NCBI GenBank assembly: GCA_964515475.1 | Contig: CAZEVD010000003.1 | Coordinates: 521-64,520, forward strand | Direction: 5' to 3' | Length of the DNA: 64,000 nucleotides | From: an uncultured Eubacteriales bacterium | GTDB lineage: Bacteria > Bacillota > Clostridia > TANB77 > UBA1234 | In this document: positions 1-64,000 of the stretch, in pieces | Numbering within the stretch: the first letter of the stretch is position 1 | How the letters are laid out: every line of letters begins with the position of its first letter | Position numbers and translations under genes: made by a program | Notes under the pieces: model-generated | The model's input: only the letters and a program-made list of their open reading frames with translations | Databases searched by the model: none | What the model was told of the DNA's origin: nothing

Positions 1-66
1 TACATAATTTAACAAGTGCTAATATTAAAAAATTTTTTGGTTATCATATATAAAGAGGTGTTTTTT

Positions 67-744
67 ATGAAACTTATTATTATATCAATTTTAGCTTTAT
101 TTACATTTTCTGGATGTTCAAACATTTCAAATAACGAAGACGTCAATATTTCTAGTGGAGAAACGCTCTCTGCAGAAATTCCTAGCAATCAAACATACAG
201 AATTTCGCCTAGCACTTCACGTATATTACACGATAGTATTGTAACTATAGAAAAACGTGATGAAACAAGCAAAGACAATGATTATATTCATCTTATTGGT
301 ACCTACACAAGTCCTATTTTAACCACTGATAACAATCGTTATACAAATATACAAATTGTATCGACAAGGTTAGATGGCTATATTCTAGAACCAAACCAAG
401 AGTTTTCATATAATAAAGTTTGTGGTCCTTATGGTCAAGATGATGGTTTTTTAGAAGCAGAAATTCTATTAAGCGATGGTACAACCGAAAAAGGCTTTGG
501 TGGTGGCGTTTGTCAACTTTCATCAACGCTATATAATGCTGTTAAAAATTTAAATATTGATATAACAGAGCATCACCATCATAGCAAACCCGTAGCATAT
601 GTACCATTAAATCAAGATGCTACAGTAAGCCTACAAAGCAATTTAGATTTCAAATTCAAAAATACCTATAATGGCAATTTACTATTCGAAACCTTTTGTG
701 ATCCCAAAAATCTTACTGTAAACGTATATTTAGAAGAATTATAG
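67..744 (+). CDS. VanW-domain lipoprotein
   Basis: ATG at 67 is preceded by AAAGAGGTG RBS. Signal peptide with lipobox (FSGC). VanW-like motifs GGGVCQLSSTLYNA and HHHSKPV. Confidence 0.75.
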   Translation: MKLIIISILALFTFSGCSNISNNEDVNISSGETLSAEIPSNQTYRISPSTSRILHDSIVTIEKRDETSKDNDYIHLIGTYTSPILTTDNNRYTNIQIVSTRLDGYILEPNQEFSYNKVCGPYGQDDGFLEAEILLSDGTTEKGFGGGVCQLSSTLYNAVKNLNIDITEHHHHSKPVAYVPLNQDATVSLQSNLDFKFKNTYNGNLLFETFCDPKNLTVNVYLEEL

Positions 745-749
745 CATCA

Positions 750-790
750 AAAAAAGGAATGACGCATCTCGCATCATTCCTTTAATTTTT
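750..790. terminator. Bidirectional rho-independent terminator between vanW-like gene and mreB
   Basis: Hairpin AGGAATGA..TCATTCCT flanked by A-run and T-run. Confidence 0.6.
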
Positions 791-1811
791 AATATTTAGG
801 TATTTTTCTTCTCGCATCTAGTTTCATAAGCATATCTACATTTTCCAGAGCTTTACCAGTTCCTAATGCAACACAAGAAACAGATTCTTCAGCAATCATT
901 ACATTTATTCCCGTTCTCTCTTGAATTAGTTTATCGAAACCATATACTAAGCATCCTCCACCAGTCATATAAATTCCTCTATCACTTATATCAGCAGATA
1001 ATTCTGGCGGTGTTCTCTCAAGAACAGACATAACAGCCTCAACAACTTGTGTAGCAGGTTCTGTAAGTGCTTCTAACATGTCATCTGAATTAACAACTAA
1101 GTTAACAGGAAGACCCGTTGTAAGATTTCTTCCTCTTACATCCATTTCAAGTTTTTGATGTCTTGGAAATACACAACCTATATTTATTTTAAGTTCCTCA
1201 GCTGTTCTATCACCAAGAATTACATCATATTTTTTCTTTATATATTTAATAATAGCTTCATCAAACTTGTTTCCTGCAACTTTGATTGAAGTACTAACAA
1301 CAGCTCCACCAAGAGAAATAACCGCAATATCAGTAGTTCCACCGCCCATATCGACAACCATACTTCCACAAGCTTTATTTATATCCATTCCAGCACCAAT
1401 TGCCGCAGCAATAGGTTCTTCAATTAAATATACTTTTTTAGCACCAGCTTGCATAGATGCATCAATAACCGCTTTTTTCTCAACTTCAGTTACACCAGAA
1501 GGCACACAAACCATTATTGTAGGAGAAATTATAAATTTGCCACAAACTTTTCTAATAAAATATTTAAGCATTTTTTCTGTTGCAGCATAATCAGAAATTA
1601 CACCATCTTTAAGAGGTCTTATAGCAACTATATTACCTGGAGTTCTACCAAGCATTCTTCTTGCTTCCTCACCTACTGACAAAACTTCTCCTCTATTTCT
1701 ATCTATAGCAACAACTGACGGTTCTCTAAGGACAATCCCTTTACCTTTTACGTGCACAAGTACAGTCGCTGTACCTAAATCTATTCCTATGGATTGGCCG
1801 ATTCCAAACAT
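789..1811 (-). CDS. mreB: Rod shape-determining protein MreB/Mbl
   Basis: Actin-like ATPase motifs (GIDLGTA, DMGGGTTD). Length about 340 aa. Start taken at MFGIG. Confidence 0.9.
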   Translation of the reverse strand: MFGIGQSIGIDLGTATVLVHVKGKGIVLREPSVVAIDRNRGEVLSVGEEARRMLGRTPGNIVAIRPLKDGVISDYAATEKMLKYFIRKVCGKFIISPTIMVCVPSGVTEVEKKAVIDASMQAGAKKVYLIEEPIAAAIGAGMDINKACGSMVVDMGGGTTDIAVISLGGAVVSTSIKVAGNKFDEAIIKYIKKKYDVILGDRTAEELKINIGCVFPRHQKLEMDVRGRNLTTGLPVNLVVNSDDMLEALTEPATQVVEAVMSVLERTPPELSADISDRGIYMTGGGCLVYGFDKLIQERTGINVMIAEESVSCVALGTGKALENVDMLMKLDARRKIPKY

Positions 1812-1940
1812 CAGTATCACTTACCTTTCTTTAATAATTTTACTCTATCTTTACGTTTCTGTTACGATTATATTACATGAATATATAAATATCAAATAGT
1901 TTTAAAGTTTTTATTTATCAGCGCTCTATATTATGTAATC

Positions 1941-4900
1941 TCAATCAGTTTCAATTTCTTTTTCAAGCTCAAATGAATAAATATATGTTTTTACAACTTT
2001 ATTTCCAGTAATATTTTCAAGAGCTTTTTTGTAATACTCTAATTGTTTCTTATATCTTTCCAAAAACTCTGATTCGTTTTTTAACTTATCGCTTTTATAA
2101 TCAATCAAAACTAGACCGTTATCAGTTTCGCAATATAGATCGATTATACCTTGTATCATTATTTCTTCATCTTCCACAGTATCATCAAAAATATTAAAAA
2201 CATCTTTAGCAGATAATTCTAAATTAAAAGGAACTTCTCTGTGAATTCTATTAGCTGATGAAATAATTTCATAAATTTTACTCTTTGAAAATTTAATTAA
2301 ATCCTTTTCTAATCTCCTCTTTGCTTTTTCATCTTCAACATCTTGTAATAAATTTTCAATATCAAAATTTGAATAATCTATTTTTTCCATTTTACTATGA
2401 AGTAAAGAACCATACGTTGCACCAGATATCTTAGTTTCCTCAATAAAGTTTGGTGTTTCTACTGCTTTTGTTTTTTGAATATTAACTAAATCATCAATAT
2501 TGTGCAATCTTTTCAATTCGCTAACTGAAAGTTTAGAAGGTATCTTAGTTGCTAAACTATAAGGATACTTGTAATTCATCCTATTATTTATAAATACATA
2601 TTCCTCTTCATCATAACTATTTTCTATAACTTCCTTTTCTTCTATTGACTCTTCATTATTAGATAATGAAAGTACATCATTATATGACCATTTATTTACC
2701 GTCCAATTATTATCAGTAGATAAAACAACATTACATATCCAATCAGCAAATGAAGATGCTGAAGATATTTTATAATTAGTAATTTTAGAAGACCACTCAT
2801 CAATTCTTTTCTCTATATTTTGTGCTAATGTAGTAATAATAAGTTTTTCTTTGGCACGAGTCATGGCAACATATAAAATTCTCATTTCTTCTGCAAGAAG
2901 TTCTTTTTTGCATTGTAATTTTAATGCTTGTTTAGGAATACTTTCATAAGTAACTCTATGTTTAGAATCTACAATATCAAATCCAAACCCTAAATCTTGA
3001 TGACATACAATTTGCTTTTGCAAATCCTTTTTATTAAATTTTCTTCCCATACCAGAAAGTATTACTATGGGAAACTCTAACCCCTTACTCTTATGAATAC
3101 TCATTATTCTAACAACATCATCGGCTTCAGATAATTCTGCCGGAGAATCTATATCTCCAGATGTTTCCTTTACATTCTTTATAAATGTTAAGAAATTATA
3201 TAACCCTTTAAAACTAGATTTTTCAAAATCAGTAGCTTTCTTTAATAACGCTTTAAGGTTATTTTGTCTACGTTCTCCATTAGGTAATAATGATACATAG
3301 TAATAATATCTAGTTTCTTCAAACAAGAAAGTTATAAGTTCATTTAAACTTAAGTATCTAGACTTATCTCTCCATGAATTCAACTTATCTAAAAACGCTT
3401 TTACTTTTTCTTCCCCGTTAGTTGCAGCTATCATCATCGCTTCATAAAAAGGTGCTTTTCTTTCGTATAAACGTATCTTTGTTAATTCGTTTACATCAAA
3501 ACTTCCTATACAAGATCTTAATACTGAAAGTAAAGGAATATCTTGATATGGATTATCTATTATCTTAAGTAGTGATAACATTATTTGTACTTCTGGATTA
3601 TCAAAATAGCCAGTTTTTACATCAGCATATACAGGTATATTTCTATTACCTAATTCTTGTACAAAAGTATCTGCTGCTCCTTTAGTCGCTCTTAATAATA
3701 TTGCTATATCTGAATATCTTGCTTTTCTCTTCTCTTTAGTATATTTATCATAAACTTCAAAGTTACCAACTAATTCTTCTATACGTTTTGCAACCACTCT
3801 TGCTTCTAATTGTAATTTTTCCTCAATATCATCTTCAACATCGCTTTCATCCTCTTCATCATTCTTTTTCTCGATGATATTTAATTCGGCAGGTTCACCT
3901 TGATATCCATAATATGAAGCACCAAATCTTAGATATTCCTCTTCATCATACTCAATCTCTGCGGTATCTTTATGCATTATATTCTTAAATATAAAATTAA
4001 CATCATCTACTATATTTTCATTACTTCTAAAATTCTTAAATAATAAAATTTTGTTTTCTAACTCTTGTTTCTCATCATCTATATAATGAGAATATGTATT
4101 ATATTTTCCTAAAAATAGTTCAGGTCTTGCTTGTCTAAACTTATATATACTTTGTTTAACATCTCCAACCATAAACATATTTCCAGTAGAAATTTTATTA
4201 AGAATAGTTTCTTGTATAAGATTACTATCTTGATACTCATCTATTAATATCTCTTGGTATTTGTCTTTATAATCTTTTAATACATCCTCATTATCTTCAA
4301 ACAACTTCAAACACAAATGTTCTATATCACTAAAGTCTAATGAATTTCTATCAGCCTTTTTTTGGTCATATCGATTTATAAAAGCTATTATTAGTTCCTT
4401 TATACCTATAGCGTGTCTATACGCAATTTTTAAATCAGATACTATTTCACTAGATGAAGATATAAATACATTATCTCTTAAGTCTTTTTCAATAATATCT
4501 TTCATCTTAGCTCTAACAGATTTAACTTCTTCTTTTAACTCTTCATCCATTTTGTCAGCTCTCTTCAAGCCTTCAAACTTAATAGTAGCAAATACGTTAT
4601 AATAATCATCCCATGTAAAATTATTTTTTCTTAAAGCTTCTAGTTGTAAAATATCATCTTGTACAACGTTTAAATAATTTTTAGTATCAGGATCATTAAT
4701 CATCATATCTTCAAGATTTTTTAACTCTTCTACTATTTCTTCTATTACTTTTCTTGCATACCTTATCAGCATATCTCCCCATAATGTTTTAGAAAAGTCT
4801 TCATCATGTACATTATACATTTCACACTTTTCTTCAAGCCATTCAATTGGTTTAGGACAGCTACTAATAAAACGCTGTATAGACAATATAAGATTTATTA

Positions 4901-5423
4901 AACCTTCATCTGATTTATTACTAGAATATGCTTCTAATACATCTGTAACAATTTCATCACTTGATTCATAATATTCTTCTAAAATTTCATCTATTGATTC
5001 AAGCTTTAATAATTCTGCTTCTGTAGAATCAACAATTTTAAAATTAGGATCTATATCTAATTTATAAAAATAATCTTTTACTGCTTTCTTACAAAAAGCA
5101 TCTATTGTCATTATGCTTGATCTATTTAAATACAAAATTTGTTTTTGTATATCTCTATTTTGACTAGCTTCTTGATATAGTCTTTCTCTTATACGTTCTT
5201 TCATTTCACTCGCTGCTGCATTAGTGAAAGTAACGATTAGCATTTTGTCTATATCAATACCATCATCTATAATTTTTCTAATAATTCTTTCAACGAGAAC
5301 AGCTGTTTTTCCACTTCCAGCTCCAGCTGCTACAAGGGTTTTAGAATTTCTAATTTTTATAGAATTTGATTGCTCTTTTGTCCATTTTACATCTGCCAAT
5401 TTCTTCACCTCCATTTGATGCAT
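1941..5423 (-). CDS. addA: ATP-dependent helicase/nuclease subunit A (AddA)
   Basis: UvrD-like Walker A (AGAGSGKT), 1160 aa, C-terminal nuclease domain. Lies immediately downstream of addB. The true start may be the downstream TTG after a GGAGGTG SD. Confidence 0.9.
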   Translation of the reverse strand: MHQMEVKKLADVKWTKEQSNSIKIRNSKTLVAAGAGSGKTAVLVERIIRKIIDDGIDIDKMLIVTFTNAAASEMKERIRERLYQEASQNRDIQKQILYLNRSSIMTIDAFCKKAVKDYFYKLDIDPNFKIVDSTEAELLKLESIDEILEEYYESSDEIVTDVLEAYSSNKSDEGLINLILSIQRFISSCPKPIEWLEEKCEMYNVHDEDFSKTLWGDMLIRYARKVIEEIVEELKNLEDMMINDPDTKNYLNVVQDDILQLEALRKNNFTWDDYYNVFATIKFEGLKRADKMDEELKEEVKSVRAKMKDIIEKDLRDNVFISSSSEIVSDLKIAYRHAIGIKELIIAFINRYDQKKADRNSLDFSDIEHLCLKLFEDNEDVLKDYKDKYQEILIDEYQDSNLIQETILNKISTGNMFMVGDVKQSIYKFRQARPELFLGKYNTYSHYIDDEKQELENKILLFKNFRSNENIVDDVNFIFKNIMHKDTAEIEYDEEEYLRFGASYYGYQGEPAELNIIEKKNDEEDESDVEDDIEEKLQLEARVVAKRIEELVGNFEVYDKYTKEKRKARYSDIAILLRATKGAADTFVQELGNRNIPVYADVKTGYFDNPEVQIMLSLLKIIDNPYQDIPLLSVLRSCIGSFDVNELTKIRLYERKAPFYEAMMIAATNGEEKVKAFLDKLNSWRDKSRYLSLNELITFLFEETRYYYYVSLLPNGERRQNNLKALLKKATDFEKSSFKGLYNFLTFIKNVKETSGDIDSPAELSEADDVVRIMSIHKSKGLEFPIVILSGMGRKFNKKDLQKQIVCHQDLGFGFDIVDSKHRVTYESIPKQALKLQCKKELLAEEMRILYVAMTRAKEKLIITTLAQNIEKRIDEWSSKITNYKISSASSFADWICNVVLSTDNNWTVNKWSYNDVLSLSNNEESIEEKEVIENSYDEEEYVFINNRMNYKYPYSLATKIPSKLSVSELKRLHNIDDLVNIQKTKAVETPNFIEETKISGATYGSLLHSKMEKIDYSNFDIENLLQDVEDEKAKRRLEKDLIKFSKSKIYEIISSANRIHREVPFNLELSAKDVFNIFDDTVEDEEIMIQGIIDLYCETDNGLVLIDYKSDKLKNESEFLERYKKQLEYYKKALENITGNKVVKTYIYSFELEKEIETD

Positions 5424-5426
5424 ATA

Positions 5427-8400
5427 TTAAAATAATTTTGTTTGTTCAAAAACTTCTTCGTTTTTTAGTTCTGCTACTTTCTTAAATCTATTTCCTAACT
5501 CTCTATCAAAATTACAAATTTCTTTATAATCACAATAAGCACATGGATTTTCTTTTTTTATTCTTAAAGGCTCATTAGCAATACTTCCATTTAGTATTTC
5601 CTCTGCAAACTTCTTAAGAATATTCTTAGTGTGCTTACACAAACTTTTTAATTCTTCTCTAGTTGCTGTTGGCATCTTAGAATATGTACCATCTTTTTTA
5701 ACACTAAGATTCAAATTATTAGATTCTTTTTCCATCTTGGTATCCATAGCTTGTACTAATCTAACATCAGCTAAAATTATTCCATTCATTTTTAGCTTTT
5801 CACGAATTTGCGATTCGATCTCTTCAGGAGAAATATTCTTTTTAGATTTAATCATTGGATCATCTAATTTTAAATATAAAGCTCCACCTGAAATTAAATC
5901 AGTAGAAGTAGCAACATCTAAGTATGTTATAAGTTGTAACTGCAATCCGTAAAAAACATTAGATAAATTAATTGCTTTTGAAGAGGATTTATAATCTATT
6001 ACTCTTACAAAATTGCCCTCTTCAGTTTTAGCAATATCTATTCTATCAATCTTACCATTTAAAACTAATCTATTACCTTCACTTAGTTCCAAAGTTACTG
6101 GTGGGTAATTTGAATTTTCTCCAAATGTCATCTCTGAACCAGAAACATCAAATTCACTATCTTTTACATGAAGAGTTATAATCCATAAAACTCTTTTTAC
6201 AATACGTTTTAATTTAATACTTAAAAATCTTAATCTATTGTTACTAGTGAAGATATTATATTTTCTCTCGCTTAATGTTTGATCTACTATTTGCGATGAA
6301 ATTTTATCTAAATCTTCTTTTTCAATCTCTCTCCAACTAATATTATGGCTTTCTAGATATTTAGAAAATTTGTCTAATATATCATGCATGAAAATACCGA
6401 CATCTGGAGTTTCTAATTTAAATGTTTTTCTTTCTTTTAAATTAAGACCATATTTTAAATAAAACATAAAAGGACATGATGCATACGTTTCCATTTTAGA
6501 AACACTAGATTTCATTACACTACCATATAAGTTATGAGATAAGTCTTTTGAAATATTTTTTGTTCTATTAGTATAGCTAAGCCCTGATTCAATTATTGAA
6601 ATAAATTCTGGGTTATTATCTTTATACCATTTATACACAGCATTCCATCTTGAATCTATATTTTCATTATCTGCTTTTTTTCTAGACTCACTTGCAAAAT
6701 GTACAAATGTTGATTTTTTCGTATTTATAAGATTTTCGAACAGATGTTCTTTTAGTATAAAATTATGCTCCGCTATATTAGGAAACATGTTTTTGATTTC
6801 ATTTATCATTGAAGAGGGTCTTAATGTAGTTCCTGTATTATCTGCAATTGGATACGATAAATGTATCTCTCTACTTGCAACTGTTAATATTTTATATATA
6901 TTAAAATTCTCTTCTAACAAAAGCATCTTTGTATCTTTTGCAATTTCGATATTATCCTCTAACAATTCATTTCTTTCAATATCTGATAAGAAACCTTCGC
7001 TTGTATATGGCATCGGGAATATTCCATCATTCACACCTACAACATACAAAATTTTTATATGAGAACTTCTAGAACGCGAAATATCTCCAACGGTTAAACC
7101 ATCTCTTGTAGTAGGAATCAAACCAATTTGTTTTGTAGAAATACCTTGTTTTAATATTTGAGCAAATTTATCGAAAGTAGTTTTCTTCTCGCCTAATGAA
7201 TTAACCATTTCATCAAGTAGCTCAACAAATATATTCCATACTTGAATATATGTATCAGCATAAGTATTTTCCATACTACTTATAACATCTGCATCTTTAA
7301 TTTGATTTAAAAATTCATCTATATTTTCTTTTATATGTATCTCATTTAAAAAGTTATATATAGCTACAGCAATATCTTTTATAGTCTTTTTACCTTCTAA
7401 AGACTCTTTAAATTTTATTATTGGAGTAACTACTAATTCTCTTATAGCATTTATTGAGTTATTTGTTTCTTCACTATCATAATCCCAATTACTTAACCAC
7501 TTGTTTCCTTTAATGCCATACTTCAAAACGTAGTTTTCTAATTTATCTATATCATTAATATCACTAACATTAGTTAGACCTGTTTTTAAGTATGTTATAA
7601 CATCTGCAGTTTGAAAATTCTTGTTACAAATATCTAATAACGATAAAACTAAACATATAAGCGGTTGCAAAGATAACTCTGTTTTTGAATCTATAAAATA
7701 CGGGATGTTATATCTTTCAAAAATCATTTTAAATATAGATTCATAACTTTCGCTATTTCTTGTTACAACCATGATGTCATTATATCTATAACCTTCATCA
7801 CGTATCTTTTTAGAAATGTCATATGCAACCTTTTCGACTTCATCATATAAATTTGGCATTATAGAAATATCTATATGTTTTGTTTTATCTATAAATTTAG
7901 AATTAGAAAAAGAATTAAAGTTCTTTTCTAAGTGACGAAGTTCGTCATTTTCAAATCTTTTTGGTTCATCTAGTGAAATTACATCTATGTTAGAAAAACG
8001 TTTTAATTTTTCAAACGTTTTGTTGTTTAGTAAAAACAACTCACTTGTATCCGCATCAGATGATAACTCAATAGAAATATCTGAAACTTTATTAAGCGAT
8101 TTTATAACTTCTAATTCTTGCGGTGTAAAACCATCAAAACCATCAATCCAAATCTTCGCATTTGCCACAATTTTTGATTTTTCTATGTAATTCGTAACTA
8201 TTCTCAGGTCATCATCATCGTCTGTAAATTTACCGCAAATTTGTCGTTCGTATTCTTCATAAATATACGCTAATTCTTTTAGTTTATTTGTTAACCTTGA
8301 ATCTTTAACATTAGAGTTTAATAATATGTCTGGCGTTACATTATAACGTTTAAATTCTGAAATTAAATCACAAACAGTTGTAACTAAACCCTGTTTTTTG

Positions 8401-8729
8401 TCTACACCTTTTAATAAAACTAATTCGTTTTCTAATTCTTTCATAATAGAATAAACAAGCATAGCTTTACCAGATTTAGAAATTGATTCTTTCTTTACTC
8501 CAAATTCGTTATAAATCCTATGACATAATCTTTTAAAGGTTAATACCTGAACTTCCAAAATACCGCCTTTGCCAATAACCTTTGAAATATCATATTCCGC
8601 ATTTAGTGAAAATTGTTCAGGAACAATATATATTAATGGACCTTCATATGAAGCGATTAATTGTTCTTTTATCTCATTCATACAAAAATAACTTTTACCA
8701 GATCCACTTCTTCCTCTAATAACTCGCAT
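5427..8729 (-). CDS. addB: ATP-dependent helicase/nuclease subunit B (AddB)
   Basis: N-terminal Walker A (GRSGSGKS). C-terminal Fe-S cysteine cluster (CAYCDYKEIC). 1100 aa. Adjacent to addA. Confidence 0.9.
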   Translation of the reverse strand: MRVIRGRSGSGKSYFCMNEIKEQLIASYEGPLIYIVPEQFSLNAEYDISKVIGKGGILEVQVLTFKRLCHRIYNEFGVKKESISKSGKAMLVYSIMKELENELVLLKGVDKKQGLVTTVCDLISEFKRYNVTPDILLNSNVKDSRLTNKLKELAYIYEEYERQICGKFTDDDDDLRIVTNYIEKSKIVANAKIWIDGFDGFTPQELEVIKSLNKVSDISIELSSDADTSELFLLNNKTFEKLKRFSNIDVISLDEPKRFENDELRHLEKNFNSFSNSKFIDKTKHIDISIMPNLYDEVEKVAYDISKKIRDEGYRYNDIMVVTRNSESYESIFKMIFERYNIPYFIDSKTELSLQPLICLVLSLLDICNKNFQTADVITYLKTGLTNVSDINDIDKLENYVLKYGIKGNKWLSNWDYDSEETNNSINAIRELVVTPIIKFKESLEGKKTIKDIAVAIYNFLNEIHIKENIDEFLNQIKDADVISSMENTYADTYIQVWNIFVELLDEMVNSLGEKKTTFDKFAQILKQGISTKQIGLIPTTRDGLTVGDISRSRSSHIKILYVVGVNDGIFPMPYTSEGFLSDIERNELLEDNIEIAKDTKMLLLEENFNIYKILTVASREIHLSYPIADNTGTTLRPSSMINEIKNMFPNIAEHNFILKEHLFENLINTKKSTFVHFASESRKKADNENIDSRWNAVYKWYKDNNPEFISIIESGLSYTNRTKNISKDLSHNLYGSVMKSSVSKMETYASCPFMFYLKYGLNLKERKTFKLETPDVGIFMHDILDKFSKYLESHNISWREIEKEDLDKISSQIVDQTLSERKYNIFTSNNRLRFLSIKLKRIVKRVLWIITLHVKDSEFDVSGSEMTFGENSNYPPVTLELSEGNRLVLNGKIDRIDIAKTEEGNFVRVIDYKSSSKAINLSNVFYGLQLQLITYLDVATSTDLISGGALYLKLDDPMIKSKKNISPEEIESQIREKLKMNGIILADVRLVQAMDTKMEKESNNLNLSVKKDGTYSKMPTATREELKSLCKHTKNILKKFAEEILNGSIANEPLRIKKENPCAYCDYKEICNFDRELGNRFKKVAELKNEEVFEQTKLF

Positions 8730-8802
8730 TTCTTCACTCCTTTTTAGTCAGATTTTCTTTAGTGAATTCCACGAAAATCATATCATAAAGCCATATTTAG
8801 AA

Positions 8803-8836
8803 CAAGCAAACAAAAAAATAAAGCTACAGTTCCCTG
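8803..8836 (-). terminator. Rho-independent terminator downstream of DUF975 gene
   Basis: Hairpin AAGCTACAG..CTGTAGCTT followed by a T-run on the minus strand. Confidence 0.55.
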
Positions 8837-8853
8837 TAGCTTTATGTAAATCT

Positions 8854-9558
8854 CTATAATACATCTCCAGTTTTTACATCAGTATCTTCTTCAGCATAGA
8901 TATCATCAAAATTGTTTATATCCGCATCTTGTGCATTATTTACTCTATCTCTTAAATATTTATCACCATTTCTTAGTTGGTCATAATATATTACAAATGT
9001 AACTAGCATGTATGGGAATAACCAAATATATAAAATGAAAAATGTTAATGGCGCAAGCATTGTCCAACCAATAAAGCTAAGCATCAAAACAAAAAACTCC
9101 ATTTTATGACCACGCATCATTTTCTTGCTTTCTGAAATAGCTGCTAAAGCAGATAAATCGGAATCAACTACTAAATAACCAACCATAGAATAACTAAACG
9201 CTGCTATTATACCTGGTATTACTAAAAGTAAAGACCATAAAAATGTAAATAATCCTACTAGAAATCCTGAAATTATAATAGGAAGCCATCTTTTAGCAAA
9301 ACAAATTGTAATGTCATTTAAACTTGCATCTCCCGTTCTTACGAATTTAAGTACATATGCAAAATATGAACCATTTAAAGCTACACCTAAAATACCAACA
9401 ACTAAACAGGCAACCCAACCGATTGGTCCTCCTATTTTTGCAACCAAAGTTGTCGCAACAGAAGATATTATCGCAACTAAAAGTAGTGGCCATATTAAAC
9501 GCCATTTGTTTCCTTTGATTTTTTCTCTTGCTAGTGCTTTTATTTCTTTTCTTGTCAT
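8854..9558 (-). CDS. DUF975-family integral membrane protein
   Basis: Multi-pass hydrophobic protein with an N-terminus typical of DUF975 (MTRKEIKALAREKIKGNKW). Confidence 0.6.
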   Translation of the reverse strand: MTRKEIKALAREKIKGNKWRLIWPLLLVAIISSVATTLVAKIGGPIGWVACLVVGILGVALNGSYFAYVLKFVRTGDASLNDITICFAKRWLPIIISGFLVGLFTFLWSLLLVIPGIIAAFSYSMVGYLVVDSDLSALAAISESKKMMRGHKMEFFVLMLSFIGWTMLAPLTFFILYIWLFPYMLVTFVIYYDQLRNGDKYLRDRVNNAQDADINNFDDIYAEEDTDVKTGDVL

Positions 9559-9609
9559 CCTTTGTTTCCCCCTCTAATCCAAAATTTATTAAAGTAAGTA
9601 TATATCAAT

Positions 9610-10173
9610 TTATTCAACAGTGTCTATAGTTAATTGACCTTCTGCTTCTGCCATTATTTCTTTTATCTCTGGAAGATCTGGTAAATCTTTTAATGATGTA
9701 TATCCAAACATTTTAAGGAAATCTTCTGTTGTCTTATACATCATAGGTCTACCTGGTGCATTCATTTTTCCAGCCTCTTCAACAAGATTATATTCTAATA
9801 ATTTATTAAGAGCACTATCAGAAGAAACACCTCTAATTTTTTCTATTTCCGCTCTTGTCGTGCATTGATTATATGCAACAATAGATAATACTTCTAAAGC
9901 CGCTTGAGATAACGTTGGCTTCGGTCTATTATCTAACATCCTACAAACATATGAATAAAATTTTTCTAATGTAGCAAGTTGATAAGTATTATTTACTTGT
10001 ATAAGTTGTATACCGCTATTTCTTTCAATCAAAGATTGACGCAATATTTTAACAGCCTCTTCAACTTCATTTATTTCAACTTCTAATATTTCAGATATTG
10101 CTTTTCCACTTATTGCTTTTCCACTAGCAAATATAAGAGCTTCTACAGCTTGTACTAGTTCTTCTTTTTCCAT
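9610..10173 (-). CDS. scpB: Segregation and condensation protein B (ScpB)
   Basis: Winged-helix ScpB pattern (VEALIFASG..., tandem wH domains). 187 aa. Confidence 0.85.
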   Translation of the reverse strand: MEKEELVQAVEALIFASGKAISGKAISEILEVEINEVEEAVKILRQSLIERNSGIQLIQVNNTYQLATLEKFYSYVCRMLDNRPKPTLSQAALEVLSIVAYNQCTTRAEIEKIRGVSSDSALNKLLEYNLVEEAGKMNAPGRPMMYKTTEDFLKMFGYTSLKDLPDLPEIKEIMAEAEGQLTIDTVE

Positions 10174-10214
10174 TCTTATCCTCCTGTTACATTTTTATAT
10201 TTTCATCTGTAAAT

Positions 10215-10955
10215 TTATTTTTTTAATCTTTGTCTTAAAGCCTCAAATACAACAATTCCACCAGAAACACTTGCGTTAAGCGAAGTGATTTTACCCATCA
10301 TAGGAATCTTAACTAAGAAGTCTGAATTCTTCATTGTCAAATCACTCATTCCTCTTCCTTCACTTCCAATGATAATAGCAATAGGACCTGTCATATCTTG
10401 ATCGTAGTATAAAGTTTTAGCACTACCATCAGTACCAACAACCCATACTCCTCTATCTTTTAATTGTCTAACAGCTTCATTAATGTTATTTGCTCTAACT
10501 ATAGGCACGTACTCTGTAGCGCCAACTGATGTTTTAGCAACAACTTCTGTAACACCAACAGCACGTCTTTTAGAAATAATAACGCCATGACAACCAGCAC
10601 ATTCAGCCGTTCTAATTAAAGCACCTAAATTGTGTGGATCTTCAATTTCGTCAGCGATTAGTATAAAAGGATCTTCTCCTCTTTCTGCTGCTAATGCAAA
10701 GATATCATCAATTTCTTTGTATTCAGTAGCTGCAACAAAAGCAATAACGCCTTGATGATGTTTTGTATTAGATAATGTATCCAGTTTAGACTTTTCTACT
10801 TCTGAAAATACAACGTGATTCTTTTTAGCAAGTTTAATAATTTCATTTATAGAACCTTGTCTTTCTCCTTTTTGTAAAAATATTTTGTTAATTGGTCTAC
10901 CAGATTTAAGAAGTTCAATTACCGCATTACGACCCTCAATTTTAAATTCATCCAT
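10215..10955 (-). CDS. rlmB: TrmH/SpoU-family 23S rRNA 2'-O-methyltransferase (RlmB-like)
   Basis: N-terminal substrate-binding domain followed by a SPOUT methylase fold with C-terminal knot motifs. 246 aa. Confidence 0.8.
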   Translation of the reverse strand: MDEFKIEGRNAVIELLKSGRPINKIFLQKGERQGSINEIIKLAKKNHVVFSEVEKSKLDTLSNTKHHQGVIAFVAATEYKEIDDIFALAAERGEDPFILIADEIEDPHNLGALIRTAECAGCHGVIISKRRAVGVTEVVAKTSVGATEYVPIVRANNINEAVRQLKDRGVWVVGTDGSAKTLYYDQDMTGPIAIIIGSEGRGMSDLTMKNSDFLVKIPMMGKITSLNASVSGGIVVFEALRQRLKK

Positions 10956-10988
10956 GTTTAAATTCTCCTAACTAAATTAAATATATTT

Positions 10989-12797
10989 TTATTCATCGTC
11001 TAACTTCAAGATAGAAAGGAATGCTTCTTGTGGAACTTCTACAGTACCGAACTGACGCATCTTCTTTTTACCTTCTTTTTGTTTTTCAAGTAATTTCTTC
11101 TTACGTGTTATATCTCCACCATAACATTTAGCAAGTACATCTTTACGCATAGCAGAGATTGTTTCTCTTGCAATTACTTTACCTCCAATAGAAGCTTGAA
11201 TAGGAATTTCAAACATTTGTCTTGGAATAGTAGTCTTAAGTTTTTCAGCCATTTTTCTTCCGCGTCCATACGCTTTATCTTTATGAACAATCATTGAGAA
11301 AGCATCAACTAAATCTCCATTAAGCATAATATCTAATTTAACAAGATCAGATTGTTGATATCCGATAATCTCATAATCAAATGATGCATATCCTTTAGTA
11401 CGAGATTTAAGTGCATCAAAGAAATCATAAATGATTTCATTAAGTGGCATCTCATAACATAAAATTACTCTAGTTTCATCTAAGTATTTCATATCTTTAT
11501 AAACACCACGTCTATCTTGGCATAATTCCATAATGTTACCTACATATTGTTTTGGAAGCATTATATCTGCTTTAACAATAGGTTCTTGCATCTTAGATAT
11601 TTCTTGTGCAGATGGCAAATCTGTTGGATTATATAAATCAAACTCTTCACCATTTGTTTTAGTAACTTTATAAATAACACTTGGAGATGTTGTAATAACA
11701 TTTAAATCATATTCTCTATCTATTCTTTCTTGGATAATTTCCATGTGAAGTAATCCTAAGAATCCACATCTAAAACCAAATCCTAATGCGACTGAAGTTT
11801 CTGGTTCCCAGAATAATGAAGCATCATTTAGCGAAAGTTTTTCTAGTGCGGCTTTTAAATTTTCATAGTCACTTCCATCTGCAGGATAAACACCACAATA
11901 TACCATTGGTACAATTTTTTTATATCCTGGAAGAGGGTCACTTGCAGGTTTTGTATTTAATGTAATAGTATCACCAACATTAATGTCAGATACATTTTTA
12001 ATACTTGCTGCAACATATCCAACTTCACCAGCTTCTAATTTATCTACTGCATTATATGTACCAGCTCCAAAATATCCAACTTCTGATACAGTATATGTTT
12101 TTCCTGTTGCCATAAATTTAATTTCATCGCCAACTTTAATTGAGCCATCTTTAACTCTTATAAATGCAATAGCACCTTTATAGTTGTCATAGTAAGAGTC
12201 AAAAATCAAAGCTTTAGTAGGAGCATTTACATCTCCACTTGGTGCAGGAATATCTGTAACAATCTTTTCTAAGACTTGATCAATATTTAAACCTGTTTTT
12301 GCAGAAACTCTAGGAGCATCTTCAGCAGGAATACCAATAACATTTTCAATTTCATTTATAACGTTTTCTGGATCAGCATTTGGCAAATCAACTTTATTAA
12401 TAACAGGAACAATTTCTAAGTTATTATCTAAAGCTAGATAAACGTTAGCTAATGTTTGAGCCTCAACACCTTGTGAAGCATCAACAACTAATATTGCGCC
12501 TTCACACGCAGCTAAACTTCTTGAAACTTCATAAGTAAAGTCAACATGTCCCGGTGTATCTATTAAATTTAAAACATATTCTTGACCGTCTTTAGCTTTA
12601 TATGTTGTACGAACTGATTGAAGTTTAATTGTTATACCTCTTTCACGCTCTAAATCCATATTATCAAGCACTTGCTCTTGCATTTCTCTCTTTGTAAGAG
12701 CCCCTGTAGCTTCTATAAGTCTATCTGCTAATGTAGACTTTCCATGGTCTATATGTGCAATTATACAAAAATTTCTAATATTCTTCTCGTTAGCCAC
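10989..12797 (-). CDS. lepA: Elongation factor 4 (LepA)
   Basis: GTPase motifs AHIDHGKST and DTPGHVDF. 602 aa. LepA-specific C-terminal domain. Confidence 0.95.
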
Positions 12798-12931
12798 TTA
12801 TTTTAAGCCTCCTTTAACCACATAATAATATACCAAAATGGCTAAAAAGTAAACAAATACTGGTAAAAAAAGCCCTATTGAAGAGGGATATTTTTTGTAT
12901 TAAAATAATTGCTAAATAAGGAGTGATAAAA

Positions 12932-13582
12932 ATGTCATCTTTTTGGCTAAAAATACTTGGCATAATCTTAATGGCAATCGACCATATAGGACTTATGTTT
13001 TTTCCAACAGAATTAATTTTTAGAGCACTTGGAAGAATTGCATTTCCAATCTTCGCATTTCAAATAACACAAGGCTTTAAATATACTAAAAGTAAAGAAA
13101 AATATATGTTCAAGTTGCTATTATTCACAGTAATTTCGCAATTACCATATTGGTTTTTCTTAAAAACAGCGATTCCAGAAAACGAATTTATGATAAATGT
13201 TGGCGCAACGCTAACTTTAGGTGCTTTGTGCTTATACGTTATGGATAAAATTCAAGTTTTACCAGTAAAAATAATTCTTGTTTCCCTACTTGTTTCAATG
13301 GGTTACTTTATACCTATGGATTACGGTTGGACCGGAATTGCAATGATTGTATTGTTTTATTTATTCGAAAAAAACACAATATTATTATCATCTACTTTCT
13401 TTTGCTTAATAATAATATATTGTGTAACACATCAATCGCCATTTGAATTACCAGCGATATTAGCGTTATTCCCAATCTTAATGTATAATGGAAAACAAGG
13501 TTTAAAAGTTAAAAATCTATTTTATATATTTTACCCTCTTCATTTCTTAATACTATTCGGAATAAAACTTTTAATTGGATAA
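12932..13582 (+). CDS. TraX-family protein
   Basis: ATG at 12932 lies 8 nt after an AAGGAG RBS. Polytopic membrane protein with a TraX-like N-terminus (WLKILGIILMAIDHIG). Confidence 0.7.
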   Translation: MSSFWLKILGIILMAIDHIGLMFFPTELIFRALGRIAFPIFAFQITQGFKYTKSKEKYMFKLLLFTVISQLPYWFFLKTAIPENEFMINVGATLTLGALCLYVMDKIQVLPVKIILVSLLVSMGYFIPMDYGWTGIAMIVLFYLFEKNTILLSSTFFCLIIIYCVTHQSPFELPAILALFPILMYNGKQGLKVKNLFYIFYPLHFLILFGIKLLIG

Positions 13583-13597
13583 CAAAAGGGACAGTCT

Positions 13598-13638
13598 TAA
13601 AAAAAACGAATCAATCAAATTGATTCGTTTTTTTAGGC
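13598..13638. terminator. Bidirectional terminator between traX-like gene and fba
   Basis: Perfect hairpin AAACGAATCAATCAAATTGATTCGTTT flanked by A8 and T7. Confidence 0.7.
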
Positions 13639-13656
13639 ATGTCCCTATCTTTTTTC

Positions 13657-14586
13657 TTAAATTTTATCGTTGCAACCTAATACATCAACAATTTTATGTT
13701 TAACCATTTCTTTGATAGCATCTCTGCCAGCACCTAAATATTTTCTAGGATCAAATTCGCTTGGTTCATTAACAAAGATTTCTCTAATTGCACTTGTCAT
13801 AGCAAGTCTTAAGTCTGTATCGATGTTTATTTTACAAACACCACGTCTAGCTGCTTCTCTAAGCATATCTTCTGGAACACCTTGTGCGCCAGGAATATTT
13901 CCACCATATTGATTACATTTAGCAACAAATTCTGGAATAACTGTAGAGGCTCCATGTAATACTATTGGGAATCTGGGAACATATGATGTGATTTTTTCTA
14001 AGATATCATATCTAAGTTTTGGTTCGCCTTTAAATTTATATGCACCATGGCTTGTGCCAATAGCAATAGCCAAAGAATCGCAACCTGTTCTTTGAATAAA
14101 CTCAACTGCTTGGTCTGGATCTGTATAAGAACTGTCTTCTGCACTTACTTTAACATCATCTTCCACACCAGCAAGCTTACCAAGTTCAGCTTCTACTACA
14201 ACTCCTCTTTCGTGAGCATAATCTACTACTTTTCTTGTAAGTTCTATATTATCTTCAAAATTATGTTGAGAACCATCTATCATTACTGAAGTAAATCCGC
14301 CATCGATACATTTTTTACAAATATCAAAATCTGCACCATGATCTAAGTGAATTGCTATAGGCAAATCTGTATCCTCAACAGCAGCTTGAATCAAATGCAT
14401 CAAATAGTTATGTTTAGCATATTTTCTGGCCCCTGCTGAAACTTGAAGAATAAGTGGACTATTTACTTCTTTTGCAGCTTCAGTAATACCTTGAATAATC
14501 TCCATATTATTTACGTTAAAAGCACCAATAGCATAACCGCCCTTAGCAGCTTTTTCAAACATTTCTTTTGTCGTAACAATACCCAT
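13657..14586 (-). CDS. fba: Class II fructose-bisphosphate aldolase
   Basis: Class II FBA/TBP aldolase signature (GGYAIGAFN, zinc-ligand His residues). 309 aa. Confidence 0.9.
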   Translation of the reverse strand: MGIVTTKEMFEKAAKGGYAIGAFNVNNMEIIQGITEAAKEVNSPLILQVSAGARKYAKHNYLMHLIQAAVEDTDLPIAIHLDHGADFDICKKCIDGGFTSVMIDGSQHNFEDNIELTRKVVDYAHERGVVVEAELGKLAGVEDDVKVSAEDSSYTDPDQAVEFIQRTGCDSLAIAIGTSHGAYKFKGEPKLRYDILEKITSYVPRFPIVLHGASTVIPEFVAKCNQYGGNIPGAQGVPEDMLREAARRGVCKINIDTDLRLAMTSAIREIFVNEPSEFDPRKYLGAGRDAIKEMVKHKIVDVLGCNDKI

Positions 14587-14687
14587 AATTTACACATCCC
14601 TCTTTCTTTTGTGCGAAAACTCGCAAATCTTTTTTACATATAAAACTCTATCACAAAATACAAAAATATCAAATAAAAAATAAAAAA

Positions 14688-14717
14688 TGTCCAAAAAAGG
14701 ACGTCCCCATTTGGACA
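14688..14717. repeat. 30-nt palindromic element TGTCCA-N5-GGACGTCCC-N4-TGGACA (copy 1)
   Basis: Near-identical architecture to copy 2 at 44391-44420. The internal GGACGTCC is itself palindromic. Lies upstream of the minus-strand fba promoter region. Confidence 0.6.
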
Positions 14718-14860
14718 AAAATGAAAAATTTTCTAATTATATATTTTTCATTTTTGATAATAATATTATTAGCACGATAAAGTTAATGTTATTCGAATTT
14801 AAATTGGTCAAAACTTAATTTTTATTTCGTGCTCAAGAAATTTATCGGAGTTGATTTAAA

Positions 14861-15022
14861 ATGGCAAAAATCAAATGTTCTGTATGTAGTTGTGCACACA
14901 ACGTCGCAGAAAAAAACGAATGCAATTTAAATGCAATTCAAGTATGTCCTTGCAAGAATTGTAAAACAGGTAGCCCTGAAGACGAAACTTGTTGCAGTTC
15001 ATATATAGAGACAAACAAATAA
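14861..15022 (+). CDS. DUF1540-family small cysteine-rich protein (53 aa)
   Basis: Not in the ORF track because it is shorter than 60 aa. MAKIKCSVCSCAHNVAEKNECNLNAIQVCPCKNCKTGSPEDETCCSSYIETNK shows the C-x2-C..C-x-C..CC spacing typical of DUF1540. Followed by the terminator at 15078. Confidence 0.6.
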   Translation: MAKIKCSVCSCAHNVAEKNECNLNAIQVCPCKNCKTGSPEDETCCSSYIETNK

Positions 15023-15077
15023 AATTCATTGGATATCCTTTATATAGCACGCCCCTTCGTGTTAAACTCCTATGAAT

Positions 15078-15115
15078 AAAAAAGCATCTGCTTGCTTAGC
15101 GCTTGCAGATGCTTT
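15078..15115. terminator. Bidirectional terminator between the DUF1540 gene and the UDPGP gene
   Basis: Hairpin AAGCATCTGC..GCAGATGCTT with flanking A and T runs. Confidence 0.7.
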
Positions 15116-15124
15116 TACTTTTTA

Positions 15125-16357
15125 CTATTCTCCAAAATAATCTGTATATAGTTTAATAGCTGTTTCAGGGCTATCTTGTCCTTCTTTATTTTTAATAGGT
15201 GCAAAATTTTTCTTTCTATCTACACTTAAAACAAGCATATCGTCTGCAAAACCAAAACCTTCAAAAATAAACATTTCAAATTTATAAGTATTTGGTTCTG
15301 CTCCAATAACTTCTCTTCCCATTTCATCGATATAATCATTTTTCTTTTTAGCTACATGATATGTAAGCCCTTGAGCAATTTCTTTTAAGAATGAAGTTTT
15401 GTACACAGCAAATCCATAATAAGATTCGCCATAAACAAGATTTCCATTTTCATCTCTAAGATTTGCCATTTCTTCTGTAATCTCAGTATATTCAACAACT
15501 CCTGGTTTTCCGTTAATTTTACAAGCAACGCCAACTTTTTCTTCTGGTGAAACTTTTGTAACAGACTTCATTGCTATATCTCTATTTTGTGCAACCATCA
15601 TACCTAAAAACATAGGTTCAAAGAAATCTATAAGGATGTTATCAACATTACCAATACCTAAATATTCGATTCCGTTTTCTTCAAGCTCCTCTAAAATATA
15701 ATTTTTCTTCAAAGCTTCATAAACACCACCATTGCCATCAGCAGCCATAAAAACTTTAGATTTTGATGCAAGTACAGGGTTTCCTTTTTGGCTTAAAAGT
15801 GGTAATTCACCTTGTTTGAAAAATGTTACATTTTCTCTACCATAGTTAAAGAAAATATTTTCTTCAAAAAAGTCTTTTGTTTCTTGATCATTATCTTCAG
15901 AAGTCATTATGTACCAATGAATTTTAACACCATATTTTTTGTGAACAGCTTTTAACTTATCTGCAAATATTTCAAAAATACTTTTTGGAACAGGTAGTTC
16001 AACCATAAAAGTACCTTTTGGACCTTTATGACCAAGTCTTGAACCTTGACCTCCGGCAAGTTGACAAACTGCAAGTTTTTTATTTTTTATAAGTTCTTCA
16101 CCAACAACTATGTATTTTTCTCTGTCTTCTTGCGAAACATCATCTTCTTTTACAAAAGGAATTGGTTCTATATTTTTTTCTCCATCTGGCAATACATTTC
16201 TGTTCAAATACAAAGATTTCATAAACCCAAAATCAATTTTTTCAATTTGAGCAAATAATTTTTCTTGTTCTTCAAAAGACAAATCCTTATAAAACTTTAA
16301 TAAATGCGTTGCATTGTTTCTTCTTAAATATTCATACATATCATCATAACTTTTCAT
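15125..16357 (-). CDS. UDPGP-family UDP-sugar pyrophosphorylase (UAP1/UDP-GlcNAc pyrophosphorylase-like)
   Basis: LAGGQGSRLG nucleotide-binding motif characteristic of the PF01704 UDPGP family. 410 aa. Confidence 0.75.
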   Translation of the reverse strand: MKSYDDMYEYLRRNNATHLLKFYKDLSFEEQEKLFAQIEKIDFGFMKSLYLNRNVLPDGEKNIEPIPFVKEDDVSQEDREKYIVVGEELIKNKKLAVCQLAGGQGSRLGHKGPKGTFMVELPVPKSIFEIFADKLKAVHKKYGVKIHWYIMTSEDNDQETKDFFEENIFFNYGRENVTFFKQGELPLLSQKGNPVLASKSKVFMAADGNGGVYEALKKNYILEELEENGIEYLGIGNVDNILIDFFEPMFLGMMVAQNRDIAMKSVTKVSPEEKVGVACKINGKPGVVEYTEITEEMANLRDENGNLVYGESYYGFAVYKTSFLKEIAQGLTYHVAKKKNDYIDEMGREVIGAEPNTYKFEMFIFEGFGFADDMLVLSVDRKKNFAPIKNKEGQDSPETAIKLYTDYFGE

Positions 16358-16377
16358 AAGATTACCTCCTATAACTT

Positions 16378-18075
16378 TTACATTTTTTCTGGTGTTTTAA
16401 TTCCTAGAATACTTAATCCGCTCTTAATTACATGACCAACAGATTTAGTAAGTGCAATTCTTGCCTTCTTAGTTTCTTCATCATCACAAATAATTTGGTG
16501 TTCATTGTAGAATCTACTAAAGCTTTGAGCAACATCAATAATATGTCTTGAAATAAGTGATGGTTCATTTTTGTTTACCGCACTTACAATTATATCTGGG
16601 TATTCAGATAATTTCTTAATAACTTCAATAGCTTCTTTATCTAATAATTTTGAAGCATCCACATTATCTATTTCTACATTCGCATTTCTTAAAATACTAT
16701 TTGTTCTTACATAAGTGTATTGAAGGTATGGACCTGTTTCTCCAGCAAAGTTTAATAATTGATTCCAATCAAAAATTTCATCTTTGATTCTATTGTTAGA
16801 TAAATCATTAAATATGATAGCTCCAACACCAACCATTTTAGCAACTTCTTCTTTGTTTTCCAAATCAGGATTTTTTTCTTCGATTATCTTTAAAGATTTT
16901 TCAATTGATTCATTTAAAATTTCTTCTAAAGTTAATAAAGCTCCACCTTTTCTTGAACCAATTTTTTCTCCGTTTTCATCTAAAATCAATCCAAAAGGAA
17001 TATGTTCACAAGTTTTTGCGTATTTTTCATATCCCATAAGCTCTAGTGTTTTAAATACTTGTTTGAAGTGTAATGATTGTTCACTACCTACAACATACAA
17101 AGCTTTTTCAAAGTTATAGTTATCTATTCTATATAACAATGCCGCTAAATCACGTGTTGCATAAATTGTTGTACCTGCAGATGTGATAATAATACATGGT
17201 GGCATGTCATCTGGCATTTCAACAACTTTTGCTCCCTCGCTATCTTTCAATAAACCTTTAGCATTAAGTTCATCTACAACTCTGTCCATCTTATCATTAT
17301 AGAATGCTTCACCATTAAAAGAATCAAATTCGCTTCCAAGTAAATCATAAACTTTTTGATAATTTTCTAAACTAATATCGATAATCCATTTCCAAAGCTT
17401 AGTAGTTTCTTCATCTTTATTTTCAAGTCTAATAAGAACTTCACGAGCTTTTTCTGTCATTGTTGGATCTTCTTTTTCAAGTTTATTAAATCTTACATAT
17501 ATAGCTAACACTGAAAGAATTGGATTTTCGTCAAATGAATATTCATCCTTCCACATCTCGTAACCAGCTATTGTTTTTGATATACCCATTCCCCAATCTC
17601 CTAAGTGGTTGATACCAATTACATTGTATCCAAGGAATTTATACATCTTGTATAACGCACCACCAATAACAGTAGTTCTTAAATGCCCAATATGGAATGG
17701 TTTTGCTATATTAGGTGATGAATAATCAATTACAATATTTTTACCAGCACCTAAATCACTACTACCATATAAATCTCCTTTTGTTAAAACTTCATCGATT
17801 ACATTCTTAACTAGTCCTTCTTTGCTAATAAAGAAGTTTAAGTAACCACCGGCTACATCTATTCTTTCGATTACTTCATCTGTAGTTAATTGTTCTTTTA
17901 ATTCTGCTGCAATTGCAGGTGGAGCTTTTCTTAATTCCTTTGCTAATTTAAAACAAGGAAAAGCAAAGTCTCCCATTTCTGGATTTGGAGGAATCTCAAT
18001 ATATCCTTCCAAATCGCTAACATTAACATTTGTAATAGCACTTATTTTTTTAGCGATTTCATTTTTGTAATTCAT
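16378..18075 (-). CDS. argS: Arginine--tRNA ligase
   Basis: Class I HIGH motif (PFHIGHLR), Arg-tRNA synthetase N-terminal domain and DALR anticodon-binding C-terminus. 565 aa. Confidence 0.95.
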   Translation of the reverse strand: MNYKNEIAKKISAITNVNVSDLEGYIEIPPNPEMGDFAFPCFKLAKELRKAPPAIAAELKEQLTTDEVIERIDVAGGYLNFFISKEGLVKNVIDEVLTKGDLYGSSDLGAGKNIVIDYSSPNIAKPFHIGHLRTTVIGGALYKMYKFLGYNVIGINHLGDWGMGISKTIAGYEMWKDEYSFDENPILSVLAIYVRFNKLEKEDPTMTEKAREVLIRLENKDEETTKLWKWIIDISLENYQKVYDLLGSEFDSFNGEAFYNDKMDRVVDELNAKGLLKDSEGAKVVEMPDDMPPCIIITSAGTTIYATRDLAALLYRIDNYNFEKALYVVGSEQSLHFKQVFKTLELMGYEKYAKTCEHIPFGLILDENGEKIGSRKGGALLTLEEILNESIEKSLKIIEEKNPDLENKEEVAKMVGVGAIIFNDLSNNRIKDEIFDWNQLLNFAGETGPYLQYTYVRTNSILRNANVEIDNVDASKLLDKEAIEVIKKLSEYPDIIVSAVNKNEPSLISRHIIDVAQSFSRFYNEHQIICDDEETKKARIALTKSVGHVIKSGLSILGIKTPEKM

Positions 18076-18087
18076 AATGTTCTCCTT

Positions 18088-19302
18088 TCAAATTGTATGA
18101 TTTTTAAGCCATTCAATTCGTTCATTTCTTAATTTTTCTTTTAATACTTTATATTCCATATCCTTTGGATAATTTTTTGCATTAACTGTTTCTAACATCT
18201 CTTCGCCCACATCGGCGAATCTAAGTGGCTTCGCCTTTGTATTATCCGCGTTAGCTAATATCTCTAAACCTTTTAAACCAATTGCTGATTTAGCTATTCT
18301 CTCTATAAAATCTACTTTAGTGGGAATTCGCATTTCATTAAATATCCCGGCTTTCATATGCTCCTTGCATGCCACAACGCCAACCTTTTCATAACTATTA
18401 GGGAACTTCAATCTTTTGCAAAACTCTTTAACCAAATTAACGCCTCGTTCTTCATGACCTAAATGTCTTGGAAGCATTTCTTTTGGCGTTGTTCCTTTTC
18501 CCAAATCATGCACTAGCGCAGCAAAAACTAATTCATCGCTATCCGTTTCAGTTGCTACTTTATCAAGTACAATCATCGTATGATTAAAAGCATCACCCTC
18601 TGGATGGTACTTTTCAGGTTGAGTTTTCCCAATCAAATTATAAATTTCTTTAAAATGTATATTAAGCGAATTACTCCTTCTTAATACTTTAAAAAACTCA
18701 CTAGGTTTTGATGATTTAAAAACTTTTACTAATTCTGTATATATACGTTCAACAGATAAAGTATCTAATTCGGAATTTATCTGCTTCATCAAATCAATTG
18801 TATTTTCTGAAACTTCAAAATTCAATTGTGCTGCAAATCTAGCAACTCGATACACTCTTAAAGGATCTTCTATAAACGCATTACTCGTTGCTCGAATAAT
18901 ATTGTTTTTAATATCTTCAATTCCTCTAAAAGGATCAATGTACTCTCCTGTTAGTACATCTTTTGCAATACTATTAATCGTAATATCTCTACGAAGTAAA
19001 TCTTCTTCAATAGTAATATTTTTATCTGCAATAACGTCAAAGCCTTTATGGCCTAATGAAGTTTTTATTTCTTTTCTGGCAAGTGCATATTCATTCCCGT
19101 TAATATTAAATACTGGAAATGATTTACCGTATGATAAAGCTTCCGGAAACAATTTTAAAACTTCCGTATTAGAAAGACCTACTATACAGTAATCATAATC
19201 ATTTATAGGTCTATTCATAATTTCATCACGTACGGCACCACCAACAAGATATAATCTACCACCATTATTCGCTATTAGATTTGCTATCTCTATTGGACTC
19301 AT
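18088..19302 (-). CDS. cca: CCA tRNA nucleotidyltransferase (polyA polymerase family with HD domain)
   Basis: YLVGGAVRD head motif and a downstream HD domain. Start taken at MSPIEI, preceded by a GGGGGTG RBS. Confidence 0.85.
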   Translation of the reverse strand: MSPIEIANLIANNGGRLYLVGGAVRDEIMNRPINDYDYCIVGLSNTEVLKLFPEALSYGKSFPVFNINGNEYALARKEIKTSLGHKGFDVIADKNITIEEDLLRRDITINSIAKDVLTGEYIDPFRGIEDIKNNIIRATSNAFIEDPLRVYRVARFAAQLNFEVSENTIDLMKQINSELDTLSVERIYTELVKVFKSSKPSEFFKVLRRSNSLNIHFKEIYNLIGKTQPEKYHPEGDAFNHTMIVLDKVATETDSDELVFAALVHDLGKGTTPKEMLPRHLGHEERGVNLVKEFCKRLKFPNSYEKVGVVACKEHMKAGIFNEMRIPTKVDFIERIAKSAIGLKGLEILANADNTKAKPLRFADVGEEMLETVNAKNYPKDMEYKVLKEKLRNERIEWLKNHTI

Positions 19303-19389
19303 TTTACGCACCCCCAAGCACGGTCAATTATATCATTTAAAGCCATTTTTTGCAATATTTTACTACTAATCATCCAAATATTGGAATAC

Positions 19390-19425
19390 AAAAAGAGATG
19401 CGCATCATAAATACGCATCTCTTTT
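19390..19425. terminator. Rho-independent terminator
   Basis: Hairpin AGAGATGCGCAT..ATACGCATCTCT with flanking A and T runs. Confidence 0.65.
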
Positions 19426-19436
19426 AACTTGTTTGC

Positions 19437-19988
19437 TTAATCAAGCCACACAATGTCTGAAAATTCCAGACCACACTTTTGATAAATCGCCTCGACTTCC
19501 GCTCTCGAAACATCCTCCACATACCAATTGAAATATTTCTGGTAAAGTTCACGATTTTTCTTAAAAAGAAGAACTCGGCCATCTACAGTAAAAAGATCGA
19601 TAACATTCTCGCCTTTTTCCACATCTCTGCTGAAACCAAAACGTTCCAAATTTAAAACGCCATCGAGCGTAGTTACAGATTTCATAGAACACGGATTGAT
19701 ATCAGGACGTTTCTCGATAAAATCAGTCAAATATGACAAAACTTTGAAACCATCTTCTCGACTCATCCCTTCTGGCATCTTAAAAGGATTGCAATACCAG
19801 AAAATAACACCAACGTTATCATCCGCACGACCAGAATATTCTTGAATCCGATGATAATTGACGTAATACAATCTGTAGACATCGCCCTCCGGAATAGGAT
19901 GATCTTCAAAATCTGCTTCAAATTCGTAATCTCTGCTCAACGGATCGCAAGACCGGAATCGTTCTTTTAATTTCTCAAAAAATTTCAT
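19437..19988 (-). CDS. Hypothetical protein (about 184 aa), GC content above the local background
   Basis: ATG at 19988 is preceded by a GGGGG RBS and the ORF has its own terminator. I recognise no family. Local GC looks roughly 40% against a background near 28%. Confidence 0.55.
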   Translation of the reverse strand: MKFFEKLKERFRSCDPLSRDYEFEADFEDHPIPEGDVYRLYYVNYHRIQEYSGRADDNVGVIFWYCNPFKMPEGMSREDGFKVLSYLTDFIEKRPDINPCSMKSVTTLDGVLNLERFGFSRDVEKGENVIDLFTVDGRVLLFKKNRELYQKYFNWYVEDVSRAEVEAIYQKCGLEFSDIVWLD

Positions 19989-20206
19989 ACATTTCCCCCT
20001 CAATTGAGTATTAAATACAAATATGACGAATATGCTATTTTAGGTTATTATATCATCATTCGTTATAAATACAAGCTTCAATGCCATTACCATATTTTGG
20101 ATAATTGACTTTTCACGCGGTTTAGAGTAACATATGTAATTGACTCTCTTTTGTGTTTATGAGCACAAGACGAGACGAAATTTACTTAACAAAGGAGTAA
20201 TGATAA

Positions 20207-22513
20207 ATGGCTTTATGCTCAGTATGTAAAAAGAATACTGCTGTAGTTTTTGTAAATAAAATCGTTGATAGCCAACCTCAACTTGAAGGATTATGTCTTA
20301 CATGTGCCAAAGAAAGAGGCATAAATCCACTTGCTTCAATGATGAAACAATATGGTGCTACTGAAGAAGATATTGCACATCTAAATGAAGAATTTAACGA
20401 AATCGTTTCTTCTTTATCTGCTGGAGAGGAACTTCCTGAAGATATAGCTGATGAATTTAAAAGCTTAGATAATCCTAATGCTTTTTCTTCAATGCTTTCA
20501 AACTTATTTCCTCATGCACAACATTCTGAATCTTCAGATAGCAATAAAGGTACAACTACAAGCACTAAAGGAAAGAAAAAAGACAAGAAAAAGAAAGTTC
20601 TTGAAACATATGGTGTTAATTTAACAACGCGTGCTAAAGAAGGAAAAATAGACAAACTAATTGGTAGAGATACAGAAGTTGAAAGAGTTACACAAATACT
20701 TAATCGTCGTAGCAAAAACAACCCCGTTCTTATCGGTGAACCTGGTGTTGGTAAAACTGCAATCGCTCAAGGTTTAGCTTTAAGAATTGCTAACCACGAT
20801 GTCCCAGCTAAACTTCTATCTTGCGAAATTTATCAATTAGATATGACTTCTATGGTTGCGGGAACACAATTTAGAGGACAATTTGAAGCTAGAATGAAAG
20901 CTTTAATTGATGAATGTAAAGAACTTGGAAATATTATTTTAGTAATTGACGAACTTCATAATATCGTTGGTGCTGGCGGCGATGTTGAGCATACAATGAA
21001 TGCAGCAAACATTTTAAAACCGGCCCTATCTTCTGGAGATATTCAAATTATTGGTACTACAACTTTAAAAGAATATAGAAAACATATTGAAAAAGATGCT
21101 GCTTTAGAAAGAAGATTCCAACCAGTTATCGTTGAAGAACCTTCTATCGCAGACACAATCGATATCATGATGGGCATTAAAGAATATTACGAAACATATC
21201 ATCATGTAAAAGTTTCAGACACATTAATCAAACAAATCGTTGTAATGTCTGAAAAATATATTCATGATCGTTTCTTGCCAGATAAAGCAATTGATATCTT
21301 AGATGAAGCTTGTTCGAAAGTAAATCTAACAAATAAAGTATTAGCACAATTACAATTATTGAAGGATGATTTAAAAGAGGTTCAAGAAGAAAAAACAGAA
21401 TTAGAAGAAATTACAAACGAAAACACTACACCAGATTATGAAAAAATTGCAAATCTTAAATCACGTGAAACTGCACTACTTAATCAAATTGCAGACATGT
21501 CACAAGGAAATAATATTGAATTAAATTTAACGATTGATGACGTTGCAAATGTAATTGAAAATTGGACTAAAATACCGGCTTCAAAAATTTCAGAAACTGA
21601 AGCTGAAAAATTATTAAACTTAGAAAAAAATCTTCATAAAAGAATTATCGGTCAAGATAAAGCTGTTACTGCTGTTGCAAATGCAATTAGAAGAAATCGT
21701 GCTGGACTTAGAAATAAAAAACGTCCACCTTCATTTATATTTGTTGGACCTACAGGCGTTGGTAAAACAGAACTTGCAAAAGCAATTGCTACAGAATTAT
21801 TTGGAAGCGAAGATTCAATAATTAGACTTGATATGTCTGAATACATGGAAAGTCATTCAGTATCAAAATTCATCGGTTCTCCTCCAGGATATGTTGGTTA
21901 TGATGATGCTGGACAATTAACTGAAAAAGTTAGAAGAAATCCATATTCATTAATATTACTTGATGAAATCGAAAAAGCACATTCAGACGTATTTAATATA
22001 TTACTTCAAATATTAGATGACGGAAGATTAACAGATGCTCAAGGTAGAATTGTAAACTTTGATAACACAATAATAATCATGACATCTAACGCTGGTTCAA
22101 ACTTAAATACAAACGGTATCGGATTCAACAAAGATTCAGAACCACTCGTAGAAGCAAGAGCTACGGATGCATTAAAATCTTCATTTAGACCTGAATTCTT
22201 AAATAGAGTTGATGAAACAATTGTGTTCCATTCTCTATCTAAAGAAGAATTACTACAAATCGTAGATTTAATGTTAAAAGAAATCACTGACGAATTAAGC
22301 GAAAGAAATATTCACATTACATTCTCTAATGAAGTAAAAGAATATATCCTAGAAAAAGGTTATGAAGCAAAATATGGCGCTCGCCCACTTCGTAGAGCAA
22401 TTCAAAAATATATTGAAAACGAACTTGCTGAATCATTACTAAGAAATGAATTATTACCAAATGATTCAATAATAATAAACTTAGAAAATGATAAAGTAGT
22501 TTTAAGCAGATAA
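20207..22513 (+). CDS. clpE: ATP-dependent Clp protease ATP-binding subunit ClpE (Zn-ribbon plus two AAA+ modules)
   Basis: N-terminal CxxC..CxxC zinc ribbon typical of ClpE. Two Walker A motifs (GEPGVGKTA, GPTGVGKTE). Clp N/C signature. 768 aa. Confidence 0.85.
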   Translation: MALCSVCKKNTAVVFVNKIVDSQPQLEGLCLTCAKERGINPLASMMKQYGATEEDIAHLNEEFNEIVSSLSAGEELPEDIADEFKSLDNPNAFSSMLSNLFPHAQHSESSDSNKGTTTSTKGKKKDKKKKVLETYGVNLTTRAKEGKIDKLIGRDTEVERVTQILNRRSKNNPVLIGEPGVGKTAIAQGLALRIANHDVPAKLLSCEIYQLDMTSMVAGTQFRGQFEARMKALIDECKELGNIILVIDELHNIVGAGGDVEHTMNAANILKPALSSGDIQIIGTTTLKEYRKHIEKDAALERRFQPVIVEEPSIADTIDIMMGIKEYYETYHHVKVSDTLIKQIVVMSEKYIHDRFLPDKAIDILDEACSKVNLTNKVLAQLQLLKDDLKEVQEEKTELEEITNENTTPDYEKIANLKSRETALLNQIADMSQGNNIELNLTIDDVANVIENWTKIPASKISETEAEKLLNLEKNLHKRIIGQDKAVTAVANAIRRNRAGLRNKKRPPSFIFVGPTGVGKTELAKAIATELFGSEDSIIRLDMSEYMESHSVSKFIGSPPGYVGYDDAGQLTEKVRRNPYSLILLDEIEKAHSDVFNILLQILDDGRLTDAQGRIVNFDNTIIIMTSNAGSNLNTNGIGFNKDSEPLVEARATDALKSSFRPEFLNRVDETIVFHSLSKEELLQIVDLMLKEITDELSERNIHITFSNEVKEYILEKGYEAKYGARPLRRAIQKYIENELAESLLRNELLPNDSIIINLENDKVVLSR

Positions 22514-22517
22514 TAAA

Positions 22518-22556
22518 AAGGGACAATCCATTGTGGAATGTCCCTTAAATTTTTCT
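22518..22556 (+). terminator. clpE terminator
   Basis: Hairpin AAGGGACA..TGTCCCTT followed by TTTTT. Confidence 0.7.
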
Positions 22557-22614
22557 ATAAACAGGGAAAATCCCCAAAAGCTTTCGACATTAAATAGCTT
22601 TGGGGATTGACACC

Positions 22615-22809
22615 TTACTTTTTGGTTCTGATCACGACACGGTAACCAGACTTACGGTACGGATCAAGTTCAACCACAGCAGGGTTCCATTTTGCATCAC
22701 GATCATAAACGCCATGCGCATCATCTACTGCAGCCTTTTTCTTCATCGCCTCTTCGTGAGTAAAGCCATGCTCATTATCCCAGTTCTTAGAAAAAACAGA
22801 TTCGTACAT
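22615..22809 (-). CDS. Small hypothetical protein (64 aa), elevated GC
   Basis: ATG at 22809 lies 6 nt after a GGAGGAA RBS. The track ORF is over-extended upstream. Upstream promoter TTGGAA-N17-TATAAT. Local GC well above the background. Confidence 0.55.
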   Translation of the reverse strand: MYESVFSKNWDNEHGFTHEEAMKKKAAVDDAHGVYDRDAKWNPAVVELDPYRKSGYRVVIRTKK

Positions 22810-23023
22810 ACTTAATTCCTCCATATAATAAATATATTGTTGATTGTTCTTGGTGCACTTCCGAAGGTAAATGCAAAAAATAAAAGTGCATACAATAATT
22901 ATACCATGTTTTACATAAATTTCCAACTATATGGAGCTTTTTATTTTTAAATAATACCATAAAATTCCAGTTGCAAATTACAAAAAAATAGACCTCTTTT
23001 TCAAAGAAGTCTATAAAAGCATA

Positions 23024-23581
23024 TTATTTTTTTACAGAAAATCCAAACTTACCTATGTGTTCTCCTATCTCATAATATTGACCGTGCGAATACGTTATAG
23101 GTTTTGCTTTTTCTAAGCAGAATTTACCTGTTTCATCAAAGTACTTCTCATCAGCATTTACTGCAACAACTTCTGCAATAAACATATGGTGAGAACCAAG
23201 TTCTTTTATTTCTTTTACTTTACATTCAATACTTATTGGCGCTTCTTTTATCATTGGGCAATTTACTATCGAAGCTTTTTCTTTAGTAAGATTAAGAGCT
23301 TCAAATTTATCTACATCTCTCCCACTTTTTACTCCAGCCCAATCAGTAGCATATGCTAAATCGTGTGTTGTTAGATTTATAACAAACTCACCTGTCGACT
23401 TTATAAGTTCATATGAATATCTCTCAGGCCTAATAGAGACATATGTCATTGCCGGATCAGTGCATATTGTTCCTGTCCATGCTATTGTTATAATATTTGA
23501 TTTATCCATATCTCCGCAGCTAACCATTACTGCTGGTAACGGATAAATCATCGTTCCTGGTTTCCAAACTTGTTTACTCAT
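23024..23581 (-). CDS. Flavin reductase-like domain protein (flavoredoxin family)
   Basis: PF01613-like pattern (short FMN-binding split-barrel fold, IAWTGT motif). 185 aa. Confidence 0.7.
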   Translation of the reverse strand: MSKQVWKPGTMIYPLPAVMVSCGDMDKSNIITIAWTGTICTDPAMTYVSIRPERYSYELIKSTGEFVINLTTHDLAYATDWAGVKSGRDVDKFEALNLTKEKASIVNCPMIKEAPISIECKVKEIKELGSHHMFIAEVVAVNADEKYFDETGKFCLEKAKPITYSHGQYYEIGEHIGKFGFSVKK

Positions 23582-23629
23582 TTATATATCTCTCTTTCTT
23601 TATTAGCATACTAATATTAAGTATACTTA

Positions 23630-24334
23630 TTATCTTTTTAATCTTCTTAACATTTCTTTTTGTTCTTTAGTTAATCTATATGATTCTATAGATTTTTGAA
23701 TACTTTTATTATGCGTCCAAACATCTAATTTAGATTCTTCTTTTAAAAACTTATATGTCATATCAAAATACTTAATTGCACAATATGATATAAGCCATGC
23801 ATTTGCCATTTTTACATAGTATTTATCTAGTTTTACTTTATTAATAATTTCAAATACTTCGTCAATATATTCATCAATTAGGAAATAATTCAAAATCATA
23901 ACTAATGTAAATCTAACCTCAAACTCCTCATTGGATTTTAAATATTTCTTAATCATTTCCCAAAGCTTTTCTAGATATTTCTTTGAAATTTTTAGTCCAC
24001 TACAAAAAGTATCACACAGTGCCCAATCAGTTATCTTAGGAACGTAATATAAAATATATCTTTCAAGTTGATCCCAAGACAAATCTTTTTTCAATGCTAT
24101 TAACATGCCTTTAAGCATAACTTCTTCATAATAGTTTTCGTTAATATTATCTAATAAATAATCTAATTCATATTCTTTTATTAAATCTTTAGCAAAATTT
24201 CTTAATACAGGAATCCTAATGCCGAGAGCTTCTTCACTTTCACCATTAGCAACTCCTGTACTTTTACTAAACTCTAAAAAATTTGCATCTGAAAATTCTA
24301 TCAATTGTTTTTCTACATTCTTAGCAAAATTCAT
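23630..24334 (-). CDS. DNA alkylation repair enzyme (AlkC/AlkD HEAT-like repeat family)
   Basis: Helical-repeat protein matching PF08713. Start at MNFAKN with a GAGGA RBS. Tightly coupled to the upstream GNAT gene. Confidence 0.7.
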   Translation of the reverse strand: MNFAKNVEKQLIEFSDANFLEFSKSTGVANGESEEALGIRIPVLRNFAKDLIKEYELDYLLDNINENYYEEVMLKGMLIALKKDLSWDQLERYILYYVPKITDWALCDTFCSGLKISKKYLEKLWEMIKKYLKSNEEFEVRFTLVMILNYFLIDEYIDEVFEIINKVKLDKYYVKMANAWLISYCAIKYFDMTYKFLKEESKLDVWTHNKSIQKSIESYRLTKEQKEMLRRLKR

Positions 24335-24335
24335 A

Positions 24336-24878
24336 TTACACATCCTCATTAATCAAGGAATACATATGCATATCATGGTAACCATCTATAAGTTTTACAT
24401 TAGCTTTCAAAATACCTTCGTGATTCATTCCTATTTTCTGCATTACTTTACTAGAAGGTATATTTTCAATACAACACCCTCCTTGAAATCTTTTTACTTT
24501 TAATTCTTTCATGCAAAATTCTTTAACACTCATAAGAGCTTCTGTCATATATCCATTATTAATATAACGGTTATCTATTGCATAATTAAATTCAACCGAA
24601 TCGTTATAATCATTTACCCTTAAATTTATAGCACCAATTATTGCGTTAGTATCTTTTAAAACAATGCACCATTTATAAACATTTTCTGACTTATATCGTT
24701 CTAATTGTCGCTTAATATATGCATCAACCTCTTCAAATGTCTTATATTCTTTATTCGCATAATATAAAAATTCATCTTGATTTATATATCCACCATATAA
24801 TTCATTAACATCTTTTTCTTCAAATCTTCTTAACAAAAGACGTTTAGTATCAAGTAGTACAGTTCCTTTATGATTCAT
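24336..24878 (-). CDS. GNAT-family N-acetyltransferase (RimJ/RimL-like)
   Basis: GNAT fold motifs. N-terminal KRLLLRRFEEKD typical of RimJ-like enzymes. 180 aa. Confidence 0.75.
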   Translation of the reverse strand: MNHKGTVLLDTKRLLLRRFEEKDVNELYGGYINQDEFLYYANKEYKTFEEVDAYIKRQLERYKSENVYKWCIVLKDTNAIIGAINLRVNDYNDSVEFNYAIDNRYINNGYMTEALMSVKEFCMKELKVKRFQGGCCIENIPSSKVMQKIGMNHEGILKANVKLIDGYHDMHMYSLINEDV

Positions 24879-24998
24879 AAACTCACTCCTTTCAAACTAA
24901 CACATTAGAATTATATCATATATTACCTAAATATACATTCACAAATTTTCATATTACCTAATATACTAAATTATAATTACCTTTTTAAGGAGGATTTT

Positions 24999-25475
24999 AT
25001 GCAAAATTCTATTTCTTGTAGTCTACCATCTATTGCATTAGCCGAAATACAAGGAAGTTCTGCTTATCCTAATATCAAAGGAACAGCTATTTTCAAAAAG
25101 AAAAATGATGGTCTAATAATAACTGTTGAAGTACTTGGATTGCCAACATCACAAGGAAATTGTAATAATAATATTTTCGCTCTTCATATTCATTCTGGAA
25201 ATTCTTGCACTGGTAATGCAAATGATCCATTTGTCAATGCTGGTGTACATTATAATCCATATAATTGTAAACATCCACAACACGCAGGCGATTTACCTCC
25301 ACTTTTTGAAAACAACGGCTACGCATACCTTTCTGTCTATACCACTCGACTTACCTTAGATGATGTTTTAAACAAAGTAATCATTATTCATGATAAACCA
25401 GATGATTTTACAACTCAACCAAGCGGAAACTCTGGAACAAAAATTGCTTGTGGAAAAATATTACCATTTAAATAA
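24999..25475 (+). CDS. sodC: Cu/Zn superoxide dismutase family protein
   Basis: Metal-ligand and signature pattern HIHxxGxC, GVHYNP, HAGDLP, ending in ACGKI. 158 aa. Confidence 0.8.
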   Translation: MQNSISCSLPSIALAEIQGSSAYPNIKGTAIFKKKNDGLIITVEVLGLPTSQGNCNNNIFALHIHSGNSCTGNANDPFVNAGVHYNPYNCKHPQHAGDLPPLFENNGYAYLSVYTTRLTLDDVLNKVIIIHDKPDDFTTQPSGNSGTKIACGKILPFK

Positions 25476-25488
25476 TTACTATTTTATA

Positions 25489-25517
25489 AAAAAGACTGCT
25501 TAAAAACAGTCTTTTTT
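25489..25517. terminator. Bidirectional terminator between sodC and the DUF47 gene
   Basis: Hairpin AAGACTGCTT..AAACAGTCTT flanked by A5 and T6. Confidence 0.7.
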
Positions 25518-25525
25518 ATGATTTA

Positions 25526-26149
25526 TTAAGCATTCTTTAATAACACTTCTTCTACGCACTCTGCAATATTTTCACATGCGTCAAAACAATTTTCTATTCC
25601 CTCATACATGTTTGAATATTTAATAAGTTGTATTGCGTCTGTTTCCGTTTTATATAATTCTCTTACTGAATTTTCATATAGCTTGTCTGCTTGTTCTTCT
25701 ATCTTGTTCACTTCAACAACTTTTGCTTTTATATCAGCACTTGCTTTTAAGTTTTTCATAACTATTATTAATTGATGTACTAATTCAACGCATCTTTCTA
25801 GTAAAGTTATTCCTGCTTTCATATTTTGTTTAATCTCTGTTATTACAAATATATCAATATTAATTACGATTTCATCGATAGCATCAACCAAATCATCTAT
25901 TCTATGAGATATTGCAACTATATCTTCTCTATCTATTGGTGGCAAAAAATCTTTTAGTAAATAAGTTTTTGTTTCATGTAATATGCTATCTGCCTTATTT
26001 TCAATTTCATGTATCTTATTTTTTTCTGTTTCCGAACTTTCACTATTAAATTCTTCTATGTATTTTTTTAATTCTTTTACAGCAATTTCTGCTAATGCAG
26101 CAGCTTTTTCAAACTGTGCATAATAATCAAACTCGTTTTTCTTTTTCAT
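25526..26149 (-). CDS. DUF47/PhoU-like phosphate-transport regulator family protein
   Basis: Coiled helical protein of the type found paired with PiT transporters. 207 aa. Directly downstream of the PiT gene. Confidence 0.7.
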   Translation of the reverse strand: MKKKNEFDYYAQFEKAAALAEIAVKELKKYIEEFNSESSETEKNKIHEIENKADSILHETKTYLLKDFLPPIDREDIVAISHRIDDLVDAIDEIVINIDIFVITEIKQNMKAGITLLERCVELVHQLIIVMKNLKASADIKAKVVEVNKIEEQADKLYENSVRELYKTETDAIQLIKYSNMYEGIENCFDACENIAECVEEVLLKNA

Positions 26150-26164
26150 ACTATTCTCCCTTTA

Positions 26165-27217
26165 TTAAAATATTTTCATAAACAAATATGTCGATAAAAC
26201 ACCTAACAATCCGCATCCTGGGAAAGTTAATACCCAAGCTAAAAGCATTTCTTTTACAACTTTCCAATTTACGTTTTTCAATCGTTTAGCAGAACCAACA
26301 CCCATTATTGCAGTTGTTTTTGTATGTGTGGTACTTACTGGTATTCCAAACATCGTTGATAAGAATAAACAAATCGCACCAGCAATATCTGCTGCGCAAC
26401 CTTCATAAGGTTCCATTTTTACCATTCCAGAACCTACAGTTTTAATTATCCTATATCCACCAATCGAAGTGCCCAACGTCATAACTGCCGAACATAATAT
26501 TATTAGCCACATTGGAATAACAAAATCAGTAATTCCCATATTACCATTTGCTAAACATATTCCTAACAAAAATATTCCCATGAACTTTTGTCCATCTTGT
26601 GCACCATGCATAAACGCCATTGCTGCACCGCCGAAAACTTGTGTTTTCTTAAAGAAACTATTAGCTTTTTGTCTGTGTACATTTTTAAAGACTTTTCTAA
26701 TTAATTTCGTTACTAAAAAACCAAAACTAAAACCTAATACTGTTGATATTACTAACCCATAAATTACTTTTATCCATTCAGCACCATTTATTCCAGCAAA
26801 ACCTTTTTGAATTGCTATAGCTGCACCCGAAATGCCCGCAATTAAAGCATGGCTTTCACTTGTTGGTATTCCAAAATACCAAGCAGCAACAGCCCAAACA
26901 ACTATAGATACCATAGCCGCAGCCAAAGCAATCAAAGCTTGTTCAGCATTATTTCCAAAATCAACCATGTTGTATATTGTTTGCACAACTGTAGCGTTAA
27001 ACATTGTCATAATAAAAACACCAAGGAAATTAAAAATCGCTGCCATTATTATCGATTTCTTTGGCGACAAAGACCTTGTTGAAACACATGTTGCAATAGC
27101 ATTTGGCGCATCTGTCCAACCATTTACAAGTATTACCCCCAAAGTAAGCACTGTTATTATTGCAAGTGCTGGATTAGTAATAAGTTGTCCTATAAAATTT
27201 ACAAATGTAATCTCCAT
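26165..27217 (-). CDS. PiT-family inorganic phosphate transporter
   Basis: Polytopic membrane protein with a duplicated PiT signature (NGWTDAPNAIAT and a second GAQDGQK motif). 350 aa. Confidence 0.8.
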   Translation of the reverse strand: MEITFVNFIGQLITNPALAIITVLTLGVILVNGWTDAPNAIATCVSTRSLSPKKSIIMAAIFNFLGVFIMTMFNATVVQTIYNMVDFGNNAEQALIALAAAMVSIVVWAVAAWYFGIPTSESHALIAGISGAAIAIQKGFAGINGAEWIKVIYGLVISTVLGFSFGFLVTKLIRKVFKNVHRQKANSFFKKTQVFGGAAMAFMHGAQDGQKFMGIFLLGICLANGNMGITDFVIPMWLIILCSAVMTLGTSIGGYRIIKTVGSGMVKMEPYEGCAADIAGAICLFLSTMFGIPVSTTHTKTTAIMGVGSAKRLKNVNWKVVKEMLLAWVLTFPGCGLLGVLSTYLFMKIF

Positions 27218-27283
27218 ATGATCCTCCTTATATATTTACATACAAATTGTATCATAAAAGATTATTTAATACCATTATTGCGT

Positions 27284-27916
27284 TTAAGAAGTATAATTTT
27301 CTTTCCACTTTTCTAAAGCTTCTTTTCCATATAATTTCACACCATTATTTAAGGCTTCTTTATCTTCTTCCGTCAACAGATTTACATTTATATCTATTTT
27401 TTCTATCAAATTACTTTTATATTCTGTTAATTCTTTATACACCAATATTTCACCATCGTGCTCTTTTATAACATAGTGATCCTCACAGTTAGCATCAATT
27501 TCACGAGATAATATAATTTTGTCTTCCGAAAACTCTTCTATATTCCAACCACTATACTTTTCTTGCAATTCTTCTTTGGTAAAATTAATAATTTCGCTAG
27601 GCACATCTACAATATTTTCGGATAAATGAGCACATTTTTTGTATTTTTTCTTTATTACCAGTTTTGCGTAAGGTGATATTTTTATTTCAGTTAACGAAAC
27701 TTGAACCATATCATTATCTAGCTTTTCAGAAAACTCTTCTTGGACTTTTCCAATAACAATATCTTGTATATTTCTTACCTCCCCAGTTTTAGCTTCATTC
27801 ACTTTTTCTATGGTTACATTAGCATTTGGATTATATTTTACACCTGCAAATAATCCTACTGAAACCCCTGCAATTAAAGTAATCATCATAAAAAAATATT
27901 CCCATACTCTAGACAT
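27284..27916 (-). CDS. Membrane-anchored hypothetical protein (possibly BofC-like)
   Basis: N-terminal TM segment and a hydrophilic body. The BofC assignment is weak and based only on pattern. Confidence 0.4.
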   Translation of the reverse strand: MSRVWEYFFMMITLIAGVSVGLFAGVKYNPNANVTIEKVNEAKTGEVRNIQDIVIGKVQEEFSEKLDNDMVQVSLTEIKISPYAKLVIKKKYKKCAHLSENIVDVPSEIINFTKEELQEKYSGWNIEEFSEDKIILSREIDANCEDHYVIKEHDGEILVYKELTEYKSNLIEKIDINVNLLTEEDKEALNNGVKLYGKEALEKWKENYTS

Positions 27917-27972
27917 AAAACATTCCTCCTTGATAACCTTATTATTTCTAGTTTTGGAAATCTTATACTTTA

Positions 27973-30277
27973 TTATTTCAGGTATGTTTTTACTTTAATT
28001 TTTCCTTTTCGGTAGATATAAAAATTTATTTCACCAGAATCCTTTGTCATAAAAACATTTGAATATTTTTTTAATCTTTCAACTACATTTCTATTAGGAT
28101 GTCCATATAAATTATTTTCCGAAACACTTATTATTGATATCTTTGGATTGACTTTTTCTAAAAATTCATTAGTACTAGATGTATTAGAACCATGATGTGC
28201 TACTTTCAAAATATCTGCGGATATATCAAAATCAATTTGTTTTTCAACACCTTCTTCCAAATCTCCTGTAAAAAGTATTTTTGCGCCATTGACATTCGCT
28301 CTAATTAATAATGATAAATTATTTTCATTTATTTCTTTTGAATCTAATTTTGGACATAAAACTTCAAAGTTTATATCATCTATTTTTATTTCATCGCCAG
28401 CTTGAACTTGTATGATTGAAATATTTTTAGCTTTGCACAATGCTTTCAGTTTATTTATGTATTCATTGTTTTCGGTATATGGTCCAATAATGATTCTCTT
28501 TACCTTTAAATGTTCAATAACGCTATATATTCCTTCAATATGATCTGCATGAGCATGAGAAATGAAAACTGTATCAATGTTTAAAATCCACCTATCTAAA
28601 AAATATGGTATCAAAACACTTGCTCCAACATCATATTCGCTTGTTTCACTACCGCCACCATCGATCAAAATATTTTTTCCATTTGAAGTCCTTATAAGAA
28701 AAGAATCTCCTTGTCCAACATCAATTGCAGTTACTTCGACAAACCTTTTGGGAAGTGATATGAAAATCAAATAAAAAATTAATGCACCAACTAATAATAA
28801 GTATACTAACTTTTTTATATGTTCTAATCTTTTTATTTCATAATCATAAATTGCATTTATATTTTTGTTATTTTCTTTATAATGTAATTTTCTAAACTCA
28901 ATATATACAATCACATAATAAAAAACTATCATCCACCATTTTGGTGTTGGAACATTTATGTTTAGCACGTCAAAAAGCGTACAAAACTCAGACATTTTAA
29001 ATATATAGTTAATTATCAATTCCGGTATATAAGCTAAAATCTTTGAAAATTTTATAGAAAATAATGAAATACAAAAAACTATAAGTCCAATTAAAGTTAT
29101 GTACTCCGTTACTGGAACAATTAATAAATTTGAAAGAATAGATATTAAGGAAATGTTATTGAAATAATACGCAAGTACTGGCAACAACATTATTTGAGCG
29201 GCTATAGTTAATGACAATGTTTCCTTTATTATTTTTATTCGAATAAAAACGCCCAATATTTGTTTTATTGGATTCGAAAGAAAAACTATACCAATAGTTC
29301 CAAATACAGATAAAATAAGTCCAATATTTTCAATACTGATTGGATTTAAGATAAGAATTAAGAATAAAGATAAAGAAAGATTTAATAAACTATTAGGTTT
29401 CTTTAGAAATAAATTTAAAATTATATTGGTTATTGCCATAATAGAAGCTCTTACTACAGAAGCTGAACCTCCCGCAATAAAAGTAAAAAATATTATAAAA
29501 GAAATAGAAAAATAAAAATCAAATTTTCGTCCAACAAAGCGAGAAAAAATGTAATTTGAAATACTAATTACAAGCATAACGTTTGCACCGTGAAACTGCT
29601 AACAAATGCGTTATGCCAATCTTTTGAAAGTTTTCTTTTATTTTAAAAGATATGTCGTTAGTTTCACCAATTAGCATTCCATTTAATATACCAGCCGTTT
29701 CTTTCGAAAATATTTTTAACATATTTTCTCTAATTTTGTTTTGTACCACATAAACTAAATTTTCTGAAGTTAAGGATACAACTTCAACTTTTTTCGCTTT
29801 GATTGTCCCGTATATGTTATTTGAATATAAATACATTCTGTAATCAAATCCACCTTTATTTCTAGCTGTTTCTGGCATTTTAAAACCGCCTACTATATTT
29901 AATTTATCTCCAATTTTATAAATATTTTCAGGTTTTAATTTTAAATATAATATAAATTTGTCTTTAGAGTCATTTTTTACTTTGTATTTATAATAATACC
30001 CATCTGATGATACCTCCTCATGCGTTAATATTGTTATAGAAGTTTTAATCTCGCCCTCATCATATTTGTGTTGCATATAATCAAGTTTTTGTCTAGAATA
30101 AATTGCTCCTATAAAACAAACAATGCAAAGAAATGAAATAATATTCTTCTTATTTTCAAAAAATATATGCGTACTTATTGATAAAAAAATAAGGACTAAA
30201 ATCAAGAATTTTAGTTCTTGATATAGTCCCCATTTAATACCAAATATATACGCTAATGTTATCGTTAATATTGACAC
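27973..30277 (-). pseudogene. comEC: DNA internalization competence protein ComEC/Rec2, interrupted by a +1 frameshift near 29588-29590
   Basis: The N-terminal DUF4131/competence domain sits in ORF 29564-30277. The membrane region and C-terminal metallo-beta-lactamase domain (AIDVGQGDS, HAHADH) sit in ORF 27973-29577. Deleting the C of the in-frame CGG restores HLLAVSGANVMLVIS. Confidence 0.8.
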
Positions 30278-30292
30278 ACTAGCCCTCCATAT

Positions 30293-30967
30293 TTATTTTA
30301 CGTAATCTGCAGAAACCCAACCAGTTACTCCATTTACAGTTATTTTGTACCATCCACTTGCTGAATCCTCGATAGTTACTGTTACCCCTTTATCAACTTT
30401 TGTAAGAATTGTAGCTGATGTGTTTGGATTTAGTCTAACATTTAAATAAGGTTCTGCTGTTACAACACCAGTCTTTGTATTTGTAGATGTTGTTAAGTTA
30501 GAATTATCCGGATAAGATACATTAGTTGTTTTAGTCCAACCAGAAATTTTTATTCCACTTGCATCGTTTCCTGTAACTCTTGACCAGCCTTGTTCAAATT
30601 TTTGAGCAGTAACCGTTGTATATTTCTCAAGTTTTCCTACAATTTCAGATGTTTCATTTGACTCAGAATAAATATTTGTAACAGCCGCCGAGATTGTTGC
30701 ATCTTCATATATTTTGCTTATTGGATCTCCTAATTTATTTTCAAAAGATTCTCCACCCATTTGAAGAATTTCACCAGACTCTTCGCTTTCACCAGACTCT
30801 GTATCAACATAAGGATCACTGATATCTACAATTATACTGTTACCTTCATTTTCTGAATCTTTATTTTCATCAGTATCATCACTCCAAATATTTCTAAGTA
30901 CTATTGTGCAGACAACAATTGGCACCACAAAAATAGCTATTAAAAAGAATTTTTCTAATCCCTTCAT
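30293..30967 (-). CDS. Membrane-anchored SH3b (bacterial SH3) domain protein
   Basis: N-terminal TM segment, acidic linker, and two SH3_3-like repeats (for example YLNVRLNPNTSATILTKVDKGVTVTIEDSASGWYKITVNGVTGWVSADYV). Confidence 0.7.
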   Translation of the reverse strand: MKGLEKFFLIAIFVVPIVVCTIVLRNIWSDDTDENKDSENEGNSIIVDISDPYVDTESGESEESGEILQMGGESFENKLGDPISKIYEDATISAAVTNIYSESNETSEIVGKLEKYTTVTAQKFEQGWSRVTGNDASGIKISGWTKTTNVSYPDNSNLTTSTNTKTGVVTAEPYLNVRLNPNTSATILTKVDKGVTVTIEDSASGWYKITVNGVTGWVSADYVK

Positions 30968-30990
30968 AAGACAATACCTCCATTTATATA

Positions 30991-32115
30991 TTACATATAA
31001 TCTTTTAATTTTTTGCTTCTACTTGGATGTCTTAATTTTCTTAAAGCTTTCGCTTCAATTTGTCTTATTCTCTCTCTTGTTACTTGGAATTCTTTTCCTA
31101 CTTCTTCAAGAGTTCTAGCTTTTCCATCATCTAGACCAAATCTTAGTCTTAGCACTTTAGCTTCTCTAGGAGTAAGTGTTCCTATAATTTCATCTAATTG
31201 CTCTCTAAGTAAAGTGTATGCAGCAAGTTCTGATGGAGATGGAGCATCATCATCAGGAATAAAATCACCTAAGTGGCTATCCTCTTCTTCACCGATTGGT
31301 GTTTCAAGAGAAACTGGTTCTTGTGCAACTTTCTTAATTTCTTTTACTCTTTCTACTGGTAATTCCATTTCTGCAGCAATTTCTTCGATAGTCGGTTCAC
31401 GACCTAATTGTTGTAATAGATGTCTTGATGTTCTAATAAGTTTATTAATTGTTTCAACCATATGAACAGGAATTCTTATTGTTCTTGCTTGGTCTGCGAT
31501 AGCTCTTGTTATAGCTTGTCTAATCCACCAAGTAGCATATGTTGAAAATTTATAACCTTTTCTATAATCAAATTTTTCTACAGCCTTGATTAAACCTAAG
31601 TTACCTTCTTGAATTAAATCAAGGAATAACATTCCACGACCAACATATTTTTTAGCTATACTTACAACAAGTCTTAAGTTTGCTTCAGATAATTTCTTTC
31701 TAGCATCTTCATCGCCATCCATCATTTTCTTAGCATACTCAATTTCTTCTTCTGCGCTTAAAAGTGGAATTTTACCAATCTCTTTTAAGTATAGTCTAAC
31801 TGGATCATCAACACTAACAGAATCAGGAACATCCATTTTTTCTACATCTTCTATTTTGATGTCTTCTTCTTCGATATCTTCTAATTCTTCAAATCCAGGT
31901 TCATCTGCATCTTCTATAATTGCAATGTTTGCATTTTCAAGTCCTTCATATATTTTCTCAACTTGATTTGCTTCTAATTGGTGTTTTTCTAGAACATCAA
32001 TTATTTCTTTGTACGTAAGACATGCATCTTTTCCAGCTAAATCAACAAGCTGTTTGATGATTTCTTTTAAGTCTTTGTTTTCTTCACTCACTTTACTCAC
32101 ATTCCTTCCTAACAT
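30991..32115 (-). CDS. rpoD: RNA polymerase sigma factor RpoD/SigA
   Basis: Sigma-70 regions 1.2 through 4 ([12 protein letters not shown]; conserved 2.4 and 4.2). 374 aa. Sits downstream of dnaG in the classic operon order. Confidence 0.95.
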
Positions 32116-32124
32116 TTTTAAAGA

Positions 32125-33943
32125 TCACTTTCTTACTAGACTTGTAACTATTTCATTAAGTCTTTCTTCTAATAATCTTTTTTCATCTTCTGTAATAGTC
32201 TCATCTTGAAGTTTTTGAATAACTTCTTTCTTTTCCTGTTGTAATTTATCAATTTTAATGCTTCTTATAAGTTCATACGCGTATTTTTCTTTGTCATCTC
32301 TAATGTTCATTTTCATCATTATTTCTGACAATAAACTTTTTTCTTCATCGCTCTCACAAACAAGCATAAAATCCTTATTCATAATATCTCCAGAATTATA
32401 TAAGTTATATAATCGTTCGATAATATTTTTATTTATTGCCGAAGCAATATCAGCTTCTGAATATATTTCTTTTAAGCTTTCAAAAATATTTTTATCTTTA
32501 AGTGTAAGTAGATATATAACTATTTTTTCTTGCTGTAATTTGTTTTTTTCATTTTCTCCAACCTCAGTTTTTATAACTATCGGTTTTTGAGATTGCCAAT
32601 TCTTTGTTTTAAAAGTATTTCTAATAGTCCTTTTTTCAATTTCTGCAATAATAGCTTCTCTGCCTACTTTAAGTTCACTTGAAAACTTGTTAACGTATAC
32701 ATCACGTTCAATATTGTTATTTACTTTGGCAAGTATCTCAGACATCTTAGTTAAAAAAGTAATTTTCTGAGAAGTATCAGATAAATCATATTCTTGTTTT
32801 AGTAAGTCTACTTTATATTCAACTGGTGAAATGCTATTATCTATAAGTTTCTCAAATTTTTCAGGACCATACTTCAAAACATATTCATCCGGGTCTTTTG
32901 CATCATGTATTTTTAAAATTCGTGTAGGTACATCAAGAGACTGCATTATCTCTATCCCTCTTTGAATAGCTTTTTGCCCAGCAGCATCTGAGTCATATGA
33001 TAAAACAACTTCATCTGCATACTGTCGAAGCAATCTTCCTTGTTGCTCTGTTAAAGCCGTACCCAAAGAAGCAACAACATTTGTAACCCCTGCTTGATGC
33101 GGCGATATAACATCCATATAACCTTCAACAACAAGTAGTCGTTTCATTTTTTGATTAGTAGTTTTTGCTACATTGAGTCCATACAAATGTCTACCTTTTG
33201 AATAAATCAAATTTTCAGGTGAATTGACATACTTCGGAATTCCCTTTTCCTTCATTACATCAGATGGCTCTAAAGTTCTTCCACCAAAGGCAATCAAATG
33301 CTTCTTAAGATCAAATATTGGAAACATGAAACGATTTTTAAATTTGTCATATAAATAACCTTTTTCTGTTTTTCCAATCAATCCTGTAGCAAGCATACTC
33401 TCTTCACTAAAACCTTTTTCTTGAAGCAACTTTGTAAGTCCATTATCATCAAGAGCAAAACCGAAGACCAAATTTAGCTACTGTCTTTGCATCAATTTTA
33501 CGTTTTCGAATATATTCCTGCGCCATAGAGGATTTTTCTATATTATCATAAAAGTATCTACCGGTTACTTTGTTGATTTCATACATTTCAGCTTTTTTAG
33601 CTTCTCTTCTTTGAAGTTCTTCTCTTGAAATTCCCAAATCATAATTATCCACCGGCAAAGTGATATTAGCTCTTTCCGCAAGAAACTCTATAGCTTCTTT
33701 AAAGCCAATATTTTCAACTTTCATAATAAAGTGAATTACATTTCCTCCTAAGCCACAGCCAAAGCAGTGAAATATCTGCTTGTCCGCTGTTGCAGAAAAA
33801 GATGGTGTTTTCTCACGATGAAAAGGGCAAAGCCCAAAATAGCTGTTGCCCTTGCGCTGTAGATTAACGTAGTGCGAAATAACATCTATAATATCATTCG
33901 CAGCTCTAACCTCTTCAATTACATCATCAGAATAAAACGCCAT
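32125..33943 (-). pseudogene. dnaG: DNA primase DnaG, interrupted by a +1 frameshift near 33461-33463
   Basis: Zinc-ribbon N-terminus (CPFHREKTPSF..CFGCG) in ORF 33449-33943. TOPRIM and C-terminal domains in ORF 32125-33471. Deleting the C of the in-frame CGG yields KFGLGFALDD, the conserved LGF/YAP region. Confidence 0.85.
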
Positions 33944-34116
33944 TTATATACTCACCTTTTTATAGTAGTTTTCAAAAATGTTTTAATATTTTAGCATAAA
34001 TTTTCATTTTATCAACCCATAATTAATATAATTCGACTTAATTTCATAAAATCCTGCTTGTTTACCATAAATTACTCATAAAATATTTTTAACTTCATTT
34101 TCTTTCCTTTTAATGC

Positions 34117-34150
34117 AAAAAACTGCCATAAAAAGTAAATGGCAGTTTTT
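34117..34150. terminator. Bidirectional terminator downstream of recG
   Basis: Hairpin AACTGCCAT..ATGGCAGTT flanked by A and T runs. Confidence 0.7.
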
Positions 34151-34154
34151 ATCG

Positions 34155-36203
34155 TCATATAGATATCTTATTTTCAAATAACTTGTCTATCTTGCTAACA
34201 AGTAATGCATTTTCTTCATTTTCTAATTTAGGATCCTTTTCAATTATTCTTTTTGCAATTTCTTGTGCATTCTTTAAAATCGGAATATCAGTAAATAAAT
34301 TAGCAACCCTAAACTCCGGAATACCATGTTGTCTTGTACCAAAAAATTCTCCTGGGCCTCTTAACTCTAAATCTTTCTCTGAAATCACGAAACCATCATT
34401 ACTCTTTTGTATAATCTCCATACGCTGTCTTACAACATCTGAGTTTCCTTCATATTTTAAAATACAATATGATTTAAACTTACCCCTTCCTACTCTTCCT
34501 CTAAGCTGATGCAATTGGGCAAGTCCAAATCTTTCGGCATTTTCGATAATCATTAATGTAGAATTTGGAACATCAACACCAACTTCTATTACCGTTGTTG
34601 AAATAATTGCATTAATTTCTCCATTTTTAAAACGTTGCATTATATCATCTTTTTCTTTTGCTTTCATTTTGCCATGTAACATTTCAACTTTATATCCGTT
34701 TAGAACTTTTTTATAATACTCAAATTGCTCTACTACAGATTTTATACCTTCCATATGTTCTGATTCTTCTACTAATGGACATACTATATACGCTTGTCTT
34801 CCACTTGCTAGTTCCTTGTTTATAAAGGCATTAATTCTTTCGTCCATATTTCTCTTTACAGCATAAGTATCAATCTTTTGACGTCCCGGTGGTAATTCGT
34901 CAATTATAGAAATATCAAGATCTCCATATAAAATAATAGCAAGTGTTCTTGGAATAGGTGTTGCAGTCATTACTAAAGTATCTGTTAAATTACCTTTTGC
35001 AGACAAAACACTTCTTTGTCTAACGCCAAATCTATGTTGCTCATCCGTTATAACTAAGCCAGCATTTTTAAATTCAACATTTTCCTCTAATAAAGCATGT
35101 GTTCCAATTAAGATATCAATATCACCATCTTTTAATCGTTCTAATAATATGTTTTTATTTTTCTTTGTTATATCACTAGTTAATAGCTCTACTTTCATAT
35201 CAAAAGGTTTTAGCATTTTACTAATCCCTTCATAATGTTGCCTTGCAAGTATTGCTGTAGGAGCCATCATTGCTACTTGGTAACCATTCTTAACCGCCTT
35301 GTACATTGCAAGTGTCGCAACAACTGTTTTACCAGATCCTACATCTCCTTGCACTAGTCTATTCATAGACTTTTTACTTTTCATATCATTATCAATTTCT
35401 TTCCAGACGCGAGCTTGAGCTCCTGTTAACTGATAAGGTAAAGTATCTAATAAATCTTGAATTTTTTCATCTTTATTAAATTCTATCCCTTCTCTTTCTT
35501 CATTTCCTTTATCTTTAAATCTAAATAACGCAAGTTGCATTGTTAACAATTCTTCGAATGCAATTCTTTTTCTAGCTTTTTCAAAATCTTCTAACTTTTC
35601 AGGAAAATGAATGTTTTTTATCGCCCATTTTATTTCTGGCAATCTATTTTCAGTTATAACCCATTTAGGTATGGTTTCTGAAACATTTTCTAATGATGAT
35701 TTAACTGCAAGTTCAACTATTCCCCTGAAGACGTTTTGAGTAATACCTTTCGTTAAGGGATATATAGGAATTATCTTACCAGTATTTTTATTTTTATCTA
35801 ATTCTTCAAAAACTGGCGATTGTATTTCAATTCTACCTAAAGAATTTTTCACCTTTCCATAAAAAGCATATTCTTGTCCCACACGCAACTGTTTCTTTAT
35901 ATATGGTTGATTAAACCACGTAAGTATTATATTACCAGTTCCGTCTTCTGCGATTACTTTATATATAGCCATATTTCGACGAATTCTTTGTTCTGAGACA
36001 TTCGTTTTAATCACGGCAGTTATCGCAGCAGTCTCACCATCTATCAATTCATATATTTTTTTATAATTTCCTCTATCTTCATATTCCCTAGGAAAATAAT
36101 TTAAAATATCTTCAATCGTATTTAATTCTAGTTTTTGTAAAATTTCATATCTTGCAGGTCCTACACCTTTAAGATATTGCAAACTGCTATCTAACTCTGC
36201 CAT
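34155..36203 (-). CDS. recG: ATP-dependent DNA helicase RecG
   Basis: Wedge domain plus SF2 helicase motifs (GDVGSGKT, DEQHRFG). 682 aa. Confidence 0.9.
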   Translation of the reverse strand: MAELDSSLQYLKGVGPARYEILQKLELNTIEDILNYFPREYEDRGNYKKIYELIDGETAAITAVIKTNVSEQRIRRNMAIYKVIAEDGTGNIILTWFNQPYIKKQLRVGQEYAFYGKVKNSLGRIEIQSPVFEELDKNKNTGKIIPIYPLTKGITQNVFRGIVELAVKSSLENVSETIPKWVITENRLPEIKWAIKNIHFPEKLEDFEKARKRIAFEELLTMQLALFRFKDKGNEEREGIEFNKDEKIQDLLDTLPYQLTGAQARVWKEIDNDMKSKKSMNRLVQGDVGSGKTVVATLAMYKAVKNGYQVAMMAPTAILARQHYEGISKMLKPFDMKVELLTSDITKKNKNILLERLKDGDIDILIGTHALLEENVEFKNAGLVITDEQHRFGVRQRSVLSAKGNLTDTLVMTATPIPRTLAIILYGDLDISIIDELPPGRQKIDTYAVKRNMDERINAFINKELASGRQAYIVCPLVEESEHMEGIKSVVEQFEYYKKVLNGYKVEMLHGKMKAKEKDDIMQRFKNGEINAIISTTVIEVGVDVPNSTLMIIENAERFGLAQLHQLRGRVGRGKFKSYCILKYEGNSDVVRQRMEIIQKSNDGFVISEKDLELRGPGEFFGTRQHGIPEFRVANLFTDIPILKNAQEIAKRIIEKDPKLENEENALLVSKIDKLFENKISI

Positions 36204-36447
36204 AAATCCCCCTTTCGCCTGCTTATTTCTAGAATTTAGAGTATCACAAACCTTTGTTCTTAGTCAATGTATTTGAAATTTCTTTTCACTATTATCACTT
36301 ATAAAAATTAACAATAAAAATCTCTTGTTTTTCCTTATTTTAATTGACAAAACACAATAAAAGTCATAAACTAATCGTGCACTCAAGAGAGTAATTCACA
36401 ATATATTCCAATTAATGTGTTTTGACTTCAATAAATTGTAAAAATTG

Positions 36448-36476
36448 TTGTCAAAATCTATTATTTGTGCTAAAAT
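36448..36476 (+). promoter_or_regulatory. rpmB sigma-A promoter TTGTCA-N17-TAAAAT with TG extension
   Basis: Spacing counted directly. Lies about 40 nt upstream of the rpmB RBS. Confidence 0.6.
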
Positions 36477-36517
36477 ATCAAAGAATGATTTTAGAAAACC
36501 CTAAGGAGGTGCTAGAA

Positions 36518-36703
36518 ATGGCAAAATGCGAAATTTGTGATAAAGAAGTAGTGTTCTTAAACCAAGTAAGTCACTCACATAGAAGATCTGCTAGAACTTT
36601 TAAACCAAATCTAAGAACAGTTAAAGCTGTTGTTAATGGTACACCTAAAAAATTAACAGTATGTTCAAGATGTTTAAGAGCTGGAAAAGTTGAAAGAGCA
36701 TAA
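36518..36703 (+). CDS. rpmB: 50S ribosomal protein L28
   Basis: MAKCEICDK..VSHSHRRSARTFKPNL L28 signature. 61 aa. AAGGAGG RBS. The track ORF 36422-36703 is over-extended upstream. Confidence 0.9.
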   Translation: MAKCEICDKEVVFLNQVSHSHRRSARTFKPNLRTVKAVVNGTPKKLTVCSRCLRAGKVERA

Positions 36704-36711
36704 CATAGAAA

Positions 36712-36748
36712 AAGAACTCAAATAAGATTCGAGTTCTTTTTTTATACC
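36712..36748. terminator. Bidirectional terminator after rpmB
   Basis: Hairpin AGAACTCAAATAAGATTCGAGTTCT followed by T8. Confidence 0.7.
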
Positions 36749-36755
36749 CTTTTTT

Positions 36756-36842
36756 CTATGTAATCTCTTTTGGTTTTATCTTAAAAAATATCCTTAAAAC
36801 TTTTTTCATGAAATTAGATGGTTTATATACCACAATTTTCAC
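36756..36842 (-). CDS. Putative tiny basic peptide (28 aa, GTG start)
   Basis: AAGGAGGGGG RBS lies 4 nt before the GTG. Sequence VKIVVYKPSNFMKKVLRIFFKIKPKEIT. Ends at the bidirectional terminator. Speculative. Confidence 0.25.
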   Translation of the reverse strand: MKIVVYKPSNFMKKVLRIFFKIKPKEIT

Positions 36843-36856
36843 TAGACCCCCTCCTT

Positions 36857-37014
36857 TTATTTGCATAGCCAAATTAGTCCTAATATTAAAGTGATTGCTC
36901 CAATGCTGAAAACCCAACCTGAAATTGGCAATAGTAATACTAAAAGCATCCCTATCCCAAAACCAATTAGACAAACGCCTATCGTCTTTTTTAGCAAATT
37001 CAAATTCTCAGCAT
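36857..37014 (-). CDS. Putative small two-TM membrane protein (about 50 aa); possible -1 frameshift after the ATG, or a TTG start
   Basis: AGGAG RBS with ATG at 37014, then a stop after 4 codons. One extra T in the TTT run would give MLRILNLLKKTIGVCLIGFGIGMLLVLLLPISGWVFSIGAITLILGLIWLCK. The track ORF in this region reads a less protein-like frame. Confidence 0.3.
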
Positions 37015-37028
37015 CCCCTCTCCTAACT

Positions 37029-37057
37029 TTGATTTAGTATATTATATGTGGTAAAAT
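37029..37057 (+). promoter_or_regulatory. nth promoter TTGATT-N17-TAAAAT
   Basis: Spacing counted. Lies about 30 nt upstream of the nth start. Confidence 0.5.
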
Positions 37058-37090
37058 ACGAATTGTGATACTTTAATTAGGAGTTTAATT

Positions 37091-37735
37091 ATGAAAAAAA
37101 TAGAATTAATAATAACTGAATTAGCTAAACTTTACGATGGCGAAAAAGGTTCGTTAGATTTTACAACACCATTTGAATTATTAGTTGCAGTAATGTTATC
37201 TGCTCAATGCACTGATGCACGTGTAAATATTGTAACTAAAGATTTATTTAAGGTAGCTAATACGCCAGAACAATTTGCTAAAATGAGCGTAAAAAAGATT
37301 GAAAAACTAATCTCATCAATTAGTTTTTATAGAAATAAAGCCAAACATATAAAAGAATGTTCAATACAACTTATCGAAAATTTTAATGGTATCGTCCCAC
37401 AAACAATGGAAGAACTTACAACCCTTGCCGGCGTTGGTCGCAAATCTGCTAACGTTATAATGCTTGAAGCTTTTAATAACTGTCAAGGTATTGCAGTAGA
37501 CACTCATGCACACCGAATCTCAAATCGCCTTGGCCTTTCAAGTGAAACAGATCCTTTAAAAGTCGAACAAGATTTATTGAAAAAGATACCGAAAAAATAC
37601 TGGCGATTAATGAATCATTTATTGGTATATCATGGTCGTGCAATTTGTGATGCAAGAAAACCAAAATGCGAAGAGTGCACCATTTCTTCTTGTTGCAAAT
37701 ATTACAAAAAAGTTTTTCTTTTACAAACTAAATAA
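37091..37735 (+). CDS. nth: Endonuclease III (DNA-(apurinic or apyrimidinic site) lyase)
   Basis: HhH-GPD motif (LAGVGRKSANV) and C-terminal 4Fe-4S cluster (C-x6-C-x2-C-x5-C). 214 aa. Confidence 0.9.
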   Translation: MKKIELIITELAKLYDGEKGSLDFTTPFELLVAVMLSAQCTDARVNIVTKDLFKVANTPEQFAKMSVKKIEKLISSISFYRNKAKHIKECSIQLIENFNGIVPQTMEELTTLAGVGRKSANVIMLEAFNNCQGIAVDTHAHRISNRLGLSSETDPLKVEQDLLKKIPKKYWRLMNHLLVYHGRAICDARKPKCEECTISSCCKYYKKVFLLQTK

Positions 37736-37772
37736 TAAGAAAGCCGTAGCTTATAGCCACGGCTTTTATTTT

Positions 37773-40024
37773 TTATTGTAACAATTTTGTTAATTCATTT
37801 ACATGATAAATATCTAATGTATTCATCGCCCTTGTTATACATACGTATAATAATTTAGTATCGACTTCTGATTTAGTGTAATTATATATATCTGCGTTTG
37901 TAATAATTACGGCATCAAATTCAAGACCTTTTGATAAGTATGATGGAACAATACTTACTCCTCCATTATACTCAGCATCTTTATCAGTAATTATGTGTAT
38001 ATTCTCAAAATCACTTAATTGTTCGGCAAGCTTCTTACAATCAGGAACAGTTTTGCAAATAAGTGCGATATTTTTCATTCCTCTTCCCTTTAACTCTGTA
38101 ATTCTATTCTTTATTTGTTCTAACATATCAGATTCTGCATCAAAACCTTTAACGGTAACAGGTTCACCACTTTTCATTACTGGTTCACCCAATGAACAAT
38201 TTATTTTTTCTATAACATTTGTGATAACATGGTTTGCAACATTCATTATTTCTTCTGTTGTTCTGTATGTCTTCTTTAATGTTAGATATTGTGGCTCATT
38301 ATCTATACCGAATACCATGTTCATTGTTTTTTGCCAATTTTGTGTTCCACGATAGTAGTAAATACCTTGCGCTAAATCTCCTAAAATAGTAAGTGAATTA
38401 CTATTTATAATCTTTTTGAATATAAAGAATTGGAATTCACTAAAATCTTGCGCTTCATCGATTACAATATGCTTAAGCGCAAATTTAGTTTTTACACCAT
38501 GTACTCTATATTTTATATACATTAGCGGTGCGATATCTTCCATTTCAATTTTGCCTTTTCTTTGCGATGCTTCAAAAGAAGATTTTATATATTTTATTTG
38601 TTCTTTTGATATTCTACCTTCAGCAAATTGTTCTAAGTAATGATCCATAAATTCTCTATAATACTTTATTGGTTCTAAAACTTTGAAGTTAGAAAAATAA
38701 TTTTGAATATGTTTTTTTACATCCTTTGTTACTGTATTTTTCTTTTTCTCAGCTTCAGCATATTCAGCGCGGATAAGCTCAAGTCTTATTTCTTCTATCG
38801 GTTCTTCTTGTTTAATTTTAGCAACTTTATAATTACGTTGTTCTTCAATATCTTGCAGGATATCTCCATTTTTCAAAGCAACTCTATTTTTCATATGCTT
38901 AGATATTTCTTCTATTCTGCGACATATCGGAAGATTACCATACTCTCTATAATAAAGATGTGCGATTTCCTTTTTGGTCATGAAAATATATCTATCTATT
39001 TTAAAATCTTCATCCGGTAAAACTCTTTTTTCAACTTCGTATATATAATCATCTATAACATTTTTATATCTAATAGAAGATTTAAACATAGAAGCTTCTT
39101 CAATATTCTTGCAATATTCAATTTCTTTTTCAGATTTTTCATTATTAATAAGTCTTGCAAGTTTTTCGTTTGGCTCTTCTATTTCAAAAGTACTACCTAT
39201 AACCTCAAAAGCAATGTCTTCATATGTGCTTTGTCCAACTCTATCAACACCAAGGTCTGGCAAAACGTTTGAAATATAATTTAGGAAAAATTTGTTTGGA
39301 GCTATAATTAAGAATTCTTCTGGAAAAAAGTTTTTATCATAATTATAAATTAGATATGCAATTCTATGCAAAGCAATTGTTGTTTTACCAGAACCAGCAA
39401 CACCTTGTACAACAAGCGGTTGCCACATATCCGATCTAATAATTTTATTTTGTTCTGCTTGAATTGTTGAAATAATATTTTTAAGTCTTGTATCAGAATT
39501 TGCAGAAAGGAACGGTTGAAGCATTTCATCGTTTGTTGTAATGTCAATATCCATTACATCTTTTAACCCTTCATCATCAAAGAAATATTGTCTTTTTAAT
39601 TTAATATCTCCTTTGATTTCTCCACCAGGACACACATAAGAAGCTTCTCCTAAACGGCCTTCATAGTATAAATCAGCGATAGGAGCTCTCCAGTCAATAA
39701 CGATTTGCTCTAAAGTATCATGATCTGTTACCATTACTTTTCCGCAAATAAAAAGCATCCCTTGTTGAACTTCCATCTTCCACAAAATCTACTCTTGCAA
39801 AGTATGGTTTTCCGTCTAACCATTTTTAGATTTTTGATTCTTTGGTTAAACTTTTCCTTAAGGGCTGCTTTCATAAAATCGTCTTGATAGTCATCATCAA
39901 AGTTGTAGTCATCGAAACCTCTTTCAAGTCTTTCTTCACTTTCTTTGATTTCCTGATCAATAAAACGTGTTGTTTTTTCTAGTTTTTTTCTTTCAGCAAT
40001 CTCATCTTCGTGTGTAATGTTCAT
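37773..40024 (-). pseudogene. helD: DNA helicase IV / HelD-like UvrD-family helicase, interrupted by two +1 frameshifts (39812-39814 and 39742-39744)
   Basis: Walker A (GVAGSGKT), the IDWRAP motif and UvrD-like C-terminal motifs in ORF 37773-39785. The N-terminal segment is in ORF 39734-40024. The middle frame reads KPYFARVDFVEDGSSTRDAFYL between the two shifts. Both shifts occur at an in-frame CGG. Confidence 0.8.
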
Positions 40025-40124
40025 TCTAAAACACCTCCACTAATATAAGTTATAGCTTTTATTCGCAAAACACGAATGAACGCATTTTACCACACCTATT
40101 TTCAAAAAGCAACAATTTATACAA

Positions 40125-40170
40125 AAAACGTGCCGATAGATAGTTTTTATCCATCCAGCACGTTTTTACC
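40125..40170. terminator. Bidirectional terminator
   Basis: Hairpin AACGTGC..GCACGTT with flanking A and T runs, downstream of the small membrane-protein gene. Confidence 0.55.
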
Positions 40171-40175
40171 TCTTG

Positions 40176-40498
40176 CTATTGTGTTAATTTAAAATTATTG
40201 CAAGAAGTTTCTAGCTCTGTTAAGCTTATTTCGTTATAATTAGCTAACCATTCTATATTTGCCACCATTTTTTCTAAATTAGCAAATGTTGACTTCCCAA
40301 GTCTTTGTACCACAATTCTTTATTATTAAAAATTACATTTAATTGTTCTAAATCTGTTTGTGTTGAAACATTTTCTGAATTATGCAAATTATCTTCTTGA
40401 TTTAAATTTCCCATAGGACCTTTACTTAATAATTGTCTTGTTATAACAATAGCACAAACAATCATTATAATTATTATAATGATTTTCTTTTTATTCAT
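40176..40498 (-). pseudogene. Small N-terminally anchored protein (about 106 aa if repaired) with an apparent -1 frameshift in a C3/G3 run near 40297-40300
   Basis: ORF 40274-40498 ends at ..WYKDLGSQHLLI*. The -1 frame continues as LGKSTFANLEKMVANIEWLANYNEISLTELETSCNNFKLTQ* up to the terminator. One extra G joins the two segments. Confidence 0.45.
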
Positions 40499-40515
40499 AA
40501 GTTTTCCTCACTTTT

Positions 40516-40570
40516 CTAGACTTAGGGGACATCCCTTGTAATCAAATTTTCGAACATGAAGGAGTGTCCC
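40516..40570. repeat. 11-bp inverted repeat CTTAGGGGACA-N33-TGTCCCCTAAG in the upstream region of the small gene
   Basis: Perfect 11-bp arms read directly from the sequence. Lies between the pheT terminator and the small gene's RBS. Confidence 0.5.
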
Positions 40571-40580
40571 CTAAGTACGA

Positions 40581-40613
40581 AAAAAAGAAACCTGCTTATT
40601 TGGCAGGTTTCTC
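40581..40613 (-). terminator. pheT terminator
   Basis: Hairpin AGAAACCTGC..GCAGGTTTCT followed by a T-run on the minus strand. Confidence 0.7.
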
Positions 40614-40619
40614 ATATTT

Positions 40620-42983
40620 TTAAGAATCTCTTACTGTTGCTTCATATTCACTTGTTACTTTGTCGATAACTTTATTGAATATTGCAAGTACCTCTTCATC
40701 ACTTAAAGTTTTTTCTTTGTCATTGAATGTTAATGAGTAAGCAATAGATTTTTTGCCTTCACCAACATTAACACCTTCATAAACATCGAATACTTCAAGA
40801 TTAATTAATTTCTTACCAGCAGCTTTTCTAATGATAGCTTCAATGTCAGCTGATTTAGCATCTTTAGATACAACGAATGCAACGTCTTTAGATACATTAG
40901 GGAATTTAGAAATTTCTTTGTATTTCATATTTTCATGATTTGCATTTTCTAATTCTTCAAGATTTAATTCCATTACATATACATTATCCTTAGTTATATT
41001 TGGATGAATCTTTCCTATTATACCTAGTTTCTTACCATCTACTACGATAGTTGCGGCTTGACCAGGATGTAATTCAGCAGGAATATCTTCAACTACTAAA
41101 GAATATCTATTCTTGAATCCTAAGTAATCAAGTAATTCTTCCATAACACCTTTTAATACATAGAAATCTACAACTTTCTTTTCAAGACCTACAGTATATA
41201 CACCAGTCATTAAAGCAGCAAGTGATAAGTGTTCACCGTATTGACCATTAATTTTATGGAAGCTCTTTCCGATTTCAAATAATGAAATATCTTTTTCATT
41301 ACGAGCTTTGTTATATTCATAAACCATCTTTAATGATGGAATTAAACTATTACGTAATGCATTTCTTTCTTCTGTCATTGGGTCTAATATTTTTACAACT
41401 TCAAAATCCATTGTTGAATATTTAGGAACCTCAGCAACTGGAATTAATGCATAACTTAATGTTTCGTTCAATCCAAGTTCAACCATTTTGTTTCTAGCTG
41501 ATCTCTTGAATTTATCATAACTACCTGGAGTAACTTCAAGAATCATTTTCTTACCTTGTATATTATCCATTCCATAGTAACGACCGATGTCATGAATCAC
41601 GTCTTCTTTGATTTGTAAATCCCATCTTCTTGAAGGAATCTTAACAATAATATTTTCGTTATTAGCTTCAGCTTCAATTCTTAATCTCTTTAAGATGTGA
41701 TAAATTGTATCGTTTGATACATCTATTCCAAGAATATCTCTTACAGATTGTATTGAGAATTCTAATACTCTATCATCTGAATTTGTTGTGTTATATTCAC
41801 ACATACCGCCAACAACTTTAGCGTCAGCATATTTTTCTAACAATGCACAGCTTCTTTCGATAGCAAGTAATGTTCTCTTTGGATCTAATCCTTTTTCAAA
41901 TCTGTTACTAGCTTCACTTCTTAAAATTTTCTTAGAAGTTAATCTTACTTTTACAGGGTTGAATATAGCAGCTTCAATAACGATATTCTTTGTATCATTT
42001 TCAACTTCTGTAGATAAACCACCCATAACACCTGCAAGACCGATTGCTTTTTCTTTATCTGCAATTACGATATCGTTTGTAGATAAAGTTCTTTCTTGTT
42101 CATCAAGTGTTGTAAGCTTTTCATTTTCTTCAGCCATTCTTACAACTAAAGTATCGCCTAATCTATCAGCATCATAATAATGTAAAGGTTGACCAACTTC
42201 TAACATTACGTAGTTAGAAATATCTACAACGTTATTTATAGGTCTGATACCAGAAGCGATAAGTCTATTTTGCATCCACTTTGGACTTTCTTTAATTACT
42301 ACATTTTCAACTTTTTTAGCATAGAATAAAGAACAGTTTTCTGTTTCAATTTTCAAATTAAATTTCTTTGAAAAATCATCATCAGATTCTGTATAGTTTG
42401 TATCAACTTCATTCATTGGTAAATCATATAAAGCAGCAACTTCATAAGCCATACCTAATATAGAAAGTAAGTCACCTCTATTTGCAGTAAGTTCAAAATC
42501 AATTACTTCATCATCCATACCAAGGTATTTAACTGGATCTCCGCCAATTTCAGCATCTTCACCAAGTTCGGCAATACCTTCTATATCTTCAGGTTTTAGG
42601 AATTTGTGTTCTAAACCAAGTTCTTCAACTGAGCAAAGCATACCACAAGATTCTACACCTCTAATTTTTCCTTTTTTAATTGTTCCACCTGGTAATTTAG
42701 CATTAACTAATGCAACGATTACTTTGATACCAACTCTTACGTTTGGAGCACCACAAACAATATTTAAAACTTCTGTACCAACATCAACTTTACATACATG
42801 AAGGTGATCAGAATCAGGATGCATTTCACATTCCAAAACTTTACCAATAGTTAAACCTTCAACTTCAAGAAGTTTTTTGGCACTATCATATTCGTTTCCT
42901 ATGTTTGTCATGTCTTCGCCAAGAGTAACCATATCAACAGGAACTTTTATATAATCTCTTAAAAAATTAAGACTTAGTTTCAT
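40620..42983 (-). CDS. pheT: Phenylalanine--tRNA ligase beta subunit
   Basis: 787 aa. tRNA-binding, B3/B4, B5 and FDX-ACB domain order. Downstream of pheS. Confidence 0.95.
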   Translation of the reverse strand: MKLSLNFLRDYIKVPVDMVTLGEDMTNIGNEYDSAKKLLEVEGLTIGKVLECEMHPDSDHLHVCKVDVGTEVLNIVCGAPNVRVGIKVIVALVNAKLPGGTIKKGKIRGVESCGMLCSVEELGLEHKFLKPEDIEGIAELGEDAEIGGDPVKYLGMDDEVIDFELTANRGDLLSILGMAYEVAALYDLPMNEVDTNYTESDDDFSKKFNLKIETENCSLFYAKKVENVVIKESPKWMQNRLIASGIRPINNVVDISNYVMLEVGQPLHYYDADRLGDTLVVRMAEENEKLTTLDEQERTLSTNDIVIADKEKAIGLAGVMGGLSTEVENDTKNIVIEAAIFNPVKVRLTSKKILRSEASNRFEKGLDPKRTLLAIERSCALLEKYADAKVVGGMCEYNTTNSDDRVLEFSIQSVRDILGIDVSNDTIYHILKRLRIEAEANNENIIVKIPSRRWDLQIKEDVIHDIGRYYGMDNIQGKKMILEVTPGSYDKFKRSARNKMVELGLNETLSYALIPVAEVPKYSTMDFEVVKILDPMTEERNALRNSLIPSLKMVYEYNKARNEKDISLFEIGKSFHKINGQYGEHLSLAALMTGVYTVGLEKKVVDFYVLKGVMEELLDYLGFKNRYSLVVEDIPAELHPGQAATIVVDGKKLGIIGKIHPNITKDNVYVMELNLEELENANHENMKYKEISKFPNVSKDVAFVVSKDAKSADIEAIIRKAAGKKLINLEVFDVYEGVNVGEGKKSIAYSLTFNDKEKTLSDEEVLAIFNKVIDKVTSEYEATVRDS

Positions 42984-43002
42984 ATCAATCTATATCTCCC
43001 TT

Positions 43003-44049
43003 CTACACATTTTCAACGTCTGTTTCATCGAATTGTTTTAAGAATCTAATATCGTTTGTATACATGTAACGAATATCAGGAATTGCATATCTAAACATTG
43101 CAAGTCTATCAAGACCTGTACCGAATGCGAATCCAGTAAATTTATCTGGATCATATCCACCCATTCTTAAAACGTTAGGATGAACCATACCAGCACCAAG
43201 TAATTCTATCCAACCTGTTTTCTTACAAAGTGGACAACCTTTACCACCACATTTGAAGCAAGTTACATCAACTTCACAAGATGGTGATGTGAATGGGAAA
43301 TAACTTGGTCTGAAACGTACTTTAGTTTCTTCACCTAAAAGTTTCTTTGCAAATATTTCAAGTGTACCTTTCAAATCTGCAAGAGAAATATTTTTATCAA
43401 TTACTAAACCTTCAACTTGTCCGAATTGATGAGAGTGAGTTGCATCATCATCTCTTCTATAAGTTTTACCAGGACAAATAACCCTGATAGGAGATTTTTC
43501 TGTATTAGCTTGCATAACTCTTGATTGAGATGCAGATGTTTGAGTACGAAGTAAATACTCTTCATCAATATAGAAAGTATCTTGAGCATCACGAGCAGGA
43601 TGTCCAACTGTATAGTTTAAAAGTCTGAAACAATGTTCATCATCTTCAAGTTCTGGACCATCTACAACGTCATATCCCATTGATACGAATAAATCTTCAA
43701 CTTCTTCAATTATTCTATTAAAAGGATGTTTAGAACCTCTCATGTTTTTAACAGAAGGTAAAGAAATATCAATAGTTTCTTCTTTTAATTTTCTATTAAC
43801 AGCTTCTTCTTCTAAACGTGTTTTGATAGTTTCATAACCTGTATTAAAAGCTTCTCTTAATACATTAACTTGCATACCATACTCTTTCTTTTCTTCAGCA
43901 GGTACATCTTTAATGCCACTATTAAGCTCCGTTATGATACCTTTCTTTCCTTGGTATTGAACTTTTAAATCATTTAATTCTTGCATTGTTTTAACAGCAT
44001 CGAATTTTTCTAAAAGTTCTTTTTTCAATAGTTGAATCTTCTCTTCCAT
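43003..44049 (-). CDS. pheS: Phenylalanine--tRNA ligase alpha subunit
   Basis: Class II aaRS motifs 1-3 (for example FRPSYFPFTSPS, GFAFGTGLDRLAM). 348 aa. Confidence 0.95.
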   Translation of the reverse strand: MEEKIQLLKKELLEKFDAVKTMQELNDLKVQYQGKKGIITELNSGIKDVPAEEKKEYGMQVNVLREAFNTGYETIKTRLEEEAVNRKLKEETIDISLPSVKNMRGSKHPFNRIIEEVEDLFVSMGYDVVDGPELEDDEHCFRLLNYTVGHPARDAQDTFYIDEEYLLRTQTSASQSRVMQANTEKSPIRVICPGKTYRRDDDATHSHQFGQVEGLVIDKNISLADLKGTLEIFAKKLLGEETKVRFRPSYFPFTSPSCEVDVTCFKCGGKGCPLCKKTGWIELLGAGMVHPNVLRMGGYDPDKFTGFAFGTGLDRLAMFRYAIPDIRYMYTNDIRFLKQFDETDVENV

Positions 44050-44059
44050 TTGATTTCCT

Positions 44060-44345
44060 CCTTTTATATTTGAAAGATTATTATTTTTATATAAACAAAA
44101 ATCCCAAACACAATTAAATGTGTTTGGGACGAATTAACTCGCGGTACCACCCAACTTCCGATTTTATAAATCGACAGCTCGTAGGAAGATTAACGCTCTT
44201 CGCACGTACTAATTTCTTAGCAAGACTCCCACATCCGAAATTCATTTACATGTTTATCTTGCAAAGGCTCTCAGCCGGTGACCTTCACTTTCTTTAAAGA
44301 ACTCACGTAAACTACTAAATATGTGATCTTTGTCAAAAACTAAAA
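44060..44345 (-). promoter_or_regulatory. T-box riboswitch leader of pheST (Phe-specific expected)
   Basis: Conserved T-box sequence TTGGGTGGTACCGCGAG (plus-strand complement at 44138-44154). Followed by the terminator hairpin CCCAAACACATTTAATTGTGTTTGGG and a U-run (44097-44130). Promoter TTGACT-N17-TATTAT at 44348-44376. Confidence 0.85.
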
Positions 44346-44390
44346 CTATAATACTATCTTTTATAAGAAAAGTCAAATTATTTTTCAAGA

Positions 44391-44420
44391 TGTCCAAACG
44401 AGGACGTCCCTAGTTGGACA
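44391..44420. repeat. 30-nt palindromic element TGTCCA-N5-GGACGTCCC-N4-TGGACA (copy 2)
   Basis: Same architecture as copy 1 at 14688-14717. Lies 15 bp upstream of the pheS leader -35 and directly abuts the high-GC island's terminator. Confidence 0.6.
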
Positions 44421-44427
44421 AAAAAAA

Positions 44428-44450
44428 CGGGCCCCCGAAGGGGCCCTGCT
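44428..44450 (-). terminator. GC-rich terminator of the island gene
   Basis: GGGCCCCTTCGGGGGCCC followed by T8 on the minus strand. Confidence 0.7.
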
Positions 44451-44475
44451 CACCAACCGGGAGCGAGTGCTTGGA

Positions 44476-45090
44476 TTATTTGGACTTTTCAACCAAGTCC
44501 ATTGCATCCTCGAGCGAGTAGCCCAGAGCCATAAGACGCTCGATCTTTTCCTTTGCCTTATCAACAGGCTTCGGTGCAGCAGGTTTCGGTGCATCCTCAT
44601 AGATATTCTTATCAGGATTGTACACCTTACCAGCCGGCGCCTTGGTCGGGTCGAGTTTCACACGCTCACCATAACCAACAATCTCGTTACCATCCTTATC
44701 CTTTACGGTCAGGAGAGTCCAAGCGTTCTTGGCAGGATCTGCGAGCAGTTCGTCTGCGGGCTTTTTGAGCATTGCATCATCGTCATCTTCAGGTTCTTCT
44801 TCAACCTCAGGCTTTTCCTTGCGGAATCTCCCGAAAATATCACAGAAGAGTTCGGAAATCGAAGTATCGCGGATTGCGGCTACGACTTTCAGACCGATGA
44901 TTACGAATGCTGCGATGCGGAGAATCGTCTTGGCTGCTGCCGGGATCGGAATCAGATCGGGGATGAACAGCCATACGAGGATTACTGCGATTGCGCCAAT
45001 GAAGGCAAACTTTTCCCAGCGGGGAATATTGTTCTTCTTAGCGGGTGCGGAAGGGGTTGCGGTGGGTTTACTTGTCTTCTTCTTAGCCAT
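44476..45090 (-). CDS. High-GC hypothetical two-TM membrane protein with an acidic linker and a C-terminal UBA/RuvA-domain-III-like helix-hairpin (204 aa)
   Basis: AGGAG RBS 7 nt before the ATG. Lys-rich N-terminus and two hydrophobic helices. Acidic stretch EVEEEPEDDDD. C-terminus KIERLMALGYSLEDAMDLVEKSK. Codon usage is strongly GC-biased, unlike all neighbours. Confidence 0.75.
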   Translation of the reverse strand: MAKKKTSKPTATPSAPAKKNNIPRWEKFAFIGAIAVILVWLFIPDLIPIPAAAKTILRIAAFVIIGLKVVAAIRDTSISELFCDIFGRFRKEKPEVEEEPEDDDDAMLKKPADELLADPAKNAWTLLTVKDKDGNEIVGYGERVKLDPTKAPAGKVYNPDKNIYEDAPKPAAPKPVDKAKEKIERLMALGYSLEDAMDLVEKSK

Positions 45091-45248
45091 GGTAGGCTCC
45101 TTTCTGCGCCTTTAGCGCTTGCAAAAAATGTCACTGAATCCAAGCTTTAGAAATAACGGGAAAAACCCATCATCTCATGGAGTCTATAATGCAGTCAGTG
45201 CGTCCACAAAATATATCCAATACCACAAATCGTTATGATACATCTTAT

Positions 45249-45277
45249 ATTTTAGCATCTTCTCCAGTTTTTGTCAA
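45249..45277 (-). promoter_or_regulatory. AT-rich consensus promoter TTGACA-N17-TAAAAT driving the high-GC island gene
   Basis: Spacing counted. Lies exactly at the AT-to-GC composition boundary, about 150 nt upstream of the island ATG. Confidence 0.55.
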
Positions 45278-45366
45278 CATAACAACTCTACATTCGCGCT
45301 CTATAAAACAAATTTTAGTACCTATTTTATGTATTAACTTTTTCTCTTTATATTCAAAACATAAAA

Positions 45367-45393
45367 AGATACAGAGAAATATTCTCTGTATCT
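45367..45393 (-). terminator. Terminator of the DUF512 gene
   Basis: Hairpin GATACAGAGAA..TTCTCTGTATC followed by a T-run on the minus strand. Confidence 0.65.
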
Positions 45394-45414
45394 CTAAAAA
45401 ACGAACTATATAAT

Positions 45415-46725
45415 TTATTTTCCATCTATAATTGCACTTATAAAGCAGCAACCCAAAGAATCTGTTTTCACGGCTTTTATATTCAATGCCTTTTCTACTT
45501 CTTCTAATGTTACATTATCTAAGAAGATATCTGCATCATCTTTAAGCATTTTTCTATCTAATATTAAATATTCACCCAGCTCTTTATCCTTTAAACCAGC
45601 TATCAAATCTCCTCCAGTAATTAACCCTGTAACTGTTATTTCTGGTCCAAAAAAGTGATTTTCTATGGCATATACATTAATTTTTAAGCCTTCAAATTTT
45701 TGTTCTAAAATATTGGCTTTTTCGCGGATAAACTCATGAGCACCTTTACCTGTTGCCAACGAAACCGTTTTGTTTATAACTCTAGCTTTCTCTTTCTTTA
45801 AAGCTTCTTCAAAATTTGCATTAAAATAGGCCAATAAACCTATCCCATCTTCTAATTGTTCAAAATTTTCGTATCTTTCATATTCAGGAATATGTCTTTC
45901 AGCTTTTATATAAAATTCGTCTGCGCAGAAAACTATATTAGAATCAAAGTCCTTTTTGAATTTTTCTTGCCATTGCTCAATTTGCTCAATAGCTTTAGCA
46001 GCAGATTCCTTCGTAAAGCCTTCCAGCTTAGCTAATCCTTCTCTATGTTTTGTAAGTCCAACTGGCACAATTGCTATAGACAAAACATTTGGATAAAAAC
46101 TTGCAAGTTCTCTAATTGTTTTATCCAAAACCTCTCCGTCGTTTATCCCTGGGCATAAAACCACTTGCGTATTTAGCTGTATATCATGCTCCGTTAAATA
46201 TTTGATGTAATCTAATATCTTACCTGCATTTCTATTATTAAGCATTTTAACTCTAACATCAGGATCTGTCGCGTGAACAGAAACATTTATTGGACTTAAA
46301 TGATAGTTTATTATTCTATCTAAATCTCTATATCCAGAATTTGTAAAAGTAACATAGTTACCCGTCATAAAAGAAAGTCTGAAATCATCGTCTTTAAATA
46401 TTAAAGTTTCTCTAACGTCAAGTGGCAGTTGATCCATAAAACAAAAAATACATTTATTAGCACAATTTCTTGGTTTATCTATTAATTGTTCTTCAAAAAC
46501 TAAGCCAATATCTTCATTTTCTTCTTTTTCGATTTCAACATCCCAAACTTCACCATCTGGCTTTTCAATTTCTAAAGTTACTACTTCATCAAAAATTTGA
46601 AACTTATAATCTAATATGTCATTTATCTCAACACTATTCACAGAAAGCAAATAATCTCCACCAGAAATTTCCATTTCTTCAGCAATTGAGCCTTTTTCCA
46701 CATCTTTTATTAATATTCTTTTCAT
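45415..46725 (-). CDS. PDZ-domain radical-SAM protein (DUF512 family)
   Basis: N-terminal PDZ, then a CxxxCxxC radical-SAM motif (CANKCIFC) and a DUF512-like C-terminus. 436 aa. Confidence 0.75.
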   Translation of the reverse strand: MKRILIKDVEKGSIAEEMEISGGDYLLSVNSVEINDILDYKFQIFDEVVTLEIEKPDGEVWDVEIEKEENEDIGLVFEEQLIDKPRNCANKCIFCFMDQLPLDVRETLIFKDDDFRLSFMTGNYVTFTNSGYRDLDRIINYHLSPINVSVHATDPDVRVKMLNNRNAGKILDYIKYLTEHDIQLNTQVVLCPGINDGEVLDKTIRELASFYPNVLSIAIVPVGLTKHREGLAKLEGFTKESAAKAIEQIEQWQEKFKKDFDSNIVFCADEFYIKAERHIPEYERYENFEQLEDGIGLLAYFNANFEEALKKEKARVINKTVSLATGKGAHEFIREKANILEQKFEGLKINVYAIENHFFGPEITVTGLITGGDLIAGLKDKELGEYLILDRKMLKDDADIFLDNVTLEEVEKALNIKAVKTDSLGCCFISAIIDGK

Positions 46726-46804
46726 GATTTCACCTTCTTATTATGTAAATTCGCCAATTAATTAAAAAAGCAACTTAAATCATTATAAGTTGCTTTTTCT
46801 CTTC

Positions 46805-46999
46805 TTATTCAGCTGCTTTTTTCTCTTTAACAGCTACTACCTCTTTACCATTATAGTAACCACAGTTTTTGCAAACTCTGTGTGGTTCTATTGGTTCGTG
46901 ACAATGTGAACATTCAGCAAAACTTGGTTTTTCTAATTTCCAAGTTGATCTTCTTAATCCAGTTCTAGCTTTTGACCATCTTCTTTTTGGTTGTGCCAT
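46805..46999 (-). CDS. rpmF: 50S ribosomal protein L32
   Basis: MAQPKRRWSKARTGLRR...CxxC...CxxC L32 signature. 64 aa. Confidence 0.9.
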   Translation of the reverse strand: MAQPKRRWSKARTGLRRSTWKLEKPSFAECSHCHEPIEPHRVCKNCGYYNGKEVVAVKEKKAAE

Positions 47000-47107
47000 T
47001 CTTATTCCCTCCTCTTAAGGTGTTTTTTTATGTAAGTGCGCTTTTCAGAGTGTTTAGCCTCCTTATACACACGTAAAACGACTAAACTCCAAGTGTCAAC
47101 GTACGAA

Positions 47108-47136
47108 ATTATATCTTGTTTTCGTTACTTTGTCAA
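47108..47136 (-). promoter_or_regulatory. Perfect consensus sigma-A promoter TTGACA-N17-TATAAT upstream of rpmF
   Basis: Spacing counted. Followed by a leader of about 100 nt before the rpmF RBS. Confidence 0.6.
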
Positions 47137-47159
47137 GCATTTGAGTTCATCCAAATTAT

Positions 47160-47393
47160 CTATTTTTTATTTATAGGATAAAACTTAATTGAAGCATCTG
47201 GTATTGCCCCAGAATACTTAGGCTCATCTATACTTAAATCAAATGAGGCAATCGTTTTGTATGGTTTTACAGAATATGAAGGCGCATCTAACCCTTGTGC
47301 TACTGTTGAAGCAGTTTCAACAGGTGCAGGTAACCCTTTATTCTTTTTCGCCAATCCAAAAGATACAAAAAACTTACTAAATACGTTTCCCAT
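47160..47393 (-). CDS. Hypothetical protein (77 aa)
   Basis: AGAAGGGG RBS 9 nt upstream. Sits where yceD/DUF177 usually lies upstream of rpmF, but is too short and lacks the CxxC pairs. Confidence 0.45.
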   Translation of the reverse strand: MGNVFSKFFVSFGLAKKNKGLPAPVETASTVAQGLDAPSYSVKPYKTIASFDLSIDEPKYSGAIPDASIKFYPINKK

Positions 47394-47479
47394 AAGTGAT
47401 TTCCCCTTCTCTTTTGTATTTCTTGTTATATTTTATCTTTAAAAGCTTAATATTGCAAGGTTTATTTTAAAATTCTCGA

Positions 47480-48880
47480 TTATAAGCCATTTACAAGTTC
47501 CTTGAATTTATTGCCTCTTTCTTCAAAATTTCTAAACATATCAAAACTAGCACTTGCTGGTGAAAAGAATATTATATCGCCAGGCTTTGCTTCTTCTCTT
47601 GCTACATTTATTGTTTCTGTTAAAGACTCACATTCCACTATTTTTAAATCTTTTATTCCTCTAGCCTCCAAAGCTTTTAATGTCGCCTCTTTTATTTTTG
47701 TTTTTGTTTGTCCCATCAAAATAAGTGTTTTTACATGATTTACAACAAACTCTCCCATGCTAGTGTAATCTAAATGTTTATCATATCCGCCTGCAATCAA
47801 GATAACTTTTTCTTTAAAACTTGCAAGTCCTGCGATTGTACGTGTAGGGCTGCTTCCTATAGAATCATTGTACCATTTAGCTCCATCTAATTCTCTTACA
47901 AATTCCATCCTATGTGAAACACCTCTAAAAGAAGATAGCACTTTTTTTATAGAATCTAGCGAAACTAAATCTCTAACAGCAGAAATTGCTGTACATGCAT
48001 TTTCGATATTATGCATACCTAATAATGAAATATCGTTTATATTTATTACAGATTCTTTTCTACCATCTGTTACTATTTTTATTTCATTTTCCTCTAGAAT
48101 TACGCCATTTTCTAATTTTGCTTTTGTACTAAAGAATCTAACCTCACCTCTTGCGTCTTCTGCAAAAAGATTTGTTATTTCGTTATCATAATTTAATACG
48201 ACAACTCCGTTCTCAGATTGAGTTCTAAATATATTCTTTTTAGCATCTATGTATTCTTCGTAGGATTTATGAACATCTAAATGATTTGGAGAAACATTAG
48301 TAACTACAGCAATGTTTGGACTTTTTTTCAGAGTCATAAGTTGGAAACTACTAAGCTCTAAAACGACTAAATCTTCCGGTCTCATTTTATCAATTTCAGC
48401 AAAAAGCGGTGTTCCTATGTTACCACCCAAATAACAATTATAACCTTCTTCTTTTAATATGTGATGAATTAACGTTGTTGTCGTAGTTTTTCCATCACTA
48501 CCTGTAACAGCTAAAATTTTAGATGGACAAAGTTCAATAAGCATCTCTATTTCAGAAGTAAGCTTAGCACCTCTTTCTAATTCTTTTTCGATAACAGGAA
48601 TATCCGGTCTCATTCCTGGTGTTCTAAAAATAATATCATATCCACGAAGCTTTTCTAAATATCCTTCACCTAATGAAAAATTAACACCTTGTAGTGTGTA
48701 TTCTTCAATCAATGCTTTGCCTAACTCTTCTTCGCTCTTTTTATCAAATACCGTAATATTAGCATCTAAATCCATTAAATATCTAATAAGGGGGGTATTG
48801 CTAATACCCATCCCCATAATAGCTACATATTTATCTTTTATATATGACTTAAATTCTTCTAGTTTTTCATTTCTATACAT
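47480..48880 (-). CDS. murD: UDP-N-acetylmuramoylalanine--D-glutamate ligase
   Basis: Mur ligase family with an N-terminal Rossmann domain and GSDGKTTTT P-loop. 466 aa. Confidence 0.85.
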   Translation of the reverse strand: MYRNEKLEEFKSYIKDKYVAIMGMGISNTPLIRYLMDLDANITVFDKKSEEELGKALIEEYTLQGVNFSLGEGYLEKLRGYDIIFRTPGMRPDIPVIEKELERGAKLTSEIEMLIELCPSKILAVTGSDGKTTTTTLIHHILKEEGYNCYLGGNIGTPLFAEIDKMRPEDLVVLELSSFQLMTLKKSPNIAVVTNVSPNHLDVHKSYEEYIDAKKNIFRTQSENGVVVLNYDNEITNLFAEDARGEVRFFSTKAKLENGVILEENEIKIVTDGRKESVININDISLLGMHNIENACTAISAVRDLVSLDSIKKVLSSFRGVSHRMEFVRELDGAKWYNDSIGSSPTRTIAGLASFKEKVILIAGGYDKHLDYTSMGEFVVNHVKTLILMGQTKTKIKEATLKALEARGIKDLKIVECESLTETINVAREEAKPGDIIFFSPASASFDMFRNFEERGNKFKELVNGL

Positions 48881-48893
48881 ATCTTCACTCCTA

Positions 48894-50009
48894 TTAATCT
48901 CCCAAGCAAACTCCTATACGTCTAGCTGTTGTTATCCAATCACCATCTAAATCAACTGGTTTGATATTTGAAGAAGCTGCACCAATTTTTGTTTCTTTTC
49001 CAGCAACCTCATCCAAAGGTACATGTGTAATTTTTCCGTTTGTGAATGTAACCATTTCATTAAATTTTCCATCAATTGCAAGTTGCATTGCCATAGAACC
49101 ATATTCAGTAGAAAGTATTCTATCATATGCACATGTATTTCCACCTCTTTGCAAATATCCAAGAGTCGTATTTCTTGCTTCAATACCTGTAAGCTTTTCT
49201 ATTTCTTTTGCTACATAATCTCCAGCACCACCAAGTCTTACTGAGTCTGGACTATCTCCTACAGTCGCTTTAACCATTAATTCTCCATCAACAGGTTTAG
49301 CTCCTTCTGCAACAACTATAATACTATGTCTTTTTCCTAGTTCTCTTCTTTGTCTTATTTTTTCCGCAACTTTATTTAAATCATATGGTATTTCTGGTAT
49401 TAAAATTGTATCTGCTCCACCAGCAATTCCTGCAGCTAGAGCAATCCAACCTGCATATCTTCCCATAACTTCAAGAATTAAAACTCTTCCATGAGATTCT
49501 GCAGTTGTTCTAATTCTATCTATAGCTTCAGTTGCAACATCTACCGCTGTATAAAAGCCGAAAGTTATATCTGTATGTGGAACATCATTATCAATTGTTT
49601 TTGGAACACCAATAACATTTAAACCTCTTCTAGTAAAATCCCTTCCTGATTTTAAAGAACCATCTCCACCAACAACAATCAAACAATCAAAATTATCTTT
49701 TTTCAATCTTTCTACAATTTCAACAGATTTATCAATATATTCTGTTTCGCCTTTTTCATTTTTTACAGGAATAGCAAAAGCATTTGTTTTGTTATTAGAA
49801 CCTAAAACTGTTCCACCTTTTGAAATAATACCTCCTGTAACACGAGGATCTAATTTGATGTATCTGTTTTCAATCAAACCTTTGTATCCTTCAAGAAAAC
49901 CATACACTTCAACACCTGCATATTCCGCAGTTTTTACAACACCTCTTATTACAGCATTAAGACCTGGGCAATCTCCACCAGCAGTTAAAATACCAACTTT
50001 TTTTACCAT
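48894..50009 (-). CDS. pfkA: 6-phosphofructokinase (long-form PFK; ATP- versus PPi-dependence unresolved)
   Basis: GILTAGGDCPGLNAVIRG and GGDGS motifs, MGR motif. 371 aa. Confidence 0.85.
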   Translation of the reverse strand: MVKKVGILTAGGDCPGLNAVIRGVVKTAEYAGVEVYGFLEGYKGLIENRYIKLDPRVTGGIISKGGTVLGSNNKTNAFAIPVKNEKGETEYIDKSVEIVERLKKDNFDCLIVVGGDGSLKSGRDFTRRGLNVIGVPKTIDNDVPHTDITFGFYTAVDVATEAIDRIRTTAESHGRVLILEVMGRYAGWIALAAGIAGGADTILIPEIPYDLNKVAEKIRQRRELGKRHSIIVVAEGAKPVDGELMVKATVGDSPDSVRLGGAGDYVAKEIEKLTGIEARNTTLGYLQRGGNTCAYDRILSTEYGSMAMQLAIDGKFNEMVTFTNGKITHVPLDEVAGKETKIGAASSNIKPVDLDGDWITTARRIGVCLGD

Positions 50010-50043
50010 TTACTTTTCCTCCTTAGTTTTTTATACAATGTTA

Positions 50044-52425
50044 TTATTCCCACCAGAATTTTTCTTCATCGTCTTTTTCTTCTGCTTTATCATCTTTATT
50101 ATCGCCACTATCTGGCTTTTTATTATCATCATCTTTTTCGTCATCTTCAGATGATATATAATTTCCGTTTTCATCAACTTCACAATAATGATATTCACAA
50201 TAAGTACTTGGTACTTCGTATTCATAATCGTTAGGTAATACAGAAGGAGCTTCTTCATATTGTCTATCTATAAATACTAAATCAATCGTTCCTACTGTTG
50301 ATTTACAAGTTGGGTTTGCCAACTTAAATGTTTCTGGACATACAGCCATTGATACATGAGTTGTACATTCTTCTGTAGGAACTGTTCCTGAAACAAAATA
50401 TTCAGTAGTTGTTCTATCTCCTCTTCTATCAGTTCTACAATATTCAGTTGGTAATAATCCAGAATCCAAACAAACTTCTGCAGTCAGAACACCTGAAGGT
50501 TTATCGAATTGTTTTGTAGCTAAATTAGCATGAACCTTAGACATAACTGCTTTCCAAAGTCTAGCCGAAGGATTTCCAGTAGCATTAACTCTTTGTTGAA
50601 CATCATATCCAGTCCAAACAGATGCAACATAATATGGTGTATAACCAGCAAACCATCTATCCATCGAACCATTTGTTGTACCAGTTTTACCAGCAACAGG
50701 CATATTAGAAAGTGCAGCGGCACTACCAGTTGCGCTAATACCACCAACAACATCTCTTAACATACTTGTTACTATGAATGCAGTTTGTTCTGAAACAACT
50801 TCTTTTATTTTACTTGTTTTTTCTAATATAACTTCTTCATTTCTATCTACAACTTTTGTATACAACTTAGGTTCTATATACATACCACCATTTGCAAGTG
50901 TTCCATAAGCTGCAGCATGTTCTAATGTTGACATACCTTTTGTTAAACCACCCAAAGCAAGTGCTCCAGGATATATATCTGAACTTGTTATCGAAGATAT
51001 TCCGAAAGCCCTTAAATAATTAACTGCTGTTGAAGAACCAACTTCTTGGAATGCTTTTGCAGCAATTATATTACTTGAAATTTCGATCGCCTTTCTTACT
51101 GGTGTCAAACCTCTATATCCTTTATAACTGTTTGATGGTGTCCAATAATCTACACCAACTTTTGTTGTATAAGGGACGTCATCAAAATTTGTTGCAGCTG
51201 TAAACGCACCAATTTCTATACCTGGAGCATAAACAGCTAAAGGTTTAATTGTTGAACCTGGTGCTCTATATGTTTGTGTAGCTCTATTAAGTCCTCTTTG
51301 TGTTGTTTTTTCACCAGCACCACCGATAAGACCAACAACATCACCTTTTCTATAATCAATTATAACCATCGCAGATTGAAGATCTGGATCATATTCACCA
51401 TTACTTAATTTAAAATATTTTTCCGCTTCATCAACATATATAGATTCAATTGCTTCTTGTATTTCAGGATCAATTGTTGTGTATATTTTTAAACCATTTG
51501 AATAAATCATTTTTCTAGCCATTGCAGCAGTTACACCTTTTTCTTCTTGTAAATCTGCAATCAACTCATCTATAAGTGCATCTACAAAATATGAATTACT
51601 AGAAGTTTGTTGTAATGTACCTTTTTCATATATTAATTCTTTTGCCTTAGCAGTTTCATACTCTTCAGTAGAGATATAGCCTAATTCTTTCATTTTTCCT
51701 AAAACCAGCTCTTGACGAGCTTTTGCTTTTTCTGGATGAACATAAGGATTATATCCTTCAGGCGCTTGTGCTAATCCGGCAATCAATGCAGCTTCTGCAA
51801 TATCTAAATCAGCAGCACTCTTATTGAAATATGTGTATGCAGCTGTTTCAACACCGTATGCACCACTTCCTAAATAAATCATATTCATATATAATTCAAT
51901 AATTTGATCTTTTGTTAGCCATTGCTCAACTTGAATAGCTCTAACAATTTCTCTGGCTTTTCTTTGCCAATTACGTCCATTATCTTCAGTAACTTTTTTT
52001 ATCAACTGTTGCGTAATTGTACTTCCACCAAATTCAGAATCACCCGTAAAAACGAATTGAACAACAGCAGCTGCTGTACGTTTTATGTCTATTCCAATAT
52101 GCTTTTCAAAACGTTCATCTTCAATTGCAATGAAAGCTTTTGGTAAATATGGTGACATATCGCCCATCGCTGAATACAATCTGTTTTCTGAACTATATAA
52201 ACTTACATATTCATTTCCATATTTATCGTAGATAATTGTTGTAAAATTACTAATTTCAAAATCTGCTCTTGATAAGGCGCCAGCTCCATTTAATATCGAC
52301 ATTACGAAGCCAACAACTAAAGCGATACCTACGAACATACATATCAAAATAACTGCAAAAAATATTTTCCAAAAACTCTTTTTGTTTTTCTTTTTTGTTT
52401 TTTTCTTCTTGGTATTATTTGGCAT
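50044..52425 (-). CDS. Class A penicillin-binding protein (bifunctional transglycosylase/transpeptidase, PBP1A family)
   Basis: Lys-rich N-terminal TM anchor, GT51 motifs (EDERFEKHIGID, GGSTITQQL), SxxK / SxN / KTG transpeptidase motifs. Acidic low-complexity C-terminal tail. 793 aa. Confidence 0.9.
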   Translation of the reverse strand: MPNNTKKKKTKKKNKKSFWKIFFAVILICMFVGIALVVGFVMSILNGAGALSRADFEISNFTTIIYDKYGNEYVSLYSSENRLYSAMGDMSPYLPKAFIAIEDERFEKHIGIDIKRTAAAVVQFVFTGDSEFGGSTITQQLIKKVTEDNGRNWQRKAREIVRAIQVEQWLTKDQIIELYMNMIYLGSGAYGVETAAYTYFNKSAADLDIAEAALIAGLAQAPEGYNPYVHPEKAKARQELVLGKMKELGYISTEEYETAKAKELIYEKGTLQQTSSNSYFVDALIDELIADLQEEKGVTAAMARKMIYSNGLKIYTTIDPEIQEAIESIYVDEAEKYFKLSNGEYDPDLQSAMVIIDYRKGDVVGLIGGAGEKTTQRGLNRATQTYRAPGSTIKPLAVYAPGIEIGAFTAATNFDDVPYTTKVGVDYWTPSNSYKGYRGLTPVRKAIEISSNIIAAKAFQEVGSSTAVNYLRAFGISSITSSDIYPGALALGGLTKGMSTLEHAAAYGTLANGGMYIEPKLYTKVVDRNEEVILEKTSKIKEVVSEQTAFIVTSMLRDVVGGISATGSAAALSNMPVAGKTGTTNGSMDRWFAGYTPYYVASVWTGYDVQQRVNATGNPSARLWKAVMSKVHANLATKQFDKPSGVLTAEVCLDSGLLPTEYCRTDRRGDRTTTEYFVSGTVPTEECTTHVSMAVCPETFKLANPTCKSTVGTIDLVFIDRQYEEAPSVLPNDYEYEVPSTYCEYHYCEVDENGNYISSEDDEKDDDNKKPDSGDNKDDKAEEKDDEEKFWWE

Positions 52426-52514
52426 TTTTTCGCCTCCCTCAAAATTCTACTAGGTAATTATATCATAAAGTAGAATACATGTAACTATTTTTTATATAAT
52501 TAACCAGCATATTT

Positions 52515-53363
52515 TCAATCTTTCAAATCCTTGATACAAGTATATATTCCGGCACCTTCTTTTATTAATTTGTTAGTTCCTACACTCATATTAGAATTAA
52601 TATTTCCTGGAACTGCATAAACATCTTTTCCTTGTTCTAATGCATGATTTACAGTTATTGATGTACCACTATTTATCGCAGCTTCAACCACAATAATTTT
52701 ATCTGCAAGTCCACTTATAATTCTGTTTCTCATTGGGAAATTTTCTGGGCAAGGTTTTGTACCAACAACATATTCTGAAATTATAAGTCCTTTTTCCATC
52801 ATTTCTTTATATAAATTAATATTTACTTTTGGATATACAATATCTAATCCACAGCCTAAAACTCCGATTGTTTTTCCTTTATTTTGTAAAGCTCCTTTAT
52901 GAGCATACGTATCAATACCTTTTGCTAATCCGCTCACTACTACATAATTTTCTGTAATTCCATCTTTAGCTATATTATATGCATTTCTAAGACCATAATT
53001 ACTTGCATTTCTTGAACCTATTATTGCAATACTTTTTTTATTTAACAAGTTTATATCGCCTTTATAAAATAGTGTAATTGGCATACTATAAATATTTTTT
53101 AATTTTTCTGGATATTCCTCATCAAAGAAATTAATATACCTTATATCACATTTTTTATTTTTTTCGATTATACTATCAATCTTTGTTATATCCTTGCTAG
53201 TTTCTATCTTTTCACAAATTTTTTCATTAAATCCTTCAATAGATAAAATCTCTTTTTTAGTTGCATTATAAAATTTTTCTGGACTTCTAAATTTTTGCAG
53301 CGCTCTCAATTTTCGCACAGAACCTAAACCTTCAATACTTGCTAACCAAATCCAATAATCCAT
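52515..53363 (-). CDS. dprA: DNA processing protein DprA (Smf)
   Basis: Start at MDYWIWL with a GGGAGG RBS. Rossmann-like DprA core (GLAKGID..AHKGAL). About 282 aa. Confidence 0.85.
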   Translation of the reverse strand: MDYWIWLASIEGLGSVRKLRALQKFRSPEKFYNATKKEILSIEGFNEKICEKIETSKDITKIDSIIEKNKKCDIRYINFFDEEYPEKLKNIYSMPITLFYKGDINLLNKKSIAIIGSRNASNYGLRNAYNIAKDGITENYVVVSGLAKGIDTYAHKGALQNKGKTIGVLGCGLDIVYPKVNINLYKEMMEKGLIISEYVVGTKPCPENFPMRNRIISGLADKIIVVEAAINSGTSITVNHALEQGKDVYAVPGNINSNMSVGTNKLIKEGAGIYTCIKDLKD

Positions 53364-53417
53364 TTTACCTCCCAAAAAAAAGAGTGCTTTGCACATTTGC
53401 AAAACACCCCATTAATA

Positions 53418-54260
53418 TTATTTTTTATTTTGTAATTCATAAGCTTTAATTACATTCTCCATTAAAGCCATGATCGTCATAGGACCAACACCACCCGGTA
53501 CTGGCGTAATATAACTTACTTTATCTTTCACACTTTCAAAATCAACATCCCCAACGATTTTCTTAGTGCCTGGTATTCTATTTATACCAACATCAATTAC
53601 AACTGCATCTTCTTTTACCATATCTGCTTTTATAAAATCCGGATTACCTATCGCAACAACCAAAATATCTGCAGTTCTAGTGATTTCTTCTAATTTTTTT
53701 GTTTTTGAATGACATATTGTAATTGTACCATTAGCATTTAATAAAAGTTCCGCCATTGGCTTACCAACTATGTTACTTCTTCCTACTACAACACAATGTT
53801 TTCCTGTAACATCGATATCATACTCTTCTAATAACATCATTATGCCAGAAGGTGTACACGCTCTAAAAGAATCTTGCCCTTGAACTAATCTTCCGGTATT
53901 AATTGGACTAAATCCATCCACATCTTTTTCAGGATTAATTAGTTCAAATGCTTTCAAAATATCTAAATGGTATGGAATCGGACTTTGTAATAAAATAGCA
54001 TTTGTTTTTTCATCATCATTTAACTTTCCGATAAGCTCCATTAAATCCTTTTGTTCAATTTCTTTATCTAAATGATACTCCGTAAAATCAATTCCTACTT
54101 CTTCGCACATTTTTCTTTTTAAGCGAACATAAATCTCAGAAGCAGAATCTTCTCCAACTCTTATAACAGCTAAAGAAGGTACACCTGGCAACTCTTTAAT
54201 TTTAGCTTTAATTTTTTCTTTACGTTTTTCTGCAACTTTTTTTCCTTCGATTAAAATCAT
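53418..54260 (-). CDS. folD: Bifunctional methylenetetrahydrofolate dehydrogenase/cyclohydrolase
   Basis: FolD family pattern with conserved catalytic Lys region and NADP-binding GRSNIVGKP. 280 aa. Confidence 0.9.
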   Translation of the reverse strand: MILIEGKKVAEKRKEKIKAKIKELPGVPSLAVIRVGEDSASEIYVRLKRKMCEEVGIDFTEYHLDKEIEQKDLMELIGKLNDDEKTNAILLQSPIPYHLDILKAFELINPEKDVDGFSPINTGRLVQGQDSFRACTPSGIMMLLEEYDIDVTGKHCVVVGRSNIVGKPMAELLLNANGTITICHSKTKKLEEITRTADILVVAIGNPDFIKADMVKEDAVVIDVGINRIPGTKKIVGDVDFESVKDKVSYITPVPGGVGPMTIMALMENVIKAYELQNKK

Positions 54261-54272
54261 TTTCTATTCTCC

Positions 54273-55085
54273 TTATAAAATAAATATTTTCATCAATATA
54301 AGTAATCCAAAAATAACTCTATAAATCCCAAAAACTTTAAAACTTCCTTTTTGTAAATACTTTAATAAAAATTTAATAACAAGAATTCCAATTAAGAAAC
54401 TAGCAAAAACACCTGCAAAAAACGCACCTGAAAATACGAAATCACCAAGATTTAATATTACAGCGCCTAAAACGATTGGTGCAGATAGCATAAAAGAATA
54501 TTTTGCTGCAGATTCCCTATCGACTCCCATAGCTCTTGCTGTTGTCATTGTTATTCCAGAACGAGAAACACCTGGAATAAAAGCAAGTGCTTGTGATAAT
54601 CCAATCAAAAAAGTTTGTTTCAATGTCATCTCTTCATACTTTACAGTTGATTTAGACTTTTTATCTACAAAATATAACACAATACCTAAAACAATTAGAG
54701 CACATGCAATAATTGTCATTGCAAGTTTTACACCTCTTGCTTCGATAAAACCATCTATAATATCATCTAGTACAAATCCTATAAGACCACCTGGTATAGT
54801 TGCAAGAACTAAATACCAAAACATAGTCCCTTCTCTGTTTTTTTCTTTTTTAAAAGTTGTTTTATAAGCACCAACCAATAAATTAATCCAATCCTTAAAA
54901 AAGAAAATTCCAATTGCAAGTAATGTACCAGCATGTAACGCAACATCAAATGCTCCTATATCTTCTATTCCCCATAAAAGCCAAGGAAGCACTGTTAAAT
55001 GTGCAGAACTTGAAACTGGTAATAACTCAGTAAGACCTTGAACAATACCCAAAAAAATTGCTTGAAACATTGAAATGTCTAACAT
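54273..55085 (-). CDS. uppP: Undecaprenyl-diphosphatase
   Basis: BacA/UppP family with the PVSSSAHL motif. 8-TM topology. 270 aa. Confidence 0.9.
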   Translation of the reverse strand: MLDISMFQAIFLGIVQGLTELLPVSSSAHLTVLPWLLWGIEDIGAFDVALHAGTLLAIGIFFFKDWINLLVGAYKTTFKKEKNREGTMFWYLVLATIPGGLIGFVLDDIIDGFIEARGVKLAMTIIACALIVLGIVLYFVDKKSKSTVKYEEMTLKQTFLIGLSQALAFIPGVSRSGITMTTARAMGVDRESAAKYSFMLSAPIVLGAVILNLGDFVFSGAFFAGVFASFLIGILVIKFLLKYLQKGSFKVFGIYRVIFGLLILMKIFIL

Positions 55086-55112
55086 TTTTTCCTCCTTAGT
55101 AATTTGTATATT

Positions 55113-56309
55113 TTACAGATTATATTTATCCATAAAATTAAATTCTACCTCTTCTTCTTCAACTTCTTGAATTTCTATACTTTGCAAATCAACATCTTTA
55201 GTTTCTTCTTTTTCAAATTCACTTTTTACCTTTTCATCAATAGCCTTTTCCAATTTCATTTGAGCTTGCGAAACCATGTGCATACCTGTTAAATATTCTT
55301 TAACATTCTTAAATAGAGGTTCCGTTTCTGCTTTATATCTATAACTTGGTTCTCTTTCGATAGAGTATTCAATATATGAAATAGCTTCAACCTCATTATT
55401 TTGAAGCATAGCAATTTTCGCAAGTTGATAATAAGATTTAGCTGCAATCTCCGTACTTTGAGAAGCAGATGTAAATGCAGTTTTAGCTTCGTCCAATTCG
55501 CCTTTTAATAAATGAATTTGGCCAATACTAAAATGAGCTTCATAAAGTTTTGGATTTAATTCGATAGCTTTTTGATAGCAATTCAAAGCCTCCGAAAAAT
55601 CTCTTAACTCTGTTCTCACGATACCCATACTATAATACAAATCATAATTTTCCAAATCATATTTTATTGCTCTTTGATATACATTAATAGCTTCATCATA
55701 CTTATTTTCAGCACATAAAACTAATGCTAATAATTCAGAAGCTGGCGTAAAATCTGGTTTAATTCTTAGCGCATTATCCAAAACAATTTGAGCATCAGCT
55801 TTTTTATTTAACTCGTTAAAAATGATACCAATCTCATAATATGATTTGTAATCATTTTTATTTAGTTCAACCGCTTTCGCAAATTTATCAAACGCAGTTC
55901 TTCTATCTCCAAGTGCATTATATGCCTTACCTAATTTAACATATATCGCACCGTTTTTTTGATTCTTTTCGGCTGCAGTTTTATATAGTTCTATAGCTTT
56001 GTTATACTCATTTTTCTTTACGAAATAGTCCCCTAACTTTATTAAGAAATATTCACTAACATCAATTTTTATGTACTCAAATACAAATAATGTTGAAGGT
56101 ATAATAACCGAAAAAACAAGGATAAACGCTTGTATCGCATAGTTTGGAAATACACCTTTAAATAATGACAAAATTTGTACCATAAATGAAATCACTTGAA
56201 AACTCAATAACATTATATATGGCATCTCTTTTGTTTTAATGTATTTGCTTGCAATATATACAAGCATCACAGCGCACAAACAACTATAAACTATTCTTTC
56301 AATTAACAT
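55113..56309 (-). CDS. Membrane-anchored tetratricopeptide-repeat protein
   Basis: Two N-terminal TM helices followed by multiple TPR units (recurring AxxxYxxAxxxNP-like pattern). 398 aa. Confidence 0.7.
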   Translation of the reverse strand: MLIERIVYSCLCAVMLVYIASKYIKTKEMPYIMLLSFQVISFMVQILSLFKGVFPNYAIQAFILVFSVIIPSTLFVFEYIKIDVSEYFLIKLGDYFVKKNEYNKAIELYKTAAEKNQKNGAIYVKLGKAYNALGDRRTAFDKFAKAVELNKNDYKSYYEIGIIFNELNKKADAQIVLDNALRIKPDFTPASELLALVLCAENKYDEAINVYQRAIKYDLENYDLYYSMGIVRTELRDFSEALNCYQKAIELNPKLYEAHFSIGQIHLLKGELDEAKTAFTSASQSTEIAAKSYYQLAKIAMLQNNEVEAISYIEYSIEREPSYRYKAETEPLFKNVKEYLTGMHMVSQAQMKLEKAIDEKVKSEFEKEETKDVDLQSIEIQEVEEEEVEFNFMDKYNL

Positions 56310-56350
56310 CTTACTTGCTTCCTTTCAAAACTTCTTACAAATTCTAACCT

Positions 56351-56881
56351 TTAGTTATTTAAAAACTTTTCTTCATAAGCTTTTAAGCATTTTTCTATAC
56401 AAGCTTTAGCTTCTTCGGCCCCTTTCATTTCTTTTATCGCAGTTTGTTTTTCTTCTAGATATTTATAAACTTCAAAAAAATGAGAAATTTCATTTGACAA
56501 ATGTGCTGGTAATTCACTAATATCGCGATATTTAGATAAGTTTGGTTCTCTAACTGGTATCGCTATAATTTTTTCGTCTTCTTCTCCACCATCAATCATG
56601 TTAAGCATTCCTATTGGATAACACTCAACCAGTGTCATTGGTGTAATCTCTTCTTGACATAGAACCAAAACATCTAGTGGATCATTATCTTCAGCATATG
56701 TTCTTGGTATAAAACCATAATTTGCTGGATAATGTGTAGCTGTATACAAAATTCTATCTAATTTCAACAAACCCGTTTCTTTATCAAGTTCATATTTATT
56801 TTTGCTACCTATTGGGATTTCAATAACAGCAGTAAAAATTTCTGGCTTGATTCTGCTAGGATTTATGTCATGCCAAATATT
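56351..56881 (-). CDS. ppa: Inorganic pyrophosphatase (family I)
   Basis: DNDPLDVLV and conserved Asp cluster. About 176 aa. Start at MNIWHD. Confidence 0.85.
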   Translation of the reverse strand, partial: NIWHDINPSRIKPEIFTAVIEIPIGSKNKYELDKETGLLKLDRILYTATHYPANYGFIPRTYAEDNDPLDVLVLCQEEITPMTLVECYPIGMLNMIDGGEEDEKIIAIPVREPNLSKYRDISELPAHLSNEISHFFEVYKYLEEKQTAIKEMKGAEEAKACIEKCLKAYEEKFLNN

Positions 56882-57051
56882 CATAAAAAACACTCTCCCT
56901 TATCATTAATCGAATGTATTTTATATCAAAAAACCTCAAAATGTCTACCCTTTTTGGCAAAACCAAGAATAAATTAAAATATGTATTTTTCTTACATTTA
57001 TTTATGTTAAGTATTGAAAATATTTCATGAAAATTATATAATTATGCCACT

Positions 57052-57915
57052 ATGAAAAAGATAATTGTTGATAAAAATAATGTGATGGTAATAAACTACC
57101 TTCAAAACAAATTTAATAATCTAAAAATTGGTACAATTCACAAAGCTTTGCGTAATAAAGATATCCGTATAAACGGAATCAAAATTTCAGAAAACACCCT
57201 GTTAAATCAAGGTGATGAACTGACAGTATATATAACCGACGAATTGCTTTATGGTGTAAAAAAAATAACTAAGGAAAATATTGTATATAACGACGATAAT
57301 ATTGTTGTCATTTATAAACCTCAAGATATGTTAGTTGTATCACAAGATGATGAACTAGGATTAGATGTTCTTGCTAAGCAACTTTTAAATTGTCAATTAT
57401 ACCCATGTCATCGCATCGACAGAAATACTTCTGGAATTGTCATATTTTCAAAAAATAAAGAAGCAGAAATGGCTATGAATGAAATGATAAAAAATCATTT
57501 GCTTAGAAAATTTTATAGATGTACTGTTGTTGGCCATCCAAAGAATAAAAAAGCTACACTTACCGCATATCTATTTAAAGATAGTAAGTCAAGTCACGTA
57601 ATTGTTGCAAGCGAAAAGAAAAAAGGTTATGTAGAAATAATTACAAAATACGAAGTTATTTCATACAATAGTAATGGAACATCTGATTTAGAAGTGCAAT
57701 TAGTAACTGGACGTACACATCAAATAAGAGCTCATTTAGCATTTATCGGTTATCCTATTTTAGGCGATGGTAAATATGGAAATAATGAAACAAACAAAAA
57801 ATTCAAACTTACAAAACAAGAATTAGAAGCTTATAAAATAATATTTGATGCAGGTATTGGATGTTTAGAATACTTAACTGGAAAAACAATTCAAAAAAAA
57901 GACTTAATTTCTTAA
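57052..57915 (+). CDS. RluA-family pseudouridine synthase
   Basis: HRIDRNTSG catalytic Asp motif and TGRTHQIRAH motif. 287 aa. Confidence 0.85.
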   Translation: MKKIIVDKNNVMVINYLQNKFNNLKIGTIHKALRNKDIRINGIKISENTLLNQGDELTVYITDELLYGVKKITKENIVYNDDNIVVIYKPQDMLVVSQDDELGLDVLAKQLLNCQLYPCHRIDRNTSGIVIFSKNKEAEMAMNEMIKNHLLRKFYRCTVVGHPKNKKATLTAYLFKDSKSSHVIVASEKKKGYVEIITKYEVISYNSNGTSDLEVQLVTGRTHQIRAHLAFIGYPILGDGKYGNNETNKKFKLTKQELEAYKIIFDAGIGCLEYLTGKTIQKKDLIS

Positions 57916-58025
57916 GTCTTTTTTTGTTTTAAATTTTTTATTCTTATGTTACAAGATGCAAAGAACAATTCAACAATTTATAATATCATGAAAAAGATGC
58001 GATAACTCGCATCTTTTCGCTTTTA

Positions 58026-58721
58026 TTAATACATTGAAACTCCTACGAATGAAATTATAAAATATACAACTATCCAAACAGCTTCAACTATTACAAATTT
58101 ATTGAAAGCTTTTTGGTCATCTTGTTCATTACTTAAGAATTTAATCGCAAAGAACAATAACACTGTTGAAATAAGTCTTGCAAATGTATAAACTTTTCCA
58201 GATATTTTTGAAAATTCACTTACAAAAGTACTTACTATTGCTACTGCATCAGCAGCAATCAATGGTAATTTTACAGTTGTTACAGTTGTAATATATGTAA
58301 TTAAAGATTTTTTCTCTTTTTTATTTAACCATAATAGAATAACTGACATTCCAAGAACAGATACAATTGGTGCGAAGCCTACTTGAATAAAATCAACAAT
58401 TCTATCAACCAGCTCACCATAACCATTAATTAAATATTTTAACTTTTTTACAAGTTCAATAATTACCCATGCAATTAATAAAACAAGTGCAGTTTTAAAG
58501 AATTTATTAGAAGCATCATTTGCAATTTCATTAACTTTGCCCAAAGGATTTTTTATCAATTCTCCTATAAAACCTTTAGCAGCTTTAGCTTCTTCTTTTA
58601 CATCAACATTCTTTAAATTTTCTTTTACTTGATTAATAGTTTCTTGAGTTTCATTTTTTAACTCTTCAGCATTAATTCCTTGCTCTTCTTGATTTACGTT
58701 TTCATTTAGATTTTCATCCAT
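58026..58721 (-). CDS. Hypothetical polytopic membrane protein
   Basis: Acidic coiled N-terminus followed by about 5 TM helices. No family recognised. Confidence 0.5.
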   Translation of the reverse strand: MDENLNENVNQEEQGINAEELKNETQETINQVKENLKNVDVKEEAKAAKGFIGELIKNPLGKVNEIANDASNKFFKTALVLLIAWVIIELVKKLKYLINGYGELVDRIVDFIQVGFAPIVSVLGMSVILLWLNKKEKKSLITYITTVTTVKLPLIAADAVAIVSTFVSEFSKISGKVYTFARLISTVLLFFAIKFLSNEQDDQKAFNKFVIVEAVWIVVYFIISFVGVSMY

Positions 58722-58842
58722 TGGTATATCCCCCTTTTTCTCTTTTGAATAACTCTAAAAATATTTTACACTTAGGAAATTTAAGTGTCAAGATTTGACA
58801 AAAATAAGTAAATAAAAAAGCGATTTAAATCGCCTTTTCTTA

Positions 58843-59517
58843 TTACGTAATATTTTCAAATTCAAACGCACTCCAAGCACCAACTTTTTTTGGATAACAA
58901 TTAAATTTCATTATTTCATCTTTTGTTGGATGTTTAAATTCTATTTCATATGCCCATAAAGCAATTTGTACTCCTGGATTTGTTCGTCCATATTTTTGAT
59001 CCCCCACCAAAGGATGTCCAGCGTTTGAAAATTGAACTCTTATTTGATGATGACGTCCTGTTTCTAAATCTATTTTAACAAGTGATTTTCCATCTACTTC
59101 ACTTATTACTTCATATTTTAATTTTGCAAGTTTAGCACCATTCTTGTCCTTTGAAACAACTTTGCTTTTATTTAACGCTTCATCTTTAAATAAATAATCT
59201 TCAAATGAACCTTGCGTATTTTCAAATTTTCCTTCTACTACAGCTAAATATCTCTTTGAAAAATTATTTGTTCTTATTGCTTCGGATAATCTAGATGCAG
59301 CTTTAGAAGTTCTTGCAAAGACCATTATTCCACCTACAGGTCTATCAAGTCTATGTACTAACCCCAAAAATACTTCACCAGGTTTATTATATTTTTCTTT
59401 TATATATTTTTTTATAAGCGTCAACATATCTTCATCTGTAGTCTTGTCGGCTTGTGATGGAACATTACAAGGCTTCTCAACTACAATTATATGATTATCT
59501 TCATAAATAACATTAAG
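58843..59517 (-). CDS. RluA-family pseudouridine synthase (no S4 domain)
   Basis: HRLDRPVGG and TGRHHQIRVQF motifs. Start at MLNVIYE, with ATGA overlap coupling to the upstream methyltransferase gene. Confidence 0.8.
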   Translation of the reverse strand, partial: LNVIYEDNHIIVVEKPCNVPSQADKTTDEDMLTLIKKYIKEKYNKPGEVFLGLVHRLDRPVGGIMVFARTSKAASRLSEAIRTNNFSKRYLAVVEGKFENTQGSFEDYLFKDEALNKSKVVSKDKNGAKLAKLKYEVISEVDGKSLVKIDLETGRHHQIRVQFSNAGHPLVGDQKYGRTNPGVQIALWAYEIEFKHPTKDEIMKFNCYPKKVGAWSAFEFENIT

Positions 59518-59519
59518 CA

Positions 59520-60392
59520 TTATAAGCTCTCCCATCTTCCATAAATACCACAAGGTAATACAATTTCACTCTCTTTCATTGGTAGTCCTACTTCACCACA
59601 AGAAATTTTACCTTTTTGTTTTATATTCATTTTTAATAAATTAGCAAGAATTGTTGGAGATAATCCTGTTGTATAAGAATTTATTAAAAAGAATAAAGGT
59701 TTATCAGATAATACTTCTGTACATAATTTTATTAACGGTTCCAAACATTCTTCTATATTCCAAACTTCACCATTTGCTCCTCTACCATATGATGGAGGAT
59801 CCATAACTATAGCATCATATTTATTACCTCTTCTTATTTCTCTTTGAACAAATTTATTAACATCATCAATAATAAATCTTACCGGTCTATCTGCTAGTCC
59901 AGATGAAGCAATATTTTCTTTTGCCCAAGCAGTCATACCTTTAGAAGAATCAACGTGACAAACCGATGCACCAGCCGAAGCACATGCAACAGTCGCACCA
60001 CCTGTATATGCAAATAAATTCAAAACTTTAATCGGTCTCTTAGCAGCTTTTATTTTTGAAATCATAAAATCCCAATTAACTGCTTGCTCTGGGAATAAAC
60101 CTGTATGTTTAAATCCCATTGGTTTTAAATTAAAAGTCAAATCTTTATATTTAATTTGCCAACTTTTTGGAACATTCTTTATATATTGCCATTCGCCACC
60201 ACCAGATTTACTTCTGTGGTAATGCGCATTCGCTTTTTTCCATAAAGCCGGAACTTTCTTATCACTCCAAACAATTTGTGGATCTGGTCTTATTAGAATG
60301 ATATTCCCCCATCTTTCTAATTTTTCACCATTTGCCATATCTAAAATTTCGTAATCTTTCCATTTATCAGAAATTATCATATATTCCTCCAA
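59520..60392 (-). CDS. Class I SAM-dependent RNA methyltransferase (RlmI/YwbD-like)
   Basis: SAM-binding fold with the DPPSYG motif typical of rRNA m5C/m2G methyltransferases. 290 aa. Confidence 0.7.
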   Translation of the reverse strand: MEEYMIISDKWKDYEILDMANGEKLERWGNIILIRPDPQIVWSDKKVPALWKKANAHYHRSKSGGGEWQYIKNVPKSWQIKYKDLTFNLKPMGFKHTGLFPEQAVNWDFMISKIKAAKRPIKVLNLFAYTGGATVACASAGASVCHVDSSKGMTAWAKENIASSGLADRPVRFIIDDVNKFVQREIRRGNKYDAIVMDPPSYGRGANGEVWNIEECLEPLIKLCTEVLSDKPLFFLINSYTTGLSPTILANLLKMNIKQKGKISCGEVGLPMKESEIVLPCGIYGRWESL

Positions 60393-60631
60393 GAACTATT
60401 TTAGGGCCGTTTAAACAAAAGCCCGAATTCATAGGTATTATATCATAGAATACATAAAAAAGGAAGAAAGTGTTAAATTTAATCAAAAATACTGTAAAAT
60501 CCTTGATTCCGTAGCTTTAAGCGTTTACATAACCAAAAGGGCGTGATATAATATAAGTGCAAAACTGCACAAGTTTTAGCAAATCTGCAGTACTATCAAA
60601 ACTGCAAAATTTTGAAAAGGAGTGTATCAAA

Positions 60632-62374
60632 ATGCACAAAAACCCGCATGTACAAACCCAACAACTTTTCCGGTATCCGCGCGACATCTTCAAGCTTTTC
60701 TGCAGTGTACTTCTTTTAAGTGGCCTTCAAGTAGTGATTGCCGACCTTTCATCATTCCTGCTTCAAGTTAGCAAAAACCTTATCTCTGACGGGTTTATCA
60801 CCCTTTCTTTGATTGTTTTTGCAATCTACTACGCAAGAGATCCTCTTCGCAGTTTGATTTACAACTTGCTAGATGAAAAGCGTAGCTTACTCGACGAAGC
60901 AGAAACAATCCATCTAAGCAGTATTGGCTCTGAAATTTTGCTTTCTGTTAAAGACAAAGTAAAGCGTCACGATGCAAACTGCGGATGTGAGGAAACCATG
61001 ACTTCCAGCAACATTTTATCCACTTTGAAAAGTTACGTGCAACTTTCTTGGAAACAGCAACTTTTCTGGTACAAAAATTCAGTAGAACTCATTTCTATCA
61101 TCATCATGTTCGTTGGATTTTTGTTAGTTTCAACGGTTGAAGTTTCTAATGTCCTTTTCTTCTATCTTATTACACTATTTGGTATCGCCATCGAAGTTTT
61201 CTTTAGATACCAATGGATTAAGATTAGAAACCGTTCTCGTAAACAACGAAGAGAATGCAACATGATTACTGACAACGCATTGCAAGACATCAAAGAACTT
61301 GAACCCTTTGATAATCGCCACGCAAAATACATGATTGAAAATTATGTATCTGCGAGCTCCGAATCCTTCAAACTTATTCGAAAGATGCAACGTGAAACCA
61401 ATTGGTATAGAGTTCTTCACAGCGTTCTTTCCATGTTCGCTATCTTAGGCATTGTGTCAATCAAAGTCCTAGAAAATGGAATCGGCAATTTTTCTCTCGA
61501 AGTTTTAGTTGGCGCAATTGCTCTCGTATCAATTTATAACCAATTGACGCAAAGAGTTGCATCAATCGTTGAAATCTTTTTTGACTATCGCGAGTTAAAA
61601 GAAGAGCAAAAGGTTCACAAGGAAGACTTTGACAACATCATGCAAGTATACTACGTTGAAAAACAAAAGCGTGAAGCTCCAGCAGCAACGCTTAAAAAGT
61701 TAACACTTCCGTCTTTCGATGTTGCATACGCAGAAGAATCTAACAACACCCCGTTCCGTCTAATTAACAACACTCATATCACTCTGAATAGAGGTGATTT
61801 TGTAATGCTTAGAGGCGTAACTGGGTCTGGCAAAACAACCATGATCAATTTGTTAACTAGGAACTTAGTTTTTGACGAGTTCAAACCTTCTATCGAAACC
61901 GAAAATGAAGGCGTCGTTAAAACACTTACTCACCAGGTCTTCATTTCACTTGGTACCAAACCGCTCATCACAGAGCTTACCCTTGGAAAAAGTGAGTATG
62001 ACCAAGAGAAGTTAATCGCAATTTTGAAAGCGTTCCATTTGTACGAAGAGTTCGAACAGAAAAATGAAGATGTTTTGAAACTTCTTTCTTCGACTACTAA
62101 AACTCGTTTTTCTGCTGGTCAACTTCAACGTCTCGCTTTGACAAGAACCCTCTTCAACTTGGAAGATGACGTACAGATTGTTGCTTTTGATGAGTCCATC
62201 AATAACTTGGATGATGGCATTGCCCAACAGGTACTCGCTTTCATTAGAGAATACTGCAAAGATAAACTTGTTGTTTTCTCGTCTCATCAGGTAGCACTGT
62301 GTAAGCAAGTTGCAAACCGCGAACTCGTATTTACCAACTCTTCTCTGAATACCTATTCAGTAAAAGAGGCTTAA
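60632..62374 (+). CDS. Fused ABC-exporter-like permease/ATPase (type I exporter TMD plus divergent NBD), elevated GC
   Basis: ATG at 60632 with an AAAGGAG RBS. About 6 TM helices. Walker A GVTGSGKTT, divergent signature FSAGQLQRL, Walker B IVAFDES, H-loop SSHQ. No peptidase domain. GC clearly above the background. Confidence 0.65.
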   Translation: MHKNPHVQTQQLFRYPRDIFKLFCSVLLLSGLQVVIADLSSFLLQVSKNLISDGFITLSLIVFAIYYARDPLRSLIYNLLDEKRSLLDEAETIHLSSIGSEILLSVKDKVKRHDANCGCEETMTSSNILSTLKSYVQLSWKQQLFWYKNSVELISIIIMFVGFLLVSTVEVSNVLFFYLITLFGIAIEVFFRYQWIKIRNRSRKQRRECNMITDNALQDIKELEPFDNRHAKYMIENYVSASSESFKLIRKMQRETNWYRVLHSVLSMFAILGIVSIKVLENGIGNFSLEVLVGAIALVSIYNQLTQRVASIVEIFFDYRELKEEQKVHKEDFDNIMQVYYVEKQKREAPAATLKKLTLPSFDVAYAEESNNTPFRLINNTHITLNRGDFVMLRGVTGSGKTTMINLLTRNLVFDEFKPSIETENEGVVKTLTHQVFISLGTKPLITELTLGKSEYDQEKLIAILKAFHLYEEFEQKNEDVLKLLSSTTKTRFSAGQLQRLALTRTLFNLEDDVQIVAFDESINNLDDGIAQQVLAFIREYCKDKLVVFSSHQVALCKQVANRELVFTNSSLNTYSVKEA

Positions 62375-62380
62375 CACTCC

Positions 62381-62415
62381 GAGAGGTCAGTTCACATTGT
62401 GAACTGACCTCTTTT
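62381..62415 (+). terminator. Terminator after the ABC-like gene
   Basis: Perfect hairpin GAGGTCAGTTCACATTGTGAACTGACCTC followed by TTTT. Confidence 0.75.
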
Positions 62416-62529
62416 AATATGTTTTTTTAATTTCACAGAATACTACTTATCCCAAACTAAAAACTCTTTTTCTTGATATTTCTTCTTCACTCGTATATCA
62501 TAATTTTTAGACTATACAAGGAGATAAAA

Positions 62530-63999
62530 ATGAACACATTAAATATGGAAGAAGTAATAAAAGAAGATATAAAAATAAATAAAAAAGAACCTCTAATTAT
62601 GTATTCTCTACTAGTAGTTCTTCTAATAATTTTAATATACATAGGACTCATTCTTGTAAAAACCAATAAAAGTTTAGCCAGTGAAAACAAATTAATTTTT
62701 TCAGAAACAATCGAAGCTAATTCTTCACATTTTAATATTACCTCTGGTAATTTGTCAGGAGAAAATCAAGAAATCATCATTACTTTATCTAAACAAATAT
62801 ATGAAATAGATAAAGCAAAAGTTGTTTCGTTATTACCTCATACAGCAATTTACAAAACTTCAACAAATCTTCCTTATTCAGGAGAAGTGAATCTAACTTC
62901 AACTATGCAATATAATAAATTTGAAGGGATATCAACTTTTAGAGGTAATAATTATAGAGATACTGCCTTTTATGGAGAATTAGAAGTAACAGAAAACAAG
63001 CTTTCAAAAGTTTGGACTAATGTAATCGGTCAAACAGATAGTTGGACTGGTGTTGGTTGGAATGGACAACCCGCTATTATTAAATGGAACAAAGAAGTTC
63101 GTGAGCAAATGAACTTATATGATGAATTTAAAAATAAAGAAAACTTTATCGAAGTAATCTATGGAGCTTTAGATAGCACTGTACATTTTTATGACTTAGA
63201 AACAGGAAAGCCATCACGTCCAGTAATAACAGTTCCAAGTTCAATTAAAGGTAGTGTTACTATTGACCCACGTGGGTATCCTCTACTTTATGTTGGACAA
63301 GGTATTAACGCCGTTAGTGGCGAATCTGTAAAAATGGGATATCATATTTTTAGTTTAATAGATGGTTCTGAGCTATTATTTATTAATGGTAGAGATTCAT
63401 ATGCATATCTTGGTTGGGGCGCTTTTGATGGCAATCCAGTAATTGATGCAAAATCAGATACTATGATTTTACCTGGTGAAAACGGCCTTATTTATATCGT
63501 AAAACTAAATACAAATTATAATAATGTATACGGAACAATTTCTATAGATCCAGAAATTACAAAACTAAAAATAGCAACCAATGGAAAAGCTGGCGGAATA
63601 GAAAATTCAATAGCCATCTATAGTCATTATGCTTATCATATGAACAATAACGGAATAGTAGAATGTATCGACTTAAACGATTTATCTGTAGTTTGGAATT
63701 ACAACATGGGAGATGATTGTGATTCTACTTTAGGATTAGAAGAAGAAAATAATCAAATTGTTTTATATGCAGGTTCTGAAGTTGATAGACAATTATCAAA
63801 TGCACCAGCTTATGCAAGAAAAATTGACGGCTTCACAGGTGAAGTTATTTGGGAATACTCTTGTAATTGCTTATATGATTCAAATGTAAACGGCGGAGTT
63901 TTATCTTCTCCTATCATCGGAAAAAACTCAATTTCAAACATGGTAATATTTAATTTTTCAAAAGTAACAACAAGCATGAATGGAAAAATGGTAGCTCTA
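62530..63999 (+). CDS. Membrane-anchored PQQ-like beta-propeller repeat protein (partial; runs off the window end)
   Basis: AAGGAG RBS and an N-terminal TM helix. Repeated propeller blades with W/Y-rich turns (VHFYDLETGKP, VVWNYNMGDD, IDGFTGEVIWEY). No stop before the window end, so it is not listed in the ORF track. Confidence 0.65.
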   Translation, partial: MNTLNMEEVIKEDIKINKKEPLIMYSLLVVLLIILIYIGLILVKTNKSLASENKLIFSETIEANSSHFNITSGNLSGENQEIIITLSKQIYEIDKAKVVSLLPHTAIYKTSTNLPYSGEVNLTSTMQYNKFEGISTFRGNNYRDTAFYGELEVTENKLSKVWTNVIGQTDSWTGVGWNGQPAIIKWNKEVREQMNLYDEFKNKENFIEVIYGALDSTVHFYDLETGKPSRPVITVPSSIKGSVTIDPRGYPLLYVGQGINAVSGESVKMGYHIFSLIDGSELLFINGRDSYAYLGWGAFDGNPVIDAKSDTMILPGENGLIYIVKLNTNYNNVYGTISIDPEITKLKIATNGKAGGIENSIAIYSHYAYHMNNNGIVECIDLNDLSVVWNYNMGDDCDSTLGLEEENNQIVLYAGSEVDRQLSNAPAYARKIDGFTGEVIWEYSCNCLYDSNVNGGVLSSPIIGKNSISNMVIFNFSKVTTSMNGKMVAL

Positions 64000-64000
64000 G

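Follow-up and report, generated by a model that had tools for sequence, protein, structure and literature searches.

RESULTS

A 30-nt palindrome occurs twice, upstream of fba and pheST

The stretch of DNA analyzed here (the window, 64 kb in length) contains two copies of a 30-nt palindrome, for which exact coordinates are given. Copy 1, TGTCCAAAAAAGGACGTCCCCATTTGGACA at 14688-14717, is found where fba (13657-14586, minus strand) and a DUF1540 mini-gene (14861-15022, plus strand) diverge. The arms of this 30-nt hairpin repeat span 14688-14695 and 14710-14717, and its interior holds a GGACGTCC center at 14699-14706 and a CGTCCC core at 14702-14707, which reads on the plus strand. Copy 2, TGTCCAAACGAGGACGTCCCTAGTTGGACA at 44391-44420, is located between the terminator of a GC-rich gene encoding a 204-aa protein and the promoter of pheST. 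It has the same plus-strand orientation as copy 1, with arms at 44391-44397 and 44414-44420, a GGACGTCC center at 44402-44409, and a CGTCCC core at 44405-44410.

The two 30-nt palindromes with identical outer arms, reported in an initial annotation of this DNA, are real: the full composite pattern, allowing up to 3 mismatches, matches only copies 1 and 2, against 0.00 matches expected from 100 dinucleotide-preserving shuffles. Similarly, exact TGTCCA-N18-TGGACA and GGACGTCC each occur within the 64 kb only at these two copies. Both are singletons with no doublet partner. As the same annotation noted, an A-run follows each copy, and on the minus strand copy 1 reads like a terminator, a hairpin followed by a T-run, whereas copy 2 has no such T-run. 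Two nested GTCC-N6-GGAC half-units can be read inside the 30-mer, and a -35-like TGGACA hexamer is present at both of its outward-facing ends.

Other readings of the 30-mer were rejected. The short-peptide frame ATG-TCC-AAA (MSKKGRP, MSKRGRP*) runs into a stop at codon 8 of copy 2, and the similarity between the two peptides is accounted for by the palindrome. Avoidance of restriction sites was also rejected, with 20 GGGAC sites against 21.6 expected and 6 GACGTC sites against 2.3 expected, two of the six being the elements themselves.

The best fba promoter candidate, TTGATA-16-(TG)TAGAGT (14645-14672, minus strand), is outside the repeat, with copy 1 located 15 nt upstream of its -35. The -10/TG region of this promoter is kept in the related loci L015, L016, and L017, all of which are without an intact element. 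The pheST promoter, TTGACT-17-TATTAT (44348-44376, minus strand), is conserved in the related loci L010, L018, and L019. Copy 2 does lie upstream of the -35 of this promoter, as initially described, but at a spacing of 14 nt rather than 15 nt. The promoter is followed by the pheST leader (44122-44339, minus strand), which is a true T-box (RF00230, 86.4 bits, E = 2.3e-19) even though it scores below the Rfam gathering score of 93. An Rfam scan of the window at gathering threshold reports zero RNAs; with this leader under the threshold, such a scan under-annotates this genome. At E ≤ 1, the L017 locus, the loci of the related MAG described below, and the doublets give only generic miRNA-precursor hairpin noise.

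The GC-rich gene has an intrinsic terminator, whose hairpin (GGGCCCCTTCGGGGGCCC, 44429-44446, minus strand) is followed by a T-run (44421-44428) that continues directly into copy 2, an arrangement also found in L010 and L018. The copies themselves do not have the features of intrinsic terminators. Only copy 1 has a T-run, on the minus strand and with no co-oriented gene ending just upstream, and copy 2 has no T-run of its own and is preceded by a separate strong terminator.

The palindrome belongs to a dispersed family restricted to a narrow group of uncultured Clostridia

We scanned 185,579 genomes, one per species, with the strict pattern TGTCCA-N5-GGACGTCC-N5-TGGACA. Ten of the 12 matches fall in a single low-GC MAG, CAYMVI01, from an "uncultured Eubacteriales" bacterium. 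The remaining two are found one each in genomes of 66% GC and are approximately the number expected by chance for 20 specified bases. Fuzzy and HMM searches of 72 kb around the ten strict hits bring the total in this MAG to at least 20 copies, counting partners, and the window has 2 known copies in 64 kb. A scan of JGI metagenomes gave 2 matches, only one of them in a low-GC relative, where the copy follows the rplT terminator on a short contig. A scan of viral contigs with the repeat pattern gave 0 matches, BLAST searches of plasmids and phages found no match to a doublet or to the L017 composite described below, and we found no association of the repeat with tRNA or integrase genes. The repeat family is restricted to one narrow group of uncultured Clostridia.

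Every copy in the window, in the MAG loci, and in L013 is intergenic. The neighbors of the MAG copies are functionally unrelated to one another and include rplU, ftsH/serS, an EngB-like GTPase, an O-methyltransferase, radical-SAM enzymes, Ham1, a WYL regulator, and a surface protein.

Two MAG loci, L009 (the fba region, 83% identity) and L010 (the pheST region), are syntenic with the window, indicating that CAYMVI01 is a related species with orthologs of both window copies. The ortholog of copy 1 (L009 4031-4060) is identical at 30/30 positions and is accompanied by an extra 22-nt partial tandem duplication, and the ortholog of copy 2 (L010 5341-5370) has one difference. The whole fba intergenic region is conserved between the window and the MAG to the same degree as copy 1.

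Units fold as hairpins and are usually found as inverted doublets

The family consensus is TGTCCAAATGAGGACGTCCCCATTTGGACA. Each unit is a hairpin with 7- to 8-bp terminal arms, TGTCCAA(A)/(T)TTGGACA, enclosing a 14-nt asymmetric loop with a nearly invariant core, GGACGTCCC. The arms (positions 1-7 and 24-30) and the core (12-20) are separated by linkers (8-11 and 21-23) that vary freely, with 0.43 and 0.44 non-consensus calls per position in arms and core versus 6.14 in the linkers, a difference that is partly built in, since arms and core were required by the search pattern that identified the seed copies. The core is asymmetric (GAGGACGTCCCC versus its complement GGGGACGTCCTC), and each copy therefore has an orientation. 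A single copy folds weakly as DNA (-6 to -7 kcal/mol, z of about -2.7).

Copies in the MAG, a genome rich in this family, are mostly paired as inverted doublets, in which GGGACG is invariably the left-hand motif and CGTCCC the right-hand one. Such (-)(+) doublets are present at six MAG loci, with mutually unrelated spacers of 11 to 39 nt. The three doublets tested form long hairpins with almost perfect pairing (-33 to -41 kcal/mol, z of -9 to -12), and one doublet can form a single hairpin of 70 to 110 nt. Partners in a doublet differ at a mean of 2.56 positions versus 3.72 between loci, a result matched by 144 of 20,000 permutations. Further, locus-specific variants are common to both partners: CCAATTG in L004, CCAAG in L005, and AAAGAAGG...TTGGT in L011. 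Partial tandem duplications are found at L009 4009 and L001 3987.

The element turns over rapidly at orthologous sites

We compared the gaps that hold the element with their orthologs in relatives. Upstream of fba, the element is intact in the window and present as 1.7 copies in the MAG. In L014 (99% Fba identity), one base is deleted and the core is mutated; in L015 (95%) and L016 (92%) the element is absent, and in L017 (91%) its place is taken by a family member with flipped arms. The TG-extended -10 region of fba persists in every relative compared. Upstream of pheS, the element is intact in the window and the MAG, degenerate in L018 (98% PheS), and reduced in L019 (98% PheS) to a remnant matching at 21/30 positions, a value reached by 0 of 2,000 shuffles. 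Nothing is left of it in three relatives at 88% PheS identity. The initial annotation had named absence of the motif from orthologous gaps of close relatives as evidence against a specific regulatory role, and the motif is indeed missing or decayed in these gaps.

Turnover is also seen in the convergent serS/ftsH gap. In the MAG, a doublet is fitted exactly between the T-runs of the two terminators. L024, from ERZ28018841, the same assembly as the closest relative of the window, has a different, single TGTCC...GGACA hairpin in the same spot, and L025 and L026 contain unrelated insertions. Downstream start codons lie 14 to 157 nt from the promoter-proximal copy, and some copies adjoin ribosome-binding sites, 14 to 20 nt from the start codon.

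Sister families keep the loop motif and exchange the arms

The L017 locus, from assembly ERZ28018670, contains 16 CGTCCC/GGGACG motifs in 21 kb, versus about 1 expected from base composition by a rough estimate; L015 and L016 contain 0 to 1 core motifs in 16 to 21 kb. Ten of the 16 L017 motifs are located in hairpins whose arms differ by family and stay perfectly complementary: TTGGAAA/TTTCCAA (several copies), GGACAAA/TTTGTCC, TGGACAA/TTGTCCA, AAATGGACA/TGTCCATTT, and AATCGTCCA/TGGACGATT. In all of these sister hairpins, CGTCCC lies 0 to 3 nt from the 3' arm. In the related DNA analyzed, CGTCCC is found 49 times, in 31 cases between perfect arms of 6 bp or more, compared to 21% for 29 pooled control hexamers of the same composition, a figure that is inflated as some controls overlap the element. 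Because the sister arms differ yet stay complementary, what is recognized or maintained is most likely a hairpin with its loop motif, on single-stranded DNA or RNA; on the same sequence comparison, a fixed double-stranded operator would be an unlikely target. We rejected a reading of the 30-mer as a pair of GTCC-N6-GGAC mini-hairpins or half-operators side by side, as the L017 sister families keep the outer-arm pairing and lose the inner units.

L017 also contains two copies, at 89% identity, of a MITE/REPIN-like composite of approximately 195 bp that consists of a hairpin, 138 nt, and an inverted hairpin. Homology between the two copies stops at the outer hairpin ends, and the composite is palindromic overall. 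The L016 ortholog has kept the interior and has terminal hairpins from another family. Two L017 open reading frames (ORFs), 3532-4389 (285 aa) and 4559-5083 (174 aa), have no Pfam or NCBIfam match and are absent from the syntenic L016. Hairpin elements and 128-nt inverted repeats (800-927 and 5136-5263) lie on either side of these ORFs, which are the only gene insertion that we saw framed by the repeats, with no sign of transposase coding.

More TGTCC...GGACA hairpins with other interiors are present in the MAG and in L024, and one of them, followed by a T-run (L010 4197-4238), stands where the window has an ordinary terminator. The window itself has three possibly related GGGACA...TGTCCC hairpins next to terminators; a gapped search found two of them versus 0.01 expected, and the third has a longer spacer. 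One, with GGGACAG...CATGTCCC outer arms (13587-13645), wraps the bidirectional terminator between a traX-like gene and fba. Another, AAGGGACA-N13-TGTCCCTT (22518-22546), is located just past the stop codon of a 768-aa ORF, and CTTAGGGGACA...TGTCCCCTAAG (40524-40572) is directly behind the pheT terminator. An intergenic hairpin of the same type is found at L014 2101-2125. These hairpins may be members of the same hairpin superfamily or may reflect a terminator design typical of the lineage.

A palindromic repeat unrelated to the 30-mer, ATTGCAAT-TGGGGGCAGGTCTCG-ATTGCAAT, flanks the pheS T-box leader of L021, a more distant relative (88% PheS), with inverted copies at approximately 3440-3475 and 3940-3975. 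Its presence suggests that different branches of the clade are populated by different hairpin repeat families.

GC-rich orphan genes and a recombination tract adjoin copy 2

The GC-rich gene next to copy 2 (44476-45090, minus strand) has 50% GC versus 31% for the genome and is equipped with its own promoter and a strong terminator. Its 204-aa protein matches nothing in Pfam or NCBIfam; the N terminus is lysine rich, and the chain contains hydrophobic stretches as well as an acidic tract. Homologues are present in the MAG (L010 from 4524; 251 aa, 56% GC) and in L018 (1-189), and the MAG homologue can be aligned over only 53 aa, at 40% identity. By this comparison, the gene looks like an old, very fast-evolving resident rather than a recent insertion.

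An insertion hot spot tied to this GC-rich island was among the explanations first offered for the palindrome and is not supported. L019 has the decayed element with no GC-rich sequence in the 95 nt that its contig covers upstream, there is no second copy at the other edge of the island, and the island gene appears to be an old, fast-diverging resident common to the window, the MAG, and L018.

Elsewhere, the serS/ftsH gap of L026 (GCA_965353855.1) contains a GC-rich single-gene insertion at 4337-4972 (51% versus 34% GC), in the same convergent gap that holds a hairpin doublet in the MAG. Its 211-aa product has no family match and is unrelated to the window island protein. Intergenic gaps in this lineage may repeatedly host such GC-rich orphan genes. 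In the MAG, an insertion of approximately 980 bp (L009 5863-6846) with a 292-aa ORF, also with no family match, occupies the gap between lepA and a traX-like gene; the window (12860-12876) is without it.

Across the pheST block with its leader and promoter, the window (41761-44446) and L010 (5316-8000) are 98% identical, compared to 81 to 87% in the flanks, and PheS at 98% identity is common to L018 and L019. From this pattern of identities, the block looks like a recent recombination or transfer tract with its upstream edge at or within approximately 30 nt of copy 2.

Searches for a mobilizing enzyme and for insertion traces

Pfam and NCBIfam searches detected no transposase domain in ORFs adjoining clusters, including the two hairpin-bracketed ORFs of L017. 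Similarly, tblastn searches of 217 kb of the DNA analyzed here for a Y1-transposase homologue, using approximate IS200 TnpA and E. coli RAYT queries, returned only noise. No direct repeat that could represent a target-site duplication flanks any doublet, and the tetranucleotides GTAG and GTGG are absent from the flanks of 22 copies. We found no clean empty/filled site with exact boundaries; with no clean insertion event seen, we infer mobility from distribution and turnover. Clostridia do have group 1 RAYTs and IS200-like proteins of subclass 1.1 (PMC5581495, PMC6006769), which makes a cognate enzyme elsewhere in the genome plausible.

DISCUSSION

Nature of the repeat

The 30-mer is probably a REP/REPIN-type palindromic repeat, present here as solitary copies, whose family is dispersed through intergenic DNA and restricted to one lineage. 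A REP-like structural element was one of the candidates of the initial annotation, and it is supported by copies that are dispersed, intergenic, palindromic, and mostly arranged as inverted doublets. As the element comes and goes between close relatives, the family is selfish or structural DNA and not a switch for the neighboring housekeeping genes. Two observations could be signals of selection: the 14- to 15-nt spacing of both window copies upstream of a -35, and the 30/30 match of copy 1 across two genomes with an overall identity of approximately 83%. The whole fba intergenic region is, however, conserved to the same degree between these genomes, and the pheST block is in a 98%-identical recombination tract.

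The observations bear on several other explanations. An operator for a dimeric regulator was initially proposed; in a fuller form of this idea, a dimeric or tetrameric transcription factor would co-regulate housekeeping genes such as fba and pheST through a double-stranded palindrome at approximately -64, a class I activator/UP-region position. The palindrome with its two nested GTCC-N6-GGAC half-units, the 14- to 15-nt distance of both window copies from a -35 hexamer, and the retention of both copies at the orthologous MAG sites would be in keeping with such a factor. The repeat is not kept at orthologous promoters, however, and has neither the fixed position nor the coherent targets of a regulon: it is decayed, replaced, or absent in relatives at 92 to 99% Fba or 98% PheS identity, where the promoters persist, its distance to start codons varies, and its heterogeneous neighboring genes have no common theme. 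Doublets lie between convergent terminators, with nothing there to regulate, and other copies adjoin ribosome-binding sites 14 to 20 nt from a start codon. Further, the sister families swap the arm sequence and keep complementarity, which a single protein reading double-stranded DNA would not tolerate. An operator is very improbable. We also consider it unlikely that the repeat acts in cis as a transcribed RNA hairpin, whether a terminator or insulator, a 3'-end stabilizer, or a 5'-untranslated region structure, as proposed for many REPs. Single units fold weakly (-6 to -7 kcal/mol), and the doublets have a T-run before and an A-run after on both strands, the wrong order for termination. Copy 1 does read on the minus strand as a hairpin and then a T-run, but no co-oriented gene lies immediately upstream for it to terminate; many copies do lie directly behind intrinsic terminators, but copy 2 is past the U-tract of a strong one and upstream of the next promoter, and so is probably untranscribed. 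Also in favor of an RNA role are three MAG copies at most 20 nt from a start codon, which are thus probably transcribed, and the TGTCC...GGACA hairpin with T-run at L010 4197-4238, which replaces the ordinary terminator of the window.

REP/BIME elements bind IHF and gyrase. By analogy, the repeats could be sites for a host chromosome protein (a nucleoid-associated protein, gyrase or topoisomerase as at E. coli BIMEs, or a cruciform-binding factor) that are selected for genome architecture rather than mobility. The near-invariant arms and core next to variable linkers suggest constraint of this sort, the core is GC rich and palindromic in a 31%-GC genome, and the doublets can extrude as cruciforms. 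Selection for architecture is nonetheless distinctly unlikely, given a copy number that varies strongly between close relatives (0 to 1 core motifs in L015 and L016, 16 in L017, and 2 elements in the window), the coexistence of several arm families in one genome, and the decay of copies at orthologous sites.

If the family is of the REP/REPIN kind, units would spread or be renewed as non-autonomous elements. A trans-acting enzyme could recognize the hairpin and the CGTCCC loop, as RAYT or IS200-type HUH transposases do, with recognition of the unit as a single-stranded hairpin via stem shape and the CGTCCC loop motif. Doublets might arise by local inverted duplication or gene conversion, or might move as one unit. 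Copies would then settle or survive in harmless DNA behind terminators and ahead of the next promoter, and the window copies are probably old singletons left in such gaps. Any effects on fba and pheST would be incidental, possibly through the outward -35-like TGGACA hexamers or through a weak hairpin or insulator.

We raise, as a tentative idea, an undescribed superfamily of "loop-tagged" hairpins in uncultured low-GC Clostridia, with interchangeable stems (TGTCCAA, TGGACAA, TTGGAAA, GGACAAA, and others) and a constant CGTCCC loop read by an agent other than a canonical RAYT. If such a superfamily exists, the agent could be a new HUH-type or other single-stranded DNA transposase, or a host factor making use of the hairpins. 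Rapid intergenic turnover, including swapped hairpins, GC-rich single-gene insertions, and recombination-tract edges, might be driven by this agent as well.

Annotators should not treat these palindromes as regulatory sites of fba or pheST, and repeat DNA of this type could confuse assembly and motif discovery in this lineage. The fast turnover in presence and absence may provide markers for strain typing. A family in uncultured Clostridia with small genomes is also a data point on the spread and persistence of palindromic repeats without a transposase, as for CGTC REPs, and is notable for its conserved loop motif, swappable stems, and lack of a visible RAYT.

Comparison with known repeat systems

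REPs and REPINs are mobilized by RAYT (TnpA_REP) transposases (Bertels & Rainey 2011, PMC3116915; Nunvar 2010, PMC2817692), and REPs usually exceed 100 copies per genome (PMC2817692). The 30-mer resembles these elements in being an imperfect palindrome within the generic range of 20 to 40 nt that is able to form a stem-loop (30 nt, with a stem of 7 to 8 bp) and in being extragenic and dispersed. Like REPINs and BIMEs, the six doublets consist of inverted units with a short spacer that fold as one long hairpin and whose partners evolve together, doublets are the predominant form, several families per genome are possible, and copy number varies between related genomes. Unlike the REPs of RAYT systems, the 30-mer has no GTAG/GTGG 5' tag (a GTAG-type tag lies 0 to 2 nt 5' of the stem), its conserved CGTCCC is inside the 14-nt loop and not beside the stem, and no RAYT gene was seen in 217 kb of the DNA analyzed here. 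Its copy number is apparently in the tens rather than hundreds (at least 20 around the ten MAG hits and 2 in the 64-kb window), and its hosts are uncultured low-GC Clostridia, whereas REP families have been described mainly in Proteobacteria.

Small MITEs (Correia/NEMIS, RUP, and ERIC) and IS200/IS605-derived PATEs are comparable to the L017 composite, which has terminal inverted hairpins, a conserved interior, and sharp ends of homology; as in small MITEs, its termini carry outward-facing -35-like hexamers. In contrast to small MITEs, there is no target-site duplication, no parent insertion sequence was identified, no plasmid or phage record is similar, and the spacers of the MAG doublets are short (11 to 39 nt) and not homologous to each other. 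Inverted terminal hairpins, as in DDE-type MITEs, are present in the doublets and in the L017 composite, but the lack of a target-site duplication makes this type unlikely.

CGTC-tagged REPs, which include Neisseria dRS3 and Rickettsia RPE-4/6, have an unpaired CGTC (or TGTC/CCTC) tag at one terminus, a CCA tail, stems of 8 to 9 bp that start with A/T pairs, and loops of 4 to 5 nt, and this family has not been reported in Firmicutes (Di Nocera et al. 2013, PMC3733652). The 30-mer family likewise has a conserved CGTC, begins with TGTC, a listed variant of the tag, occurs predominantly as inverted dimers, lies 3' of coding regions where neighboring genes are unidirectional or convergent, and has no dedicated transposase adjacent. 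Its CGTCCC is internal to a 14-nt loop, however, its terminal TGTC pairs with GACA, and its stems are 7 to 8 bp. Membership in the CGTC-tagged class was rejected on this architecture, in comparison with the published description; by analogy, the 30-mer appears to work like the CGTC REP class without being a member. Our literature search found no prior description of the 30-mer sequence and no matching REPIN/RAYT system in Firmicutes. The 30-mer family is a previously undescribed member of the REP/REPIN-like class, with an unusual motif located in the loop.

What the first reader, a model, noticed from the sequence alone, without database searches (positions are those of the whole stretch)
44421..45277. 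Sharply bounded high-GC single-gene island between the pheST T-box leader and the DUF512 gene, fused to a host-like promoter
GC jumps from the genome background (about 28%) to roughly 50% over about 820 bp (44421-45240). The composition switch sits essentially at the predicted transcription start of an AT-rich consensus promoter (TTGACA-N17-TAAAAT, 45249-45277). The island carries its own SD, one 204-aa ORF with GC-rich codon usage, and its own GC-rich terminator (GGGCCCCTTCGGGGGCCC plus T8). The encoded protein has a Lys-rich N-terminus, two TM helices, a strongly acidic linker and a C-terminal 'LMALGYSLEDAMDLV' helix-hairpin that resembles UBA / RuvA domain III. I do not recognise this as a named family. 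There is no integrase, transposase or direct repeat at either end, so the acquisition mechanism is not evident. One end abuts a conserved 30-nt palindromic element (next finding). It could be a horizontally acquired accessory membrane factor, for example an anti-sigma/holin-like or signalling adaptor, recently captured under a native promoter.
Basis: partly seen in the sequence, partly recalled or inferred. Interest (0 to 1): 0.8.

Follow-up and report, generated by a model that had tools for sequence, protein, structure and literature searches.

The report
Persistently GC-rich hypervariable membrane-protein gene
A small membrane-protein gene far richer in G+C than its AT-rich host genome is not a recent import: it is an old, fast-changing occupant of one fixed chromosomal slot across a group of uncultured gut Clostridia, and its odd composition appears to be actively maintained.

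Summary
Window 44421-45240 has 49% GC against 30.6% elsewhere. It holds one genuine 204-aa gene ("X", 44476-45090, minus strand) with its own near-consensus promoter, Shine-Dalgarno (SD) site and terminator. X has GC3 (G+C at third codon positions) of 0.54, against 0.10-0.23 in the 13 clearly identified housekeeping genes.

Independent assemblies carry X at the same DUF512-X-T-box/pheS position, and its synonymous divergence (dS) matches the flanks. About 20 related genomes, whose DUF512 genes differ beyond synonymous saturation, carry a gene of the same build in the same slot. That build is a basic N-tail, two TM helices, an acidic run and a variable C-terminal head, with GC3 0.38-0.73.

The family has no Pfam, NCBIfam, PHROG or PADLOC match. 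Only 12 clusters were found among 1.84 billion representative proteins, and every member whose flanks could be read lies next to DUF512.

Alleles are swapped cassette-like between conserved leader and terminator. The neighbouring pheST block, not X, shows recent inter-species exchange. Passive amelioration cannot explain the GC. X's substitution spectrum is less AT-biased than that of pheST (p=0.004). Function and the force keeping GC high remain inferred.

The parts
45249..45277 (-). Promoter of X: TTGACA - 17 nt - TAAAAT with TG before the -10 (11 of 12 consensus). Predicted start near 45242.
   Evidence: The region is almost identical in L003 and L009, with one difference inside the promoter spacer in L009. 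Near-consensus promoters also sit upstream of slot genes in relatives.
45091..45242 (-). 5' leader of about 150 nt with intermediate GC (0.35-0.42). It is almost invariant among three alleles whose coding regions differ at dS 0.2-0.35. It contains an 11-bp hairpin at 45150-45176 and the SD AAAGGAG at 45097-45103.
   Evidence: The motifs GTG(G)ACGCACTG and GCTTGGA are shared with the L010 and L011 leaders. The regulatory role is inferred from conservation only.
44476..45090 (-). Gene X, 204 aa. Layout: polybasic N-tail (aa 1-23), TM1 (aa 24-42, nt 44965-45021), short loop with the IPDL motif, TM2 (aa 51-75, nt 44866-44940), a helix (aa 78-90), an acidic disordered linker (about aa 91-105, nt 44776-44820), a small beta region (aa 124-166) and a C-terminal helical hairpin (aa 178-202, nt 44485-44559). 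GC 0.50, GC3 0.54.
   Evidence: It is coding: dN/dS (nonsynonymous to synonymous substitution ratio) is 0.17-0.22, third-position changes dominate, and indels come in multiples of 3. Codon usage is the inverse of the host's.
44421..44475 (-). GC-rich 3' UTR and intrinsic terminator: stem 44429-44446, then T8 down to 44421.
   Evidence: The terminator is shared with L003, L010 and L011. Nucleotide homology to L010 resumes exactly at 44446.
44391..44420 (.). Palindromic element TGTCCAAACGAGGACGTCCCTAGTTGGACA. It is not part of the X unit.
   Evidence: It is absent from the L003-L008 allele and present in L001, L002 and L010. A second copy lies at 14689-14716.
44122..44376 (-). pheS promoter (44348-44376, TTGACT-17-TATTAT) and Phe T-box leader (44122-44339). 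This is the downstream neighbour and the start of the pheST block that shows recent inter-species exchange.
45365..45395 (-). Terminator hairpin of the upstream PDZ / radical-SAM / DUF512 gene (45415-46725). It shows that X is not co-transcribed by design.

Best explanation
X is an old, clade-restricted, monocistronic gene. It is not a fresh import. Shown: it is a real protein-coding gene under purifying selection, with its own strong sigma-A-type promoter, a conserved 150-nt leader, an SD site and an intrinsic terminator. Shown: its family occupies one fixed slot, immediately downstream of the PDZ / radical-SAM / DUF512 gene, in every member whose flanks could be read, and all these genomes have low GC. 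Shown: all members are strongly GC-enriched at all three codon positions. Shown: the lineages have been separate for longer than synonymous saturation. Inferred from the sequence and a single-sequence model: the protein is an N-in/C-in two-helix membrane hairpin. Its polybasic N-tail, acidic disordered linker and exchangeable C-terminal head (helical hairpin here; zinc ribbons or PxGYxW hairpins in relatives) all face the cytoplasm. Shown: the gene evolves fast (dN 4-30 times that of its neighbours). Shown in part: it is also replaced cassette-like by homologous recombination between the conserved leader and the stop codon or terminator, so the slot behaves as a hypervariable locus with old allele classes. 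Inferred: the high GC is actively maintained and is not a fading transfer signature. The GC step coincides with the coding region and transcript rather than the whole region, so the most likely force is selection on the nucleotide composition of the CDS or mRNA. One possibility is a stable, slowly translated message from a strong promoter, written in codons the host almost never uses. My guess for biological role is a membrane-tethered cytoplasmic adaptor or sensor involved in a conflict, for example with phage. The guess rests only on architecture and hypervariability, and I rate it at about 25%.
For: Real gene: dN/dS 0.17-0.22, third-position changes dominate, in-frame indels. Same locus in independent assemblies and alleles. 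X dS of 0.20 compares with flank dS of 0.08-0.19. In 80 related loci, GC-rich islands occur only right after DUF512 (12 loci), with one exception after pheT in L010. Slot genes share the architecture and have GC3 0.38-0.73, against 0.13-0.30 for DUF512 in the same loci. Weak but significant similarity links X to the L010, L011, L012 and L013 alleles. A profile search of 5.8 billion proteins gives 11 hits. An exhaustive HMM search of 1.84 billion representatives gives 12. Of the six extra members looked up, five show DUF512 immediately upstream. The sixth (P0012) is on contigs too short to show its neighbours. All six have GC3 0.51-0.65, against 0.18-0.25 for the neighbouring genes where those are present. 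DUF512 dS across the clade is 1.3 to saturated. A passively ameliorating gene should therefore now be at GC3 of about 0.34 or less even if it started at 1.0; this is my calculation from the standard two-rate amelioration model. Polarised third-position changes in X are 31 GC->AT to 17 AT->GC. The adjacent pheST control gives 46 to 64 on a GC3 of 0.157. The implied equilibrium GC3 is 0.39 (CI 0.25-0.55) for X and 0.21 for pheST, and X differs from the host ratio at p=0.004. Cassette replacement: L010 and L011 have DUF512 93% identical but X only 23% identical. Nucleotide homology stops mid-leader and resumes at the stop codon. Window against L010 is 80.8% upstream and 97.3% from the X terminator onward. 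Codon usage is the inverse of the host's: CTC 0.00 to 0.50, CGC 0.01 to 0.57, AAG 0.22 to 0.78, TTA 0.55 to 0. Genes expected to be highly expressed have the lowest GC3 (a PFK-sized ORF at 48894-50009, which corresponds to the Pfam-annotated PFK gene in L003, 0.10; L32 0.15).
Against: No experiment or expression data exist, because all genomes are uncultured MAGs. Homology between X and the most distant slot genes (L016, L018, L020, L023, L024) is not demonstrable, so for those only position, architecture and GC are shared. The polarised counts are small, and three-taxon parsimony is biased. The window lineage shows a net GC->AT excess (1.8 to 1), and some lineages sit at GC3 0.38-0.46, so maintenance may be partial. 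Other genes placed in the slot, and one gene after pheT in L010, are also GC-elevated. That fits a regional or gene-pool explanation as well as gene-specific selection. The whole-transcript folding z-score is only -2.2 on 20 shuffles, and the leader's is -1.1, so there is no strong sign of selected RNA structure. Topology rests on a pLDDT-66 single-sequence model and the positive-inside rule.
Confidence: 0.7

Rival explanations
1. Recurrent import. The slot is an integration or replacement hotspot, repeatedly refilled with cassettes from an unsampled GC-richer gene pool (phage, plasmid or other gut Clostridia). Each allele is then young and its GC reflects the donor.
For: Cassette-like allele replacement occurs. 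The flanks are mosaic. Other gene families in the slot are GC-elevated too. A GC-rich gene follows pheT in L010. The window holds mildly GC-rich accessory-looking genes at 60557-62374, 19437-20003 and 22615-22926. X's codon preferences look like those of a 45-55% GC Firmicute (the comparison is from my own knowledge).
Against: An exhaustive search of 1.84 billion representatives finds the family only as 12 clusters. Every member whose flanks could be read lies in this same slot in low-GC genomes. There are no hits in phage or plasmid records, IMG/VR viral contigs or JGI metagenomes. X dS equals flank dS within the species. L012 and L013 X diverge at the rate expected for vertical descent. Promoter, leader and terminator are native and shared.
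Confidence: 0.15
2. GC-biased gene conversion. The slot is a recombination hotspot, and repeated heteroduplex repair biased towards G/C drives up GC at all sites not otherwise constrained.
For: Recombination breakpoints fall at both ends of X. GC is raised at all three codon positions and partly in the UTRs, which is a DNA-level signature. The fixation spectrum is less AT-biased than in the neighbour. Recombination-associated GC3 increase in bacteria is established (Lassalle et al. 2015, from my own knowledge).
Against: The magnitude, GC3 +0.35 to +0.55, is far beyond reported bacterial effects. The recently recombined pheST block keeps GC3 at 0.16. The GC step is sharp at the CDS, while the promoter and the intergenic DNA inside the slot stay AT-rich.
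Confidence: 0.1
3. One reading: a single recent horizontal acquisition from a GC-rich donor, dropped behind a native promoter, and not yet ameliorated.
For: Sharp composition and codon-usage anomaly. No homologues in named families.
Against: X is present at the same locus in diverged strains, with dS equal to the flanks. Related species carry it with the same GC anomaly. Leader and terminator are conserved across species. No mobility genes, repeats or donor were found.
Confidence: 0.03
4. One ancient acquisition in the clade ancestor that is simply ameliorating slowly, with no maintaining force.
For: There is a net GC->AT excess in the window lineage (31 to 17). Some lineages are lower (GC3 0.38-0.46).
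Against: The flanks are synonymously saturated between lineages (dS 1.3 to above 2). The expected residual GC3 is 0.34 or less even from a start of 1.0, whereas most of the GC3 values measured for slot genes lie between 0.5 and 0.73. X's GC->AT to AT->GC ratio differs from the host control at p=0.004.
Confidence: 0.05
5. It is not a protein gene but a GC-rich structured non-coding RNA, as often marks RNA genes in AT-rich genomes. Alternatively, it is an assembly chimera.
For: GC-rich islands in AT-rich genomes are classic ncRNA signals. Long ORFs occur in several frames, for example 44467-45150 on the plus strand.
Against: No Rfam family matches in the island at gathering score, and only chance-level hits appear at E up to 10. 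The coding signature is clear. An SD, TM helices and conserved architecture are present. The antisense ORF is not conserved in L003. The fold z-score is modest. Identical junctions appear in independent assemblies.
Confidence: 0.02

Closest known systems
Compositionally atypical genomic islets from horizontal transfer (amelioration model of Lawrence and Ochman; cited from my own knowledge)
   Same: Sharp GC and codon-usage discontinuity confined to one gene. No homologues in the host's relatives outside a narrow clade.
   Different: The gene is conserved in one slot across lineages separated beyond synonymous saturation. There are no mobility genes, repeats or identifiable donor. The composition has not relaxed, and the substitution spectrum is less AT-biased than in the neighbouring gene.
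Hypervariable or idiomorphic loci with conserved flanks and old allele classes, for example O-antigen/capsule clusters (which also keep an atypical GC for long periods), pherotype loci and pilin genes (from my own knowledge)
   Same: The flanks are conserved, the centre is unalignable, and alleles are swapped by homologous recombination. Allele divergence far exceeds species divergence (L010/L011). The compositional oddity is long-lived.
   Different: This is a single small gene whose variable part is predicted to face the cytoplasm, not the surface. The anomaly is towards high GC in an AT-rich genome. The selective agent is unknown.
GC-biased gene conversion in recombining bacterial genes (Lassalle et al. 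2015; from my own knowledge)
   Same: GC3 is raised where recombination is frequent, and the effect is seen at all codon positions.
   Different: The effect is an order of magnitude larger and is sharply limited to one CDS. The recombined pheST neighbour is unaffected.
Small two-TM or single-TM membrane-anchored proteins such as CrgA, anti-sigma factors, holins and superinfection-exclusion or abortive-infection proteins
   Same: Small size, a TM hairpin and charged tails. The gene stands alone with its own promoter.
   Different: No significant HMM match to any of them: CrgA scores 12.1 bits against a cut-off of 24.8, and PHROGs and PADLOC give nothing. No sigma factor, endolysin or prophage lies nearby.
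DZR / zinc-ribbon membrane proteins (Pfam PF12773)
   Same: Family members P0013 and P0019 carry DZR zinc ribbons as the C-terminal head on the same N-terminal anchor.
   Different: The window protein has no zinc ribbon. Only the anchor and acidic linker are shared.

Membership tests
Recently acquired HGT islet | Atypical base composition and codon usage relative to the host | tested here: met
   GC 0.49 against 0.31. GC3 0.54 against a median of 0.17. Codon preferences are inverted.
Recently acquired HGT islet | Absent from the same locus in close relatives (patchy presence) | tested here: not met
   Present in all alleles and strains found and in about 20 related species-level genomes at the same slot.
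Recently acquired HGT islet | Mobility signatures (integrase, transposase, flanking repeats, tRNA target) or an identifiable donor | tested here: not met
   No such ORFs or repeats. No phage, plasmid or viral-contig match. The family is found only in this slot.
Recently acquired HGT islet | Divergence decoupled from the flanks (younger than the flanks) | tested here: not met
   X dS is 0.20 against flank dS of 0.08-0.19 between the window and L003.
UBA / RuvA domain III-like C-terminal domain | Significant match to the family HMM | tested here: not met
   PF00627 UBA scores 13.6 bits, E 0.063, against a cut-off of 22.4, over 16 residues only. There is no RuvA_C hit.
UBA / RuvA domain III-like C-terminal domain | Compact three-helix bundle | tested here: inconclusive
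   The single-sequence AlphaFold model gives two helices (178-188 and 193-202, pLDDT about 86). Foldseek against PDB gives no hit at E of 0.001 or better.
Holin or phage lysis / superinfection-exclusion protein | Phage or prophage context (endolysin, structural genes) or a PHROG match | tested here: not met
   The neighbours are housekeeping genes (L32, DUF512, pheST). The best PHROG E-value is 0.062.
Anti-sigma factor | Adjacent, co-transcribed ECF sigma factor gene and an anti-sigma domain | tested here: not met
   No sigma factor gene nearby, the gene is monocistronic, and there is no Pfam anti-sigma domain.
Known anti-phage defence systems (PADLOC) | Match to a defence-protein model | tested here: not met
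   No hits for X or eight related slot proteins. This does not exclude an undescribed system.
Integron-type gene cassette | attC-like palindrome bound to the cassette, with an integrase or cassette array | tested here: not met
   The palindrome 44391-44420 is an independent indel, absent in L003, with a second copy at 14689-14716 next to no GC island. There is no integrase.
Structured non-coding RNA (GC island in an AT-rich genome) | Rfam match or structure signal, and no coding signature | tested here: not met
   No Rfam hit in the island. dN/dS is 0.17-0.22 with in-frame indels. The fold z-score is -2.2.
Diversity-generating or targeted hypermutation locus | Locally elevated mutation rate, and a reverse transcriptase or template repeat nearby | tested here: not met
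   The synonymous rate is like the flanks. No template repeat or RT ORF lies in the interval.
Hypervariable locus maintained by recombination in conserved flanks | Conserved flanks with an unalignable centre, and allele divergence far above species divergence | tested here: met
   L010 against L011: DUF512 is 93% identical in amino acids (dS 0.74) but X is 23% identical. Homology breaks mid-leader and resumes at the stop codon. Window against L010: 80.8% upstream and 97.3% downstream.
Hypervariable locus maintained by recombination in conserved flanks | Evidence of diversifying (positive) selection on the variable part | tested here: inconclusive
   The gene-wide dN/dS of 0.17-0.22 is higher than in the neighbours (0.01-0.07) but below 1. 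There are too few close alleles for site tests.
T-box leader (neighbouring feature named in the finding) | Match to Rfam RF00230 | tested here: met
   86.4 bits, E 5.5e-19, model positions 1-219 of 219. This is slightly below the gathering score of 93.

The most novel reading that the evidence does not exclude
The GC-rich composition is itself the selected trait. On this reading a whole gene family has been held at GC3 0.5-0.7 inside GC3 0.17 genomes for longer than synonymous saturation. The reason would be that its transcript must differ from every other host message. It might resist AU-directed RNA decay or nuclease attack, for instance during phage infection or stress. Or it might be translated only in a particular tRNA state. 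This would be coupled to cassette-like exchange of a cytoplasm-facing sensor head, making X a previously undescribed kind of conflict or defence membrane sensor, possibly working with the neighbouring PDZ / radical-SAM / cobalamin methylase whose substrate is unknown.
Probability: 0.2. Interest if true: 0.85.

Novelty: new variant of a known kind. Interest (0 to 1): 0.6.

Why it matters
A sharp GC and codon-usage anomaly is routinely read as a timestamp of recent horizontal transfer. Here the anomaly is old, heritable, tied to one slot and one tiny gene family, and apparently maintained against the genome's AT pressure. This is a clean natural case for asking whether selection, or biased conversion, can act on the nucleotide composition of a single transcript.

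The locus also defines an undescribed, extremely narrow protein family: 12 clusters among 1.84 billion representatives. It shows the hallmarks of an evolutionary-conflict locus and always lies next to a cobalamin radical-SAM enzyme whose protein substrate is unknown (PMC11659888).

Practically, it warns that composition-based HGT detectors will mislabel such genes. It also shows that the AT-normal neighbour, pheST, is the part that actually moved recently between species.

Tried and rejected
- **Family libraries.** Pfam, NCBIfam, PHROGs and PADLOC scans of X and of 8-10 related slot proteins gave nothing above threshold.
- **Structure.** The PDB sequence profile gave one hit at E 0.57. Foldseek of the AlphaFold model against PDB gave nothing at E of 0.001 or better, and the model is too weak (pLDDT 66, pTM 0.24) for fold claims.
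- **Nucleotide and locus searches.** blastn of the island against phage and plasmid records gave no match. The IMG/VR scan with the family profile found none.
- **RNA families.** Rfam on the whole window gave nothing at gathering score, and only chance-level hits fell in the island.
- **RNA structure as the cause of the GC.** The z-scores are -1.1 for the leader and -2.2 for the transcript. The leader consensus fold across species is worthless at -2 kcal/mol.
- **Antisense 227-aa ORF (44467-45150, plus strand).** It is not conserved in L003 and is a shadow ORF of GC-rich DNA.
- **The 78-aa plus-strand ORF over the promoter and leader (45177-45413).** Only the part overlapping the conserved leader is conserved, so it is not a gene.
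- **The 11-nt direct repeat (43930 and 45231).** One copy lies inside pheS, and the match is at chance level.
- **Palindrome as island boundary.** Rejected because it is an independent indel.
- **The 116-125-aa two-TM genes after DUF512 in L027, L028, L033 and L035.** These belong to a different family with normal GC and are not X orthologues.
- **Literature.** A search for GC-rich genes in AT-rich Firmicutes found only general papers.
- **X as PDZ ligand of the DUF512 enzyme.** The C-termini of family members are too varied to support or reject this, and it was not tested.
Full report

Yes. The stretch 44421-45240 has 49.1% GC against 30.6% for the rest of the window. Other 820-bp windows average 30.6% (sd 2.8, maximum 39.9), so nothing else in 64 kb comes close.

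The interval holds one 204-aa ORF on the minus strand, 44476-45090. I call it X. Upstream are a near-perfect promoter, TTGACA-17-TAAAAT with an upstream TG, at 45277-45249, and an AAAGGAG Shine-Dalgarno (SD) site at 45103-45097. Downstream is a GC hairpin plus T8 terminator at 44446-44421.

The upstream gene (45415-46725) is a PDZ / radical-SAM / DUF512 protein with its own terminator. Downstream lie a second promoter and a full-length T-box leader, followed by pheS and pheT. The T-box scores 86.4 bits, E 5.5e-19, just below Rfam's gathering score.

One detail needs correcting. The sharp composition step lies about 30 nt upstream of the start codon, not at the transcription start. The maximum-likelihood boundaries are 44392 and 45122, and the 5' UTR has intermediate GC of 0.35-0.42.

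Most of the excess is synonymous. GC3 (G+C at third codon positions) is 0.54, against 0.10-0.23 for the clearly identified housekeeping genes and a median of 0.17 for 51 ORFs. GC1 and GC2 are also raised. Codon preferences are the inverse of the host's:

| Codon | Host share | X share |
|---|---|---|
| CTC | 0.00 | 0.50 |
| CGC | 0.01 | 0.57 |
| ACC | 0.02 | 0.50 |
| AAG | 0.22 | 0.78 |
| TTA | 0.55 | 0 |
| ATA | 0.40 | 0 |

**2. Is it a gene, and is the assembly sound?**

Three alleles exist: the window allele, and two others 93% and 88% identical to it in global amino-acid alignment (88% and 87% by BLASTP). They differ mainly at third codon positions. Their indels are multiples of three, and pairwise dN/dS (nonsynonymous to synonymous substitution ratio) is 0.17-0.22. 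X is therefore a translated gene under purifying selection, though its dN is 4-30 times that of its neighbours.

The long antisense ORF is not conserved. Rfam finds no RNA family in the island.

An assembly of a different sequencing run is 100% identical over 4055 bp spanning both junctions. Another is 99.7% identical over 2189 bp. The 88% allele lies in the same DUF512-X-T-box/pheS arrangement in six further assemblies. A chimera is excluded.

**3. Is it a recent import?**

No. Between the window and the L003 strain, X has dS 0.20. The flanking genes have dS 0.08-0.19, so X has diverged together with its surroundings.

A scan of one genome per species with the DUF512 protein returned 80 loci from uncultured Clostridia of ruminant, rabbit and human guts. 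In the relatives with DUF512 at 65-81% identity, the interval after DUF512 again holds a GC-rich gene of the same build. That build is a basic N-terminal tail, two hydrophobic helices, an acidic D/E run and a variable C-terminus. GC3 is 0.38-0.73, against 0.13-0.30 for DUF512 in the same loci.

Across all 80 loci of about 13 kb each, GC-rich islands occur only at this position, in 12 loci. The single exception follows pheT in L010. More distant relatives have the usual DUF512-der-plsY order and no island; I identify der and plsY there only by ORF size, TM count and the usual Clostridia gene order.

X shows weak but significant similarity to the L010, L011, L012 and L013 proteins. A profile search of 5.8 billion proteins found 11 members. 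An exhaustive HMM search of 1.84 billion representatives found 12.

I looked up six additional members. Five have DUF512 immediately upstream. The sixth is on contigs too short to show its neighbours. All six have GC3 0.51-0.65, against 0.18-0.25 for the neighbouring genes where present.

Promoter, leader motifs and the terminator hairpin are shared among the window, L003, L010 and L011.

**4. How the slot evolves.**

L010 and L011 have DUF512 proteins 93% identical (dS 0.74), but their X proteins are only 23% identical. Nucleotide homology stops in the middle of the leader and resumes exactly at the stop codon.

By contrast, L012 and L013 (DUF512 93%, X 75%) and the window and L003 (98% and 93%) fit steady vertical divergence at X's measured rate. 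The slot therefore combines fast point divergence with occasional cassette-like allele replacement between conserved ends. That is the behaviour of a hypervariable locus with old allele classes.

The recently transferred piece at this locus is the neighbour. The T-box-pheS-pheT block is 95-97% identical in nucleotides among the window, L003, L010 and L011. The 6.6 kb upstream is only 81% identical (window against L010 or L011) or 89% (L010 against L011). The break with L010 falls at X's terminator, position 44446.

**5. Why is it GC-rich?**

Passive explanations fail. Synonymous sites of DUF512 are saturated between the lineages, with dS from 1.3 to beyond estimation. Under the standard two-rate amelioration model with a host equilibrium GC3 near 0.17-0.21, the initial excess should have decayed to 8-20% or less of its starting value. 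The expected GC3 today would then be at most about 0.34 even from a start at 1.0. This is my calculation. Most of the GC3 values measured for slot genes lie between 0.5 and 0.73.

Within the species I polarised third-position changes by three-taxon parsimony:

| Gene | GC->AT | AT->GC | Implied equilibrium GC3 |
|---|---|---|---|
| X | 31 | 17 | 0.39 (95% CI 0.25-0.55) |
| pheST (control, GC3 0.157) | 46 | 64 | 0.21 |

Per site, X's spectrum differs from the host ratio at p=0.004. The counts are small and parsimony is biased. Even so, they point the same way as the deep comparison: something counteracts the AT pressure in X.

Translational optimisation is not the cause. The genes expected to be highly expressed have the lowest GC3. 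These are a 371-aa ORF at 48894-50009 that corresponds to the Pfam-annotated PFK gene in L003 (0.10) and L32 (0.15).

A locally raised mutation rate is not seen either, since X's dS is like that of the flanks.

Strong RNA structure is not evident. The z-score is -2.2 for the transcript and -1.1 for the leader.

Three candidates remain:
- **Selection on the nucleotide composition of the CDS or mRNA.** I prefer this because the GC step follows the CDS, while the promoter and inter-gene DNA in the slot stay AT-rich.
- **GC-biased gene conversion at a recombination hotspot.** The breakpoints support it. The magnitude, and the normal GC of the recombined pheST block, argue against it.
- **Recurrent import from an unsampled GC-richer pool.** Other GC-elevated genes in the slot and after pheT in L010 support it. 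Against it, the family exists nowhere else in 15 billion proteins, in phage or plasmid records, in viral contigs or in JGI metagenomes.

**6. What the protein probably is.**

A single-sequence AlphaFold model has mean pLDDT 66. It gives helices at residues 24-42 and 51-75, a further helix at 78-90, a disordered acidic segment at 90-110, four short strands, and a confident C-terminal helical hairpin at 178-202.

The N-tail carries eight Lys/Arg against one acidic residue. The inter-helix loop is short, with an IPDL motif conserved in the family as FP[DE]L. Basic residues follow the second helix. By the positive-inside rule both termini face the cytoplasm. This topology is an inference.

Family members keep the anchor and acidic linker but swap the C-terminal head. 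Variants include double zinc ribbons (P0013, P0019; Pfam DZR), PxGYxW hairpin repeats (the L012/L013 group) and an FxxFMxF helix (P0010-P0012, P0018).

The UBA / RuvA-III idea is not supported: UBA scores 13.6 bits against a cut-off of 22.4. No known fold or defence model matches.

The leader of about 150 nt is almost invariant among alleles whose synonymous sites differ by 20-35%. It contains an 11-bp hairpin preserved through a G-C to G-U change. That suggests regulation through the leader, by an unknown mechanism.

My best functional guess is a membrane-tethered cytoplasmic adaptor or sensor engaged in some evolutionary conflict. It rests only on architecture, hypervariability and allele exchange, and I rate it at about 25%.

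[quoted passage not shown] A functional link with X is possible but untested.

**7. Comparison with known systems and verdict.**

X looks like an HGT islet but fails three of that category's four defining features. It behaves like a hypervariable, recombination-maintained locus. It resembles O-antigen-type clusters in keeping an atypical composition for a long time, but in the opposite direction and as a single cytoplasm-facing membrane protein.

I file it as a new variant of a known kind: a persistent compositional island coinciding with a hypervariable orphan gene. The acquisition interpretation is not supported.

The protein description is largely right. The basic N-terminus, the two TM helices, the acidic linker and the absence of a named family all hold. 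Only the UBA / RuvA-like comparison fails.

I score interest at 0.6. That is above ordinary, because the maintained GC anomaly and the extreme narrowness of the family are surprising and testable. It is tempered by the lack of any functional or expression data and by the small counts behind the substitution-spectrum test.

Noticed in passing
window 40615-44446 (T-box, pheS, pheT); L003 7020-10449; L010 8449-12279; L011 8502-12587: The pheST block is 95-97% identical in nucleotides among four genomes. Their upstream 6.6 kb (PBP to DUF512) is only 81-89% identical. pheS is 100% identical in amino acids while DUF512 is 78-79%. This looks like a recent inter-species sweep or homologous import of the Phe-tRNA synthetase operon, with one breakpoint at X's terminator.
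   Followed up: partly
window 44391-44420 and 14689-14716: A palindromic element of about 28-30 nt (GTCCAAA..GGGACGTCC..TTTGGAC) occurs twice in the window, both times in T-rich intergenic DNA. The core GGGACGTCC is expected 0 times by chance. The copy next to X is missing from the L003-L008 allele but present in L001, L002 and L010, so it is an insertion/deletion polymorphism, possibly a small REP-like element.
   Followed up: partly
window 45091-45242 (-): The 5' leader of X is almost invariant among three alleles whose coding regions have dS 0.2-0.35. It contains an 11-bp hairpin at 45150-45176 kept through a G-C to G-U change. It shares the motifs GTG(G)ACGCACTG and GCTTGGA with the L010 and L011 leaders. 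It may be an unrecognised cis-regulatory leader. Rfam has no match.
   Followed up: partly
window 60557-62374 (+), 19437-20003 (-), 22615-22926 (-): Three further ORFs have mildly raised GC3 (0.39, 0.35 and 0.38, against a median of 0.17). The first is a 605-aa protein with an ABC-type / STAND-like NTPase domain. The other two have no Pfam match.
   Followed up: no
L010 12401-13219 (-): A second GC-rich island (GC 0.55, GC3 0.64) directly after pheT encodes a 272-aa protein with no Pfam or PADLOC match. The region after pheT is also poorly conserved between the window and L003 (about 76% at window 40302-40509), so it may be another variable slot.
   Followed up: no
L012 8155-8823, L013 8315-8983, L018 9307-9984, L015 8289-9005, L019 8313-9029, L093 1293-1964: A second unannotated family of 222-238 aa follows X in several relatives. 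It carries a conserved motif of the type GKWLIQxPSxKGQFVPNRGIG. GC3 ranges from 0.28 to 0.57. It has no Pfam, PHROG or PADLOC hit.
   Followed up: no
X promoters in L015, L016, L018-L020, L023-L025, L090, L091, L095-L098; window 46741-46749 (-): The 9-mer TTTACATAA recurs in or just upstream of the promoter spacer of the slot gene in many relatives, often twice. In the window lineage it sits instead 16 nt upstream of the DUF512 start codon. In the window as a whole its count is at chance level (4 against 3.3 expected). It may be an operator or extended promoter element.
   Followed up: partly
L036-L089 against L010-L035: In distant relatives (DUF512 45-54% identical, genomic GC 0.23-0.50), DUF512 is followed by ORFs whose size and TM count fit der (engA) and plsY. 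I identified these from size, TM count and the usual Clostridia gene order, not from a family scan. In the window's clade that pair is replaced by the X slot and pheST.
   Followed up: no
window 44122-44339 (-): The pheS T-box leader matches the full Rfam model (E 5.5e-19) but scores 86.4 bits, under the gathering score of 93. A default Rfam annotation of this genome would therefore miss it.
   Followed up: yes
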